Assembly (NCBI GenBank): GCA_947167235.1
Contig: CAMVHF010000002.1
Location: forward strand, 1 to 51,962
DNA: 51,962 nucleotides
Source: an uncultured Alphaproteobacteria bacterium
GTDB lineage: Bacteria; Pseudomonadota; Alphaproteobacteria; RF32; CAG-239
Direction of reading: 5' to 3'
Shown: positions 1-51,962 of the stretch, piece after piece
Position numbering within the stretch: the stretch's first letter is position 1
How the letters are laid out: each line of letters starts with the position of its first letter
Notes under the pieces: model-generated
Database searches by the model: none
Told to the model about the DNA's origin: nothing
What the model saw: the letters and a program-made list of their open reading frames with translations, nothing else
Position numbers and translations under genes: made by a program

Positions 1-2
1 AT

Positions 3-77
3 TGGAGCGGGCAATGGGATTCGGACCCACGACATCAACCTTGGCAAGGTTGCGCTCTACCCCTGAGCTATACCCGC
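3..77 (-). tRNA. tRNA-Gly (anticodon GCC), CCA encoded
   Basis: The reverse complement reads GCGGGTATAGCTCAGGGGTAGAGCGCAACCTTGCCAAGGTTGATGTCGTGGGTCCGAATCCCATTGCCCGCTCCA. It folds as a cloverleaf with a 7-bp acceptor stem, anticodon loop CTTGCCAAG and a GGTCCGAATCC T-arm. Confidence 0.9.
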
Positions 78-184
78 ATCATCTGCGAACGAATTATTTA
101 ATAACACATAAAAAATAAAATGCAAGAACTTTTTTTAAAATTTTTTACTTTTTTTTATTTCAGTTTAATAAAACCTTTATATTC

Positions 185-213
185 TTGCCTTATTATAAAG
201 ATATGAGTATAAT
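185..213 (+). promoter_or_regulatory. sigma70-type promoter candidate (TTGCCT-N17-TATAAT) upstream of the small ORF and murA
   Basis: TTGCCT lies at 185..190 and TATAAT at 208..213, with an exact 17-nt spacer. Confidence 0.5.
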
Positions 214-251
214 TTTATGTAGATTTTATTTTTGTAAGGGGGTGCGCAGGT

Positions 252-395
252 ATGACTGAAAAAAAATCCGCTAAGGATATCCGGTTTGAAAAAGAGGCTG
301 AGGCCCTGAGAAAGAATCTGCTTAAACGAAAAAAACAACAGGAAGAACTTGCAAAACTAAAACAACAAAAGGAGCAAAAACGTGGACAAGATTAA
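252..395 (+). CDS. hypothetical small Lys/Glu-rich protein (47 aa), below the ORF-track cutoff
   Basis: ATG at 252 is preceded by AAGGGGG. It translates to MTEKKSAKDIRFEKEAEALRKNLLKRKKQQEELAKLKQQKEQKRGQD, and the stop at 393..395 overlaps the murA GTG start at 382. Confidence 0.3.
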   Translation: MTEKKSAKDIRFEKEAEALRKNLLKRKKQQEELAKLKQQKEQKRGQD

Positions 396-1674
396 AATTA
401 TCGGCGGAAAATCTTTGTTCGGCAAAGTTTTTATCAGCGGCGCCAAAAACACCGCTTTGCCGATTATTTGCGCTTCGCTTTTAACCGATGAACCGGTTAC
501 GATCAAAAATATCCCGTTTTTATCCGATATAAAATCACTCAACAATCTTTTGTTGCAAATCGGCACGGAAATATCGGTAAAAGAAGAACTCTTAAACGGT
601 CATAATACGCAAACAATCACTTATCATACGCCGCAACCGACAAGTTTGGTTGCACCTTATGATTATGTGCGTAAAATGCGTGCTTCTTACTATGTTTTAG
701 GTCCGCTTTTAGCTAAATATCGTCATGTAGAGCTTTCTTTACCGGGCGGATGCGCCATCGGTGCGCGACCGATGGATATTCATTTAACATCTTTAGAGCA
801 AATGGGCGCACATATCGAAATTAAAAACGGTTATGTTGTTGCGGACATTGAAGACCGTCTAAAAGGTGCTCATATTGCCTTTCATTCAGCTTCCGTCGGT
901 GCTACCTGTAATATTTTAATGGCGGCAACTCTGGCCGAGGGCACCACAGTTATTGAAAATGCCGCAAAAGAGCCTGAAATTGCCGACTTGATCAATATGC
1001 TTAATAAAATGGGTGCACACATTGAAGGCGAAAATACATCAACTTTGACAATCTACGGTGTCGAAAAATTACACGGTGTTACCCATCAGATTATCAATGA
1101 CCGAATCGAAGCCGGTTCTTATGCCGTAGCCGCAGCCATCACAAAAGGACGTGTCGAACTTATTAATGCAAATCCGGAATATTTAAAAACACCGCTGGAT
1201 ATACTGCAAAAAATGGGCGTTAAAATAGAAATCACGCCAAACAGTATTATTGTTGATGCACAAAACACCGTACTCCACGGTGAAGACATATATACTGATT
1301 ACTATCCCGGCTTTCCGACAGATTTGCAAGCGCAATTTATGGCATTGATGTGTGTTTCCGAAGGTGCTGCCATGATAACCGAAAATATTTGGGAGAATCG
1401 TTTTATGCACGTTCCGGAACTTATGCGTATGGGCGCAAACATAAATGTCCATGGTCATGCCTCGGCGATTGTCCGCGGTGTTGAAAAACTTTCCGGTGCT
1501 CCTGTTATGTCAACGGATTTACGGGCATCTTTTTCGCTTATTCTGGCAGGATTGGTTGCGGAAGGCGAAACAATTGTTAATCGCGTGTATCATTTGGATC
1601 GCGGTTACGAAACATTAGAAGAAAAATTTAAGGCCATAGGGGCCGATATTGAACGCATTAAAGAGGTTGATTAA
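382..1674 (+). CDS. murA: UDP-N-acetylglucosamine 1-carboxyvinyltransferase
   Basis: 430-aa ORF with a GTG start and N-terminus MDKIKIIGGKSLFGKV. It contains the active-site Cys loop LPGGCAIGARPMDIH and has full-length MurA architecture. Confidence 0.95.
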   Translation: MDKIKIIGGKSLFGKVFISGAKNTALPIICASLLTDEPVTIKNIPFLSDIKSLNNLLLQIGTEISVKEELLNGHNTQTITYHTPQPTSLVAPYDYVRKMRASYYVLGPLLAKYRHVELSLPGGCAIGARPMDIHLTSLEQMGAHIEIKNGYVVADIEDRLKGAHIAFHSASVGATCNILMAATLAEGTTVIENAAKEPEIADLINMLNKMGAHIEGENTSTLTIYGVEKLHGVTHQIINDRIEAGSYAVAAAITKGRVELINANPEYLKTPLDILQKMGVKIEITPNSIIVDAQNTVLHGEDIYTDYYPGFPTDLQAQFMALMCVSEGAAMITENIWENRFMHVPELMRMGANINVHGHASAIVRGVEKLSGAPVMSTDLRASFSLILAGLVAEGETIVNRVYHLDRGYETLEEKFKAIGADIERIKEVD

Positions 1675-1675
1675 A

Positions 1676-2524
1676 ATGAAAAAGATACTTTTTTTACTCG
1701 CAATTTTCTTACCGTTAACCGCACAGGCTCAACTTGTTGATAAAACAAAACTTTTGCAGCCGCTTACAATGTCAAATAAATTTCTCAGAAGGCTGACAAA
1801 ATGTATCCCTTTTGAAGAAGAAAAGAGTGAAATACTGGACGGATCGGAAATTAAAGCAACATACCGTATTTATGGTATGACTAAGAAAAATGAATGTGAG
1901 TTCGAGTTTATTACCGATACGGACTTAGGTTATTCTGTTTCGCAAATATGTTATTTTCCGCAAGAGGAATTGGATTCTTTCGTAAAAATTATGCAAGATA
2001 CTTTGCAAAAAACCTCTTACACTTTTGAAACCGCTGCCGATGCCGGAACTGATGACTCGGATTATAAAGAGGCAGTAGCTTTGATGCAAAACAAGAAGTT
2101 CTGCGACTATTATCGTGATACGATTGATTTTACCAAGCAAATCCGTGATAATTTAATGGAATGTAAGCCGGTTTGGGAAAATCAAAACGACGGTATTCTT
2201 GAAATCTCACGCAAAATTATCGGTAAAAACGGCTCTGACTGTCAATATGAAACGCTCATAAGTTTCAAGCGGTCGGTTATTAACCATCGTTCCGGACCGA
2301 TGATTGACAAGCTGAAAGAGCACATGGATTACGAAGAAGATCAATCTGTTTTATATACCTGCCAATTAGATGAAGAAGATTTGGGCGTATTAAGAGATAT
2401 TTTATTTTCGGGTATAATTCCGGACGCTAAAAATCTTGATGATTTCAATGAAAATCTGTCAAATGAGGTTCAAAGTGCCGAACCTGAATTCCTCGAAGAC
2501 AGATGTACCTTGGAAAAGTTGTAA
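1676..2524 (+). CDS. secreted Cys-containing protein of unknown function (paralog of the next gene)
   Basis: The internal ATG at 1676 gives the signal peptide MKKILFLLAIFLPLTAQA. The protein aligns by eye with the 2543..3382 product. Confidence 0.7.
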   Translation: MKKILFLLAIFLPLTAQAQLVDKTKLLQPLTMSNKFLRRLTKCIPFEEEKSEILDGSEIKATYRIYGMTKKNECEFEFITDTDLGYSVSQICYFPQEELDSFVKIMQDTLQKTSYTFETAADAGTDDSDYKEAVALMQNKKFCDYYRDTIDFTKQIRDNLMECKPVWENQNDGILEISRKIIGKNGSDCQYETLISFKRSVINHRSGPMIDKLKEHMDYEEDQSVLYTCQLDEEDLGVLRDILFSGIIPDAKNLDDFNENLSNEVQSAEPEFLEDRCTLEKL

Positions 2525-2542
2525 TATCATAGGATAACGGGT

Positions 2543-3382
2543 ATGCTGCGTTTTCGTTATATTTGGTTTTGGTGTTTTTTGGCCCTACCGGCGAATGCGC
2601 AAATTTTAAATATGTCCGATACGCAGGAATACCTGTCGGTTCCGATTGATTTTTTGCAAAGTATCCATAATTGCAGCGTCTATGAAAAAACGGTGATGTC
2701 CGCACCCGAAGGGGTAGAAACCAAAATGGTTTATAAAGTCAACGGTCTGAAAAACGATAAATGCGAAGTAACGGTTGACGGTTATACCAATGTTAATGTT
2801 CATATCAAACAGTCTTGCTTATTTACACCTGAGCAAGCCGCTGAGTATGCCTCATCCATCAGCCGTTACCAAAGCAAACATTATTACTTTCATAAGGATA
2901 TTGACCGAATTTTATATGATGAAGACTATTTAGCGGCTACAAAACTTATGACAAATGATGATATTTGCCAATTCCACCGCGACGGAATCGATGTTACATC
3001 GGAATTCAGAAAAAAACTTGCCGATTGCATACCTTATACCGAAACACAAAAACTTGAATCCGTTGATATTAAACGTGAAATAAAAGAATTGGCCAACGGT
3101 ATATGCAAAATCGATGTAACCTTTACGCAGCGTCTGCCTAATATGGAGTTACGCGCCGATAAAATAACACCGCGTATGTGGAAATATATCGATAAATTCA
3201 AAGAAGCCAATTATCCTTATGCCTGTGCATTCAATGAATTCAAACGCGATGAATATCTCCGAATTCTGGAAGCGCTGGTTGTTCCCGAAGAAGACGGTTT
3301 CGATTTTTCGGCCGTGCAGCGTTTCAGTCAGGCCTCCGAAATGGAATTTATCTATAAAAATTGCACTTATGTCGTTAAATAA
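2543..3382 (+). CDS. secreted Cys-containing protein of unknown function (paralog of the previous gene)
   Basis: It has the signal peptide MLRFRYIWFWCFLALPANA. It shares blocks with the upstream gene (YKVNGLKNDKCEVTV, QSCLFTPEQAAEY, DYLAATKLMTNDDICQFHRD). Confidence 0.7.
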   Translation: MLRFRYIWFWCFLALPANAQILNMSDTQEYLSVPIDFLQSIHNCSVYEKTVMSAPEGVETKMVYKVNGLKNDKCEVTVDGYTNVNVHIKQSCLFTPEQAAEYASSISRYQSKHYYFHKDIDRILYDEDYLAATKLMTNDDICQFHRDGIDVTSEFRKKLADCIPYTETQKLESVDIKREIKELANGICKIDVTFTQRLPNMELRADKITPRMWKYIDKFKEANYPYACAFNEFKRDEYLRILEALVVPEEDGFDFSAVQRFSQASEMEFIYKNCTYVVK

Positions 3383-3420
3383 TTTCTGATAAAAAAAGCT
3401 TAAAAAAATTTATTAATCCC

Positions 3421-3449
3421 CTTGCGTTTTCCATTATGAAACCCCATAT
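3421..3449 (+). promoter_or_regulatory. sigma32 (RpoH) heat-shock promoter candidate for htpG
   Basis: CTTGCGT lies at 3421..3427 and CCCCATAT at 3442..3449 with a 14-nt spacer. This matches the CTTGAAA-N13-15-CCCCATNT consensus, about 30 nt upstream of the htpG start. Confidence 0.6.
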
Positions 3450-3478
3450 AACACTTAGTTACATAAAGGAGATTCACT

Positions 3479-5329
3479 ATGGCTAAAAAACAAAAATTCA
3501 AAACGGAAGTCAGTAAGCTTCTGGATATTGTCATTAATTCTTTATATTCCGAAAAATACATTTTTCTACGCGAACTTATTTCCAATGCCAGTGATGCCTG
3601 TGATAAGTTGCGCTACTATGCTTTGACCAATCCGGGAATCGCCAAAAACAACGGCGAGTTTAAGATTACCATTACCCCGAATGACGAAGAAAATACCTTA
3701 ACTATCAGCGATAACGGTATCGGTATGAATAAAGATGATTTAATTAATCATCTGGGAACAATTGCCAAATCCGGTACGGCTGATTTTGTACGCAATGCTT
3801 CGGATAACGGTTCAATTGTCGATTTAATCGGCAAATTCGGTGTCGGTTTTTATTCGGCCTTTATGGTGGCTCAAAAAGTCGAAGTCACCACACGTCGTGC
3901 CGGTGAAGAACAAGCATATAATTGGATATCCGATGGTGTCGACGGCTTTGAAATCACTGAGACCACCCGCGAAAAAATCGGTACCGATGTCAAACTTTAC
4001 TTAAAAGATGATGCCAAAGATTTTACCGATACGATTTATCTGCGTCATATTATCCGCACCTATTCCGACCACATAAATTACCCTATCGTTTTAGATTTGG
4101 GCAAGGCCGGCGAAGAAACGGTTAATACCGGTTCGGCTCTGTGGACCAAGAATAAAGCCGATATTACCGAAGATCAGTACAACGAATTCTATCATCATAT
4201 TTCGCGTAATTTTGACACACCGTGGATGCGTTTGCACTTTAAGGCCGAAGGCAGTATTGAGTACACTGGCTTATTGTACATTCCGTCGGAAGCGCCTTAT
4301 GATTTGTTCCAACCGGATCGTCAACAAAGCTTAAAGCTCTATGTCAACCGCGTATTCATCTCGGATAAAGTTGATGATTTAATGCCGGCATACTTACGCT
4401 TTGTTAAAGGTATTATCGACAGTGCCGACTTACCCCTCAATATTTCGCGTGAAATGTTGCAGCAAAATGCGCTTATTGCTAAAATCAAAAACGGTACGGT
4501 ATCGCGTATTTTAAAAGAGCTGAAAAAACGTTCCGAAGACTATGATGATTATATGAAATTCTGGAAAATTTTCGGTGTTGCTTTCAAAGAAGGTATATAC
4601 GAAGATGTTGCCAATCGTGTTGAAGTCGCTGAACTGTCGCGTTTTTATTCGACCAATTCAATCGATAAGCTGACTTCATTGGATGAGTACATTTCGCGTG
4701 TTCAGGAAGGTCAGACCAATATCTATTATATTACCGGTGATGATGTTCCGACGCTGCGAAATAATCCGCAGTTGGAAGCCTTTGCCGCCAAAGGTTTGGA
4801 AGTTTTGCTATTGACTGACCCGATTGATGAATTTTGGGTTCAGGTCTTAACCAACTTCAAAGGATATCCGATTAAGCATATTTCACAAGCCGACTTAGAT
4901 TTGAAAATGGAACGTGATACGCCGCGTGCCGATGAAGGCAGCTTAAAAATGCTGACCGATTACATGACCGAATTATTCAAAGATGAAGTCGGTAAGGTTG
5001 TTCCGACTGAAAAACTGACCAAAAGTCCGGTCAGTCTGACGGTTGAAAACGGGCAAATGAGTATTCACCTCGAGCGCTTAATGCGTAACCACCAACAACA
5101 AACCGCTTTTGCCAGTTCGCGGATTTTAGAAGTTAATCCGTATCATCCGCTGATTATCAAATTAGCCGATTCAATGTTTGACGAGAGCCAAAAACAAAAC
5201 GTGGAAGAAGTTTCGCGTTTGCTTTTGGATCAGGCTAAAATCGCCGAAGGCGAAGCTATTTCCGATAGTTCATTCTTCAGTGAAAAACTAAGTGACTATA
5301 TTTTACGCGGTTGGCAAAAAAGCGCCTGA
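3479..5329 (+). CDS. htpG: molecular chaperone HtpG (Hsp90)
   Basis: 616-aa ORF with GHKL ATPase motifs (ELISNASDACDKLRY, IGKFGVGFYSAFMVA) and full-length Hsp90 architecture. Confidence 0.95.
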   Translation: MAKKQKFKTEVSKLLDIVINSLYSEKYIFLRELISNASDACDKLRYYALTNPGIAKNNGEFKITITPNDEENTLTISDNGIGMNKDDLINHLGTIAKSGTADFVRNASDNGSIVDLIGKFGVGFYSAFMVAQKVEVTTRRAGEEQAYNWISDGVDGFEITETTREKIGTDVKLYLKDDAKDFTDTIYLRHIIRTYSDHINYPIVLDLGKAGEETVNTGSALWTKNKADITEDQYNEFYHHISRNFDTPWMRLHFKAEGSIEYTGLLYIPSEAPYDLFQPDRQQSLKLYVNRVFISDKVDDLMPAYLRFVKGIIDSADLPLNISREMLQQNALIAKIKNGTVSRILKELKKRSEDYDDYMKFWKIFGVAFKEGIYEDVANRVEVAELSRFYSTNSIDKLTSLDEYISRVQEGQTNIYYITGDDVPTLRNNPQLEAFAAKGLEVLLLTDPIDEFWVQVLTNFKGYPIKHISQADLDLKMERDTPRADEGSLKMLTDYMTELFKDEVGKVVPTEKLTKSPVSLTVENGQMSIHLERLMRNHQQQTAFASSRILEVNPYHPLIIKLADSMFDESQKQNVEEVSRLLLDQAKIAEGEAISDSSFFSEKLSDYILRGWQKSA

Positions 5330-5346
5330 CCGATTGTTAAAAAAAA

Positions 5347-5389
5347 GAAACCCCGCGGAGGATAATTCCTGCCGAGGGGTTTTCTTTTT
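5347..5389. terminator. rho-independent terminator between convergent htpG and the 5407..5721 ORF
   Basis: An 8-bp outer stem GAAACCCC/GGGGTTTC is flanked by an A-run upstream and TTTCTTTTT downstream. Confidence 0.7.
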
Positions 5390-5406
5390 ATGGTGTTGAT
5401 GAATAT

Positions 5407-5721
5407 TCAGAAGATATTCGGTTGTGTGCGCATAATTTCCTGCCAGCACTGCCGAATGAAGTCCAGCAGATGAGGTGTAATGCTCGTATCCGATTTCAAA
5501 ATTCTGTCATCAGGATTAGTCGAACTCGGAACCGATTTATCTTCAATCTCGGCACGGATATGCTCCGGTACTTTGATTTTAAGCGGTGTTTCACTCCAAG
5601 GGGCACGCGTATAGTGCTGATCTTTAACGGCAACCTGCATCGTACCATTCTCCGTCATCTGCAATGAGATTGCATAGCTTTGTGTCGAGAGAATTTTGTT
5701 AATCTTAATAAAATAAACCAT
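5407..5721 (-). CDS. hypothetical protein (104 aa; start uncertain, alternative Met22)
   Basis: This is the only protein-like frame in the interval. The overlapping plus-strand ORF 5422..5667 is Arg-rich and low-complexity. I recognise no motif. Confidence 0.45.
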   Translation of the reverse strand: MVYFIKINKILSTQSYAISLQMTENGTMQVAVKDQHYTRAPWSETPLKIKVPEHIRAEIEDKSVPSSTNPDDRILKSDTSITPHLLDFIRQCWQEIMRTQPNIF

Positions 5722-5745
5722 AGTGTTTTTGTTAATAGATTTTAC

Positions 5746-5916
5746 TTAGTTTTCATCTTCACACGGCCAGATAATCCAGTGATCTTCACCATCATCTTCA
5801 TCAGAAGAATCATTCTGGTTTTCCCACTGGGGCTCATCGTCCTCCCAAGGTTCATATTCATCACATGATGCGCAACATACTGTACACATCAACATTAAAA
5901 ATAATACCTTTCTCAT
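5746..5916 (-). CDS. small secreted or lipoprotein-like, very acidic protein (56 aa), below the ORF-track cutoff
   Basis: The reverse strand translates to MRKVLFLMLMCTVCCASCDEYEPWEDDEPQWENQNDSSDEDDGEDHWIIWPCEDEN. This is a hydrophobic Cys-rich leader followed by an Asp/Glu/Trp-rich tail. Confidence 0.4.
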   Translation of the reverse strand: MRKVLFLMLMCTVCCASCDEYEPWEDDEPQWENQNDSSDEDDGEDHWIIWPCEDEN

Positions 5917-5983
5917 ATATAAAATTATTTATGTTTGACAGCCTAAGTATAGCACAATTTTTTAATTTTGCAAATATTTTTTG

Positions 5984-6020
5984 ACAAAAAAAGGCTACGT
6001 TATTGTCAACATAGCCTTTT
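5984..6020 (-). terminator. rho-independent terminator downstream of fabZ
   Basis: On the minus strand the hairpin AAGGCTATGTT/AACGTAGCCTT (one mismatch) is followed by a T7 run. Confidence 0.65.
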
Positions 6021-6048
6021 CTTTGTTATTTGATTAGCTTAAAAAATC

Positions 6049-6501
6049 TTAGCCTTCAACAATCATTGCTGTCAAATCGGCTTCTGATACCACTTGATCA
6101 TCAACCATTCCGACACCGTGGAATACAAATATATTTCGACGGACTTTGATTTTTTCAACATGCATTTTCAGCTGATCGCCCGGACGTACCGGCTTGCGAA
6201 ATTTGGCATTATCAACCGACATAAACAAAACGCTGCAATGTTTATCGGCATAGTCATCTTTTTCACACATAACGACACAACCGGCTGTCTGCGCCATTGC
6301 TTCGATTTGCAAAACTCCCGGCATAATCGGATTATTCGGGAAATGGCCTTGAAAGAACAGCTCATTCATCGTTAAATTCTTTAAGCCGATCCCCTTAACA
6401 CCCGGCTCTTCGATTTCTAATCTGTCGACCAGCAAAAACGGATAGCGGTGCGGCAGCATTTTCATAATTTCATCACTATTGTAAATTTTATTTTCTGACA
6501 T
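6049..6501 (-). CDS. fabZ: 3-hydroxyacyl-ACP dehydratase FabZ
   Basis: 150-aa hot-dog protein with LPHRYPFLLVD and the catalytic block GHFPNNPIMPGVLQIEAMAQ. Confidence 0.95.
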   Translation of the reverse strand: MSENKIYNSDEIMKMLPHRYPFLLVDRLEIEEPGVKGIGLKNLTMNELFFQGHFPNNPIMPGVLQIEAMAQTAGCVVMCEKDDYADKHCSVLFMSVDNAKFRKPVRPGDQLKMHVEKIKVRRNIFVFHGVGMVDDQVVSEADLTAMIVEG

Positions 6502-6509
6502 ATTTTCCT

Positions 6510-7523
6510 CTATTTTTTTGAATTTCTTTGTAAGAACGAAACTTGACGCATATAATCCTTAAACGGAACGCACGGACTTCCCATCACAACCGCTCCCGGT
6601 TCAACATCGCGCATTGCACCGGACTGAGCGGCAATTTGAGCGCCGCTGCCGATATTTAAGTGATCGGCCAAACCGACTTGTCCGCCCAAAACAACAAAAT
6701 CGCCTAAATTGCAGCTGCCGGCTATACCGACTTGTGCCACAACCACACAGCCCATACCAAGTTTGTCGTTATGAGCAATTTGAACCAAATTATCAATGCG
6801 GCAACCGTCACCGATGACCGTATCATCCAAAGCACCGCGATCAATACAAGTGTTAGCTCCGATCTCGACATCATTACCGATAATAACCCGACCGAGTTGC
6901 GGAATACGATGATGCTGACCGTTCATGAATTGGAAACCGAAACCGTCATAACCGATACGAGCACCGCAATAAATATAACAATGATGTCCGATTATGCTGT
7001 ATGCAATCGAAGCGTTGTTACCGATACGGCAGTTATTACCGATTTTGCAGTCATGTGATATAACAACATTCGGTTCAATAAGGCAGTTATCCCCTATTAC
7101 AACATTTTCGCCGATAACAACATTGGCGCCGATAAAGCATCCCTCGCCGATGTGCGCACTGTCAGCAATTTTGGCTGTCGGATCAATTCCGGCTTTCGGC
7201 ATTTTTTCCGAATACATAAATTCATTTAATTTGATAAATGCTTCTTTCGGATTGGAACTGATTAAAACTATCACATTTTCCGGTACAAATGCTTTTAAGT
7301 CTTCGGTTGTAATGCAGGCTTTTGCTTTGATGTTTGCGGCCTTATCTTTGCTCTTACGATCATAGAAAAAGCAAATATCATCTGCACCGGCGCTTGTCAT
7401 TGTTGCAATCGAAGCTATTGTTTCAATTTTCTTTGAAGCATCTGCCAAAACGGCAGAGGTAACCTCGGCAACTTGTGCCAAGGTTACATTTTCTTTTGCA
7501 TTATAAAAGTTTGTATCTACCAT
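6510..7523 (-). CDS. lpxD: UDP-3-O-acylglucosamine N-acyltransferase
   Basis: 337 aa with a long left-handed beta-helix of hexapeptide repeats. It sits in the conserved position between bamA and fabZ. Confidence 0.9.
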
Positions 7524-7534
7524 TGTTTTATTCC

Positions 7535-9793
7535 TTACAGGCTGGTACCGAAGTTCAAACGGAACACTTCTGTTTCATCGTAACGGGTTTTAACAACCGG
7601 GAAACCGAAGTCAATATTGATTTTGCCCATCGGAGACATCCAGTCAAAACCGAAACCGACAGAACTTCTGACTTTTGAAGAATAGTAAATTTTCTGTGAA
7701 TTGAAGTTATCCGGTTTACCCAAAGCACCCAAATCCCAGAATGTTCTACCTTTGATGCCTAACTCATCCAATCCGATCGGGAAGGTTAATTCGGCACCGG
7801 AGTACATCATCCAGTTACCACCCAAAGCATCTTTTGTTGCTTTATCACGGGCACCGATACCGGCAAACTCAAAACCGCGCATCGTTTGACCGCCCAAATA
7901 ATAACGATCGGACATACGAACGTCTTCTCCACCGTAGCCTATGATATATCCGCCGGTTGAGAACAGTTTTAATGTATAGTAATCATAGAACGTATAGAAC
8001 TTATACAATTTGGCATCGAAACGATTATATTTAGTATCACCGCCCAAACCGGAGAGGTCATGTCCGAATGATACATAATAACCTTCTTTAGTATTCATCG
8101 CACTGTCACGTTTATCATAGACGAGTGTCTGACCGAAGGCCGATGTCGTTGCTGTGCCCTGCTCGGCTTTAACATACTCGGAAGCATAAGATTTTACGTT
8201 TCTGATTTTGTTTGTACTGTATGTGTAGCGAGCCATGTGATACAAATCATCGGTATATTTCCAACCGAATCTGGTACGGGCACCGGTCGTACGGGTATCG
8301 TAAGAAGCCTCATCTTTATAGTCTTGATCTTGCATAAACAAATCAATACCGGCACTTAAACGACGACCTAAGAAATACGGCTCTGTAAAGCTGATATCAT
8401 AATCTTTGGTTCTTTCTGAAAAGCCGATATTAAAGCCGACTTCCTGACCTTTACCGCGGAAGTTGTTTTCAGTTACACCGGCACGCAATAAAGCACCGTT
8501 GGTTGTCGAATAACCGATACCGACATTGAAATAGCCTGTCGATTTTTCTTCAACTCGTGTATTGACATCGACTTTATCATCACCGACAGAATCCGTTTGG
8601 ATATCAACTTTACTGAAGAAATTCAGATTTTCGATATTACGACGAGAATCACGCAATTTGGAAATATTTAAGGCATCACCTTCGTCCAAACGGAATTCAC
8701 GGCGGATAACTTCATCCAATGTTCTGTCATTTCCGGTAATGTTAATACGGTTAACAAAAACGCGTTCACTTTCGTTGATAACAAAGTTAATATCGATTTT
8801 ACCGTTTTCCGGATCACGAATATATTCAGGTTCAATATCAACAAAGGCAAAACCTTTTTTACCTAAAGTTTCTGTCATTTCGGAAACAGATTTTTCAACC
8901 AAATCCGAATTGAACCAATCTTTTTCATCAATTTCCAAATCTTTATACAAAGGTTTGGTCTCAACCCCGTTGATATTGGAAATGATATCGATTTTACCGA
9001 CCTCATAACGCGGACCTTCTTCCAAAGTAAAGGTCAAGATAAATGATTTACGATCTTCACTTAATTCGGCAACAGCCGTTTGGACAGAAAAATCGGCATA
9101 ACCGCGGCTGGTATAAAAGCGGCGCAACAGTTCTTTATCATATTCCATTTTTTCGGCATCATAATTCTCGGCCGAACTGAAGAAACGATACCAACGGCTT
9201 TCTTTGCTCATAATTTCATCTTGCAAATCCGATGACGAATAGTGCGTATTTCCCAAGAAATTGATTTTATCGATTTTGGCTGCTGCACCTTCATCAATTT
9301 CATAAATCAAGTCAACACGATTTTCTTCGCGCTCGATAATTTTCGGGTCAACCGTTACCGAATAGCGACCGGTTTTACGATAGACATCCAAAATACGTTG
9401 TACATCTTGCTGAACCTTGGCTTTATCGAATATTGAGCGCGGGCCTAATTGAACTTCGGCTTCCAAGACTTTATCATCAATCTTGTCATTACCGTCAAAT
9501 GCACGCTTTCCGATAATCGGATTTTCTTTTACCGTAATTTTTAAGACATTACGACCGGTGGTATCAAAATTGATATCACTGAAAAGCCCCGTATTATACA
9601 GACTGCGGAATGACATATCCAAGTCATCTTGCGATACGGTGCTTTCGGTCTGCACATTTAAATAAGACAGTACCGTTTCTTTTTCGACACGTTGCAAACC
9701 TTCAACATCAATTTGTTTGATATAAAAGTCTTCTGCATACGCCTGCAAAGAAACTAAACTGGAAAGAAGTCCGACATAGAGTATTTTTTTCAT
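7535..9793 (-). CDS. bamA: outer membrane protein assembly factor BamA
   Basis: 752 aa with signal peptide [20 protein letters not shown]. It has a POTRA-length N-terminal region and a C-terminal Gly/aromatic-rich beta-barrel. It lies in rseP-bamA-lpxD synteny. Confidence 0.92.
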
Positions 9794-9808
9794 GTTATTT
9801 TTCCTTTA

Positions 9809-11218
9809 TTAGTCAAACCAACGACTGATTAAATGAACAATATCATTCCAAGTCGCAAGCAGCATAATACCCAATACTATGCAAAGCCCGACCTTGAAAA
9901 TATTTTCTTTTATATTAGGTTTAAGTTCTTTACCTATAACCAATTCTATCAAAAAGATAACTAAGCTTCCGCCATCCAATACAGGTATCGGCAAGAGATT
10001 AATCAATCCCAAATTAACGGACAGCAAAGCCATAAAATATATAAAACTTATTAAGCCGCCGGTTTTACTGATATCTCCGGACATTTCGGCGATACGAATA
10101 ATGCCGCCGACATCTTTACCGCCGCGACTGCCGGTGATCATTTGACCTAAACCGCGTAATGTAACGGCAGTCAGATCATAAGTCTCTTTCAGACCGGCTT
10201 GAACTGCCTCGGCTAAACTCAAGTGTTCGGTAAAATCGACTTTCGGTAATGATTGGATTCCGAGCATCCGACGTTTAACTTTTCGGCCGTCACTTTGTTC
10301 AAAATCCGTATCTTTTAATGTCACATTAATGGACATCGGACGGTGCAGAGCTATCTCCATTTCTTCATCAATATGTTCCGAAGCATACGCTCTAAACTCC
10401 TCTGCGGTTTTTATCGGCTCGCCGTTAATTGATTCAACAACATCACCGACCATAAAGCCTGCCCGTTCGGCCGCACTGTCTTCCACAATATCATATACAA
10501 TCGGTAAATTTACTTCTTCCGAACTATTATTGCCGATATTAAAAATCAGGCCCAATATTTTTTCACGTTTTTGAATTTCATTAAATACAAATGACGTTTC
10601 TTCGGCACTTACTTTGAAAGTCATCGGGCGTTCGATTTTAACAACAACATCATCGGTCTCGGAAAGCGCGACTTCGTTACTTAAAGATTGGAAATCCGGC
10701 GTTAAATTCCCGTTTAAAGATATAATATGATCACCTTCCATAATTCCGGCAGCTTCCGCAGCCTCTCCAGGCATAACCTTGCCCACAATCGAAGGATATA
10801 CCATCTTGCCGAAGCTGTAAAACAACATAACGAAAACAACGACGGCAAACAAATAGTTAAACAACGGTCCGGCCACGACTATACATATTTTTTTCCATGC
10901 GGCCTGCAAAGGAAATGCGCCTTTTTTATCTTCTTCGGATAATTTTTCCAAGCTGTCATCAACCGTCGATGAAGAAGCATCGGCATCTCCCAAAAACTGA
11001 CAATACCCGCCGAGCGGTACGGCTGATATTTTCCAACATGTTCCGTATTTATCGGTGCGGCTCCAGAGTTCTTTGCCGAAACCTATGGAAAAGGCGACAA
11101 CTTTTACCCCCAGTGAACGGGCAACGATAAAATGCCCGAACTCATGCACAAAAACCAATATCCCCAATAAAACAATGAAAGGGACGATATAGTAAATAAT
11201 ATTTAACAGCATTTCCAT
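9809..11218 (-). CDS. rseP: RIP zinc metalloprotease RseP (site-2 protease, two PDZ regions)
   Basis: HEFGHFIVAR (HExxH) sits in the first TM segment. PDZ-like repeats (GDHIISLNG, GDVVESING) and the C-terminal NLLPIPVLDGG motif are present. Confidence 0.9.
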   Translation of the reverse strand: MEMLLNIIYYIVPFIVLLGILVFVHEFGHFIVARSLGVKVVAFSIGFGKELWSRTDKYGTCWKISAVPLGGYCQFLGDADASSSTVDDSLEKLSEEDKKGAFPLQAAWKKICIVVAGPLFNYLFAVVVFVMLFYSFGKMVYPSIVGKVMPGEAAEAAGIMEGDHIISLNGNLTPDFQSLSNEVALSETDDVVVKIERPMTFKVSAEETSFVFNEIQKREKILGLIFNIGNNSSEEVNLPIVYDIVEDSAAERAGFMVGDVVESINGEPIKTAEEFRAYASEHIDEEMEIALHRPMSINVTLKDTDFEQSDGRKVKRRMLGIQSLPKVDFTEHLSLAEAVQAGLKETYDLTAVTLRGLGQMITGSRGGKDVGGIIRIAEMSGDISKTGGLISFIYFMALLSVNLGLINLLPIPVLDGGSLVIFLIELVIGKELKPNIKENIFKVGLCIVLGIMLLATWNDIVHLISRWFD

Positions 11219-11228
11219 TTACATCACC

Positions 11229-12131
11229 TTATAAAATATAAGTAAAAAAGATATACATAAACGGAGCGGCAAAAATCAAACCATCCACACGGTCAAAAAC
11301 GCCGCCGTGTCCCGGAATAAGTTTGGAAGAATCTTTAACCCCAACCGTTCTTTTGATTGCCGATTCAATTAAATCGCCGACTTGAGCCAATAAGGCAAGT
11401 AATACAGCCAATGCCGCATATAACATCTGGCTGTCAATATTTAAGCGAACCTGCCATGAATCGTGCGAAAATGAAATATAACGGAACTTGGTAAAATCAT
11501 AAGATGGAATTTCCAAAATTTTGGTACAACAATACATAAATATAATGCTGACCGATACCGCCAATAAAACACCGCCGCACAGGCCTGACCATGTTTTATT
11601 CGGACTGATTTTAGGCGCCAACTTCGGGCCGCGCAAATTGCAACCGACGACAAGCCCGCCAATATCCATACTCCAGACCATCAGGAAGAACCATAAGGTC
11701 ATGATAAAGCTGTAATTGTAGCGCGGATCAAAATTACCTTCACTCGGATCAAAATAGCGATAAATCCAAACCAGTGATGCAACACCGATTGAAATGTACG
11801 GCACACCGAGAGTAAGCAATTTGCGGTACTTTGCTTTATCGGCAATAACCCAAACCACTAAGGTTACGACGGCAATCATCGGTAAAACAACCGCAAAATT
11901 ATACGTCCAAATTGATGAAGCCAAACTGATGATATAAGCCGTAACATAATACGAAGCCGTTTCCGGTTCGGACAGCATATTTGCCCATTCCCAAGCCAAA
12001 AGACCGCCCACAATGACAGCCAGAATTTCGATATACGGACTGCCGACATATAACGCTTCGATAGCTATCGGAATCATCACAATTGCTGCCAATATTCTTT
12101 TTGTAATAGCCCCGAATTTACGACTTACCAT
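11229..12131 (-). CDS. cdsA: phosphatidate cytidylyltransferase
   Basis: Polytopic membrane protein carrying the signature ESAIKRTVGVKDSSKLIPGHGGVFDRVDG. Confidence 0.9.
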   Translation of the reverse strand: MVSRKFGAITKRILAAIVMIPIAIEALYVGSPYIEILAVIVGGLLAWEWANMLSEPETASYYVTAYIISLASSIWTYNFAVVLPMIAVVTLVVWVIADKAKYRKLLTLGVPYISIGVASLVWIYRYFDPSEGNFDPRYNYSFIMTLWFFLMVWSMDIGGLVVGCNLRGPKLAPKISPNKTWSGLCGGVLLAVSVSIIFMYCCTKILEIPSYDFTKFRYISFSHDSWQVRLNIDSQMLYAALAVLLALLAQVGDLIESAIKRTVGVKDSSKLIPGHGGVFDRVDGLIFAAPFMYIFFTYIL

Positions 12132-12876
12132 ATCTTCTCTCCCTATCTTTAAACTCTGTTACAATCTGTTGTAATTCAGCCTCGGAAAAATCAGGCCAAA
12201 ATGTTTTTGAAAAATAAAACTCCGTATATGCCAGTTGCCACAGCAAATAATTGCTTATACGCACTTCACCGCTGGTTCGAATCAATAAATCCGGATCAGG
12301 TATGTTTTTAGTGTATAAATTATCGGCAACCGTCTGCATATTTACATCATTAACATCAAGTGTACCGTCCTTAACCTTTTCGGCTATATTGCGTATTGCC
12401 GAAACAATTTCCTGACGACTTCCGTAGCTTAAAGCCACACAAAGCGTTACCGATTGATTATTCTCCGTATCTTTTTCGATTTTTTGCATTTTTTCGATAA
12501 TATCCGGAGCCAGCATATAGCGTTCACCGATAAAAATGATCCGGACATCGTTTTCCTGCAATTCTTTAAAACTGGTATCCAAATAATGACGCAACAGATT
12601 CATCAATGCTTCGACTTCGGATTTTTCGCGTTGCCAGTTTTCGGTTGAAAAGGCGTACACCGTCATATATTTTACACCTAAACGTTTAACGGCTTTGGCT
12701 ACTTCAATAAGTGTTTCGGCGCCTTTTTTATGCCCCATAGCAATCGGCAAACCGCGCTGTTTAGCCCAACGCCGATTACCGTCCATAATAAATGCTATAT
12801 GTTTCAAATTATCGGTTACCACACTTAAGTTCCTATACTTGCATAATATCTTTTTCTTTAGCTGACAGTTGGTCAT
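12118..12876 (-). CDS. uppS: di-trans,poly-cis-undecaprenyl-diphosphate synthase
   Basis: IMDGNRRWAKQRGLP and the ENW/RTSGE motifs are present. The ATG at 12876 overlaps frr by 44 nt. An in-frame GTG at 12824 (VVTDNLKHIAF...) would remove the overlap, so the start is uncertain. Confidence 0.9.
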   Translation of the reverse strand: MTNCQLKKKILCKYRNLSVVTDNLKHIAFIMDGNRRWAKQRGLPIAMGHKKGAETLIEVAKAVKRLGVKYMTVYAFSTENWQREKSEVEALMNLLRHYLDTSFKELQENDVRIIFIGERYMLAPDIIEKMQKIEKDTENNQSVTLCVALSYGSRQEIVSAIRNIAEKVKDGTLDVNDVNMQTVADNLYTKNIPDPDLLIRTSGEVRISNYLLWQLAYTEFYFSKTFWPDFSEAELQQIVTEFKDRERRYGKS

Positions 12877-13396
12877 CTACTTTTTTGATGGCATCATCCG
12901 TCCATTTTTGAATATCATTATTATATTTTTTCTCCTCATCTTCTGAGATCAATGAATCTTTTTTCATTTTTTTGACTTCATCCATTGCATCGCGGCGAAT
13001 ATTGCGAATCGCAACTTTGCCTTGTTCGGCATATTTACCGGCAATTTTCGAAAGCTCTTTGCGACGTTCTTCACTAAGCGGCGGAATCGGAATACGAATC
13101 AGCTGGCCGTCAGACATCGGATTTAAGCCTAAATCGCTTTCACGCAAAGCTTTTTCGACATTTTTAGATAAGCCTTTATCCCAAACGCTTATAGATAATG
13201 TGCGGGCATCCGGTACACTGACCGTACCGACTTGGCTAATCGGCGTCATGCTGCCGTAAGCATCTACCAAAATACCATCCAAAAGGCTGGCATGTGCGCG
13301 ACCGGCACGCAACCCGCTAAAATCATTTTTCAACGTTTCAAGCGTTTTATCCATTTTATGCAATGTCTGTTCTTTCAACGAATTATAATCTGTCAT
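12833..13396 (-). CDS. frr: ribosome recycling factor
   Basis: 187-aa full-length RRF (LRAGRAHASLLDGILVDAYGS...). Confidence 0.95.
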   Translation of the reverse strand: MTDYNSLKEQTLHKMDKTLETLKNDFSGLRAGRAHASLLDGILVDAYGSMTPISQVGTVSVPDARTLSISVWDKGLSKNVEKALRESDLGLNPMSDGQLIRIPIPPLSEERRKELSKIAGKYAEQGKVAIRNIRRDAMDEVKKMKKDSLISEDEEKKYNNDIQKWTDDAIKKVDDQLSAKEKDIMQV

Positions 13397-13407
13397 AATT
13401 GCCTCTC

Positions 13408-14118
13408 TTATTTTATTAATGTATATTTTGCTTCACCGCACACGGCTTTCAACACAGCATCATCGCTTTTTTGTGCAAATACCATTATCGGCATTTGATT
13501 ATCTCTGGCTAATGCTATGGCCGTCATATCCATAACGTTGAGTTGTTTTTCCAAAACTTCGTCGTATCCGATATTATCATAGCGTTTAGCCTCTTTATTG
13601 TAGCGCGGATCGGAGTCATACACTCCGTCAACCTGTGTTGCTTTCATCACAACATCGCAGTGCATTTCAACAGCCCGAAGAACTGCACCGGAATCGGTTG
13701 TAAAATACGGACTTCCCGTTCCGCAAGCAAACAAAGCGACTGTATTTTCTTTCAAAGCTCTCTGAGCTTCTCTGAAGCTGTACGGTTCACAAACCTGTGG
13801 CATACTCAAACCCGAAAAAACCTTTGCCGGACAACCTAAGCTTTCAAGTGCCGATTTCATCGTTAAAGCATTCATCACCGTTGCCAACATACCAATTTGA
13901 TCGGCAACACTCCTATCCATAAAGGCACCGCCGTCTTTGGCTCCGCGAAAGATATTCCCGCCACCGATAACCAAACAAATTTGCACGCCCAAATCGTGTA
14001 CAGCCTTAATCTCGCGTGCCAACTTTTGCACGATTGCCGCTTCGGTTCCGATCTTTTTATCTCCCGCCAAACCTTCACCGGAGAGCTTTAACATTATCTT
14101 TTTAAATTCGGGTTTCAT
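13408..14118 (-). CDS. pyrH: UMP kinase
   Basis: 236 aa with the amino-acid-kinase fold motifs MLKLSGEGL and VIGGGNIFRG. Confidence 0.95.
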   Translation of the reverse strand: MKPEFKKIMLKLSGEGLAGDKKIGTEAAIVQKLAREIKAVHDLGVQICLVIGGGNIFRGAKDGGAFMDRSVADQIGMLATVMNALTMKSALESLGCPAKVFSGLSMPQVCEPYSFREAQRALKENTVALFACGTGSPYFTTDSGAVLRAVEMHCDVVMKATQVDGVYDSDPRYNKEAKRYDNIGYDEVLEKQLNVMDMTAIALARDNQMPIMVFAQKSDDAVLKAVCGEAKYTLIK

Positions 14119-14279
14119 TATTCCACCATAAATTAATTTCTTTAGTATGTTATCTTTTTTATTTGCTTTGTCATCATTATTTTACAGTGTTTCAACAGGA
14201 TTTTTAGCAAATTTAAAATATGGTTGAAATTTTCAATAACTTCGGCTACAACGTAAGCAAATATTAGAGGAGGTCTGTT

Positions 14280-14918
14280 ATGATTCTTATGCTTTTAGTA
14301 TGCGCTCTTTGCGGTTATTTGGCCGGTTCGATCCCTTTCGGATTGGTTTTATGTTATATTGCCGGTTACGGTGATATCCGTAAAATCGGTTCCGGTAACA
14401 TCGGTGCCACTAACGTTTTGCGTACGGGAAACAAATGGCTGGCTCTGCTGACCGTTATTTTAGACGCCTTCAAAGCCGGTTTGGCTGCATTTATTGCGTA
14501 TAAACTTGTTCCTGATTTGGAAATCGGCACATTCGGCGGCCAACCGTTGCAATTAAACGTTTTAGCTTCTCTTATTGCCGGTGTTTTCGGTGTTTTGGGA
14601 CACAATTTTCCGGTATGGCTCAAATTTAAGGGCGGCAAAGGTGTCTCCTCGGCATTCGGTTTAATTTTAATGACGCAATGGCCGGTTGCATTGGTTGCCT
14701 TAGGTATATGGTTAACAATGGCCTTCACTTTCCGTTATTCGTCGCTATCGGCTTTAACGGCAGCAGCTGCCATGCCGATTATTGCTTTCTTTATGTGTCC
14801 GCCGATCTATGCGGCATTTTATACCGGCGTGGCTTTATTGGTTATCATACGCCATCATGCCAACATTGCACGCTTACTCAAGGGTGAAGAAAGTAAAATC
14901 TCTTTCAAAAAGAAATAA
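14280..14918 (+). CDS. plsY: glycerol-3-phosphate acyltransferase PlsY
   Basis: 212-aa membrane protein with GSGNIGATNVLRTG and HNFPVWLKFKGGKG. Confidence 0.92.
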   Translation: MILMLLVCALCGYLAGSIPFGLVLCYIAGYGDIRKIGSGNIGATNVLRTGNKWLALLTVILDAFKAGLAAFIAYKLVPDLEIGTFGGQPLQLNVLASLIAGVFGVLGHNFPVWLKFKGGKGVSSAFGLILMTQWPVALVALGIWLTMAFTFRYSSLSALTAAAAMPIIAFFMCPPIYAAFYTGVALLVIIRHHANIARLLKGEESKISFKKK

Positions 14919-16033
14919 TGGCCACGGGAAATCTGACAAATATCTTAAGACTGCTCAATACCGAAGGTATCGGGCCGGTGACGTTTTATAAATTATTGGA
15001 AAAACACGGTGATATCGAAACAGCTTTGGAAGCAATCGCCGCCAAGAAAAAAGTTGTCACAACAACTGAGGCTGAATGTATGATTGCCGATGCCGAAAAG
15101 AAAAATGTCAAAATTATTCCGTACACTTCACCTATATATCCGCAACAATTATTGCAAATCAATGATGCACCGCCGGTAATTTATGCACTGGGCAATATCG
15201 AGCTGTTAAATTATCCTTATTCCGTTGCCGTCGTCGGTGCACGAAATGCCTCGATAGCCGGTCGCAAAATTGCCTCGCGAATCGCTTATGATCTGACGCA
15301 AGCCGATGTGCTGGTCGTTTCCGGTATGGCGCGCGGTATTGATGCCGCCGCCCATAAAGGCGCACTGTATGCCAAACAGCAACAAGGTCCGACGATTGCG
15401 GTTTTAGGTACCGGTGTTGATGAAATTTATCCGCTTGAAAATGCCGATCTTTATAATGATATTTGTCGGCAGGGTTTGGCTATTTCCGAATTCGCACTCG
15501 GTACTAAAGCGCAAGTTTCGAATTTTCCGCGTCGCAACCGAATTATCTCGGCATTAACACAAGGATTGTTGGTTGCCGAAGCAAGTTTAAATTCCGGCTC
15601 ACTTATAACGGCACGCTTAGCTTTGGAACAAGGTAAAGAAATATTTGCCGTTCCGGGTTCGCCACTCGAAAATCGAGCGGCCGGACCGAACCGTTTGATT
15701 AAGGAAGGTGCCGTATTAACCGAAAGTGCCGAAGACATACTTAATGTATTAAGTATGACCGCAAACCGACAGATAAAAATCTCAAAAATTGAATCGTTAC
15801 CTCTTGACAAAGCCGAAAATAATGTAAATATTTCTGTGCAGAATACGGCTGAAAAAACAAAGTCCGAAAACGTCAATCTGCTGGATTTAATCAGCTTTGA
15901 GGGTGTAGATATCGATGTTTTGTTACGCACCAGCAACCTTTCACAAGCTGATTTTTTCACACAAATATTGGACTTGGAATTTTCAGGTAAAATACAGCGT
16001 CAGGCAGGCAATAAGGTCGCTCGACTTAAATAG
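14918..16033 (+). CDS. dprA: DNA-processing protein DprA
   Basis: 371 aa with the Rossmann-like DprA core (VVGARNAS...VVSGMARGIDAAAH...GSLITARLALEQGKEIFAVPG). The ATG overlaps the plsY stop. Confidence 0.9.
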   Translation: MATGNLTNILRLLNTEGIGPVTFYKLLEKHGDIETALEAIAAKKKVVTTTEAECMIADAEKKNVKIIPYTSPIYPQQLLQINDAPPVIYALGNIELLNYPYSVAVVGARNASIAGRKIASRIAYDLTQADVLVVSGMARGIDAAAHKGALYAKQQQGPTIAVLGTGVDEIYPLENADLYNDICRQGLAISEFALGTKAQVSNFPRRNRIISALTQGLLVAEASLNSGSLITARLALEQGKEIFAVPGSPLENRAAGPNRLIKEGAVLTESAEDILNVLSMTANRQIKISKIESLPLDKAENNVNISVQNTAEKTKSENVNLLDLISFEGVDIDVLLRTSNLSQADFFTQILDLEFSGKIQRQAGNKVARLK

Positions 16034-16044
16034 GAAGCTAAAGA

Positions 16045-18505
16045 ATGAAATTAGTCGTCGTAGAATCTCCGGCAAAAGCCAAAACCATTAATAAATATCT
16101 GGGCAGCGATTACAAAGTGCTTGCCAGTTACGGGCATATCCGCGATTTGCCGAGTAAGGACGGTTCGGTTGATCCGGATCATGACTTTGCCATGCAATGG
16201 GAATTCAGTGCCGCCGGACGCAAACACTTGAACGACATTATCACAGCCTTAAAAGACTGCGATACGCTTATTCTCGCATCCGACCCGGATAGAGAAGGAG
16301 AAGCTATCGCTTGGCATATTTTGGAAGAATTAAAAGAAAAGAAAAAGCTGACCGGCAAAAAAATCGAGCGTGTCGTTTTCCACGAAATTACCAAGTCAGC
16401 CGTTAAAGAAGGTATTGAAAATCCGCGCGAAATCGATAACGATTTGGTCAGTGCCTACATGGCGCGCCGCGCTTTGGATTATTTGGTAGGCTTTACATTA
16501 TCGCCTGTTTTGTGGCGCAAACTGCCGGGTTCAAAATCGGCCGGTCGCGTTCAGTCGGTTGCCTTGCGTTTAATCTGTGAGCGTGAAAACGAAATCGAAA
16601 AGTTCAAAACCGAAGAATATTGGACCGTCGATGCCGATTTAATCACACAATCGCAAGCTCACATGCTGACGCACCTGATTAATCTTGACGGTAAAAAGCT
16701 CGATAAATTTACCTTAAATTCGGAAGAAAAAGCTTTAGAAGCTAAGGCTAAAATCGAAGCACAGGATTTCCATATTGACAATGTCGAGCGCAAAAAAGCC
16801 AGCCGCTATCCGGCACCGCCGTTTACGACTTCGACATTACAACAAGAGGCTGCGCGCAAATTAAGATTTTCAGCCAAAAAGACCATGCAAGTTGCGCAGA
16901 AACTTTATGAAGACGGTTATATCACCTACATGCGTACCGATGCCGTCAATCTTTCCAAAGATGCCATAAGCGCTTGCCGTGAAGCCATTAAAAAATATTT
17001 CGGCGAATCTTATTTACCGAAAACCGCCAAAGAATATAAAAACAAGACCAAAAATGCCCAAGAAGCACACGAGGCTATTCGTCCGTCTGACGTAATGAAT
17101 ACGCCGAAAAAGATGGAAATGAAATTGGACAGCGATGCCCACAAGCTTTATGAGCTGATTTGGAAGCGTACGGTCGCCTGCCAGATGAATCCGGCCATTT
17201 TGGATAAAGTCGTTGTCGATGCCAAATCGGCTGATAATAAAATTTTATTGCGTGCCAACGGTCAGGTTATTCAGTTCGACGGCTTTTTGAAATTATACCA
17301 AGAAAGTAAAGACGATGCCGACGAAAATGACGATAACGTTATTTTGCCAAACGTCGAAGCCGGTGAAAATGTCAATAAAGGCGAAATTAAGCCGACACAG
17401 CACTTTACCACACCGCCGCCGAGATTTACCGAAGCCAGTTTGGTTAAAAAGCTTGAAGAACTCGGTATCGGCCGTCCGTCGACGTATGCCAGCATTATCG
17501 CCGTTTTGCAAGAGCGCAAATATGTCCGTGTTGAAAAACTGCGTTTTATTCCGGAAGATCGCGGTCGTATTGTAACGGTATTTTTGGAAAACTTCTTCAA
17601 GAAATATGTCGAATACGATTTTACCGCCCAACTGGAAGAATTTTTGGATGATGTTTCTGCCGGCAAGATGGAATGGAAAAAGCTGTTAACCGGTTTTTGG
17701 AATAAATTTATCAAAACCGTCGACAGTGTTCAGCCTTTGCAACTAACCGAAGTTATCAACCGCATTGATGAGGCTTTGTCGGCGCACTTATTTCCACCGC
17801 GCGAAGACGGCTCGGATCCGCGCAGTTGTCCGGTTTGCGGTAAAGGACATTTAAGTATTAAATTCGGTCGTTTCGGTCATCGGCTGTTCGAATTATCCGG
17901 AATGCACTTATACCAAACCGCTTACGGATACTTCCGCCGAAGAACAGGAAGCGGCTGCCAATGCCGCTGTTAAGCCTGTAGCAAATGAAGATAAAATCAT
18001 GGGCCAATATAACGGTATGAATATTTACCTTAAAAAAGGACCGTACGGACATTATGTTCAGCTCGGCGAAGATGCTACCGCCACAACCGAAAAACCGAAG
18101 CGCGTTTCTCTGCCTAAATTCGTTAAGGCCGAAGAATTAACACCTGAACAAGCTGAGATTTTGATTTCGTTACCGCGTCAATTGGGTAACGGTATTGAAG
18201 CTAATATCGGTAAGTTTGGTCAATACTTAAAGCAAGGTACAAAATCAAAGTCGTTAACCGGTGCCGATAATATCTTCAACATAACGCTTGAACGTGCCGA
18301 AGAAATTTTGGAAAGCGCCGTTGCTAAACCGGAACCGAAGGTTTTGGGTAAACATCCGGAAACCAAAGAAGATATTACGCTTAATCGCGGCAGATACGGC
18401 ATGTATTTGAAATGTGGTAAAAATAATTACGCCATTCCAAAAGGTTATGCGCCGAGTTCGTTAACCGAAGAAGAAGCGATTAAAATCGTCACCGCGAAAA
18501 AATAA
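16045..18505 (+). pseudogene. topA: DNA topoisomerase I, reading frame broken by a +1/-2 frameshift near 17878 (track ORFs 16045..17973 and 17999..18505)
   Basis: It has the TOPRIM N-terminus MKLVVVESPAKAKTINKYLG and active-site Tyr block GYITYMRTDA. Frame 1 reads CPVCGKGHLSIKFGRFG and then turns to nonsense. From 17879, frame 2 (open from 17855) reads IGCSNYPECTYTKPL and runs into the 168-aa ORF. Confidence 0.85.
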
Positions 18506-18596
18506 TCGTTTTTGGGAAAAATTGTCACAAATTGCTTGCAAATTCAAAAATATGCGTTTATACCTTTGGCAAAAGTATAAAATATCGAGGTATTGA

Positions 18597-18818
18597 ATGA
18601 GTAAAGAAGAATTGCTGGAATTGACCGGCGAAGTCATTGAAAAATTGCCAAACGCGATGTTTCGCGTTAAATTGGAAAATGGTGTGGAAATTTTAGCACA
18701 CACCGCCGGTAAAATGCGTAAATTCCGTATTCGCGTTATGGTCGGTGATAAAGTTGATATTGAGATGACGCCTTATGATTTAACCAAAGGGCGTATTACC
18801 TTCCGCCATAAAGATTAA
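18597..18818 (+). CDS. infA: translation initiation factor IF-1
   Basis: 73-aa S1-like protein ([36 protein letters not shown]...). Confidence 0.95.
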
Positions 18819-18824
18819 AAATCT

Positions 18825-18852
18825 AAACCGCCGAAACGGCGGTTTTATTTTT
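18825..18852 (+). terminator. rho-independent terminator after infA
   Basis: A perfect 9-bp stem AAACCGCCG/CGGCGGTTT with a 3-nt loop is followed by a T-rich tail. Confidence 0.8.
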
Positions 18853-18937
18853 AATAACTATTACTTTTTTCATAATTTACTTTATGTTAAAACTATGACA
18901 ATATAGATACAAATACAGTTTTTTAAGGAGAAACGTG

Positions 18938-19585
18938 ATGAAAAATATAAACAATCAAACCGGCCGTTCAATGATTGAAATGCTCGGTGTTCTAGCCATT
19001 ATCGGTGTTTTGTCGGTTGGCGGTATTGCCGGTTACTCGAAAGCCATGATGCAATACAAAATCAATAAAACCGTTGATCAGATTTCTCAAATTGCCGGTA
19101 ATATCAGAACCTTATTTGCCAGCCAAAAAGATTACAAAGCTTTGGATAATGGCACAGGTAGTATAAACTATACATTGATAAAAAAAGCCCACCTTGTTCC
19201 TGATGAAATGTGGAATACCGGACAAACGGCAATAGAAAATCCTTTCGGCGGAAGTTTTAGCATCATGTCCGCCGGTAAAAAACAAGGCGTGGTAGATTGG
19301 AAAGGGTTTGGTTTTTATTTAACCAGTTTACCTGAAGATGCTTGCATGGCGTTAGCTACATACGATTGGGGTTCAGGCACATCTTCCGGCTTAGTTGCTG
19401 TCGGAATTAATGCCGGTTCACCTAATAGTATTACCTCCACCACCCGTTTTTACGGAGGAATGGGCAATAATGATGAGGCTGTTGCCATTCCGGGCGGAAC
19501 AGTTTCTGTCCCGATGCCTGTCAATATTGCCGCCAGTGCGTGTAAAACAGGTGACACTAATTCCATTACGGTTAATTTTCACTAG
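18938..19585 (+). CDS. type IV pilin-like protein (prepilin-type N-terminal cleavage/methylation segment)
   Basis: The N-terminus MKNINNQTG|RSMIEMLGVLAIIGVLSVGGIAGY has Gly at -1, Glu at +5 and a hydrophobic helix. AAGGAG lies 7 nt upstream of the ATG at 18938. The track starts at the GTG at 18935. Confidence 0.75.
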   Translation: MKNINNQTGRSMIEMLGVLAIIGVLSVGGIAGYSKAMMQYKINKTVDQISQIAGNIRTLFASQKDYKALDNGTGSINYTLIKKAHLVPDEMWNTGQTAIENPFGGSFSIMSAGKKQGVVDWKGFGFYLTSLPEDACMALATYDWGSGTSSGLVAVGINAGSPNSITSTTRFYGGMGNNDEAVAIPGGTVSVPMPVNIAASACKTGDTNSITVNFH

Positions 19586-19611
19586 TTCGTCAGTTATAAT
19601 GATAAGCCTCA

Positions 19612-19645
19612 AACAACTCCGTTTAAGTAAACGGAGTTGTTTTTA
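19612..19645. terminator. terminator shared by the convergent pilin gene and trxB
   Basis: A perfect 13-bp stem AACAACTCCGTTT/AAACGGAGTTGTT with a 4-nt loop and T-run abuts the trxB stop codon. Confidence 0.8.
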
Positions 19646-20572
19646 TTACAAATATTTGATTGCTTCCATGGCCGAGCGAGCACCGCAACCGGCGGCAATA
19701 ATGGCCTGCCGATACGGATTACAAACATCGCCGGCGGCATATACGCCTTTAATATCCGTTTCACCGCAAGCGCCGTTGGTGGCAATATAACCGCCGCCGT
19801 CCAACCTTAAATAACGACGGAACAACTCGGTATTCGGATGATGTCCGATGGCCACAAACAATCCTGATACCGCCAGTTTTTGCACGCGATCGGTTTTAAC
19901 GTTACGAATTCGCAGGCCGGTCACTTCCAAAGGCTCATCATTACCCAAAACTTCTTCGATGATATTGTTCCACATAATAATGATTTTGCGATTTTCAAAT
20001 AAGCGCTTTTGCATAATATGTTCGGCATTAAGAGCGTGCCGCCGATGAATAAGATAAACTTTTTCAACAAAATTAGATAAATACAACGCCTCTTCCACCG
20101 CCGAATTGCCGCCACCGACCACCGCAACCTCTTTGCCGGCAAAAAAGAAACCGTCGCAAGTCGCACATGATGACACGCCATGCCCTATATATTTTTGTTC
20201 GCTCGGTAATCCGAGCCATTTGACCGAAGCACCGGTCGCAATTATAATGGCACGCGACGTATAGCAATTGCCGGCTTCGGAATTACAAACAAAAGGCGTG
20301 TCAAAAAAATCAACTTCCGTTATAACATCGTCAATCACATGAACGCCGATTTTTTGTGCCTGTTGCCGAATACGATCCATTAAATCGTAGCCGGTTATCG
20401 GATCTGCAAAACCCGGAAAATTTTCAACTTCGCTTGACATAATAAGCTGTCCGCCTTTTTGCGCACCCGAAACCAACAGTGAACGGATACCGGCACGGGC
20501 GGCGTAAATACCGGCGGTATATCCGGCCGGTCCGGAACCGATAATCAATAAATCCGATTTATATTCTGACAT
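19646..20572 (-). CDS. trxB: thioredoxin-disulfide reductase
   Basis: 308 aa with FAD motif IIGSGPAGYTA, redox-active CATCDG and NADPH motif VVGGGNSA. Confidence 0.95.
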   Translation of the reverse strand: MSEYKSDLLIIGSGPAGYTAGIYAARAGIRSLLVSGAQKGGQLIMSSEVENFPGFADPITGYDLMDRIRQQAQKIGVHVIDDVITEVDFFDTPFVCNSEAGNCYTSRAIIIATGASVKWLGLPSEQKYIGHGVSSCATCDGFFFAGKEVAVVGGGNSAVEEALYLSNFVEKVYLIHRRHALNAEHIMQKRLFENRKIIIMWNNIIEEVLGNDEPLEVTGLRIRNVKTDRVQKLAVSGLFVAIGHHPNTELFRRYLRLDGGGYIATNGACGETDIKGVYAAGDVCNPYRQAIIAAGCGARSAMEAIKYL

Positions 20573-20704
20573 TGTTTCTCCTTACGGCTTTGAAATAGTG
20601 CCTCATCACACGATTTCAATACCCATTAAAAAAAACTCTTGCTTTTAAATATAAATTGATTACATTGTGCTTTGAAAGTTTTTTTATATTTAAGGAGATA
20701 TAAT

Positions 20705-20938
20705 ATGCCTTCAGTAATTGATGATTCTTGTATTAAATGCGGCGTTTGTGCCGGTATTTGTCCGGTTAGCGCTATGCACTTGGCTGATTCCCAAATGGTA
20801 ATCGATCCGGATGTTTGCATTGATTGCGGTGCTTGCATCGCTGAATGTCCGCAAAGTGCTATTTCGCCTGATTCAGAGGCCAGCGCAGCTGCTATTCAAT
20901 TTAATGCAGAACAGGCAAAAATTGCACCAAGTGCTTAA
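20705..20938 (+). CDS. 2x[4Fe-4S] ferredoxin
   Basis: Two cluster motifs are present (CIKCGVCAGICP and CIDCGACIAECP). AAGGAG precedes the ATG at 20705, while the track ORF starts upstream at 20672. Confidence 0.85.
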   Translation: MPSVIDDSCIKCGVCAGICPVSAMHLADSQMVIDPDVCIDCGACIAECPQSAISPDSEASAAAIQFNAEQAKIAPSA

Positions 20939-20955
20939 TTTTGTACACTATCACA

Positions 20956-20985
20956 AAACTCAGGACAGTGTCCTGAGTTTTTTTG
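20956..20985 (+). terminator. rho-independent terminator after the ferredoxin gene
   Basis: Stem AAACTCAGGAC/GTCCTGAGTTT with loop AGT(G) is followed by a T-run. Confidence 0.75.
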
Positions 20986-20997
20986 TAAGAAAAAGTT

Positions 20998-21747
20998 ATG
21001 CTTCCGGAATATACAAACGATTATTTATTGGATAAACAAGTTAAAATCCTGCAACCGGTTAACGGCTATCGAGCGTCAACCGATGCGGTTTTGCTTGCCG
21101 GCAGCGTATCCGGAAAATTAAAAAATGCCCGTATTCTGGATGTCGGTTCCGGAACCGGTGCCGTTTCGTTATGTTTGGCGCAACGTTTACAAAATGACAA
21201 CGTGCAAATCTGCGGGCTTGAAATTCAGCCTGAATTGGCCGAATTATCCAATCTAAGCGCGGCACAAAATAATTTTAGTTTTGTAAATTTTTATAATATC
21301 GACATTCGCCATAAACCGCAGGATGCGAATCTGCAGCCGTGTTCGTTTGACATTGTGATATCTAATCCTCCGTACAGCGATCATGACATGCCATCACCAA
21401 ATAAAAGCAAGGCAACGGCGCATAATCATACAGACTTTAATCTTTCCAAATGGTTGGCTTTTTGCTTAAAAATGGCTAAACCGTTCGGCAAAATATATCT
21501 GATTAACCGCGTTGAAGCTCTTTCGGAGATTTGTGCTTTTTTCAGAGGTAAGGCCGGAAACATAACTGTTTTACCCGTCTATTCCAAAGCCGGACAAAAT
21601 GCCAAGCGCATAATCGTTTCGGCACAAAAAGACTCTAAAGCACCGGATTGTATTTTACCGCCGTTTTTTGTACATAATGCCGACGGTCAATACACCGCTC
21701 AGGCACAAAAAATATTACGCGACGGTTGCGGATTATTTGATTTATAA
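20998..21747 (+). CDS. SAM-dependent N6-adenine methyltransferase, TrmN6/YfiC-like (tRNA m6A37 family)
   Basis: It carries SAM motif ILDVGSGTGAVSL and catalytic NPPY (DIVISNPPYSDH). Size and layout match the tRNA1(Val) m6A37 methyltransferase family. Confidence 0.7.
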   Translation: MLPEYTNDYLLDKQVKILQPVNGYRASTDAVLLAGSVSGKLKNARILDVGSGTGAVSLCLAQRLQNDNVQICGLEIQPELAELSNLSAAQNNFSFVNFYNIDIRHKPQDANLQPCSFDIVISNPPYSDHDMPSPNKSKATAHNHTDFNLSKWLAFCLKMAKPFGKIYLINRVEALSEICAFFRGKAGNITVLPVYSKAGQNAKRIIVSAQKDSKAPDCILPPFFVHNADGQYTAQAQKILRDGCGLFDL

Positions 21748-21816
21748 TCCCCTTATTTAATTTTATATTTACTATTGCCGCGTATTCTGTTATAGAATAA
21801 GTATATGAGGTGTCTT

Positions 21817-22929
21817 ATGATAAAATTATTCAGAACTGTTGCTTTGTTTTTAGCTTTAAGCATACCTGCGGCCAACGCTTTTATGCCGACATATCCGGAT
21901 GATGATGAGTTCCGCAAATGTGACTCGGTTACCAATAACGTTGAATTATGCCAACGTGAACAAATCCAACGTATCTTGATACGCGTAAAGAAGCTGTATC
22001 AGTATATTTTATCAGATCCGACTACTCTTGAATGGACGGGAAGTTCCGATAAAAATATCCAAACCGTACGCGATATGTTTGACAGTTGGACGGCTTTTCG
22101 TAACCGTATATGTTCATTGTCCCATATTGCCACAAAATACACCGAACCTTTGTATATCGAACGCTATTCATGCACCTCATACTATATGCTGCATAATGAA
22201 GATCACTTAAAAAGCATTTATAAATTAATTCAAAATACCGCACCGAAAAACAGAGAAGAATTTACATTCTTGAAAATTTATGATCACGATGACGATTACC
22301 AAACATGTATCACGGATAAAAAGAAAGAAAATGCCGACAAATGCAAAATCAACCCTCAGAAATGCACCAAAGATACAAAAGAAATCGAAGCCGAGTGTAT
22401 TGATGAAGAAGTAGAACGCTGCACACAAGAAATCAAAAATCTGTATAAAACACTGTCAAAAGATGAATTTCTCGGCAAGTGGAACAACAGTGAAGATTTG
22501 AAATCAGGCAATTATCGCGATATGTTTGACAGCTGGATCGCTTATCGTAACCGTATGTGTTCATTATCCGTATGGGCATATCAAAGATTTTACGGCAAAG
22601 ATGCTATCCGATTGAACGATTGTATCCAATTCTATAATCGCGAAAAATTCGAGACAATGCTTAATTTATTGGGCATGGCTCACTCCGCTATCGACGCCAC
22701 GGACTTTACGGGAAGTGACGGCGGCGAGGAGGAAGGACGTTCCATTAAACCTCTGACCCAGCGAATTGATGCGGGTGAAGGCAATAAAGCCGAAACTTTG
22801 GTTAATGAAACAACCGGTGAAGTTAAAAAAGATACTCCGGCAAATCTTTCAAACAAAAACGAAGCTATTAAAAAACAGAATTCCGAAGCTTTGAAAAACA
22901 AGCAAATTCCGTCTTGGGCCAAACATTAA
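21817..22929 (+). CDS. secreted protein with two DUF1311/LprI-like repeats
   Basis: GAGGTG precedes the ATG at 21817, giving signal peptide MIKLFRTVALFLALSIPAANA. The block VRDMFDSWTAFRNRICSLSH is repeated as YRDMFDSWIAYRNRMCSLSV. Confidence 0.65.
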   Translation: MIKLFRTVALFLALSIPAANAFMPTYPDDDEFRKCDSVTNNVELCQREQIQRILIRVKKLYQYILSDPTTLEWTGSSDKNIQTVRDMFDSWTAFRNRICSLSHIATKYTEPLYIERYSCTSYYMLHNEDHLKSIYKLIQNTAPKNREEFTFLKIYDHDDDYQTCITDKKKENADKCKINPQKCTKDTKEIEAECIDEEVERCTQEIKNLYKTLSKDEFLGKWNNSEDLKSGNYRDMFDSWIAYRNRMCSLSVWAYQRFYGKDAIRLNDCIQFYNREKFETMLNLLGMAHSAIDATDFTGSDGGEEEGRSIKPLTQRIDAGEGNKAETLVNETTGEVKKDTPANLSNKNEAIKKQNSEALKNKQIPSWAKH

Positions 22930-22934
22930 TGAAT

Positions 22935-23007
22935 TATACATACCTAAAAGTATAAAAAAATGTTTGCAAGTTTGTAAATTTGTTATATACATACTAGCCA
23001 GTATAAA
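22935..23007 (+). promoter_or_regulatory. two copies of the palindromic motif TATACATAC-N6-GTATAAA (candidate TetR operators) flanking or overlapping a TTGCAA(-35)/TATACA(-10) promoter
   Basis: Site A lies at 22935..22956 and site B at 22986..23007, and they match at 17 of 22 positions. TTGCAA at 22964..22969 and TATACA at 22986..22991 are separated by 16 nt. Confidence 0.5.
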
Positions 23008-23025
23008 TATTTACGGAGTAATTTT

Positions 23026-23637
23026 ATGCGCAGAACCAAAGAAGATGCCGAACAGACGAGACAAAATATTTTGGCCTCGGCTCGCGATATTTTTTATGAA
23101 AAAGGTTACTCAAAAACCACTTTTGATGAAATTGCCAAACGCATTAATTTAACCAAAGGTGCCGTTTACTGGTATTTTAGAAATAAACCGGATATCGTTG
23201 CGGCATTGATTAACGAATATGCTCAAAATCATTTAGATGCGTTGCGCTCGTATATTCCGACAGAAAATTGCAGTTTTCAAAATTTAATTGATATGTTGCT
23301 GTTCAACAACAAAGTCTTAAAAAATGACGGCAATACATATAAATTTATGTTTTTTGTTTCATGCCAAATGGAATGGAGCGAAGCAATTCTTTATAAAATT
23401 CAGCCGTCCATCGAACAAACCAAACGCGTGACACGAAATTTGTTTACGCAAGTTTTGGAAAATCTGCAACGCAATCATCAAATCAGAGAGGATGTTGATA
23501 CATCCATGATATCCGAAATTTTGATGACCATGTACAGCGGAATGATGGAAGCCTATTTTACCAAAAGACTGGTCAATGATTTTGATGAGACTGTCAAAAC
23601 CGGATTTAACTTAATTTATAATAGTATTAAAATTTAA
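23026..23637 (+). CDS. TetR/AcrR family transcriptional regulator
   Basis: The N-terminal HTH region is TRQNILASARDIFYEKGYSKTTFDEIAKRINLTKGAVYWYFRNK. It is the first gene of the efflux operon. Confidence 0.9.
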   Translation: MRRTKEDAEQTRQNILASARDIFYEKGYSKTTFDEIAKRINLTKGAVYWYFRNKPDIVAALINEYAQNHLDALRSYIPTENCSFQNLIDMLLFNNKVLKNDGNTYKFMFFVSCQMEWSEAILYKIQPSIEQTKRVTRNLFTQVLENLQRNHQIREDVDTSMISEILMTMYSGMMEAYFTKRLVNDFDETVKTGFNLIYNSIKI

Positions 23638-23639
23638 AG

Positions 23640-24824
23640 GTGAAAATAATGAGAATAAATTATCCTGATATGAAAATTGTAGCCACTCGCATCGCTATTG
23701 TGGTCGCATGTATGGCTTTCGGTTGGTATATGAAAGGTCGCTTGATGCCGGCCGGCGGTATGCCGGGTATGGGCATGGGTGAAGTTTATGTTTTAGCGCA
23801 AAATTCCGAAATTAAGGATGTTTCCACCTTTGAAAGCAAAATTTCTTATATCGAAGCCATTAATGAAGTCAGTCTGCAACCGCAAGTTACCGGTACAGTC
23901 GAAAAAGTTTTGTTCAATGAAGGAAGTATTGTTCACGAAGGTGATGTTTTATTTGAAATAGATCCGGAAAAATATCAGGCCGCTTATGATTTGGCTAAGG
24001 CCAGACTGGACAGCGCTCATGCTAACTTGGTTAAGGCCGAAAGAGATTATAACCGTCAAGTTAAATTAAGCGATCAAAAATTTGCATCCAAAGCAACTTT
24101 TGATACTTCGGAAAGTGCTTATTTACAAGCAAAAGCCGCTGTTGAAGAAGCACAAGCCAATTTGGATTTGGCCGCCATTGATTTGCGCAACACCCAAGTT
24201 ACCGCACCTATCGGCGGTAAAATCGGTAAAGCCTTTGTCACTAAAGGCAACTATGTTGTAGCTTCCAGCGTTGTCTTGGCAAAAATCGTTCAAATTAATC
24301 CGGTGCGTATAAGCTTTTCATTAACGGATAAAGAATTTGGAACCGTTCAATCCAAAAATTACGATAAATCCGATTTAAGTGCCATCATTACCTTGGCCAC
24401 GGGAGAAACCGTTCGAGAAAGAGTTGTTGATGTATACACCGATAATGCCATCAATACCAACACGGCCACGTTATCGGTATTTGCCAGCGTTGCCAATGAA
24501 GCTCATCGTTTAATTCCGGGCAACTACGTACAAACGGCCATTACCGATAACCAACCGAATCCGGCCGTTGTCGTACCGCAAACAGCTTTAGGTTATGACA
24601 AAGACGGCGCTTATATTTATGTTGTCAGAATCGATCAGGAAAAGACCAAAGAAAATGATATCCATGGTATTGCCGAGCAGCGCCGCGTTGTGCTGGGTAA
24701 TACGGTTAATGGTTCGGAACAAGCCGTATTAAAAGGCTTAAACGAAGGCGAATTGGTTGTTGTTCAGGGTATTGTTAAAATTAAAAACGGTTCACAAATC
24801 AAAGTCGGCGTGCTGACTAAGTAA
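23640..24824 (+). CDS. RND efflux periplasmic adaptor (membrane fusion protein)
   Basis: It has an N-terminal TM anchor, lipoyl and coiled-coil hairpin regions, and VTAPIGGKIGKAFV. The start may instead be the ATG at 23649. Confidence 0.88.
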   Translation: MKIMRINYPDMKIVATRIAIVVACMAFGWYMKGRLMPAGGMPGMGMGEVYVLAQNSEIKDVSTFESKISYIEAINEVSLQPQVTGTVEKVLFNEGSIVHEGDVLFEIDPEKYQAAYDLAKARLDSAHANLVKAERDYNRQVKLSDQKFASKATFDTSESAYLQAKAAVEEAQANLDLAAIDLRNTQVTAPIGGKIGKAFVTKGNYVVASSVVLAKIVQINPVRISFSLTDKEFGTVQSKNYDKSDLSAIITLATGETVRERVVDVYTDNAINTNTATLSVFASVANEAHRLIPGNYVQTAITDNQPNPAVVVPQTALGYDKDGAYIYVVRIDQEKTKENDIHGIAEQRRVVLGNTVNGSEQAVLKGLNEGELVVVQGIVKIKNGSQIKVGVLTK

Positions 24825-24839
24825 TTAAGGAATATACAG

Positions 24840-27800
24840 ATGTTTTCAAAATTTTTTATTGAAAGACCGCGTTTTGCCGTCGTAATTGCTATCGTCATGG
24901 CTTTAGCCGGTATTGTTTCCGTTTTGACAATGCCGATCGGTATGTATCCTGAAATTGCCCCGCCGGAAATCCGCGTTTCAACCAACTACATCGGTGCCAG
25001 TGCCGAAACAGTGGCCAACAATGTCGGTATTCCGCTTGAAAAAGCCATTAACGGTATCGAAAATATGCTGTATATGTCATCAAACTCGTATAACTCCGGA
25101 GCATACGGGTTATCGGTGGCTTTTGAAACCGGTACCGATCCGGATTTGGATCAGGTTAAGGTACAAAATCGTATTCAGCAGGTTATCGCCAGCTTACCTT
25201 CCGAAGTGCAAAATGTCGGTGTTTCCGTCTACCGCCGCTCTTCGGATATTTTGGCGTTTTTACAGGTTACCTCACCAAAAGGAACGCATGACAGTAACTT
25301 CTTAAATAACTATGTCGAAAATAACATTAAAGTTGCTTTAAGCCGTGCTTACGGTGTCGGTGAAGTTAACGTTATGGGTGCCGCAACCAGTATGCGTGTT
25401 TGGATTGATGCCGATAAAGCCACAGCTTTAAACATCCCGCTTGACACCATAAAAGCAGCCATCCGCAGCCAGAACGTTCAGCCGTCTTTGGGTTCTGTAG
25501 GCTCGGCACCGGGCGACGGTAAACAGGTTTTGGTATATTCTTTGGAAACTCAAGGCCGCTTGAATGATCCGAAAGACTTTGAAAACATTATTGTTCGCAC
25601 CACTGAAGAAGGCGGTTTGGTGCGTTTGAAAGATATTGCCCGTGTCGAACTCGGTTCGGAAAACTATTTGATTAAAGCAACTGTTGACGGTAAACCGTCG
25701 GTTGCCATTATTATCAACAAGTCATCAGGTGCCAATGCGGTGAATGCCATGAAGGCCGTCCGCGCCGAATTGAAAAAACTCGAAAAATTCTATCCGGACG
25801 ACTTTAAAGTCGATATCTTTGTCGATACGACCGACTTTATTTTGGCTTCCATTGAAGAAGTTTTCTTTACCTTGTTTTTAACATTCGGTTTGGTGGTATT
25901 GGTTTGCTATGTATTTTTACAAGACTGGCGTGCGACACTGGTTCCGTCCATCGCTATTCCGGTTTCTATTTTAGCCACCTTTGCCGTCATGAAAGCCTTG
26001 GGTTTCAACTTAAATATTTTAACGCTTTTCGGTTTGGTTTTAGCCATCGGTTTGGTGGTTGATGACGCCATTGTGGTGGTTGAGCGCACCCTGTTCTTAA
26101 TGCAATCTGAAAATCTGACCTCAAAGCAGGCCGCCATCAAAGCGATGGAACAGGTTTCAAGCGCAGTCGTGGCCACAACTTTGGTATTGCTTGCCATTTT
26201 CGTGCCAATTGCTTTTATGGGCGGTATTACCGGTAAAATTTACCAGCAATTTGCCATAACCATCAGCTTTGCCGTGGCCTTTTCCGCCGTTAACGCTTTA
26301 ACCTTATCACCGGCGTTATCCGCTACGTTCCTGCGTCCGTTTGAAATTAAGAAAACCGGCTTTTTAGGTGTATTTAACCGACTTGTACAACGTTCGACCA
26401 ATAAATATCTGATCGTTATCGGCTATATCGGGCGCAAAATCGGCATTATTGCATTTATTTTAGGTGTTTTAATTCTTTGTATCAGCTTTTTCCTGAAAGT
26501 TACCTCAACTTCATTTTTACCGAATGAAGATCAGGGCTTGATTATGATTAACGTTCAACTGCCGGAAGGCGCTTCCAACGTCAGAACCGATGAAGTTAAT
26601 AAAAAAATCCGTGAAATCGCCACTAATGAAAAATCCGTCAAATCTGTTTTGAACTTGGTCGGATTCAGCATTATGGCCGGTCAGGGCGAAAACGTCGGTT
26701 TCGGTGTATTATCGCTGAAAAATTGGAGCGAACGTACCGAGGATTCCGAATTCTCCACAACGATCCTCAACCGCTTATCCGCAATTGCCAGCCAATTTTC
26801 GGAGGCTAAAGTTCAATTTTTCGAAATGCCGGCTATTCCGGGCTTAGGCGAAACCAATGCTATGAACTTTAAAATTCAATCAGTCGAAAGTACGGATATG
26901 AATGAGTTGGAAACCGTCGTTCAAAACTTTACGATGCAAGCCATGGCTCTGCCGGAAATTATGATGGCATACTCAACCTACAACGCGCAAACACCGCACG
27001 CTTATATTGAAATAAACCGTGAAAAGGCCGAATCTCTGGGTGTTGCCATCGGTGATATTTATGCATCACTGCAAACTTATGTCGGTTCGAGCTACATCAA
27101 TGATATCAACATCGGTACGCAAGTTAACAAAGTTAAAATTCAGGCCGATTGGAAATATCGTAAAGATTTAAGCAGCTTGGATAAAATTTATGTTCACAGC
27201 AATAAAGGTGCCATGGTTCCTTTAGGCAGTTTGATACACGTTAAAACCGTTCTGTTGCCGCGCGGTATCGAACGTTATAACCAATATCCGAGTGCCACCG
27301 TCAATGCTTTAGCCGCTTCCGGCGTCAGCTCGGGTGCCGCTATGCAGGCTCTCGAAGATTTGGCTGACCGCATTTTACCTAAGGGTTACAGCTATGCTTG
27401 GTCAGGTGCCAGCTTGCAAGAAAAGAACAACCAAGGTCAGATTTACTATATTATCGCCTTTGCAATGTTATTTGCTTATCTGTTTATGGTTGCTCAATAT
27501 GAAAGTTGGATGATTCCACTGTCGGTTATGCTTTCGGTATCGGCCGCCATGCTCGGCGCATTAATCGGTTTATTCGTCATGAGAATGCCGCTTAGTATTT
27601 ATGCGCAACTCGGTTTGGTATTGTTGGTCGGATTGGCCGCCAAAAACGCCATTTTAATTGTCGAATTTGCGCGTGAAGCCCGCCAAAACGGAAATCCGAT
27701 CTTAAAATCCGCTTTATTTGCCACCAAAGAACGTTTTCGTGCCGTACTGATGACAGCCTTTACCTTTATTTTAGGTGTGGCTCCGTTGGTATGGGCCAGC

Positions 27801-27965
27801 GGTGCTTCGGCAGGAAGCCGGGTGGCCGTAGGTGTTCCGGTATTTTGGGGCATGATTATCGGTACAATGGGCGGTTTACTCCTTATTCCGTTAATGTATA
27901 TTTTAATACAAACCATCACCGAATATAAGAAGAAACCTGAAAATGGCGAATCCCCGACTGAATAG
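24840..27965 (+). CDS. RND family multidrug efflux permease (AcrB/MexB-like)
   Basis: 1041 aa starting MFSKFFIERPRFAVVIAIVMALAG. It has the 12-TM layout with two large periplasmic loops. Confidence 0.93.
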   Translation: MFSKFFIERPRFAVVIAIVMALAGIVSVLTMPIGMYPEIAPPEIRVSTNYIGASAETVANNVGIPLEKAINGIENMLYMSSNSYNSGAYGLSVAFETGTDPDLDQVKVQNRIQQVIASLPSEVQNVGVSVYRRSSDILAFLQVTSPKGTHDSNFLNNYVENNIKVALSRAYGVGEVNVMGAATSMRVWIDADKATALNIPLDTIKAAIRSQNVQPSLGSVGSAPGDGKQVLVYSLETQGRLNDPKDFENIIVRTTEEGGLVRLKDIARVELGSENYLIKATVDGKPSVAIIINKSSGANAVNAMKAVRAELKKLEKFYPDDFKVDIFVDTTDFILASIEEVFFTLFLTFGLVVLVCYVFLQDWRATLVPSIAIPVSILATFAVMKALGFNLNILTLFGLVLAIGLVVDDAIVVVERTLFLMQSENLTSKQAAIKAMEQVSSAVVATTLVLLAIFVPIAFMGGITGKIYQQFAITISFAVAFSAVNALTLSPALSATFLRPFEIKKTGFLGVFNRLVQRSTNKYLIVIGYIGRKIGIIAFILGVLILCISFFLKVTSTSFLPNEDQGLIMINVQLPEGASNVRTDEVNKKIREIATNEKSVKSVLNLVGFSIMAGQGENVGFGVLSLKNWSERTEDSEFSTTILNRLSAIASQFSEAKVQFFEMPAIPGLGETNAMNFKIQSVESTDMNELETVVQNFTMQAMALPEIMMAYSTYNAQTPHAYIEINREKAESLGVAIGDIYASLQTYVGSSYINDINIGTQVNKVKIQADWKYRKDLSSLDKIYVHSNKGAMVPLGSLIHVKTVLLPRGIERYNQYPSATVNALAASGVSSGAAMQALEDLADRILPKGYSYAWSGASLQEKNNQGQIYYIIAFAMLFAYLFMVAQYESWMIPLSVMLSVSAAMLGALIGLFVMRMPLSIYAQLGLVLLVGLAAKNAILIVEFAREARQNGNPILKSALFATKERFRAVLMTAFTFILGVAPLVWASGASAGSRVAVGVPVFWGMIIGTMGGLLLIPLMYILIQTITEYKKKPENGESPTE

Positions 27966-29223
27966 TGCAAAAATTTTGCAAACCGTATTGGAAGACAAAG
28001 TCTTTTTCGGCGAATTGAAAAAACAAATCAACGAAAAAGACTTGCCTTTCTGTAATATGCTGATTTTGACATCTTTGCGCTATTGGTGCGGTTTAAATTC
28101 GATCTTAAGTAAATTTCTGCAAAAGAAAATTCCGAACAAACATCGTTTGGCGCAATATTTGTTGTTGGCCGCCATCGCCGAAATTCTGTTTATGGAAACA
28201 GCGCCTTATGCCGTTATTAACGAAACCGTTGCCAACATTAAAAAGAGTTGTGATAAATTTTTGGGCGGTATGGCAAATGCCGTTTTACGAAAAATTGTGG
28301 CTCAGAAAGAAAATTTGCTGGAGGATATACAAAAAGTATCCCCTCTGCCGCAAACATTCATGCCGGTACTTGCCGGTTATTCCGCTGAAGATATAAAAGC
28401 CGTTGCCGCAAGCATTCGGCAAATACCGCCGACCGACATCAGCGTAAAATCAAATCCTGTCGAATGGCAAAAAAAACTAAACGGTACATTATTGCCAAAC
28501 GGCAGCATCCGCCTGCAAAACATCAAAAAAATTCATGAATTACCCGAATACAGTGCCGGTCAATGGTGGGTACAAGACGTTGCCGCCTCTTTACCGGTTA
28601 TGGTGATGGGAAACATTGACGGACTTAAAGTTGTCGACCTGTGTGCCGCACCGGGCGGTAAAACTGCACAATTGGCCGCGCGCGGTGCCGATGTGACAGC
28701 TTTGGATATTTCTGAAATGCGACTTGAAACCTTAAAGCAAAATATGCAGCGGCTTAAACTGGATAATGTTCATCCGATTTGTGATGATGCTCTGCATTTT
28801 ATGCAAACAACAACCGAAAAATTTGATGCAATTTTACTCGATGCCCCATGTTCGGCAACCGGAACTTTTCGCCGTCATCCGGAAGTATTGCATATTAAAA
28901 CATCCGAAGATGTAAAACAGCAGGCGGAACTTCAAAAACAAATGCTTGAAGCCTGCAAAAATATTCTCAAAAAAGACGGTATTTTGGTATACAGCGTTTG
29001 CTCTATCAGTAAAGCTGAAGGTGAATTGCAAATTGCTTCTTTCTTAAAACAAAATCCCGATTTCAAAATTGTTGAGATTACCGACAATGAAATTGCTTCA
29101 TTCGGTCAATGGCAGGATCATTTGATTCTATCTGACGGCACCGTTCGAACTTTGCCTTTTTATGAAAATTCACAAAATGGTATGGATTCATTTTTTATTT
29201 GCAAAATGCAAAGAATAATTTAA
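27943..29223 (+). CDS. rsmB: 16S rRNA (cytosine967-C5)-methyltransferase RsmB/Sun
   Basis: It has a NusB-like N-terminal domain, SAM motif DLCAAPGGKT, and catalytic DAPCSATG and SVCS motifs. The start overlaps the end of the RND gene. Confidence 0.85.
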   Translation: MANPRLNSAKILQTVLEDKVFFGELKKQINEKDLPFCNMLILTSLRYWCGLNSILSKFLQKKIPNKHRLAQYLLLAAIAEILFMETAPYAVINETVANIKKSCDKFLGGMANAVLRKIVAQKENLLEDIQKVSPLPQTFMPVLAGYSAEDIKAVAASIRQIPPTDISVKSNPVEWQKKLNGTLLPNGSIRLQNIKKIHELPEYSAGQWWVQDVAASLPVMVMGNIDGLKVVDLCAAPGGKTAQLAARGADVTALDISEMRLETLKQNMQRLKLDNVHPICDDALHFMQTTTEKFDAILLDAPCSATGTFRRHPEVLHIKTSEDVKQQAELQKQMLEACKNILKKDGILVYSVCSISKAEGELQIASFLKQNPDFKIVEITDNEIASFGQWQDHLILSDGTVRTLPFYENSQNGMDSFFICKMQRII

Positions 29224-29266
29224 CACTTTTTGAATATAATAGCCTCAAATTTGGAGGAGTAACGTC

Positions 29267-30328
29267 ATGAGTACGATTATTATCACATATGCGATCTATT
29301 TGATATTCGGTTTTTTGGGAATGTATGTGCTTTTTACGCCCAAAGTTAATTTATACAAGAAGAACTTAAATTTAACCGTTTCAATGTTACCTTTCCCTTA
29401 TCTGTTTTTGTTTGTAGCCTTAGGTATGATTTCGGGATACTTTATCCGCGAAAACAATGATTTTATTGAAGCCCTGACGATGACCAGAGTTTTGGTTCCG
29501 CTCGCATTATCATGGGTAATTTATTTTACTTATGTTTTCTGTTCTCCGCTTTTTTACAGTTTGGTTGTTATGTTGTGTATCGGTATTACCGTATGGTTGC
29601 AACCTATCGGCATAGGCACACCTATACCGGCTCTGGAAGTATGGCAGGTTCGACTGATTGTTTTCATACTTGCTTCCATTTTCTGCCTTTCGGCCTGCGT
29701 TATTAATTCCGTACCGCATACTTTTATTATACCGAGTATTGTTATTTTAATCGGCTTAAGTGTTATGACGCTTATTGATGCGGCGCCTGTATACTTTGCT
29801 TTTTGCTCGGCTATTTTCATCGGTGCACTGGCGGCTTATCTGCATCCCAATTTTTATGAAGTACATATCGATTTTGATACACCGACATGCGCGGCCGTGG
29901 CTTATTTGATTTGCAATCTGTTATTGATGAACTTGGGTGAATTTTGTTTTTCATCTTGCTTTATTTTAACGTCGGTCTTTTGGGCAGAACTGTTGGTTGC
30001 ATTGTGGCGACGCTATGGTGTTGTTCATGCCGGACACTTATTCGAACACACAAATTACTATTGGTTGGCCTCAAACTATTCGGCTCAGACAACGACGATC
30101 AGCATAGCGAAAATCTGCATTATTCTGCTGTTTTTGGCTTGGTTCCAACTTTTTTCACCGAACGCTTATTCTCTACCGTTTATTTCAATGATTATCGCTT
30201 TGTGGTTAAACAACTCTATCGGTGATTCAAGCGGCAGTAAAACTTTAAGGGAGTTGAATAAAGAATTCGTCGAAAATATCAAACAAAACATTGAAGAAGC
30301 CAAGAACATTATTAATAAGAAAGATTGA
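29267..30328 (+). CDS. polytopic membrane protein, unknown function
   Basis: 353 aa with GGAGGA upstream, about 9-10 hydrophobic segments and a charged C-terminal tail. Confidence 0.6.
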   Translation: MSTIIITYAIYLIFGFLGMYVLFTPKVNLYKKNLNLTVSMLPFPYLFLFVALGMISGYFIRENNDFIEALTMTRVLVPLALSWVIYFTYVFCSPLFYSLVVMLCIGITVWLQPIGIGTPIPALEVWQVRLIVFILASIFCLSACVINSVPHTFIIPSIVILIGLSVMTLIDAAPVYFAFCSAIFIGALAAYLHPNFYEVHIDFDTPTCAAVAYLICNLLLMNLGEFCFSSCFILTSVFWAELLVALWRRYGVVHAGHLFEHTNYYWLASNYSAQTTTISIAKICIILLFLAWFQLFSPNAYSLPFISMIIALWLNNSIGDSSGSKTLRELNKEFVENIKQNIEEAKNIINKKD

Positions 30329-30334
30329 TTTTAA

Positions 30335-31672
30335 ATGCCGCTGAACAGTTGTTTTGAAAATATATGTAATTTGTTGAGCAACAGCAAAAAGGAAGAACCT
30401 CGACATTTATTTCGTATTACGGTTGTTGCTTTTGAGGACAAGTGTAACATAAATTGCGGTTTGCGATTTGCCGAACTGTTAAAACGCAATACGATGTTTG
30501 ACGTGCAATTTTTCAATGAGCCTTTCCCGAAAGGATTCCTGAACTTACAAGGCCGCAATTTCTTTGATTTTATCGATCGCGGCAATAAAATATTAAAAAA
30601 CATGCATTCGGATATCCTTATTTGGGGCTATGAAGAAAACGGTAAAATCCGCCTTAATTTTCAAATCAACGAGCAATATGTAATTCCTAATACGCTGACG
30701 TTTTCATTGTTGGACAGCCTGTTTGTTCCGCTCAGCTTTTTTGCTAATATCGAAAACTTTTCAAAATCGTTACTTTTACTGATTTACGGTATCATCATCG
30801 CCGCCGTTAATCCGATTACCAATGACCAGATTAAATATCAGCCGATTTTGTTAAAAGATATTATTTCATTATTATCCGAAGATACTTCGCCTAAGGATAT
30901 GTCGCGTGAATTTATGCCTTACATAATGAATATGCTCGGCAAAATTTACTTATGCGATGCTAAAGATAATCTGAACGACAGAAATATTGAAATTATCGAA
31001 AACTTATTTGAAACAGCCTTAAAAGATATCCAGTTTATGCGTTTTCCGATTTATTACGGTTGCGTTTTCAACAATCTGGGGCAACTTTTTGAAACCGTGT
31101 CGCAAACCGGTCAACCGGACAGTTTTTCATTTTTGAAACGGGCAATCAAGCATTATCAGGAAGCTCAAAAATATCTTAATAAAAATTATCCGTATGACTA
31201 CGGTCTGATATCATATCGTCTGGCTCGTCTCTACTTCGAATATTGGAAACATACCAACGACTTGCAGGCCTTGCGCGATGCCGTTTCTCAGCTGCGTGAA
31301 GCCGAAAAAGTATATTCGGCAGAACAATTTCCTCAATCTTGGTGTCATGTCGAAGGGTTACTCGGATATTATTTGGCCTCACTCGGTATGACAACCAAAA
31401 GTAATGAGGTGATGCAATTGGCCGTTAACAGTTATAAGCAACAGCAACAGATGTGGCAACAATATACTTATCCGGTTGAGTGGGCTAAAATTCAGGAAGA
31501 AATCGGTAACATCTATTATACACTCGGCAAACAAAACGATGATGATAACTTTATGTTTGAAGCACGCAACTATTTCAATTCGGCTCTGAATGTATACGAA
31601 GAATTAAAGCTTAAGAACGAAATTAAGAAAACCGAGCAGCGCTTGGCAAAAATCAAAAATTATGTAGATTAA
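30335..31672 (+). CDS. hypothetical protein with a C-terminal TPR-like repeat region
   Basis: 445 aa. The C-terminal half shows repeated helical A-x-x-Y/L patterns (AIKHYQEAQKYL, LRDAVSQLREAEKVY, ARNYFNSALNVYEEL). Confidence 0.55.
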   Translation: MPLNSCFENICNLLSNSKKEEPRHLFRITVVAFEDKCNINCGLRFAELLKRNTMFDVQFFNEPFPKGFLNLQGRNFFDFIDRGNKILKNMHSDILIWGYEENGKIRLNFQINEQYVIPNTLTFSLLDSLFVPLSFFANIENFSKSLLLLIYGIIIAAVNPITNDQIKYQPILLKDIISLLSEDTSPKDMSREFMPYIMNMLGKIYLCDAKDNLNDRNIEIIENLFETALKDIQFMRFPIYYGCVFNNLGQLFETVSQTGQPDSFSFLKRAIKHYQEAQKYLNKNYPYDYGLISYRLARLYFEYWKHTNDLQALRDAVSQLREAEKVYSAEQFPQSWCHVEGLLGYYLASLGMTTKSNEVMQLAVNSYKQQQQMWQQYTYPVEWAKIQEEIGNIYYTLGKQNDDDNFMFEARNYFNSALNVYEELKLKNEIKKTEQRLAKIKNYVD

Positions 31673-31723
31673 TATTGAAAATAAGACATTCCTTTATATT
31701 TTAATCATATGAGGAGAAGAATC

Positions 31724-32326
31724 ATGTTGCATTGTATTGAACAGGACAGTTTAGAACGCCGACGCTCCGTTTACGGACTTGGCAACACCATCGCCGTTTC
31801 CGATTCATGTTTTTTAGATACCGTCACATCGTGTTTAAAACATTGTCCGACCGCTTTTAATGTACAAAGCGCGCGACTTGCCGTTTTGTTCGGTAAAGAA
31901 CACCACTGCTTTTGGGATTTGGTTTGGCAAAACATGAAAGCCGTTATTCCTGCCGATAAAGTTCCGGCTTCACAAACGCGCATTGACGGATTTAAGCGCG
32001 CCTATGCAACGATTTTATTTTTTGAAGATACCAAAGCACTCGCTGACTTAAAAAAGCAATTTCCCTTGTACAAAAAGAATATGCCGACCTGGATGCAACA
32101 GGGTAACGGTATTTTGCAATATATGATATGGCAGACGCTTGCCGAGAATGAAATCGGCGCATCGTTGCAGCATTATAATGAGCTGATTGAAAAAGATATG
32201 CCTAAAATCTTCGGTATTCCGAAGCACTGGAAAATGGTTGCACAAATGCCGTGCGGCAGCATCGAAAAAGAACCGGCACCGAAAACCTTTTTACCGATTG
32301 AAGACAGACTACTGGTTTTGAAATAG
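31724..32326 (+). CDS. nitroreductase family protein
   Basis: It carries RRSVYGL, TAFNVQSARLAVLFG and the conserved C-terminal core. GAGGAG precedes the ATG at 31724, while the track starts at 31709. Confidence 0.7.
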   Translation: MLHCIEQDSLERRRSVYGLGNTIAVSDSCFLDTVTSCLKHCPTAFNVQSARLAVLFGKEHHCFWDLVWQNMKAVIPADKVPASQTRIDGFKRAYATILFFEDTKALADLKKQFPLYKKNMPTWMQQGNGILQYMIWQTLAENEIGASLQHYNELIEKDMPKIFGIPKHWKMVAQMPCGSIEKEPAPKTFLPIEDRLLVLK

Positions 32327-32327
32327 A

Positions 32328-32906
32328 TTATTTATGATTTAGCTTCATACCGAGTTGATTAGAAAATTCGGCAACACCTTTTTTAATGAGAATCCCGATT
32401 AAATCACTGACAATGTCAATGTCATTTTCGATATTTTCTTTATCTTGCTTTGAAAAACGTGATAAAACGTGATTAACAATATTATCTTCGCCGCGATTTG
32501 CCGGATGTCCGACACCGATACGAATGCGGTTGTAATTCGGTGTGATGCACGAATCGATACTTTTTATACCATTATGACCGCCCGAACCACCGCCGATTTT
32601 GGCTTTGATTTTATCGGTCGGTAAGTCCATATCGTCATGAATAACCACAATATTTTGCGGCAGAATTTTATAAAAATTAGCCGCTTGCACCACACTGTTA
32701 CCGGATAAATTCATGTAAGTTTGCGGTTTCAAAAGATACACTTTTTCGCCTTCGATCTGGCCTTCGGCAATTAAACCGCTGAATTTGCTTTTAAACGGCG
32801 AAAAATTATAGCGGCGATGAAGCTCATCTGCCGCCATAAATCCGACGTTATGGCGGGTAGCTTCATATTCCGCACCGGGATTACCCAAGCCGACCACCAA
32901 AAACAT
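32328..32906 (-). CDS. pth: peptidyl-tRNA hydrolase
   Basis: 192 aa with MFLVVGLGNPGAEYEATRHNVGF and HDDMDL motifs. Confidence 0.95.
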   Translation of the reverse strand: MFLVVGLGNPGAEYEATRHNVGFMAADELHRRYNFSPFKSKFSGLIAEGQIEGEKVYLLKPQTYMNLSGNSVVQAANFYKILPQNIVVIHDDMDLPTDKIKAKIGGGSGGHNGIKSIDSCITPNYNRIRIGVGHPANRGEDNIVNHVLSRFSKQDKENIENDIDIVSDLIGILIKKGVAEFSNQLGMKLNHK

Positions 32907-32915
32907 TTTTAACCT

Positions 32916-33206
32916 CTATTTACGCAAGAAATCAACGTGAATAGGTTGATCTGATACCGGATGAAATTGAACATCTTGGCATACAACTTTAGATTTTTTG
33001 CCTTCAATATCAACGGTAATTTCAGAAGAATAGAAATCTCTTAAGTTAAGAGCTTTTTCCAATTCAACCGGATCCAAACTGATTAATACGGCATCTTTTT
33101 TACCACCGTAAATAACTGCAGGAACGCGACCCTCACGACGACAAGCACGAGCTGCCCCCTTACCTGCTTTTTCACGCTTTTTAGCATTAAAAGTATATTC
33201 TGTCAT
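32916..33206 (-). CDS. rplY: 50S ribosomal protein L25, short (N-terminal-domain-only) form
   Basis: 96 aa (REGRVPAVIYGG...VQFHPVSDQPIHVDF). It lies directly upstream of pth. Confidence 0.85.
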   Translation of the reverse strand: MTEYTFNAKKREKAGKGAARACRREGRVPAVIYGGKKDAVLISLDPVELEKALNLRDFYSSEITVDIEGKKSKVVCQDVQFHPVSDQPIHVDFLRK

Positions 33207-33351
33207 TTTATTATCCTTAAAATATTAAATTAACACGCTTTTGGCCTCCAGGGGTGCCGAAAGCAAGTGTGTTGTACAACAAAAATATTGATATTGCAAG
33301 AGTTTTTTAAGATTTTATGTGATAATAACAAAGCATATATGGAGAAAAAAC

Positions 33352-34065
33352 ATGATGTATATGATTTGCGGTTTTATTTTCGGATGTTTAATTCCGTATT
33401 TTGCACGCCGAATCGGTAAATTAATGCCGGCAACCATGGGATATATTTTGTTAAAAATATTTATTCCCTCTCATTATATGCCATGGCGTAAATTAAAAGA
33501 AAATCAACAGTACATCAATCTGTTTAATCGCTATTTAATGCGCAGCCTCGGTTGGGGTATCTTCACGGCTGCGGCAACATATTTATTCTCTATTGTTTTT
33601 GACCAAAATTTCACCAACTGGTATGTTGCTTTTTTATGGATTTTACTGCTGTTGGTCGAAGTTGATAAGAGATTTTTACTGTTACCGGATATTTTGACGC
33701 TGCCGCTTTTGGTATTGGGTTTCGGCTATGCCGCACAGTTTGGACCTTGGTTAGCAACTTCGGATGCAGAATTTATCAGCTTCACCCAAAACAGCTTTTT
33801 AGGCGCAGCTTTTGGCTACGGCATGCCGGTTTTGGCCAGTATGTTTATCGTATGGAAACATCCCGAAGCTTTCGGCGGCGGTGACATTAAATTACTGTGC
33901 GGTATCGGTGCATGGGTAGGTTTCGAATTAATCTCCTACATTTTACTGTTATCATGCTTTATTTTCGGCATTACCTGTCTGATTAACCGTCGACGCATCG
34001 GCCCTTACGGTCCGGCCATTGTTTATGCCACTTTAGCCGTTGTTTTATTTTTCTTCGGAATATAG
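33352..34065 (+). CDS. prepilin peptidase (A24 family), no N-terminal methyltransferase/zinc region evident
   Basis: It is a polytopic protein with catalytic Asp motifs (VEVDKRFLLLPD and GGGDIKLLCGIGAWVG). The likely start is the ATG at 33352, while the track starts at 33319. Confidence 0.8.
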   Translation: MMYMICGFIFGCLIPYFARRIGKLMPATMGYILLKIFIPSHYMPWRKLKENQQYINLFNRYLMRSLGWGIFTAAATYLFSIVFDQNFTNWYVAFLWILLLLVEVDKRFLLLPDILTLPLLVLGFGYAAQFGPWLATSDAEFISFTQNSFLGAAFGYGMPVLASMFIVWKHPEAFGGGDIKLLCGIGAWVGFELISYILLLSCFIFGITCLINRRRIGPYGPAIVYATLAVVLFFFGI

Positions 34066-34157
34066 CAAAAAAATTTATGTACCCTTATTGACTTTAGTCT
34101 GTCCGAACACTAACTAAAGTATTAGTCAAATAAAAATTTTATTTAGGAGTACATAAA

Positions 34158-36103
<1,946 letters not shown>

Positions 36104-36124
36104 AGTCCGTTTCTTTCAACTAAA

Positions 36125-36154
36125 AAAGCTCTCTGCAAAACAGAGGGCTTTTTT
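36125..36154 (+). terminator. rho-independent terminator after groEL
   Basis: An 11-bp stem AAAGCTCTCTG/CAGAGGGCTTT (one G-U pair) is followed by a T-run. Confidence 0.75.
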
Positions 36155-36383
36155 AATTGATTTTTAAATTGTTTTCATTTAATAGTGGTAAAACATTTAT
36201 GAGGCAACTTTATGAAACACTTAACATACATATTGTCATTGAGCAAAATCATCCGCTTCGGGCGACATTTATTTATTATCATTGACCGGCATAATATCTA
36301 TTTTATTTACAAAAAATTTTGCCGCTCCGAAATCGTGATAAATCAACTCAAAATCTAGATGACCGGATTGCTGTCACGCTTAT

Positions 36384-36416
36384 CAAAAAAAGCCGACAAT
36401 ATTTGTCGGCTTTTTA
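36384..36416. terminator. bidirectional rho-independent terminator
   Basis: A perfect 9-bp stem AGCCGACAA/TTGTCGGCT with a 3-nt loop has an A7 run upstream and a T5 run downstream. It sits just past the stop of the minus-strand gene ending at 36434. Confidence 0.75.
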
Positions 36417-36433
36417 ATCTGATATATAAAATC

Positions 36434-37147
36434 TTAAGCTTCTTCCGGCGCATTATTTTTTATACTGCTGCAAACTCCGACATTAACGGCAATTAATGCA
36501 ACAAATGTCACGATAACACCTAAACCGAAGCCGGCAAACATATTTAACAAACCAAGTGCTACATAAGCTATGCTGTTTATAAACAATGTTTGAGAGAACG
36601 GTTGCTTGAACCATATTGCCACAATCCAGTGCGAGAATATTGTATACAATAAAATCGCGGCACATGAGAACAGAAGCATAAAGGCAAATACCGCTCCGAA
36701 AACATATTTACCGAGATTTTTCTCAATATAATCGGCTAATGATTTTACAACATCGCTGTCAATAACCATATTCGAGAACTTCATGCTTTCAAAACTGCGG
36801 ATTTCTGTTTTTTGCGGTGTGACGGCATAAACATATTTTTTGCTGATATATAAGCCTGACTTTGTCAAATCCGAAGCCTCAAACTCATCAACTTTGGTAT
36901 TCAATATAACATTGAATTCATTCATACCGCTGCCATAGGTCTCGGTAATTATCGTATTAACCGGCTCTGTGATAACATTATCCTCGATGGTAATCGGTAA
37001 AAACTTTTCCGCTTCCTGAGCGGCAATCGGTGTATATTCTTTGATAAACGGAATTGCTACCTGAGATGTATATACGCCTACAACAAATGCGTACAACAAA
37101 ACGACAATAAATCCCATCCATTTATTTTTTGCTAAAAATTCTTTCAT
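36434..37147 (-). CDS. membrane protein of unknown function (one N-terminal TM, soluble middle, C-terminal TM bundle)
   Basis: AGGAG lies 7 nt upstream of the ATG at 37147 (MKEFLAKNKWMGFIVVLLYAF...). The track ORF starts at 37183. Confidence 0.6.
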   Translation of the reverse strand: MKEFLAKNKWMGFIVVLLYAFVVGVYTSQVAIPFIKEYTPIAAQEAEKFLPITIEDNVITEPVNTIITETYGSGMNEFNVILNTKVDEFEASDLTKSGLYISKKYVYAVTPQKTEIRSFESMKFSNMVIDSDVVKSLADYIEKNLGKYVFGAVFAFMLLFSCAAILLYTIFSHWIVAIWFKQPFSQTLFINSIAYVALGLLNMFAGFGLGVIVTFVALIAVNVGVCSSIKNNAPEEA

Positions 37148-37223
37148 TTTATTTCTCCTGTATTTTTTACCCTTGTAAACCAAAACTCTTGACTTGTCAA
37201 TATGCGGTCCGTATCAGCATTTG

Positions 37224-37967
37224 CTAATAATCAAACAAATCAGGTTCATTCATTTTTTCGTGTTCGACAACCTCCATTGCCGCCCTTATAATTGCATAAT
37301 TTACCGCACTTTTGCGTATCAGCGAAATATAGTCGACTGCCTCGACTAAGGCTTGTATATAGGCAAACGAGCGCTGCGCATTATTCATTATATAATTTAA
37401 TATTTCTTCGCTGATCAACAATTGGCGATCATTGAATAATTTTACAATCAATGTTTGCAGCATCACATCATCAGGTTCTTTAATTTCAATGCTCGGCAGC
37501 ATATTTAAGCGTGACTGTAAATCTTTTAGGGCAAAACGCATCCGCGTCGGCGCATTTTCTGATGTCAGCAACATATAACGACCGGCCGTATTATAAATAT
37601 TAAATAAGTGAAATAACGCTTCATTATCTATTTTCGGTTCAATATCTTCAACCACAATACTCGCATTTTCCTGAGCCAAACGCTTTACCCGCGTGACCGT
37701 AAGTTGTGCGGCTTTTACGATACCGACTTTAATCGGTTTTGCACTGTTTTGCATAACTTTATCGGCAAAGATATGTGCCAGATGCGTTTTACCGCACCCC
37801 TTAGAGCCGTAAATAACGAGCCCCGATGTCAGCCAGTCCGGCCATGCATCGATCATCCGAAAAGCTTCTGCATTGCAGTCGGACACCATAAAATCTTCGC
37901 GGCTCATACAATTTTGCGGCGGCAAAAACAACGGTATTTGCTCGGATATTTGTTTATTTTCTTTCAT
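37224..37967 (-). CDS. hdaA: DnaA regulatory inactivator HdaA (DnaA-like AAA+ protein)
   Basis: 247 aa with Walker A YGSKGCGKTHLAHIF, a DnaA-domain-III-like layout and no DNA-binding domain IV. Confidence 0.75.
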   Translation of the reverse strand: MKENKQISEQIPLFLPPQNCMSREDFMVSDCNAEAFRMIDAWPDWLTSGLVIYGSKGCGKTHLAHIFADKVMQNSAKPIKVGIVKAAQLTVTRVKRLAQENASIVVEDIEPKIDNEALFHLFNIYNTAGRYMLLTSENAPTRMRFALKDLQSRLNMLPSIEIKEPDDVMLQTLIVKLFNDRQLLISEEILNYIMNNAQRSFAYIQALVEAVDYISLIRKSAVNYAIIRAAMEVVEHEKMNEPDLFDY

Positions 37968-40599
37968 CTTGAGCCAAAACTTCTTTCACTTTTTTATTTA
38001 AACCATCCAAACTGTACGGCTTACTCAAAAAATAGAAATCTTGCGAACCGGCCAGTTCTTTGCGGGCGATTTCTTCCGAATACCCCGATGCTAAGATTAT
38101 TATGGTATCCGGTTGTTTTTGGTGCATTATACTTGCCAATTCGGCCCCGCTCATCCCCGGCATCATCATATCGGTAATCATCATATCAAATTTTTCGCCG
38201 TTTTCAATATGCTCAAGCGCATTTTCAGCCGATATACAGTCAACAACATCATAGCCTTTTTGCTTTAAGCCGCGGGCACCGACAATACGAACGGCATTTT
38301 CATCTTCAACAAAAAGAATTTTAATTTCTCCCGGATTACGCGCCACCGCCCGTTGACTGTCAAATTCGGTACTATTCAAACCTAAAATGACTTTGCCGTC
38401 ATTAATATTACCCGCATTCAGAGGTAAGGTTGTCATGGCCACATTTCCGGCTTTGTCACGAATAATCTCTTCATCTTCCTCGGCTGTTTCCTGATATTGC
38501 TCCGGACTTTCATAAGAAGGCAGATAAATTTCAAAAGTCGTCCCCTTATTGACTTCACTCTGAACCTTAATAAAACCGTTGGTCTGATGAACAATACCGT
38601 AAACCATGGCCAATCCCAAACCGGTACCGGAGCCCAAGACGTTCTTTTTGGTTGAAAAGAACGGTTCGAAAATACGATTAATATTTTCAGGCGGAATTCC
38701 GCAGCCGGTATCCGTCACACTGACAACAACGAAATCCCCCGGTTGAATGACATTGGCCCCGAATTGATACGGAGTATTCAAACGTTCGCTATGTGTCGTA
38801 ATCGATAAGTTGCCTTTTCCGCCCATAGCGTCTTTGGCATTAATTGCCAAGTTAAGCAGAACTTGTGAAAATTGGACGGGATCAACACGAATATAGCCGG
38901 TATTTGTACCGTAATTTTTCTTAAATTTAATTTGTTCACCCAACAATCTGGCAATTAGGTGTTCATTTTCCGAGCAAGCCTCATTGACATCTATAATTTT
39001 CGGATTAAGCGGCTGTTTGCGTGAAATAGCCAATAGCTGGCGTGCCACACCGACCGCACTGTTAACATTGTATTTAAGTTGCAATAAATCCGAAAATGAC
39101 GGATCACCGATACCGTGACGTTGCAATAACAAATCACAATATCCGATAACGGCTGTCAGCAAATTGTTAAAGTCATGCGCAACACCGCCGGCAAGCTGTC
39201 CGAATGCTTGCATCTTTTGTGCTTGTGCGACCTGCATTTCGAGGCTGCGTTTGCTGGTTGTATCTTCAATATACATAACCATACCGATAACATCGCCGGT
39301 CGCACTTGAATACCGTTGTTTCATCGGAATAACCGATACCTGAATATTCTTTTCTTCCTCGGTAGATTTCAAATGAGTTTCAAAACTTTCTTCTTTTTCG
39401 ATACCGTTATCGTAATTTTGCAAAATTTCCTTGATTTTACTTTTCGAATCGTCACTGAAATATTGGCTGAGTTTTTTCTCTTTAATTTCATCCGATGTTT
39501 TTTCGAAAATATTACAAATATGTTGATTGGCTTCTATTATTCTTTGATGTTTATCGACAAACATTATGCCGATCGGTGCGGTTTCAAACAGCCAATCGAG
39601 CTGATCCGAAAACTGCTTTAAGCGATCTTGCAAATCGGCATTATTCGGCAAATTGCACAAAACCACGCCGCGGGTCTTGAGCTCGTTATTCTCACGCACA
39701 TTTTGTTGAATAACAAAAAATTCCTTGTTTCCTTTGGCGGTCTTCAGCAAAATATTACCGCGATACGAACCGGTCGAGCTATGTAATAATTCCGGCTTAT
39801 AGGCTACAAAGTCATCAATTGTTTTACCGATGGCGTTATTTTTATCGGTATTCAGTTCATCCGCCAAAGTATTATTGATATAATCAATCTTACCTTCATT
39901 ATTGCATGTATACAGACCGACAGGCAGATAATCCAAAAAGTTATGCAACGAGGTCATCTCGTTTTTAAATACCTGATCCATATTTTTATAGGCGGTAATG
40001 TTTTCAATCGTCCAAAAAATATAAATATCTTGATTGATTTTGCTTAATGAAAACTTATCTTCAAAAATTTCCGTCTTTGTCAGAGAAATCGGTTTAACCG
40101 TTACTTTCAGCCACTCTTCGGCAACAAAGACACTGTTCTTTTTGGGGTTAATCGATAATGTCACGGTCGTTTGCTGTAACTTATTGACTGCCGAACTTAA
40201 CTTTTGTAAATCCAATTTATTGGCGGTCGAATCGATAATATTACGTTCCAGAAACGTTAAAATCGGCGTATCCTGAAAATACTCTCTGGCCGGTCGATTA
40301 AGTAAAATCGCCTCTCCTTTGGCATTATCCACTCGATAATATTTAGTCTTATCTTCCAAGATTTCGGCCGATAATGTACCGAACCCGATGGCGCTTTCGC
40401 TAACCTTCAAAATCCGAATGGTTACCAAAATGCACATAATGTTCCATACAACCGTTGAAACCACTATATATACAAAATATTCGGGATAAACAAACAGAGC
40501 AAACAGGCTCAGAGACATAAACATAATCGCGTATGCCAAAAACACCAGATTTCTTTCCAGTTGGCGGTCAGGACGTTTATTATTTATATCTCCGAGCAT
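37954..40599 (-). CDS. hybrid sensor histidine kinase/response regulator with PAS domains (CckA-like architecture)
   Basis: It has two N-terminal TM segments, PAS regions, the HisKA H-box GGVAHDFNNLLTAVIGYCDLL, an HATPase domain (GTGLGLAMVYG) and a C-terminal receiver (ILFVEDE...MITDMMMPGMSG). Confidence 0.85.
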   Translation of the reverse strand: MLGDINNKRPDRQLERNLVFLAYAIMFMSLSLFALFVYPEYFVYIVVSTVVWNIMCILVTIRILKVSESAIGFGTLSAEILEDKTKYYRVDNAKGEAILLNRPAREYFQDTPILTFLERNIIDSTANKLDLQKLSSAVNKLQQTTVTLSINPKKNSVFVAEEWLKVTVKPISLTKTEIFEDKFSLSKINQDIYIFWTIENITAYKNMDQVFKNEMTSLHNFLDYLPVGLYTCNNEGKIDYINNTLADELNTDKNNAIGKTIDDFVAYKPELLHSSTGSYRGNILLKTAKGNKEFFVIQQNVRENNELKTRGVVLCNLPNNADLQDRLKQFSDQLDWLFETAPIGIMFVDKHQRIIEANQHICNIFEKTSDEIKEKKLSQYFSDDSKSKIKEILQNYDNGIEKEESFETHLKSTEEEKNIQVSVIPMKQRYSSATGDVIGMVMYIEDTTSKRSLEMQVAQAQKMQAFGQLAGGVAHDFNNLLTAVIGYCDLLLQRHGIGDPSFSDLLQLKYNVNSAVGVARQLLAISRKQPLNPKIIDVNEACSENEHLIARLLGEQIKFKKNYGTNTGYIRVDPVQFSQVLLNLAINAKDAMGGKGNLSITTHSERLNTPYQFGANVIQPGDFVVVSVTDTGCGIPPENINRIFEPFFSTKKNVLGSGTGLGLAMVYGIVHQTNGFIKVQSEVNKGTTFEIYLPSYESPEQYQETAEEDEEIIRDKAGNVAMTTLPLNAGNINDGKVILGLNSTEFDSQRAVARNPGEIKILFVEDENAVRIVGARGLKQKGYDVVDCISAENALEHIENGEKFDMMITDMMMPGMSGAELASIMHQKQPDTIIILASGYSEEIARKELAGSQDFYFLSKPYSLDGLNKKVKEVLAQDERK

Positions 40600-40612
40600 T
40601 AAAATAAACCTC

Positions 40613-42232
40613 TTAAGTCAGCAAATCAGCCTTAGCTTTACCGGTACGTTCTGTCACTTCGGCAATGGTACGCGAAACATCAGCCAATTCTTCAAGCATT
40701 CTTTCAACGTCTTCATCGAGCAATTTTGTTTCATAACGTTCCAAATATATACGCAACGTTGCGCCGTTGGTACCCGTACCAGATAAACGATAGACGATAC
40801 GCGAATTATCGGTAAAGTAAACAATCAGACCGTTTTTGGTCGAGCTACCGTCAACCGGATCGTTATAGATAAAAGGCTTAGCCTCTTTAACCGTAAAACT
40901 GCCGAATTGCTTACCGGATAAACTCGGCATACGCGCTTCCAAATCAGCCATCAGCTTATTAGCAACTTCGGTATCTATGCCGTCATAGTCATTACGCATA
41001 TAATAGCTGCGGCCGTATTTTTGCCAGTGTTCGCGCGTAATCTGCTCAACCGATTTACCGGTTGCGGCAATAATATTCAGCCAGAACAAAATCGCCCAAA
41101 TACCGTCTTTTTCACGAATATGGCTTGAACCGGTACCAAAACTTTCTTCACCGCAGAAAGTAATGCGATTACTGTCCATTAAGTTACAGAAATATTTCCA
41201 GCCGGTCGGAACTTCGTAATAGCCGATACCCAAAGCTTTAGCCACGCGTTCGACAGAAGTTGACGTTGCCGCCGATTTAGCCACACCGTAAATACCGTTT
41301 TTGTAAGCCGGAATATATTTGTAATTGTCCGTTAATATGGCTAAGCTGTCACTCGGCGTAACAAAAAACTTTTTACCCAAAATCATATTACGGTCGCCGT
41401 CACCGTCATTCGCCGCGCCCATATCCGGCGCATTGTCAGAGTACATTCTTTCAACAAGGCTTTTAGCGTAAATCAAATTCGGATCCGGATGCAAGCCGCC
41501 GAAGTCCTCCATCGGTACATCATTAACAACCGAGTCCGGTGAAGCGCCGAGCATATCCACAAAAATTTTGCGGGCATACGGACCGGTTACCGCATTCATG
41601 GCATCAAATACAAAAGTAAAGCCGCCGGCAAACAATTTGCGAATCGCATCAAAATCGAAAATGGCATCCATCATTCCGGCATAGATTTCAACCGGATCAA
41701 TAATTTCGATTTCCATATCGCCCAATTTTTGCGTACCGATTTTGCTTAAATCAACATCTTCGGCATCCAAAATTTTATATTCGGTAATTTTTTTGGTATT
41801 TTCGTAAATTTTATCACTGATGGCCGTCGGGCATTGACCGCCGGAAGCCACCGCATATTTAATACCGAAATCCCCGTTAATACCGCCCGGATTATGCGAA
41901 GCCGTTAAAACAAAACCGCCATTGGCTTTATTGCTCAGCAAAACGTGAGATGAAGTCGGTGTCGAAATAAATCCGTTTTGCCCGACAATCATTTTTTTCA
42001 TACCGTTAGCGGCAGACATTTTCATAATTTTCTGAATGGCGACCTTATTGAAATAGCGTCCGTCGCCGCCTAAAATAAAGGTTTGTCCCTTTACGCCGCC
42101 AATAGCATCAAAAACGCTTTGCACAAAGTTTTCCAAATAGTTTTTCTGTGTGGCGATTTTCGATTTTTTACGCAAACCGGCCGTTCCCATTTTTTGATCG
42201 GTGTATGGAGTGGTTTTAACTGTTTTAAGCAT
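40613..42232 (-). CDS. pgm: phosphoglucomutase (alpha-D-glucose phosphate-specific)
   Basis: 539 aa with phosphoserine loop TASHNPGG, metal loop GDGDRN and sugar loop GEESFG. Confidence 0.92.
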   Translation of the reverse strand: MLKTVKTTPYTDQKMGTAGLRKKSKIATQKNYLENFVQSVFDAIGGVKGQTFILGGDGRYFNKVAIQKIMKMSAANGMKKMIVGQNGFISTPTSSHVLLSNKANGGFVLTASHNPGGINGDFGIKYAVASGGQCPTAISDKIYENTKKITEYKILDAEDVDLSKIGTQKLGDMEIEIIDPVEIYAGMMDAIFDFDAIRKLFAGGFTFVFDAMNAVTGPYARKIFVDMLGASPDSVVNDVPMEDFGGLHPDPNLIYAKSLVERMYSDNAPDMGAANDGDGDRNMILGKKFFVTPSDSLAILTDNYKYIPAYKNGIYGVAKSAATSTSVERVAKALGIGYYEVPTGWKYFCNLMDSNRITFCGEESFGTGSSHIREKDGIWAILFWLNIIAATGKSVEQITREHWQKYGRSYYMRNDYDGIDTEVANKLMADLEARMPSLSGKQFGSFTVKEAKPFIYNDPVDGSSTKNGLIVYFTDNSRIVYRLSGTGTNGATLRIYLERYETKLLDEDVERMLEELADVSRTIAEVTERTGKAKADLLT

Positions 42233-42323
42233 AATCCTATCCTTTCACATAAATAATTTTATGTATATATATGTATCATTAAATCATTTACGAGGTAAAG
42301 TGTTTTTATATGCTTATCACATT

Positions 42324-43007
42324 TTATTTCTGTTGCCAGAGAGAATCTGTCAATTTCAAGATTTCCCGACGCGCATAAACATCTTCGAGCGACATTTTAA
42401 ATACTTTTGAATTGCCGGTCATGTCGGCAGCGCAATAGCCCTCTTCTATATGCTGATAAGCCTCACGTTTTTTGAGCGGCGGCGCAATACGAAAACCATA
42501 GCGATGTGCGGCATCTGCCAATAAAGGCGTCCAATCGTTTTTATCTTTAAGATTAGCCACCGCAATCCAATTTAAATACTTGATACCGCGCGCGGCAATA
42601 TTCTTTTTTGCCTGCCAGACCAAATTTAAATACGAATCGTTTAACTGCCATTGCATATCTTCCGGTTTATCGGCTATGGTAATTAACGTATGGGCTTTAC
42701 TGAATATATTGATATAACGTTCATTATCGGCAGTCGGTATATCGGCAATAATCACTTCTTTAGAATCGGACGTTGACTTAACATCGTTCAATTTTGTTAT
42801 ACTGCGCGGTGCCGGCAAAGAAATTTTTTTACGCATACAAAATGCCAGCCTGCGGCTGATAAAGTCATCAGCATCGGTGTTTTCGGGCATGTATAAATTA
42901 ACATGATAACCGTCAGACCACAACGCCGCCGCCAAATTAAAAGCCAGCGTTGTTTTGCCGGATTGCGGCTGCGGGCTGCTTATGACGATTACGGGAATTT
43001 CACTCAT
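42324..43007 (-). CDS. ParA/MinD-superfamily protein, MipZ-like, with a degenerate deviant Walker A
   Basis: The P-loop is VISSPQPQSGKTT. The blocks RRLAFCMRKKISLPAP and RYGFRIAPPLKKREAY resemble, from memory, Caulobacter MipZ RRAWLDNKKIELPEP and RVGFRIGPGLRDRVIY. Confidence 0.5.
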   Translation of the reverse strand: MSEIPVIVISSPQPQSGKTTLAFNLAAALWSDGYHVNLYMPENTDADDFISRRLAFCMRKKISLPAPRSITKLNDVKSTSDSKEVIIADIPTADNERYINIFSKAHTLITIADKPEDMQWQLNDSYLNLVWQAKKNIAARGIKYLNWIAVANLKDKNDWTPLLADAAHRYGFRIAPPLKKREAYQHIEEGYCAADMTGNSKVFKMSLEDVYARREILKLTDSLWQQK

Positions 43008-43008
43008 A

Positions 43009-44274
43009 TTATTTCTGCGCTAATTTTACCGGAGTTGTATCGGCCACAACCAAACAAGATTGTTTTTGGCGTTTCATTGTCTGACAAATCCGTTTGGCAT
43101 CATTTTTAGCCAAACCGACAACCTTTGAACGGAACATCGGCCCTTTTTGGGCATTGAAACGTTCGACTTTAATATTGTAAACCGCAAACTTTTTAGCCAA
43201 GCTGTTTTTAACATTTATGGCATAATTTTTGGCACGTTTATAGTCCGAAAAAGAACCGACCTGAATGGCATAATTACCGTTAGAAGTTGCGACAACCTGA
43301 GGTTTTGCGGTTTGTGTTTTTTGTGCCATAACCGTACCGATAACAGGTTTGTGCGGCGAAGGCATCATAACTTTTGCCAACTGCTGACTGCCAGCCTTGC
43401 TTTTTGTGTTTTGAGCCATAGCCGTAGCCTTACCGCCGTTAATTTCTTGTTTAAGCAAAGCAATATTGACTTTCCGGTTCTTTTTTAATTCATTTAAGCC
43501 TTTATCCATCATCAATGAAACTCTCTTATCGCGCTCGTTGACATATTTATGTCCCATTGTTACGGCGATAACGCGCTTATTATTGCGTTTGGCCGAAGTC
43601 ACGATATTAAAGCCGGCTGCAGCCGTATAACCGGTTTTCATACCGTCGGCACCGGCAAAAGTTTTCAAAACGTGATTATGACCTTGAATGGTTTGCCCTT
43701 TGTACTTAAAGCTGTTATATGAGAACCAACCGTAATATTGCGGGAAATGATGATATACGGCCATAGCCAGAGTCGCCATATCACGAGCGGTTGTTTTTTG
43801 CTTGGAGTGCGGTAAACCGGAAGCATTTTTGAAAGTGGTATTTTTCATACCGAGTTTTTGCGCGGTTTGGGTCATCAACACGGCAAAATCGGCTTCTGAT
43901 TTGGAAAAATGTTCGGCCAAAACAGTTGCGCAATCGTTGGCTGACTTAACAATAACGGCCATAATGGCATCTTTAACCGTGATGGTTTCGCCGGCGCGCA
44001 CACCGAGCTTAGACGGCGAACGACTCGCAGCGACTCGAGAAACTTTTAATTTATCGGTCAGCTTTAAATGCTTATTTTCTAAGGCGTTAAAGGTAATATA
44101 CAGCGTCATCAATTTCGTTAATGATGCCGGATAGCGACGTTCATCGGCATTTTGTTCATACATTACACTGCCATCCTCAGCATTAACCATAATTGCCGAA
44201 GTCGAGGCCTGCGCCCACTTTGCGCCGAACACGGCCGCACCAAAAAATAACAAAGCCAGTATTTTTCTTAACAT
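43009..44274 (-). CDS. D-alanyl-D-alanine carboxypeptidase (S11, PBP5/6-like) with a C-terminal SPOR domain
   Basis: It has a signal peptide, SxxK (PASLTKLMT), SxN (KSANDCA) and KTG (MKTGYT). The C-terminal YAIQVGSFSDYKRAKNYA is SPOR-like. Confidence 0.88.
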   Translation of the reverse strand: MLRKILALLFFGAAVFGAKWAQASTSAIMVNAEDGSVMYEQNADERRYPASLTKLMTLYITFNALENKHLKLTDKLKVSRVAASRSPSKLGVRAGETITVKDAIMAVIVKSANDCATVLAEHFSKSEADFAVLMTQTAQKLGMKNTTFKNASGLPHSKQKTTARDMATLAMAVYHHFPQYYGWFSYNSFKYKGQTIQGHNHVLKTFAGADGMKTGYTAAAGFNIVTSAKRNNKRVIAVTMGHKYVNERDKRVSLMMDKGLNELKKNRKVNIALLKQEINGGKATAMAQNTKSKAGSQQLAKVMMPSPHKPVIGTVMAQKTQTAKPQVVATSNGNYAIQVGSFSDYKRAKNYAINVKNSLAKKFAVYNIKVERFNAQKGPMFRSKVVGLAKNDAKRICQTMKRQKQSCLVVADTTPVKLAQK

Positions 44275-44390
44275 TTTTCCCTCTTAAATTTCCAGTATTC
44301 TTATTCTAGATAATAAAAGGTAACAAAAAGTTAATATTGAGATTCTTTTTGCCGAAAAATACTAAAGTTTTAATCCGTTAAAAATAGTTA

Positions 44391-44419
44391 TTGACTTTAT
44401 ATTTTTTTCACGTTATTAA
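44391..44419 (+). promoter_or_regulatory. sigma70-type promoter candidate for tRNA-His (TTGACT-N17-TATTAA)
   Basis: TTGACT lies at 44391..44396 and TATTAA at 44414..44419, about 12 nt upstream of the tRNA 5' end. Confidence 0.5.
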
Positions 44420-44431
44420 ATTATCTGCCAT

Positions 44432-44509
44432 GGCGGATGTAGCTCAGTTGGTTAGAGCGCTGGTTTGTGGTACCAGATGTCGAGAGTTCAAGTCCCTTCA
44501 TCCGCCCCA
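44432..44509 (+). tRNA. tRNA-His (anticodon GTG) with encoded G-1, C73 and CCA
   Basis: The sequence is GGCGGATGTAGCTCAGTTGGTTAGAGCGCTGGTTTGTGGTACCAGATGTCGAGAGTTCAAGTCCCTTCATCCGCCCCA. It folds as a cloverleaf with one A-C mismatch in the T-stem, and the extra 5' G pairs with C73. Confidence 0.9.
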
Positions 44510-44514
44510 GATAC

Positions 44515-44543
44515 AAAAAGGCTCCCGGAAGGGAGCTTTTTTT
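44515..44543 (+). terminator. rho-independent terminator after tRNA-His
   Basis: Stem GCTCCC/GGGAGC with a GGAA loop is extended by A/T pairs and followed by a T7 run. Confidence 0.75.
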
Positions 44544-44550
44544 ATTGGTC

Positions 44551-44675
44551 GGCGGATACAGATGAGAACTGACGGAAAGTCAGTTCGACTACAAGCGAAA
44601 GGCAGACTTTGAGGATGCCGGTCGCCGTTAGGCGATGAGCGCAGTGGAGCGAAGCCAATCTGATCATCCGCCCCA
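44551..44675 (+). other. 125-nt structured element bracketed by copies of the tRNA-His acceptor strands (tRNA-derived RNA or att-type duplication scar)
   Basis: GGCGGAT at 44551..44557 equals tRNA positions -1..6, and TCATCCGCCCCA at 44664..44675 equals the last 12 nt of the tRNA. Internal hairpins lie at 44566..44586 (8 bp) and 44622..44635 (5 bp). Confidence 0.3.
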
Positions 44676-44682
44676 TTTTAGA

Positions 44683-44712
44683 AAAGATGCCTGAAATACG
44701 GCATCTTTTTTT
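44683..44712 (+). terminator. rho-independent terminator after the tRNA-like element
   Basis: A perfect 9-bp stem AAAGATGCC/GGCATCTTT with an 8-nt loop is followed by a T-run. Confidence 0.7.
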
Positions 44713-45011
44713 GTTACTTGTTGAAATAACGCGCTTTTATTCTGAACACAAAAACAGAACAATCTTTTTTCTATGGATATATTAACCTTTAGAAAAAGTT
44801 TTCTATCTTGCAAAAATTCTTTTTATCCCCGTCTTATCCCCAAAGTCTTTCGGATATACCTATTCACAATGTTTTTTGGGGGCTAAATTAAACCTCATTA
44901 GCCTCAAAAGCCTCATTAGGTTTAGCTTTTTTCGCCCCACACAATTAGTATGGCGGTTATTTTTTATACTTACCACACTTATTTTCTTTATTTCCCTTAA
45001 GTTGGGGATAG

Positions 45012-45362
45012 TTATGCTTTTATCAGCTCTAAAAGTGCTTCAATTTGCTTTTGAATAGTTTTGAGCGTGCGGGTGTCTTGGTTTTTAATCAGTTTAACAA
45101 TGGCTTGCACGTTCTCCGGCAGTTCTTCAATTTGTGATTGTTCGTCGTCATTAAACAAAGAATCAACAGAAACATTTAAAGCCTCTGCCAAAGATAACAA
45201 AGTTGTTACTTTCGGGTCGCTTAAACCTCGTTCAATGTTAGAAATTGTGTTAATCATCTTGCCGGAAACGTCCGCAAATTCTTCTTGATTCATTCCCTGC
45301 TTTTTGCGGAGTGTGGCAATTCTTTTGCCTAAAGTTTTTAAGATTATAGTTGATTCGGTCAT
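45012..45362 (-). CDS. XRE-family helix-turn-helix transcriptional regulator
   Basis: 116 aa with the HTH_3 region LGKRIATLRKKQGMNQEEFADVSGKMINTISNIERGLSDPKVTTLLSLAEALNVS. Confidence 0.88.
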   Translation of the reverse strand: MTESTIILKTLGKRIATLRKKQGMNQEEFADVSGKMINTISNIERGLSDPKVTTLLSLAEALNVSVDSLFNDDEQSQIEELPENVQAIVKLIKNQDTRTLKTIQKQIEALLELIKA

Positions 45363-45391
45363 ATTCAGCCTTTCAGATCACCGGTTATTTT

Positions 45392-45483
45392 CACATTTTA
45401 ATGTGTTAAATACCATAGCGGTCGGCTGTGTGTTTTATTGCCATTTTGATTGACAGCGAATCTAGAACACATTACACTGTGTT
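45392..45483. promoter_or_regulatory. divergent control region: palindrome CACATT-TT-AATGTG, sigma70 promoter TTGACA-N17-TACACT, and palindrome AACACA-N6-TGTGTT over the -10
   Basis: IR1 lies at 45392..45405. The -35 is at 45450..45455 and the -10 at 45473..45478. IR2 at 45466..45483 encloses the -10. ACACATT occurs in both sites. Confidence 0.5.
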
Positions 45484-45521
45484 TAAGTTTTCTTTTTTTT
45501 TCATAGTGGAGTATATAATAC

Positions 45522-46370
45522 ATGAAGAAACATTTTTTAGTTATATTTACAGCTATATTGTTGTTAGTCGGATGCGCTAATGAAAGACTCTCTGCTATTA
45601 ATGAACAGTATAGAGAGACCCGAGCTGAAATACCAAATAATTGTTTTTTTCTTTCTGACTATTTCAAATATGATAATAATGAAGGCATACAATATGTATC
45701 ATCAATTCAGCAAGGCAAAGAGTGGTATGATACCAAGAAAATATATCAGACCTTAACAGCAGATGCAGATGATAACATCTTTCATAAATTATTGGAAGCA
45801 TGTGAAATCTGTGCAGAAGAGCGTCCGGAAGATGCAGTGAAATATATGAAATATAAAGAAAGCATCTTAAAGGTACAAAGGGATAAAGACAAAAAAATCA
45901 AAGCCGCTAAAATAGCTGAAGAGGAAGAATTAAAGAAGAAAAGGGAAGAAGAAGCAAAAAAATTAGCACTGTCAAAAAAATATAATGCAGAGTGGTGCGA
46001 TGGCGGAATTTTAAGCAAAAAGAATAGATGCTTATTAGAAGGTGAATTTCAAATTTTTGAGCAACAGGAGGCTGGTACTTTGGTAAAGCCAAGAATAAAT
46101 ATGAGCCTTAAAGAAATACAAATGCTGGCGGCTTTTTCGCAACTTTCCACGCTGATGTCAATGACAACTGGTGAACCGGATGAGCTTAACAGAGATCTTA
46201 ATGATATGGCTGATGAAATGCAACAATTAGTTTTTATAGAATCTAACGCAAAAGATTCCAACCAAATTGATGGTGCTATTGTAAAAGGTCTTTTCTTGCG
46301 TGACGGGGTGTATAAATACGATTCTTTGAGCGGAACAAGAACTGTGAAGAAAATAAAAAGATTACAGTAA
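45522..46370 (+). CDS. lipoprotein of unknown function with a central Lys/Glu coiled-coil
   Basis: Lipobox signal MKKHFLVIFTAILLLVGC. The central stretch is KIKAAKIAEEEELKKKREEEAKKLALSKK. Confidence 0.7.
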   Translation: MKKHFLVIFTAILLLVGCANERLSAINEQYRETRAEIPNNCFFLSDYFKYDNNEGIQYVSSIQQGKEWYDTKKIYQTLTADADDNIFHKLLEACEICAEERPEDAVKYMKYKESILKVQRDKDKKIKAAKIAEEEELKKKREEEAKKLALSKKYNAEWCDGGILSKKNRCLLEGEFQIFEQQEAGTLVKPRINMSLKEIQMLAAFSQLSTLMSMTTGEPDELNRDLNDMADEMQQLVFIESNAKDSNQIDGAIVKGLFLRDGVYKYDSLSGTRTVKKIKRLQ

Positions 46371-46394
46371 ATATTCATGGTGGAGTGCATAAAA

Positions 46395-47333
46395 ATGAAT
46401 CAACCTAATATTTTTGATTATGCAACAAGTGAGCTGTCACAAGATGCTTTTCTTTGCTATATGTTAGCATTCGGAAAGGAAAAATATAAAAGTGACTTTC
46501 CTAAAGAATACGCTATGGCACATAAATTTCTCGCCAAATGCGGCATTTCTGAAAAAGAAGAAATATTATCTGTCGAGCGTCAGGTTGAACATATCGATGT
46601 TTTGATTGTTACAACCTCACATATTTTGATTATTGAGGATAAAACTCACACCAATGAACATGACGACCAGATAATTCGCTATGTTAAAAATATCCGGTCT
46701 AATGATAAAAAATTCTCTTCTGATAAAAAAATAAAGGTTTGTTATTTCAAAACCGGCGATTATGTTCAAGGATACGTTCCCTCTGCAGAACAAAACGCAT
46801 TATCGCAGAAAGATTGCGTTTCCCTCAAACGTGATGATATGCTTGAACTTTTGGAAAATAATCGTGCAGATAATTTAATTTTTGAGAGTTTCTATCAACG
46901 ACTAAATTCAGTGAGAGAACGTATACAAGCCTGTGATGATACGGATATTATGACTTGGAACACTGAAAAATGGTTTGATTATCTTTATAATGCATTGCAA
47001 GGTCATAAATTTAATATTGAATGGGTGCATAATGCGCGCGGTGGTTTTTATGGCTGTTGGTTTGATTGGCACGATGTAACCGGTGGTGAAGATTATAAGC
47101 AAATAGAAGTTTCTTTTGCTGAAGGTAAAACATTGCAAGTAAAATTATGTTACAAATTCTCCGGTAAAAATAAAGAAATGACGCTTAATAGTAAATCTTT
47201 ATTAAAAGATTTACAGAGCAGGGTTGCAAAAGGATTTAAATCAGCCAATCGTATAGGAAAAACAACAACGTATGCCTATAAAATTGCTAAAAATAAAAGC
47301 GATGTAGAAAAGTTTATCCGGAATGTGTCATAG
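46395..47333 (+). CDS. PD-(D/E)XK nuclease family protein
   Basis: It has the core motif EHIDVLIVTTSHILIIEDKTHTNEHDDQIIRY (D...ExK pattern). GGTGGAG lies 9 nt upstream of the ATG at 46395, while the track ORF starts at 46377. Confidence 0.65.
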   Translation: MNQPNIFDYATSELSQDAFLCYMLAFGKEKYKSDFPKEYAMAHKFLAKCGISEKEEILSVERQVEHIDVLIVTTSHILIIEDKTHTNEHDDQIIRYVKNIRSNDKKFSSDKKIKVCYFKTGDYVQGYVPSAEQNALSQKDCVSLKRDDMLELLENNRADNLIFESFYQRLNSVRERIQACDDTDIMTWNTEKWFDYLYNALQGHKFNIEWVHNARGGFYGCWFDWHDVTGGEDYKQIEVSFAEGKTLQVKLCYKFSGKNKEMTLNSKSLLKDLQSRVAKGFKSANRIGKTTTYAYKIAKNKSDVEKFIRNVS

Positions 47334-47391
47334 TTTGGCGTATTGCTGTGTTTAAATATTTTTGTAAAGTTTTTTAGAAAGGAAAAATAAA

Positions 47392-47640
47392 ATGATTGAA
47401 AGTTTATATGATAGTAGCACCGGAACTATTACGGAATTTCCGCATATTTTGCATGGTACATTGAGTGCTACTCTTAGTAATGGGGGAACAACACTCAATT
47501 ATGGCACAAGTGGTGACGAAATTTTGAAATTTGACAGTCAGTATGTTTATATTCGTGATAGATATAATTCTAGCGATGTTGCGGTCTATAATGAAAACGG
47601 CTATGTAAAAACTGTTTCAATAAGTGATGTAGATTTGTAA
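47392..47640 (+). CDS. hypothetical small protein (82 aa, Ser/Thr/Gly/Tyr-rich, probably beta-rich)
   Basis: The ORF has AAAGGAAAAA upstream. Its stop TAA shares one nt with the next gene's ATG (TAATG at 47638..47642). Confidence 0.55.
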   Translation: MIESLYDSSTGTITEFPHILHGTLSATLSNGGTTLNYGTSGDEILKFDSQYVYIRDRYNSSDVAVYNENGYVKTVSISDVDL

Positions 47641-47873
47641 TGGCTGATAATACAGTATCTAAGGCTAAAAAAGAATCTGCCGCTTTAATGGCTGAATCTT
47701 TTTATACTGATTTTATGCCTATGGTGCAACAAATTAAAAAAGATGTAGCGACCTTAAATATAGCTGAATCGGATAAAAATACCGTAAATCGTATCAATGA
47801 CCAACTGACAAAAGCGGAAAGCTTACTAATGCAACTCAAAACTATTTCAAAGCATATAGTGAAAAATGATTAG
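47640..47873 (+). CDS. hypothetical small helical protein (77 aa)
   Basis: It is translationally coupled on both sides. There is a 1-nt overlap upstream and an 8-nt overlap with the exonuclease gene downstream. Confidence 0.55.
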   Translation: MADNTVSKAKKESAALMAESFYTDFMPMVQQIKKDVATLNIAESDKNTVNRINDQLTKAESLLMQLKTISKHIVKND

Positions 47874-48423
47874 TTTATTTAATAAATTTTTTCATAAAAA
47901 TAATATTACCACAAAAGTAGTGGTTAATACAGAAGTTACTGGTTTAGATTATAAAGATGGGCATAAACTTGTTGAAATTGCTGCTATTGAAATTGATAAA
48001 AATGATATTCAAACTGGTGCAGTATTTCATGCCTATATTAATCCTGAGCGCGATGTACCGGAAGAAGTTGTCAAAATACATGGTTTGGATTATGATTTTT
48101 TACAAGATTATCCGCCCTTTGCCGCCTATAAAAACGAATTTTTGAATTTTATCAAAGGCAAGGAAATCATCGGACACCATATTCTATTTGACTTAAACTT
48201 TTTGAATAATGAAATCGGCTTTAAGCCGGAAAACAAAATAACCGATACTTTAGAAATGGCAAAAGCCGTATTCGCCGGTCAAAAAAATCATTTATGCGCT
48301 TTAAGTGAACGTCTGAATGTGAAAATCAAGTATCCGGCATACAACGGCGCTTTACTGGATGCACTGCATATTATTGAGATTTATAAAAAATTGAAAAACC
48401 GCCAATCGGCATTTCATTTATGA
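47866..48423 (+). CDS. DnaQ (pol III epsilon)-like 3'-5' exonuclease domain protein with substituted catalytic residues
   Basis: It aligns by eye to E. coli DnaQ. ExoI VVVNTEVTGL matches IVLDTETTGM (D->N). ExoII GHHILFDLNFL matches IHNAAFDIGFM. ExoIII YNGALLDALHIIEIY matches LHGALLDAQILAEVY (H->N). Confidence 0.8.
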   Translation: MISLFNKFFHKNNITTKVVVNTEVTGLDYKDGHKLVEIAAIEIDKNDIQTGAVFHAYINPERDVPEEVVKIHGLDYDFLQDYPPFAAYKNEFLNFIKGKEIIGHHILFDLNFLNNEIGFKPENKITDTLEMAKAVFAGQKNHLCALSERLNVKIKYPAYNGALLDALHIIEIYKKLKNRQSAFHL

Positions 48424-48529
48424 TTTTCAAGCTTGTATTTGGCGACGCGTCGTGTTAATACTTATTAATAATCTTCACCGCCATTAATTATACGGCAAGC
48501 CTCTAACCGCTTAGAATAAGGATTCTGAT

Positions 48530-50236
48530 ATGGGAAAATATGAAAAAGACACTATTAAAAATATTATAGAAAAAATTAAAGAAGGAAAGGTATTTTTACC
48601 TGCCTTACAGCGAAAATATGTTTGGGCAGAAGACCGAGTGACTAAATTTATGGATTCTGTCATGAAAAATTATCCTATTGGTACTTTCCTGTTCTGGAAA
48701 GTAAAAAACAGCGTGATAAACGAAAAAGAATATTCAATGTATGAATTTATCAGAGATTATCATCAGCGAGATTTTTTCAAAAACAAACTTGCAGCTCCCC
48801 CGACAAATCCTGATAATTCTATTTGGGCTGTATTAGATGGGCAACAACGTTTAACCTCTCTGTATATAGCTTTACAGGGAAGTATAAGTAATAAAATTCC
48901 TAATAAGCAATGGAAAAATGATGATGCTTTTCCCAAAAAAGAATTATACTTCAATATTCATAGTCAAATAAATGATGAAGATTCTTTTTATGAATTTGAA
49001 TTTCTGACTGCGGATGCAGCAAAAAGCACAAAAAATAATCAACTTTGGTATCGGGTTAAAGACATATTAAAGTACAAATTTGAAGAGCTTTACAGTAGAC
49101 TGTTTATTCCCAATAATTTATTAAATGACAGCGTCGCAATAGATAATTTATCAAAATTACATACAAGATTATTTAAGGATGAACTTATTAACTATTATGA
49201 AGAAGAGGCTGACTCTATCGATAATGTGTTGGAGATATTTGTCCGTGTAAATTCAGGTGGTATGGTTTTATCAAAAAGTGATTTATTATTTTCAACAATC
49301 GTATCGCATTGGGATGACGCAAGAGAAGAAATTGATTCTCTTTTAACCGCTATAAATAAGATTGGAGAGGGATATAAATTTACAAATGATTTTATTATGC
49401 GCACTTGTTTATATTTAATAGATGATTTAAGTGTATCATTAAAAGTTGAAGCATTTAAAAGAGACAAGGTGTTAAAAATTAAAGATAACTGGAACAGTAT
49501 AAAGAATTCCATAAAAACAACCGTCAATTTACTTAATGATTATGGTTTTAATGCCGAAAATATAATTTCGTACGTATCTATAATACCTGTCGTATATTAT
49601 ATTTATAAAGGCGGAAAACTTGATGAGCTGAGTAAAAATGAATTAAAAAAATATATAGTGATTTCTCAAGTTAAACAAATATTCGGAGCTTCAACAAATA
49701 CCGCGTTGACAAATATCAAAAAATTCATAAATACCGAAAAGTCTTTTGAATTAAGTGATTTATATGGAATACGTTTTACGGGCGAGAAAACTCTAAAATA
49801 TACAAGTGAAGAGATAGACGGCTTATTCGATACACATGAAATAGGTGCTTACACCTTTATGCTGTTATCTCTTTTATATCCAAACTTGAAATATAGCCAA
49901 AAGCCTTTCCATCAAGACCATATGCACCCTAAATCATGGTTTGAGAATGATAAAATCAAAGATTTGATTCTGCCAAATGGTGCAAAAATTGATAATGATA
50001 CTATTGTTGATTGGCAAAGAAAAAGAAATACATTGGCTAATCTTCAAATGCTTGAAGGAAGAGAAAATGAAAGTAAAAATGACACTCCTTTAGTTGAATG
50101 GTTAAAAATACCGTCAAATAAAGAGAATGTAAAATATTTGCCTCAAAATATATCTTACGAACTTTCAAATTTTGAAGAGTTTATGGAGGAAAGAAAAAAA
50201 CTCATGAGTTCAAAACTAAAAGAAATTTTACTATAA
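48530..50236 (+). CDS. GmrSD-type type IV restriction endonuclease-like protein (N-terminal DUF262, C-terminal DUF1524 His-Me finger)
   Basis: DUF262 motifs are LPALQRKYVW and LDGQQRLTSLYIAL. The C-terminal region is FHQDHMHPKS...NLQMLEGRENESKND. Confidence 0.8.
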   Translation: MGKYEKDTIKNIIEKIKEGKVFLPALQRKYVWAEDRVTKFMDSVMKNYPIGTFLFWKVKNSVINEKEYSMYEFIRDYHQRDFFKNKLAAPPTNPDNSIWAVLDGQQRLTSLYIALQGSISNKIPNKQWKNDDAFPKKELYFNIHSQINDEDSFYEFEFLTADAAKSTKNNQLWYRVKDILKYKFEELYSRLFIPNNLLNDSVAIDNLSKLHTRLFKDELINYYEEEADSIDNVLEIFVRVNSGGMVLSKSDLLFSTIVSHWDDAREEIDSLLTAINKIGEGYKFTNDFIMRTCLYLIDDLSVSLKVEAFKRDKVLKIKDNWNSIKNSIKTTVNLLNDYGFNAENIISYVSIIPVVYYIYKGGKLDELSKNELKKYIVISQVKQIFGASTNTALTNIKKFINTEKSFELSDLYGIRFTGEKTLKYTSEEIDGLFDTHEIGAYTFMLLSLLYPNLKYSQKPFHQDHMHPKSWFENDKIKDLILPNGAKIDNDTIVDWQRKRNTLANLQMLEGRENESKNDTPLVEWLKIPSNKENVKYLPQNISYELSNFEEFMEERKKLMSSKLKEILL

Positions 50237-50271
50237 ACGCGAAATTTTATATTTGTATTAACCAATATAAC

Positions 50272-50310
50272 AAAGATTATGCCTCATAGATTGGCATAAT
50301 CTTTGATTTT
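50272..50310 (+). terminator. rho-independent terminator after the GmrSD-like gene
   Basis: A perfect 12-bp stem AAAGATTATGCC/GGCATAATCTTT with a 9-nt loop is followed by GATTTT. Confidence 0.7.
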
Positions 50311-50382
50311 AAGAAATTGCATTTGATACATAAAATTTTTATCTTCTCATTCAGAAAATGCAAATTTTTCCATTGACTTTTA

Positions 50383-50412
50383 TTGACAAAAATATTACCC
50401 TGTCAGCATAAT
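50383..50412 (+). promoter_or_regulatory. sigma70-type promoter candidate (TTGACA-N18-CATAAT) for the 50448 cassette
   Basis: TTGACA lies at 50383..50388 and CATAAT at 50407..50412. Confidence 0.5.
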
Positions 50413-50447
50413 TTCATACTATTTATAAACATTTAATTATAACAATT

Positions 50448-51065
50448 ATGACTAGCATTGACTGCAAGCTGGAAGCTTTCCAGAAAGTTCTTTGGGGATA
50501 TTCTCTTTCCCGCGAAGAAGAAGACATGTACATGGACCTTTACCGGAAATTGTTGATGGCTGAAGCACTGCCAAACAAAACTGTTGTTCAGCGCGCTAAG
50601 CAAATTAAGCCTCTCGTGCGTATCCGCCACAATGCGGTGTGCCACTATGAAAAGGTATTTACGGCCGATGCAACGGATTTGCTGGTGTTTACCACGCTGT
50701 ATGATATTGGGAAGAGCTATCTTTTCAATTTCAACGATGACAGACAAGTCGTGAAACATTTCCGCCGGCCGTTGGTTTTGCGCGGTTTGCAGAAAGTCGG
50801 CGAATTCCAGTGCTATCACCGGTTTGAGGAGAATCATGCTTCCTTATGCCCGTGTGTCGAGGAAGTTTTGAGACAACTGCCAGAAGACATTGACTTGAGC
50901 CGTGTTGACGTGTTTGAACTCAAGTTTGATTCTTCCGACCCAGCCGACGTCTATGATCCGCTTTTGGACCGCTATGAATCGACAGTTGTGCTGTACTCTA
51001 TGTCCGATGGTTTGCCGCAGCAGATCAAGCAACAGCCCGTCATGTATCACGATGTTCGTTACTAA
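50448..51065 (+). CDS. hypothetical protein (205 aa), compositionally foreign (GC-rich)
   Basis: It is a clean ORF with no motif I recognise. Hand-counted 60-nt windows give 47%, 53%, 58% and 50% GC, against about 40% in core genes and 22-37% in neighbouring island genes. Confidence 0.6.
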   Translation: MTSIDCKLEAFQKVLWGYSLSREEEDMYMDLYRKLLMAEALPNKTVVQRAKQIKPLVRIRHNAVCHYEKVFTADATDLLVFTTLYDIGKSYLFNFNDDRQVVKHFRRPLVLRGLQKVGEFQCYHRFEENHASLCPCVEEVLRQLPEDIDLSRVDVFELKFDSSDPADVYDPLLDRYESTVVLYSMSDGLPQQIKQQPVMYHDVRY

Positions 51066-51069
51066 AGCT

Positions 51070-51282
51070 ATGGCTGACATTCAAAAAGTTGCTGAAGAAA
51101 TTTTTAAAATCAGTAACGGCGAACTGGATGAAACGATGCGAATCCTTAAAGAGGAATATGGAATAACACCGTTTGTTCCAGATGCCAAGCAGTCTTTCCT
51201 TCAGACATTTGTTCAACCGCCAATTAATTTTTGTCCCTTAAAAACAAAATCAACGGTTGAAACCTCAAAAAAGTCTGAATAA
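51070..51282 (+). CDS. hypothetical small protein (70 aa)
   Basis: The ATG at 51070 lies 4 nt after the upstream stop (MADIQKVAEEIFKISNGELDETMRILKEEYG...). It is the in-frame downstream part of track ORF 50902..51282. Confidence 0.5.
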   Translation: MADIQKVAEEIFKISNGELDETMRILKEEYGITPFVPDAKQSFLQTFVQPPINFCPLKTKSTVETSKKSE

Positions 51283-51293
51283 ATTTTACTCTT

Positions 51294-51325
51294 AAAGCCC
51301 TTCATTTTGAAGGGCTTTAACTGTT
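51294..51325 (+). terminator. terminator candidate after the two-gene cassette
   Basis: A perfect 10-bp stem AAAGCCCTTC/GAAGGGCTTT with a 5-nt loop is present. The T-tract is displaced (AACTGTTTTT). Confidence 0.5.
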
Positions 51326-51357
51326 TTTAATAAAAAAACTGATAATTTATTTTCTTA

Positions 51358-51396
51358 CAAAAAAATCCGCCGAGATAAACATTCGGCGGATTTTTT
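51358..51396 (-). terminator. rho-independent terminator downstream of the OmpA-family gene (bidirectional shape)
   Basis: A 9-bp stem ATCCGCCGA/TCGGCGGAT is flanked by A7 and T6 runs. Confidence 0.7.
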
Positions 51397-51413
51397 ATGA
51401 TGCACGGTAATTA

Positions 51414-51962
51414 CTATTGAGCGTTAATCAGCATAATCTCAACACGACGGTTTTGAGCTTTACCTTCTGCCGTTGCATTGGATGCAATCGGGTTAGCCGC
51501 ACCGGCGCCGTATGCATTCAAACGATTTCCGGCAACACCGCGTAAGCTCAAATATGATGCAACGGATTGCGCACGACGCTGTGATAACGGAATATTGATT
51601 TTATCATTACCTGTGCTGTCTGTATAACCGACAATTTGCAAATTGGTTTTATCATATTCGTTAGCCACTAAGGCAACCGAATCCAACACGGCATTTGCTT
51701 GTGGTAACAAGGTTGATTCATTGGTATTGAAAGTGATTTTGTTTGGCATAATCAAGCGAACATTATCGCCGTCACGCATTACCTGAACACCGGTTCCGGC
51801 CAATTTTTCACGCAATTTACTTGCCTGAACATCCATATATCCGCCGGTTGCCGCACCGGCTGCACCGCCGACACCGGCACCGATTAAAGCACCCTTTTCG
51901 CCACCAATCAACGCACCGACACCGGCACCGACTGCAGCGCCGATACCTGTTCCCCAAGCGGT
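51414..51962 (-). CDS. OmpA-family peptidoglycan-binding protein with an N-terminal glycine-zipper region (5' end outside the window)
   Basis: The OmpA-like C-terminus is GYTDSTGNDKINIPLSQRRAQSV...NRRVEIMLI. The frame stays open to the window edge (…GAAVGAGVGALIGGEKGALIGAGVGG…), so the gene is partial. Confidence 0.85.
   Translation of the reverse strand, partial: TAWGTGIGAAVGAGVGALIGGEKGALIGAGVGGAAGAATGGYMDVQASKLREKLAGTGVQVMRDGDNVRLIMPNKITFNTNESTLLPQANAVLDSVALVANEYDKTNLQIVGYTDSTGNDKINIPLSQRRAQSVASYLSLRGVAGNRLNAYGAGAANPIASNATAEGKAQNRRVEIMLINAQ

Follow-up and report, generated by a model that had tools for sequence, protein, structure and literature searches.

Nuclease and degenerate DnaQ-like protein in the accessory half of a small integrative island that targets a tRNA gene, from an uncultured alphaproteobacterium

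The DNA analyzed here (the window, 51,962 nt from an uncultured alphaproteobacterium, contig CAMVHF010000002.1) carries, at positions 44664–48423, one half of a small integrative island of the kind that targets tRNA genes, namely the half with the accessory genes. The cargo of these islands is modular, with a module A (regulator and nuclease) and a module B (small proteins, usually followed by a DnaQ-like protein) that are separable in relatives. The four-gene array of the window appears to be a recent recombinant, with the crossover placed by sequence comparison within the DnaQ-like gene. We tentatively read the region, with slightly less than even confidence, as a locked island remnant with conflict cargo, in which a cutting nuclease is combined with a non-catalytic module aimed at DNA ends or at the replisome. 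Both modules would act against mobile elements, phages among them. Cutting of DNA would be the task of the nuclease; module B, non-cutting, would most likely bind replication intermediates, the 3′ ends of DNA, or an invader protein aimed at the replisome. It could interfere with replication as a decoy or else work as a sensor or an adaptor, in either case beside the neighboring nuclease (PDDEXK_4, PDC-S02, or GmrSD).

The integration target is a tRNA-His (GTG) gene on the forward strand (44433..44509, identified with ARAGORN). Its 3′ end (44498..44509) forms the first copy of the att core TCATCCGCCCCA, an exact 12-nt repeat. The second copy (44664..44675, forward strand) marks attL, where the island remnant joins the flanking DNA on the left. 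Such a core is expected 0.17 times in the window versus the two copies present. The 154 nt separating both copies are also found in L156 (L labels designate the loci of relatives compared with the window), and the segment 44662–45013 matches the left end of the L008 island, where it directly follows tRNA-His. There is no third copy of the core downstream and no longer direct repeat in the window, so attR is considered lost.

Beyond attL, an XRE/HTH_3 regulator is encoded on the reverse strand (45012..45362; Pfam HTH_3, 9e-16, with additional matches to the PADLOC models HTH_VI, capH, and control-protein), divergent from an operon on the forward strand. In the intergenic region, a consensus scan gives TTGACA-17-TACACT (45450..45478, forward strand) as a candidate promoter-like site; the total count of such sites in the scan is not above that in shuffles. 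The forward-strand genes are an ORF for a 282-aa predicted lipoprotein (45522..46370, with an LVGC lipobox and weak matches to lipoprotein families of NCBIfam), the 312-aa PD-(D/E)XK nuclease of module A (46395..47333), and the three genes of module B: an 82-aa beta-rich protein of the 82/84-aa family called f84 (47392..47640), a 77-aa helical-hairpin protein of the f77 family (47640..47873), both assigned by family alignment, and a 185-aa tail-less degenerate paralog of epsilon (DnaQ) encoded by a chimeric gene (47866..48423). A BrxU-type GmrSD (DUF262/DUF1524) type IV restriction enzyme of 568 aa comes next (48530..50236, forward strand). The reading frames and junctions given in the preliminary description are confirmed: a gap of 58 nt follows the nuclease, the sequence TAATG lies at 47638–47642, and an ATG/TAG overlap of 8 nt at 47866–47873. 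An upstream ATG at 46377 in the nuclease ORF is not conserved among homologues. The surroundings described there (a tRNA gene, an XRE regulator upstream, and GmrSD) are all found, but the lipoprotein gene, an insert that the window shares with L006 and L007 alone, separates XRE from the nuclease. Across 45–50 kb, the G+C content passes from ∼0.40–0.44 to 0.30–0.35.

The related islands lie at tRNA-His (L008, L012) or at tRNA-Trp (L006, L009, and others). Complete relatives are integrative islands of 7.3–10.8 kb flanked by direct tRNA repeats. The repeats are 96 nt long in L006 (5476–5571 and 16267–16362 in L006 coordinates), perfect over 52 nt in L008 with a spacing of 7.3 kb, and 56 nt long in L012 with a spacing of 9.2 kb. 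Relative islands also encode a tyrosine integrase, a Prim-Pol/DUF3987 primase-helicase, and a protein of 123–146 aa; integrase, primase-helicase, and att repeats are all present in L006, L008, and L012. The 123–146-aa protein may be AlpA-like, judging from its position and from a reading of its sequence by eye; Pfam and PHROGs give no match backing that identity. The window has neither integrase nor Prim-Pol and keeps only the left att copy.

In format, small att-bounded tRNA islands of 7–11 kb in the relatives, these elements resemble the P4-like and PICMI-like satellites (“hitchers”). The shared core comprises the tyrosine integrase, possibly the AlpA-like protein, and the Prim-Pol/DUF3987 primase-helicase, and the variable slots of the relatives likewise carry defense genes. 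On the other hand, the integration site of PICMIs is beside fis, in Vibrionaceae (PICMI description, PMC10803314), whereas the islands described here occur in Alphaproteobacteria of the gut and rumen and use tRNA-His or tRNA-Trp. No helper phage, induction, or packaging is known for them, and the window copy is without integrase, replicase, and attR. A phage origin was considered and rejected: the viral contigs of IMG/VR contain no close relatives of the Prim-Pol, of the nuclease subfamily, or of the short DnaQ-like family, and the PHROGs matches are to generic polymerase-exonuclease families only.

The sliding identity of the DnaQ-like gene switches from L006 to L156 at ∼48039. Left of the switch (to ∼48038), the gene is 97%–100% identical to an L006-type island; right of it (from 48039), it is 92%–100% identical to the resident islet of L156. 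That islet, at the same tRNA-His, contains f77, a DnaQ-like gene, and a BrxU-type GmrSD, and the gene order DnaQ-like, GmrSD, 209-aa gene is common to the window and L156. The dS versus L006 goes from 0.04–0.06 (nuclease, f82, and f77) to 0.75 (DnaQ-like). Homologous recombination between two DnaQ-like genes would have removed the replicase, the integrase, and attR of the island, and the same event would have locked the cargo beside GmrSD. The missing integrase and replicase, as well as the GmrSD adjacency, would follow from recombination between the two DnaQ-like copies. By the L156 comparison, the GmrSD adjacency comes from the resident islet and not from the nuclease cassette.

The 568-aa GmrSD neighbor matches PADLOC HEC-05 over its full length (1e-187), and HEC-05 is BrxU (bioRxiv 10.1101/2024.01.29.577857); it is a gene of the resident islet and not of the cassette. 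GmrSD_N is recognized at 1.8e-32, GmrSD_C is weak and under the cut-off (0.002), and the motif DGQQR is found in the translation. GmrSD occurs near module B in the window, L156, L089, L099, and L158, an association only.

The absence of integrase, replicase, and attR could also mean a decaying, nonfunctional remnant, with the ORFs as relics of a dead element. We consider this extremely improbable. For pairs with unsaturated dS, dN/dS is between 0.05 and 0.37 in all four genes (0.05–0.16 for DnaQ-like), indicating purifying selection. The frames are intact, the nuclease motif is invariant, and the substitutions in the DnaQ-like proteins are patterned family-wide, unlike random decay.

Module A is, from its sequence, a regulator (XRE or WYL) with a stand-alone PD-(D/E)XK nuclease whose active-site motif appears intact. 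The motif claimed in the preliminary description is indeed present, and the nuclease scores 28.9 bits with Pfam PDDEXK_4, above the gathering score of 22.3. Residues E13, D68, E81, D82, and K83 show no variation among 28 nuclease homologues. In the AF2 model (pLDDT 88), an N-terminal nuclease core is followed by a C-terminal alpha/beta domain. A fold search with that model gives weak matches only (restriction endonuclease, Can2, the Cap4 nuclease domain, DR_1245). In PADLOC, the best match is PDC-S26 (9.7e-8), between residues 64–109 and model positions 96–143 of 397; the resemblance is thus to the catalytic core only, ∼45 residues of a ∼400-residue model. PDC-S26 (PDDEXK_4-type) and PDC-S02 are single-gene candidates of PADLOC and not characterized systems, and no small partners or epsilon-like protein are described for either. 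The divergent XRE–nuclease pair is conserved in L002, L006, L009, L010, L012, L015, L022, L026, and L029–L032.

Loci of relatives were found by anchoring on the nuclease, on the DnaQ-like gene, or on a fusion of the two small proteins, and island-wide frequencies are biased because of this anchoring; MAG contigs make up many of the loci, and near-duplicates occur among them. Of 31 close nuclease loci, four contain the DnaQ-like gene (L006, L008, L018, L036), and a PDDEXK_4 nuclease is found in two of nine long contexts anchored on the DnaQ-like gene. In one more of these nine (L092), the nuclease slot upstream of module B is occupied by a different nuclease, PDC-S02 (full-length, 4e-52). The nuclease occurs without module B in L022 and L023–L028, and with only an 84-aa gene in L002, L029, and L030. 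Module B is missing or swapped for unrelated genes in L009/L010/L012, and its slot holds a DnaB_C-only helicase (Pfam, 4e-42) with a 120-aa partner in L013, L015, L017, L019, L020, L032, and L034. Module B occurs without a PDDEXK_4 nuclease in L086, L089, L099, L103, L111, L156, L157, and L158 (in L089 and L158, a GNAT gene lies upstream). Nuclease, f77, f84, and DnaQ-like are found together in the window, L006, L008, L018, L036, L038, L041, L049, and L112.

These distributions bear on the claim that the four genes form one co-conserved system, which does not hold since modules A and B each occur separately. An obligate four-gene defense system, where the dead exonuclease would sense 3′ ends and license the nuclease, with the small proteins as fixed-ratio subunits, is in our view quite unlikely. 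The four genes do recur together in loci where the nuclease (L038, L041, L049) is merely 37%–47% identical to that of the window and still precedes f77, f84, and DnaQ-like; the context is rich in defense genes; and translational coupling is conserved in the part formed by the small proteins and the DnaQ-like protein. Against it, each module is found without the other, the array of the window is probably a recent recombinant, and the gap between the nuclease and the next gene is always 20–93 nt in relatives, as opposed to overlapping junctions in module B.

Those overlaps are seen in 24/25 cases for f77 to f84, in 8/9 for f84 to DnaQ-like, and in 13/13 for p231 to DnaQ-like (for these counts, as for the nuclease gap, the loci are not all independent). 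Fourteen loci extend 500 nt or more upstream of DnaQ-like, and in 13 of them f77 and/or f84 immediately precede it. In addition, f77 and f84 are naturally fused (for example in 159-aa proteins), in ∼67 protein clusters of 157–162 aa, and intermediate forms of 137–140 aa also exist; the fusions were recovered by a search with a profile built in part from neighboring gene pairs joined in silico. The coupling of the small proteins, proposed earlier from the window, is thus supported by overlaps conserved in relatives and by natural gene fusions.

The core of module B is the f77 helical hairpin with the f82/84 beta domain, usually then the DnaQ-like protein. The 82-aa and 77-aa proteins have no match in Pfam, PHROGs, NCBIfam, or PADLOC, and nothing was found as a match for them among the BFVD viral structures. 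The model of a natural f77+f84 fusion (AF2, pLDDT 79) has a predicted hairpin of two long helices and a predicted seven-strand beta domain. It has no PDB match at E ≤ 0.001 (Foldseek), and theta/HOT are absent from the top 50. The analogy drawn in the preliminary description with theta (HolE) or HOT of phage P1 concerns a like size (76–83 aa) and a position adjoining an epsilon-like gene; it is dropped here, with neither a fold match nor sequence similarity, and the fold predicted for f77+f84 is a hairpin and a beta domain and not a three-helix bundle. In module B, there is no recognizable effector, NTPase, or known sensor domain. Only 42 module B clusters at 50% identity are present among 1.84 billion representatives. 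The module B proteins are small, lineage-restricted, and unannotated.

The DnaQ-like protein matches Pfam RNase_T (PF00929) over residues 18–173 (4.2e-25) and is 45%–48% identical to canonical epsilon proteins of 226–231 aa and alphaproteobacterial type. With NCBIfam dnaQ_proteo, it scores 151.5, below the cut-off of 222.7, and over the exonuclease domain only; in PADLOC, it matches only the generic DEDDh and PDC-S48 models. On alignment, D12-E14-D103-H162-D167 of E. coli epsilon correspond to N21-E23-D109-N160-D165, the change of two of five DEDDh positions announced in the preliminary description. Among the short relatives listed (134–190 aa), a single one retains the His, which in the others is mostly Asn, and most have N, T, or Q in place of the first Asp. 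In the long relatives (226–231 aa), DEDHD is kept in 25/25. The protein ends ∼20 residues past the last catalytic Asp (tails in the family are short and variable), and the C-terminal segment of ∼45–60 residues that in epsilon binds Pol III alpha is absent. Compared with Pol III epsilon, the fold is the same and E14, D103, and D167 are kept, but D12 and H162 are both replaced by N, the alpha-binding tail is gone, and the gene is in mobile islands, not in core contexts. The earlier suggestion of an inactive exonuclease agrees with this family-wide pattern, and the protein is probably a conserved pseudo-enzyme. A clamp-binding motif was rejected as a feature of the family: the QSAFHL tail, aligned with QTSMAF of epsilon, is present only in the window protein and in P0122.

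A module of island life might be suspected here, in which the genes would contribute to Prim-Pol island replication or to replisome hijack, with the epsilon-like protein and f77/f84 as adaptors or mimics. The nuclease would then process DNA for replication or, by analogy, interfere with a helper phage; nucleases are reported for other phage satellites. We regard this reading as unlikely. In bounded islands of relatives, the cassette genes lie between the regulator and the Prim-Pol replicase, and in the minimal 7.3-kb island L008 the cassette makes up 5/8 genes, which could mean a life-cycle role; the DnaB_C-only helicase and 120-aa partner of sister islands, in the same slot, and the closeness to canonical epsilon point the same way. 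However, the cassette is dispensable (L022, L002/L029/L030, and L009/L010/L012 are without module B or carry replacements), and module B is common without integrase or Prim-Pol within 8–10 kb. The epsilon-like protein is missing catalytic residues and the alpha-binding tail and has no conserved clamp-binding motif, and none of the relatives is in IMG/VR. The decayed replication module offered as an alternative in the preliminary description stands only in part: Prim-Pol is a neighbor in the mobile island of relatives, and that island is decayed in the window, but the four genes are themselves under selection and, for the island, dispensable.

In the contexts of relatives, known defense genes are abundant, in agreement with the defense-rich neighborhood described earlier. 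They include AbiLi/AriA-like, PDC-M19AB, bSEFIR, LmuB, Retron III-A RT+PRTase, IetA-like, Cas4-like, and GmrSD genes, as well as a Gabija-like OLD-TOPRIM with UvrD and a GmrSD pair. WYL regulators occur in most long contexts; this class is described in two reports as accompanying defense systems (PMC9122601, PMC9122588). Module B recurs in phage-defense hotspots of gut and rumen Alphaproteobacteria. It is often beside variable defense slots, which is the behavior of mobile-element backbone genes, and it is common in loci without integrase or Prim-Pol within 8–10 kb (for example L092, between core genes), including islets of the chromosome where WYL regulators are present and mobility genes absent. 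It is frequently accompanied by ankyrin proteins, DUF6994, sigma-70-like fragments, and long arrays of small co-directional genes, a company more typical of host-manipulation genes of mobile elements than of defense systems. No named defense system with this gene set is present in PADLOC-DB 2.0, as the preliminary description had surmised, and the fusion, p231, DnaB_C, rep110, and DUF6150 have no meaningful match there. Literature searches on DnaQ-like/WYL anti-phage genes, PDDEXK_4, and inactive DnaQ in defense islands gave no description of module B.

With such companions, a counter-defense cargo has to be weighed, where module B would protect the mobile element, for example as a decoy of host epsilon or as a non-cleaving sponge of DEDD fold for nucleotide signals or DNA ends, and the nuclease would be unrelated cargo next to it. 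The pseudo-enzyme keeps three of the four acidic catalytic residues, a hint that it binds and does not cleave. Its module consists of small proteins without annotation, restricted in lineage, and is carried on mobile islands, co-directional with ankyrin-type genes. We find this reading very doubtful, since module B is also carried by the chromosomal islets with WYL and no mobility genes, and the libraries searched give no similarity to known anti-defense proteins. Module B is moreover retained with GmrSD in two genomes ∼13% apart in DNA, a pattern that a benefit to the host would more readily explain.

The conflict cargo that we favor has a more specific variant, a replisome-mimic immune or interference device of a kind not recognized before, which we consider improbable. 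A dead, tail-less epsilon held by the dedicated f77+f84 adaptor, in two proteins or fused, would be a bait coupled to swappable neighboring nucleases (PDDEXK_4, PDC-S02, or GmrSD), the epsilon copy attracting DNA structures or proteins of the invader that are aimed at the replisome of the host. If module B works as a unit, the parts list of bacterial conflict systems would gain a pseudo-enzyme that descends from a core replisome subunit, and replisome mimicry on small mobile islands would have a testable case. The scope is narrow, in that the module B families are narrow and the hosts uncultured. Independently of function, the window offers a clean example of a satellite-like island locked into a chromosome: recombination of a cargo gene with a resident paralog would, in one step, lose integrase and replicase and create a new array beside a restriction enzyme. 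It also draws attention to unexplored islands at tRNA-His and tRNA-Trp in uncultured Alphaproteobacteria from gut and rumen, with Lamassu-, AbiL-, bSEFIR-, retron-, and GmrSD-type defenses in their variable slots.

Sister loci hold, in the same slot, the helicase reduced to the DnaB C-domain or a protein of 226–234 aa. The latter is often located between f84 and DnaQ-like, and the designation “pseudo-DnaB” was rejected for it (hhalign probability 3%); Pfam and PDB sequence searches give no support for DnaB. Its N-terminal motif resembles the start of DnaB_C.

The four genes of the cassette lie where the preliminary description placed them, as the ORFs and the nucleotide sequence itself bear out: a PD-(D/E)XK nuclease (46395-47333, 312 aa), two small proteins, f82 (47392-47640, 82 aa) and f77 (47640-47873, 77 aa), and a DnaQ-like protein (47866-48423, 185 aa). 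The overlapping junctions claimed there are present too, with TAATG at 47638-47642 and an overlap of 8 nt between the 77-aa and DnaQ-like genes. Since the nuclease homologues begin with MxQPNIF, the true start of that gene is 46395 and not the upstream ATG at 46377. Upstream are a tRNA-His (44433-44509) and a minus-strand XRE regulator gene (45012-45362), and downstream is a GmrSD gene (48530-50236, 568 aa) with a full-length match to PADLOC HEC-05 (1e-187), which is of the BrxU type (bioRxiv 10.1101/2024.01.29.577857). The G+C content goes down to 0.30-0.35 over the cassette region. Between XRE and nuclease, a 282-aa predicted lipoprotein gene (45522-46370), absent from the preliminary description, occurs as an insert only in the window and in the related loci L006 and L007; it gave no family match and may be cargo of the surface-exclusion type.

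With the nuclease as the anchor, the search yielded 80 genome loci, and the hosts of the relatives are uncultured Alphaproteobacteria of gut and rumen. The loci are mostly MAG or metagenome contigs (with some near-duplicates), and their ORF calls are mechanical. Many of the close nuclease loci form a bounded island that opens with the tRNA (His or Trp) and a variable slot for cargo; next come XRE(-) and nuclease(+), another variable slot, Prim-Pol/DUF3987(-), a gene(-) for a protein of 123-146 aa, and a tyrosine integrase(-). The att repeats are 96 nt at 82% identity in L006 (5476-5571 and 16267-16362; island of 10.8 kb), 52 nt and perfect in L008 (7.3 kb), and 56 nt in L012 (9.2 kb). The first slot carries defence genes: AbiLi/AriA-like in L009, PDC-M19A+B in L010, bSEFIR in L015, and LmuB in L030 (with MC5- and CTD9-domain genes beside it, an annotation taken from the near-identical locus L002). 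This architecture resembles that of P4-like and PICMI-like satellites, which have integrase, AlpA, primase, and hotspots with defence cargo (PMC10803314). These islands have no known helper phage, and no relatives were found in IMG/VR.

In tRNA-Trp islands (as at the L006 repeats), the duplication covers ∼50 nt of upstream sequence and the tRNA from its 5′ end to the anticodon stem (the 5′ half), in place of the usual 3′ end; the island seems to supply its own promoter and 5′ half, thereby rebuilding the tRNA gene. Directly past the right att repeat of L008, a 241-nt unit is present in three to four tandem copies (16582-17395). Just outside the L006 island (16450-18610), a ∼57-nt motif occurs eight times at ∼87-nt spacing across three minus-strand ORFs, probably a repeat-protein gene family.

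The slot between nuclease and Prim-Pol differs from locus to locus. It holds f82-f77-DnaQ-like in the window and L006, DUF6150-f77-f84-DnaQ-like in L008 (f84 being the 82/84-aa family to which f82 belongs), f77-f84-DnaQ-like in L036, f82-f77-f84-120aa-DnaB_C-only helicase in L013, L015, L017, L019, L020, and L034, membrane proteins in L009 and L010, f84 only in L002, L029, and L030, and nothing in L022. With the DnaQ-like family and the fusion protein (see below) as further anchors, f77 and/or f84 are directly 5′ of DnaQ-like in 13 of the 14 loci whose upstream sequence is 500 nt or longer, often with a 226-234-aa protein (p231) between the two. Of nine long DnaQ-like-anchored contexts, only two have the PDDEXK_4 nuclease, and the four genes, previously taken as one unit, are distributed as modules: the regulator with its nuclease (module A), and f82/84, f77, and DnaQ-like (module B). 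Frequencies within islands are biased because the searches were anchored on cassette genes.

Control is by XRE or WYL regulators, and the neighborhoods are rich in defence genes. In L092, the slot follows a divergent WYL gene and has another nuclease, homologous to PDC-S02 over the full length (4e-52), whose first codons, MTIEPNIF, are common to some PDDEXK_4 homologues (P0025, P0058). In L038, L041, L049, and L112, WYL is followed by nuclease-rep110-f77-f84-(p231)-DnaQ-like, with nucleases of just 37%-47% identity to that of the window. A longer array in L086, L111, L157, L158, and L160 starts with GNAT or Fic, a 67-aa gene, f77-f84, p224-231, and DnaQ-like, and ends with an ankyrin protein, DUF6994, a 158-aa gene, WYL(-), a variable defence slot, and DnaB_C(-). 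Within 8 kb of module B are a type III-A retron with RT and PRTase (L089:1006-3391(-)) and a Gabija-like pair, an OLD-type TOPRIM ATPase with a UvrD helicase (L158:1-3477); the regions are accordingly genuine defence islands.

Between nuclease and f77, two small proteins with internal repeats recur: DUF6150 (95 aa, KYDxD repeats; L001:8986-9273) and rep110 (104-115 aa, GxIxxxWxGG-type repeats; L018:1556-1888, L012:10979-11326, L038:2845-3159), the latter with a conserved C terminus, ARDYTIHGLE...WHFLI. The DnaB_C-only helicase (∼322 aa, Walker A intact, Pfam 4e-42) recurs in L015 (9228-10551), L017, L019, L020, L032, and L034. Within the islands, it is accompanied by a partner of 117-120 aa in the slot taken elsewhere by DnaQ-like; in other loci, it adjoins GmrSD and WYL genes (L089:12445-13413(-), L158:16038-16480(-)).

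The nuclease matches Pfam PDDEXK_4 above threshold. Its predicted active site is intact, with E13, D68, and E81-D82-K83 invariant in 28 homologues, and the enzyme should therefore be active. The AF2 model (pLDDT 88) predicts a nuclease core at the N terminus and an α/β domain at the C terminus. With Foldseek, it has no PDB match at E ≤ 0.001 and only weak ones (restriction-endonuclease, Can2 and Cap4 nuclease-domain, DR_1245). The gap to the next gene is always 20-93 nt, whereas at the junctions within module B genes overlap almost always. The nuclease would act on its own, as an effector of the PDC-S26 type.

The DnaQ-like protein has an RNase_T fold, and its likeness to proteobacterial epsilon is confined to the exonuclease domain. 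As the preliminary description stated, two of the five DEDDh positions are changed, the window protein reading N-E-D-N-D when aligned to E. coli epsilon. Among the short relatives retrieved (134-190 aa), the His is missing in all but one, and the first Asp is replaced by N, T, or Q in most; all 25 long relatives (226-231 aa, 45%-48% identity) keep DEDHD. Judged from these residues, the protein is a conserved pseudo-exonuclease. Since what follows the last helix is a short tail that varies within the family, there is neither an α-binding segment nor a conserved clamp motif. The QSAFHL end of the window protein (48400-48423) does align with QTSMAF, through which E. coli epsilon binds the clamp; apart from the window protein, only P0122, of the L156 lineage, has it, and it was rejected as a family trait.

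Pfam, NCBIfam, PHROGs, and PADLOC gave no match for either the 82-aa or the 77-aa protein, and their families are narrow, with 42 clusters (50% identity) in 1.84 billion representatives. The two form a coupled pair: a profile search gives ∼67 clusters of natural f77-f84 fusions (157-162 aa), together with 137-140-aa forms in which f77 is joined to the C-terminal half of f84. For one natural fusion, the AF2 model (pLDDT 79) predicts a seven-strand β domain and a two-helix hairpin, with no significant match in PDB or BFVD, and the proposed analogy to theta/HOT is left unsupported. In P0345 (887 aa), the C-terminal β-hairpin motif of f84 proteins (positions 122-153 of the profile) is present in five copies, which suggests that a propeller-blade-like repeat makes up the f84 domain, in agreement with weak NHL-domain fold matches.

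We infer that the cassette genes are conflict cargo. Module B would be able neither to cut nor to join the Pol III core; its probable targets are DNA 3′ ends, replication intermediates, or an invader protein directed against the replisome, and alongside the adjoining nuclease, whichever that is, it may serve as a sensor, as an adaptor, or as a decoy that interferes. The slot alternatives (DnaB_C-only helicase) and the derivation from epsilon point to a connection with the replisome. A role in the life cycle or replication of the element is unlikely, weakened as it is by the dispensability of the genes and by their occurrence without any mobility genes, and a counter-defence role is less likely still. 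Decay is very improbable, since all four genes are under purifying selection (dN/dS 0.05-0.37 in unsaturated comparisons).

The arrangement in the window has two sources. In 60-nt sliding comparisons, the window up to 48038 is 97%-100% identical to L006, a complete island, and from 48039 it is 92%-100% identical to L156 (GCA_036418035.1). Against L006, dS rises from 0.04-0.06 (nuclease, f82, f77) to 0.75 (DnaQ-like). L156 has the same tRNA-His flank (98%-100% to window 44498-44675), followed by an f77-like gene, DnaQ-like, GmrSD, a 209-aa gene, and OmpA. The 12-nt 3′ end of tRNA-His, TCATCCGCCCCA, is repeated once, at 44664-44675, where island-type sequence begins; no copy occurs to the right. 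On these alignments, the simplest account is that an L006-like island integrated at the att site beside a resident f77-DnaQ-like-GmrSD islet, and that the two direct DnaQ-like copies then recombined with deletion of the intervening DNA. The island would have lost the 3′ part of its DnaQ-like gene, Prim-Pol, the small gene, the integrase, and attR, and the resident islet f77 and the 5′ part of its DnaQ-like copy. Such recombination would explain why the mobility genes are missing and why GmrSD is adjacent. The 154-nt segment 44510-44663, bracketed by the two tRNA-His 3′-end copies and 98%-100% identical in L156 (1-178), resembles a scar left at the same site by an earlier event of integration and deletion.
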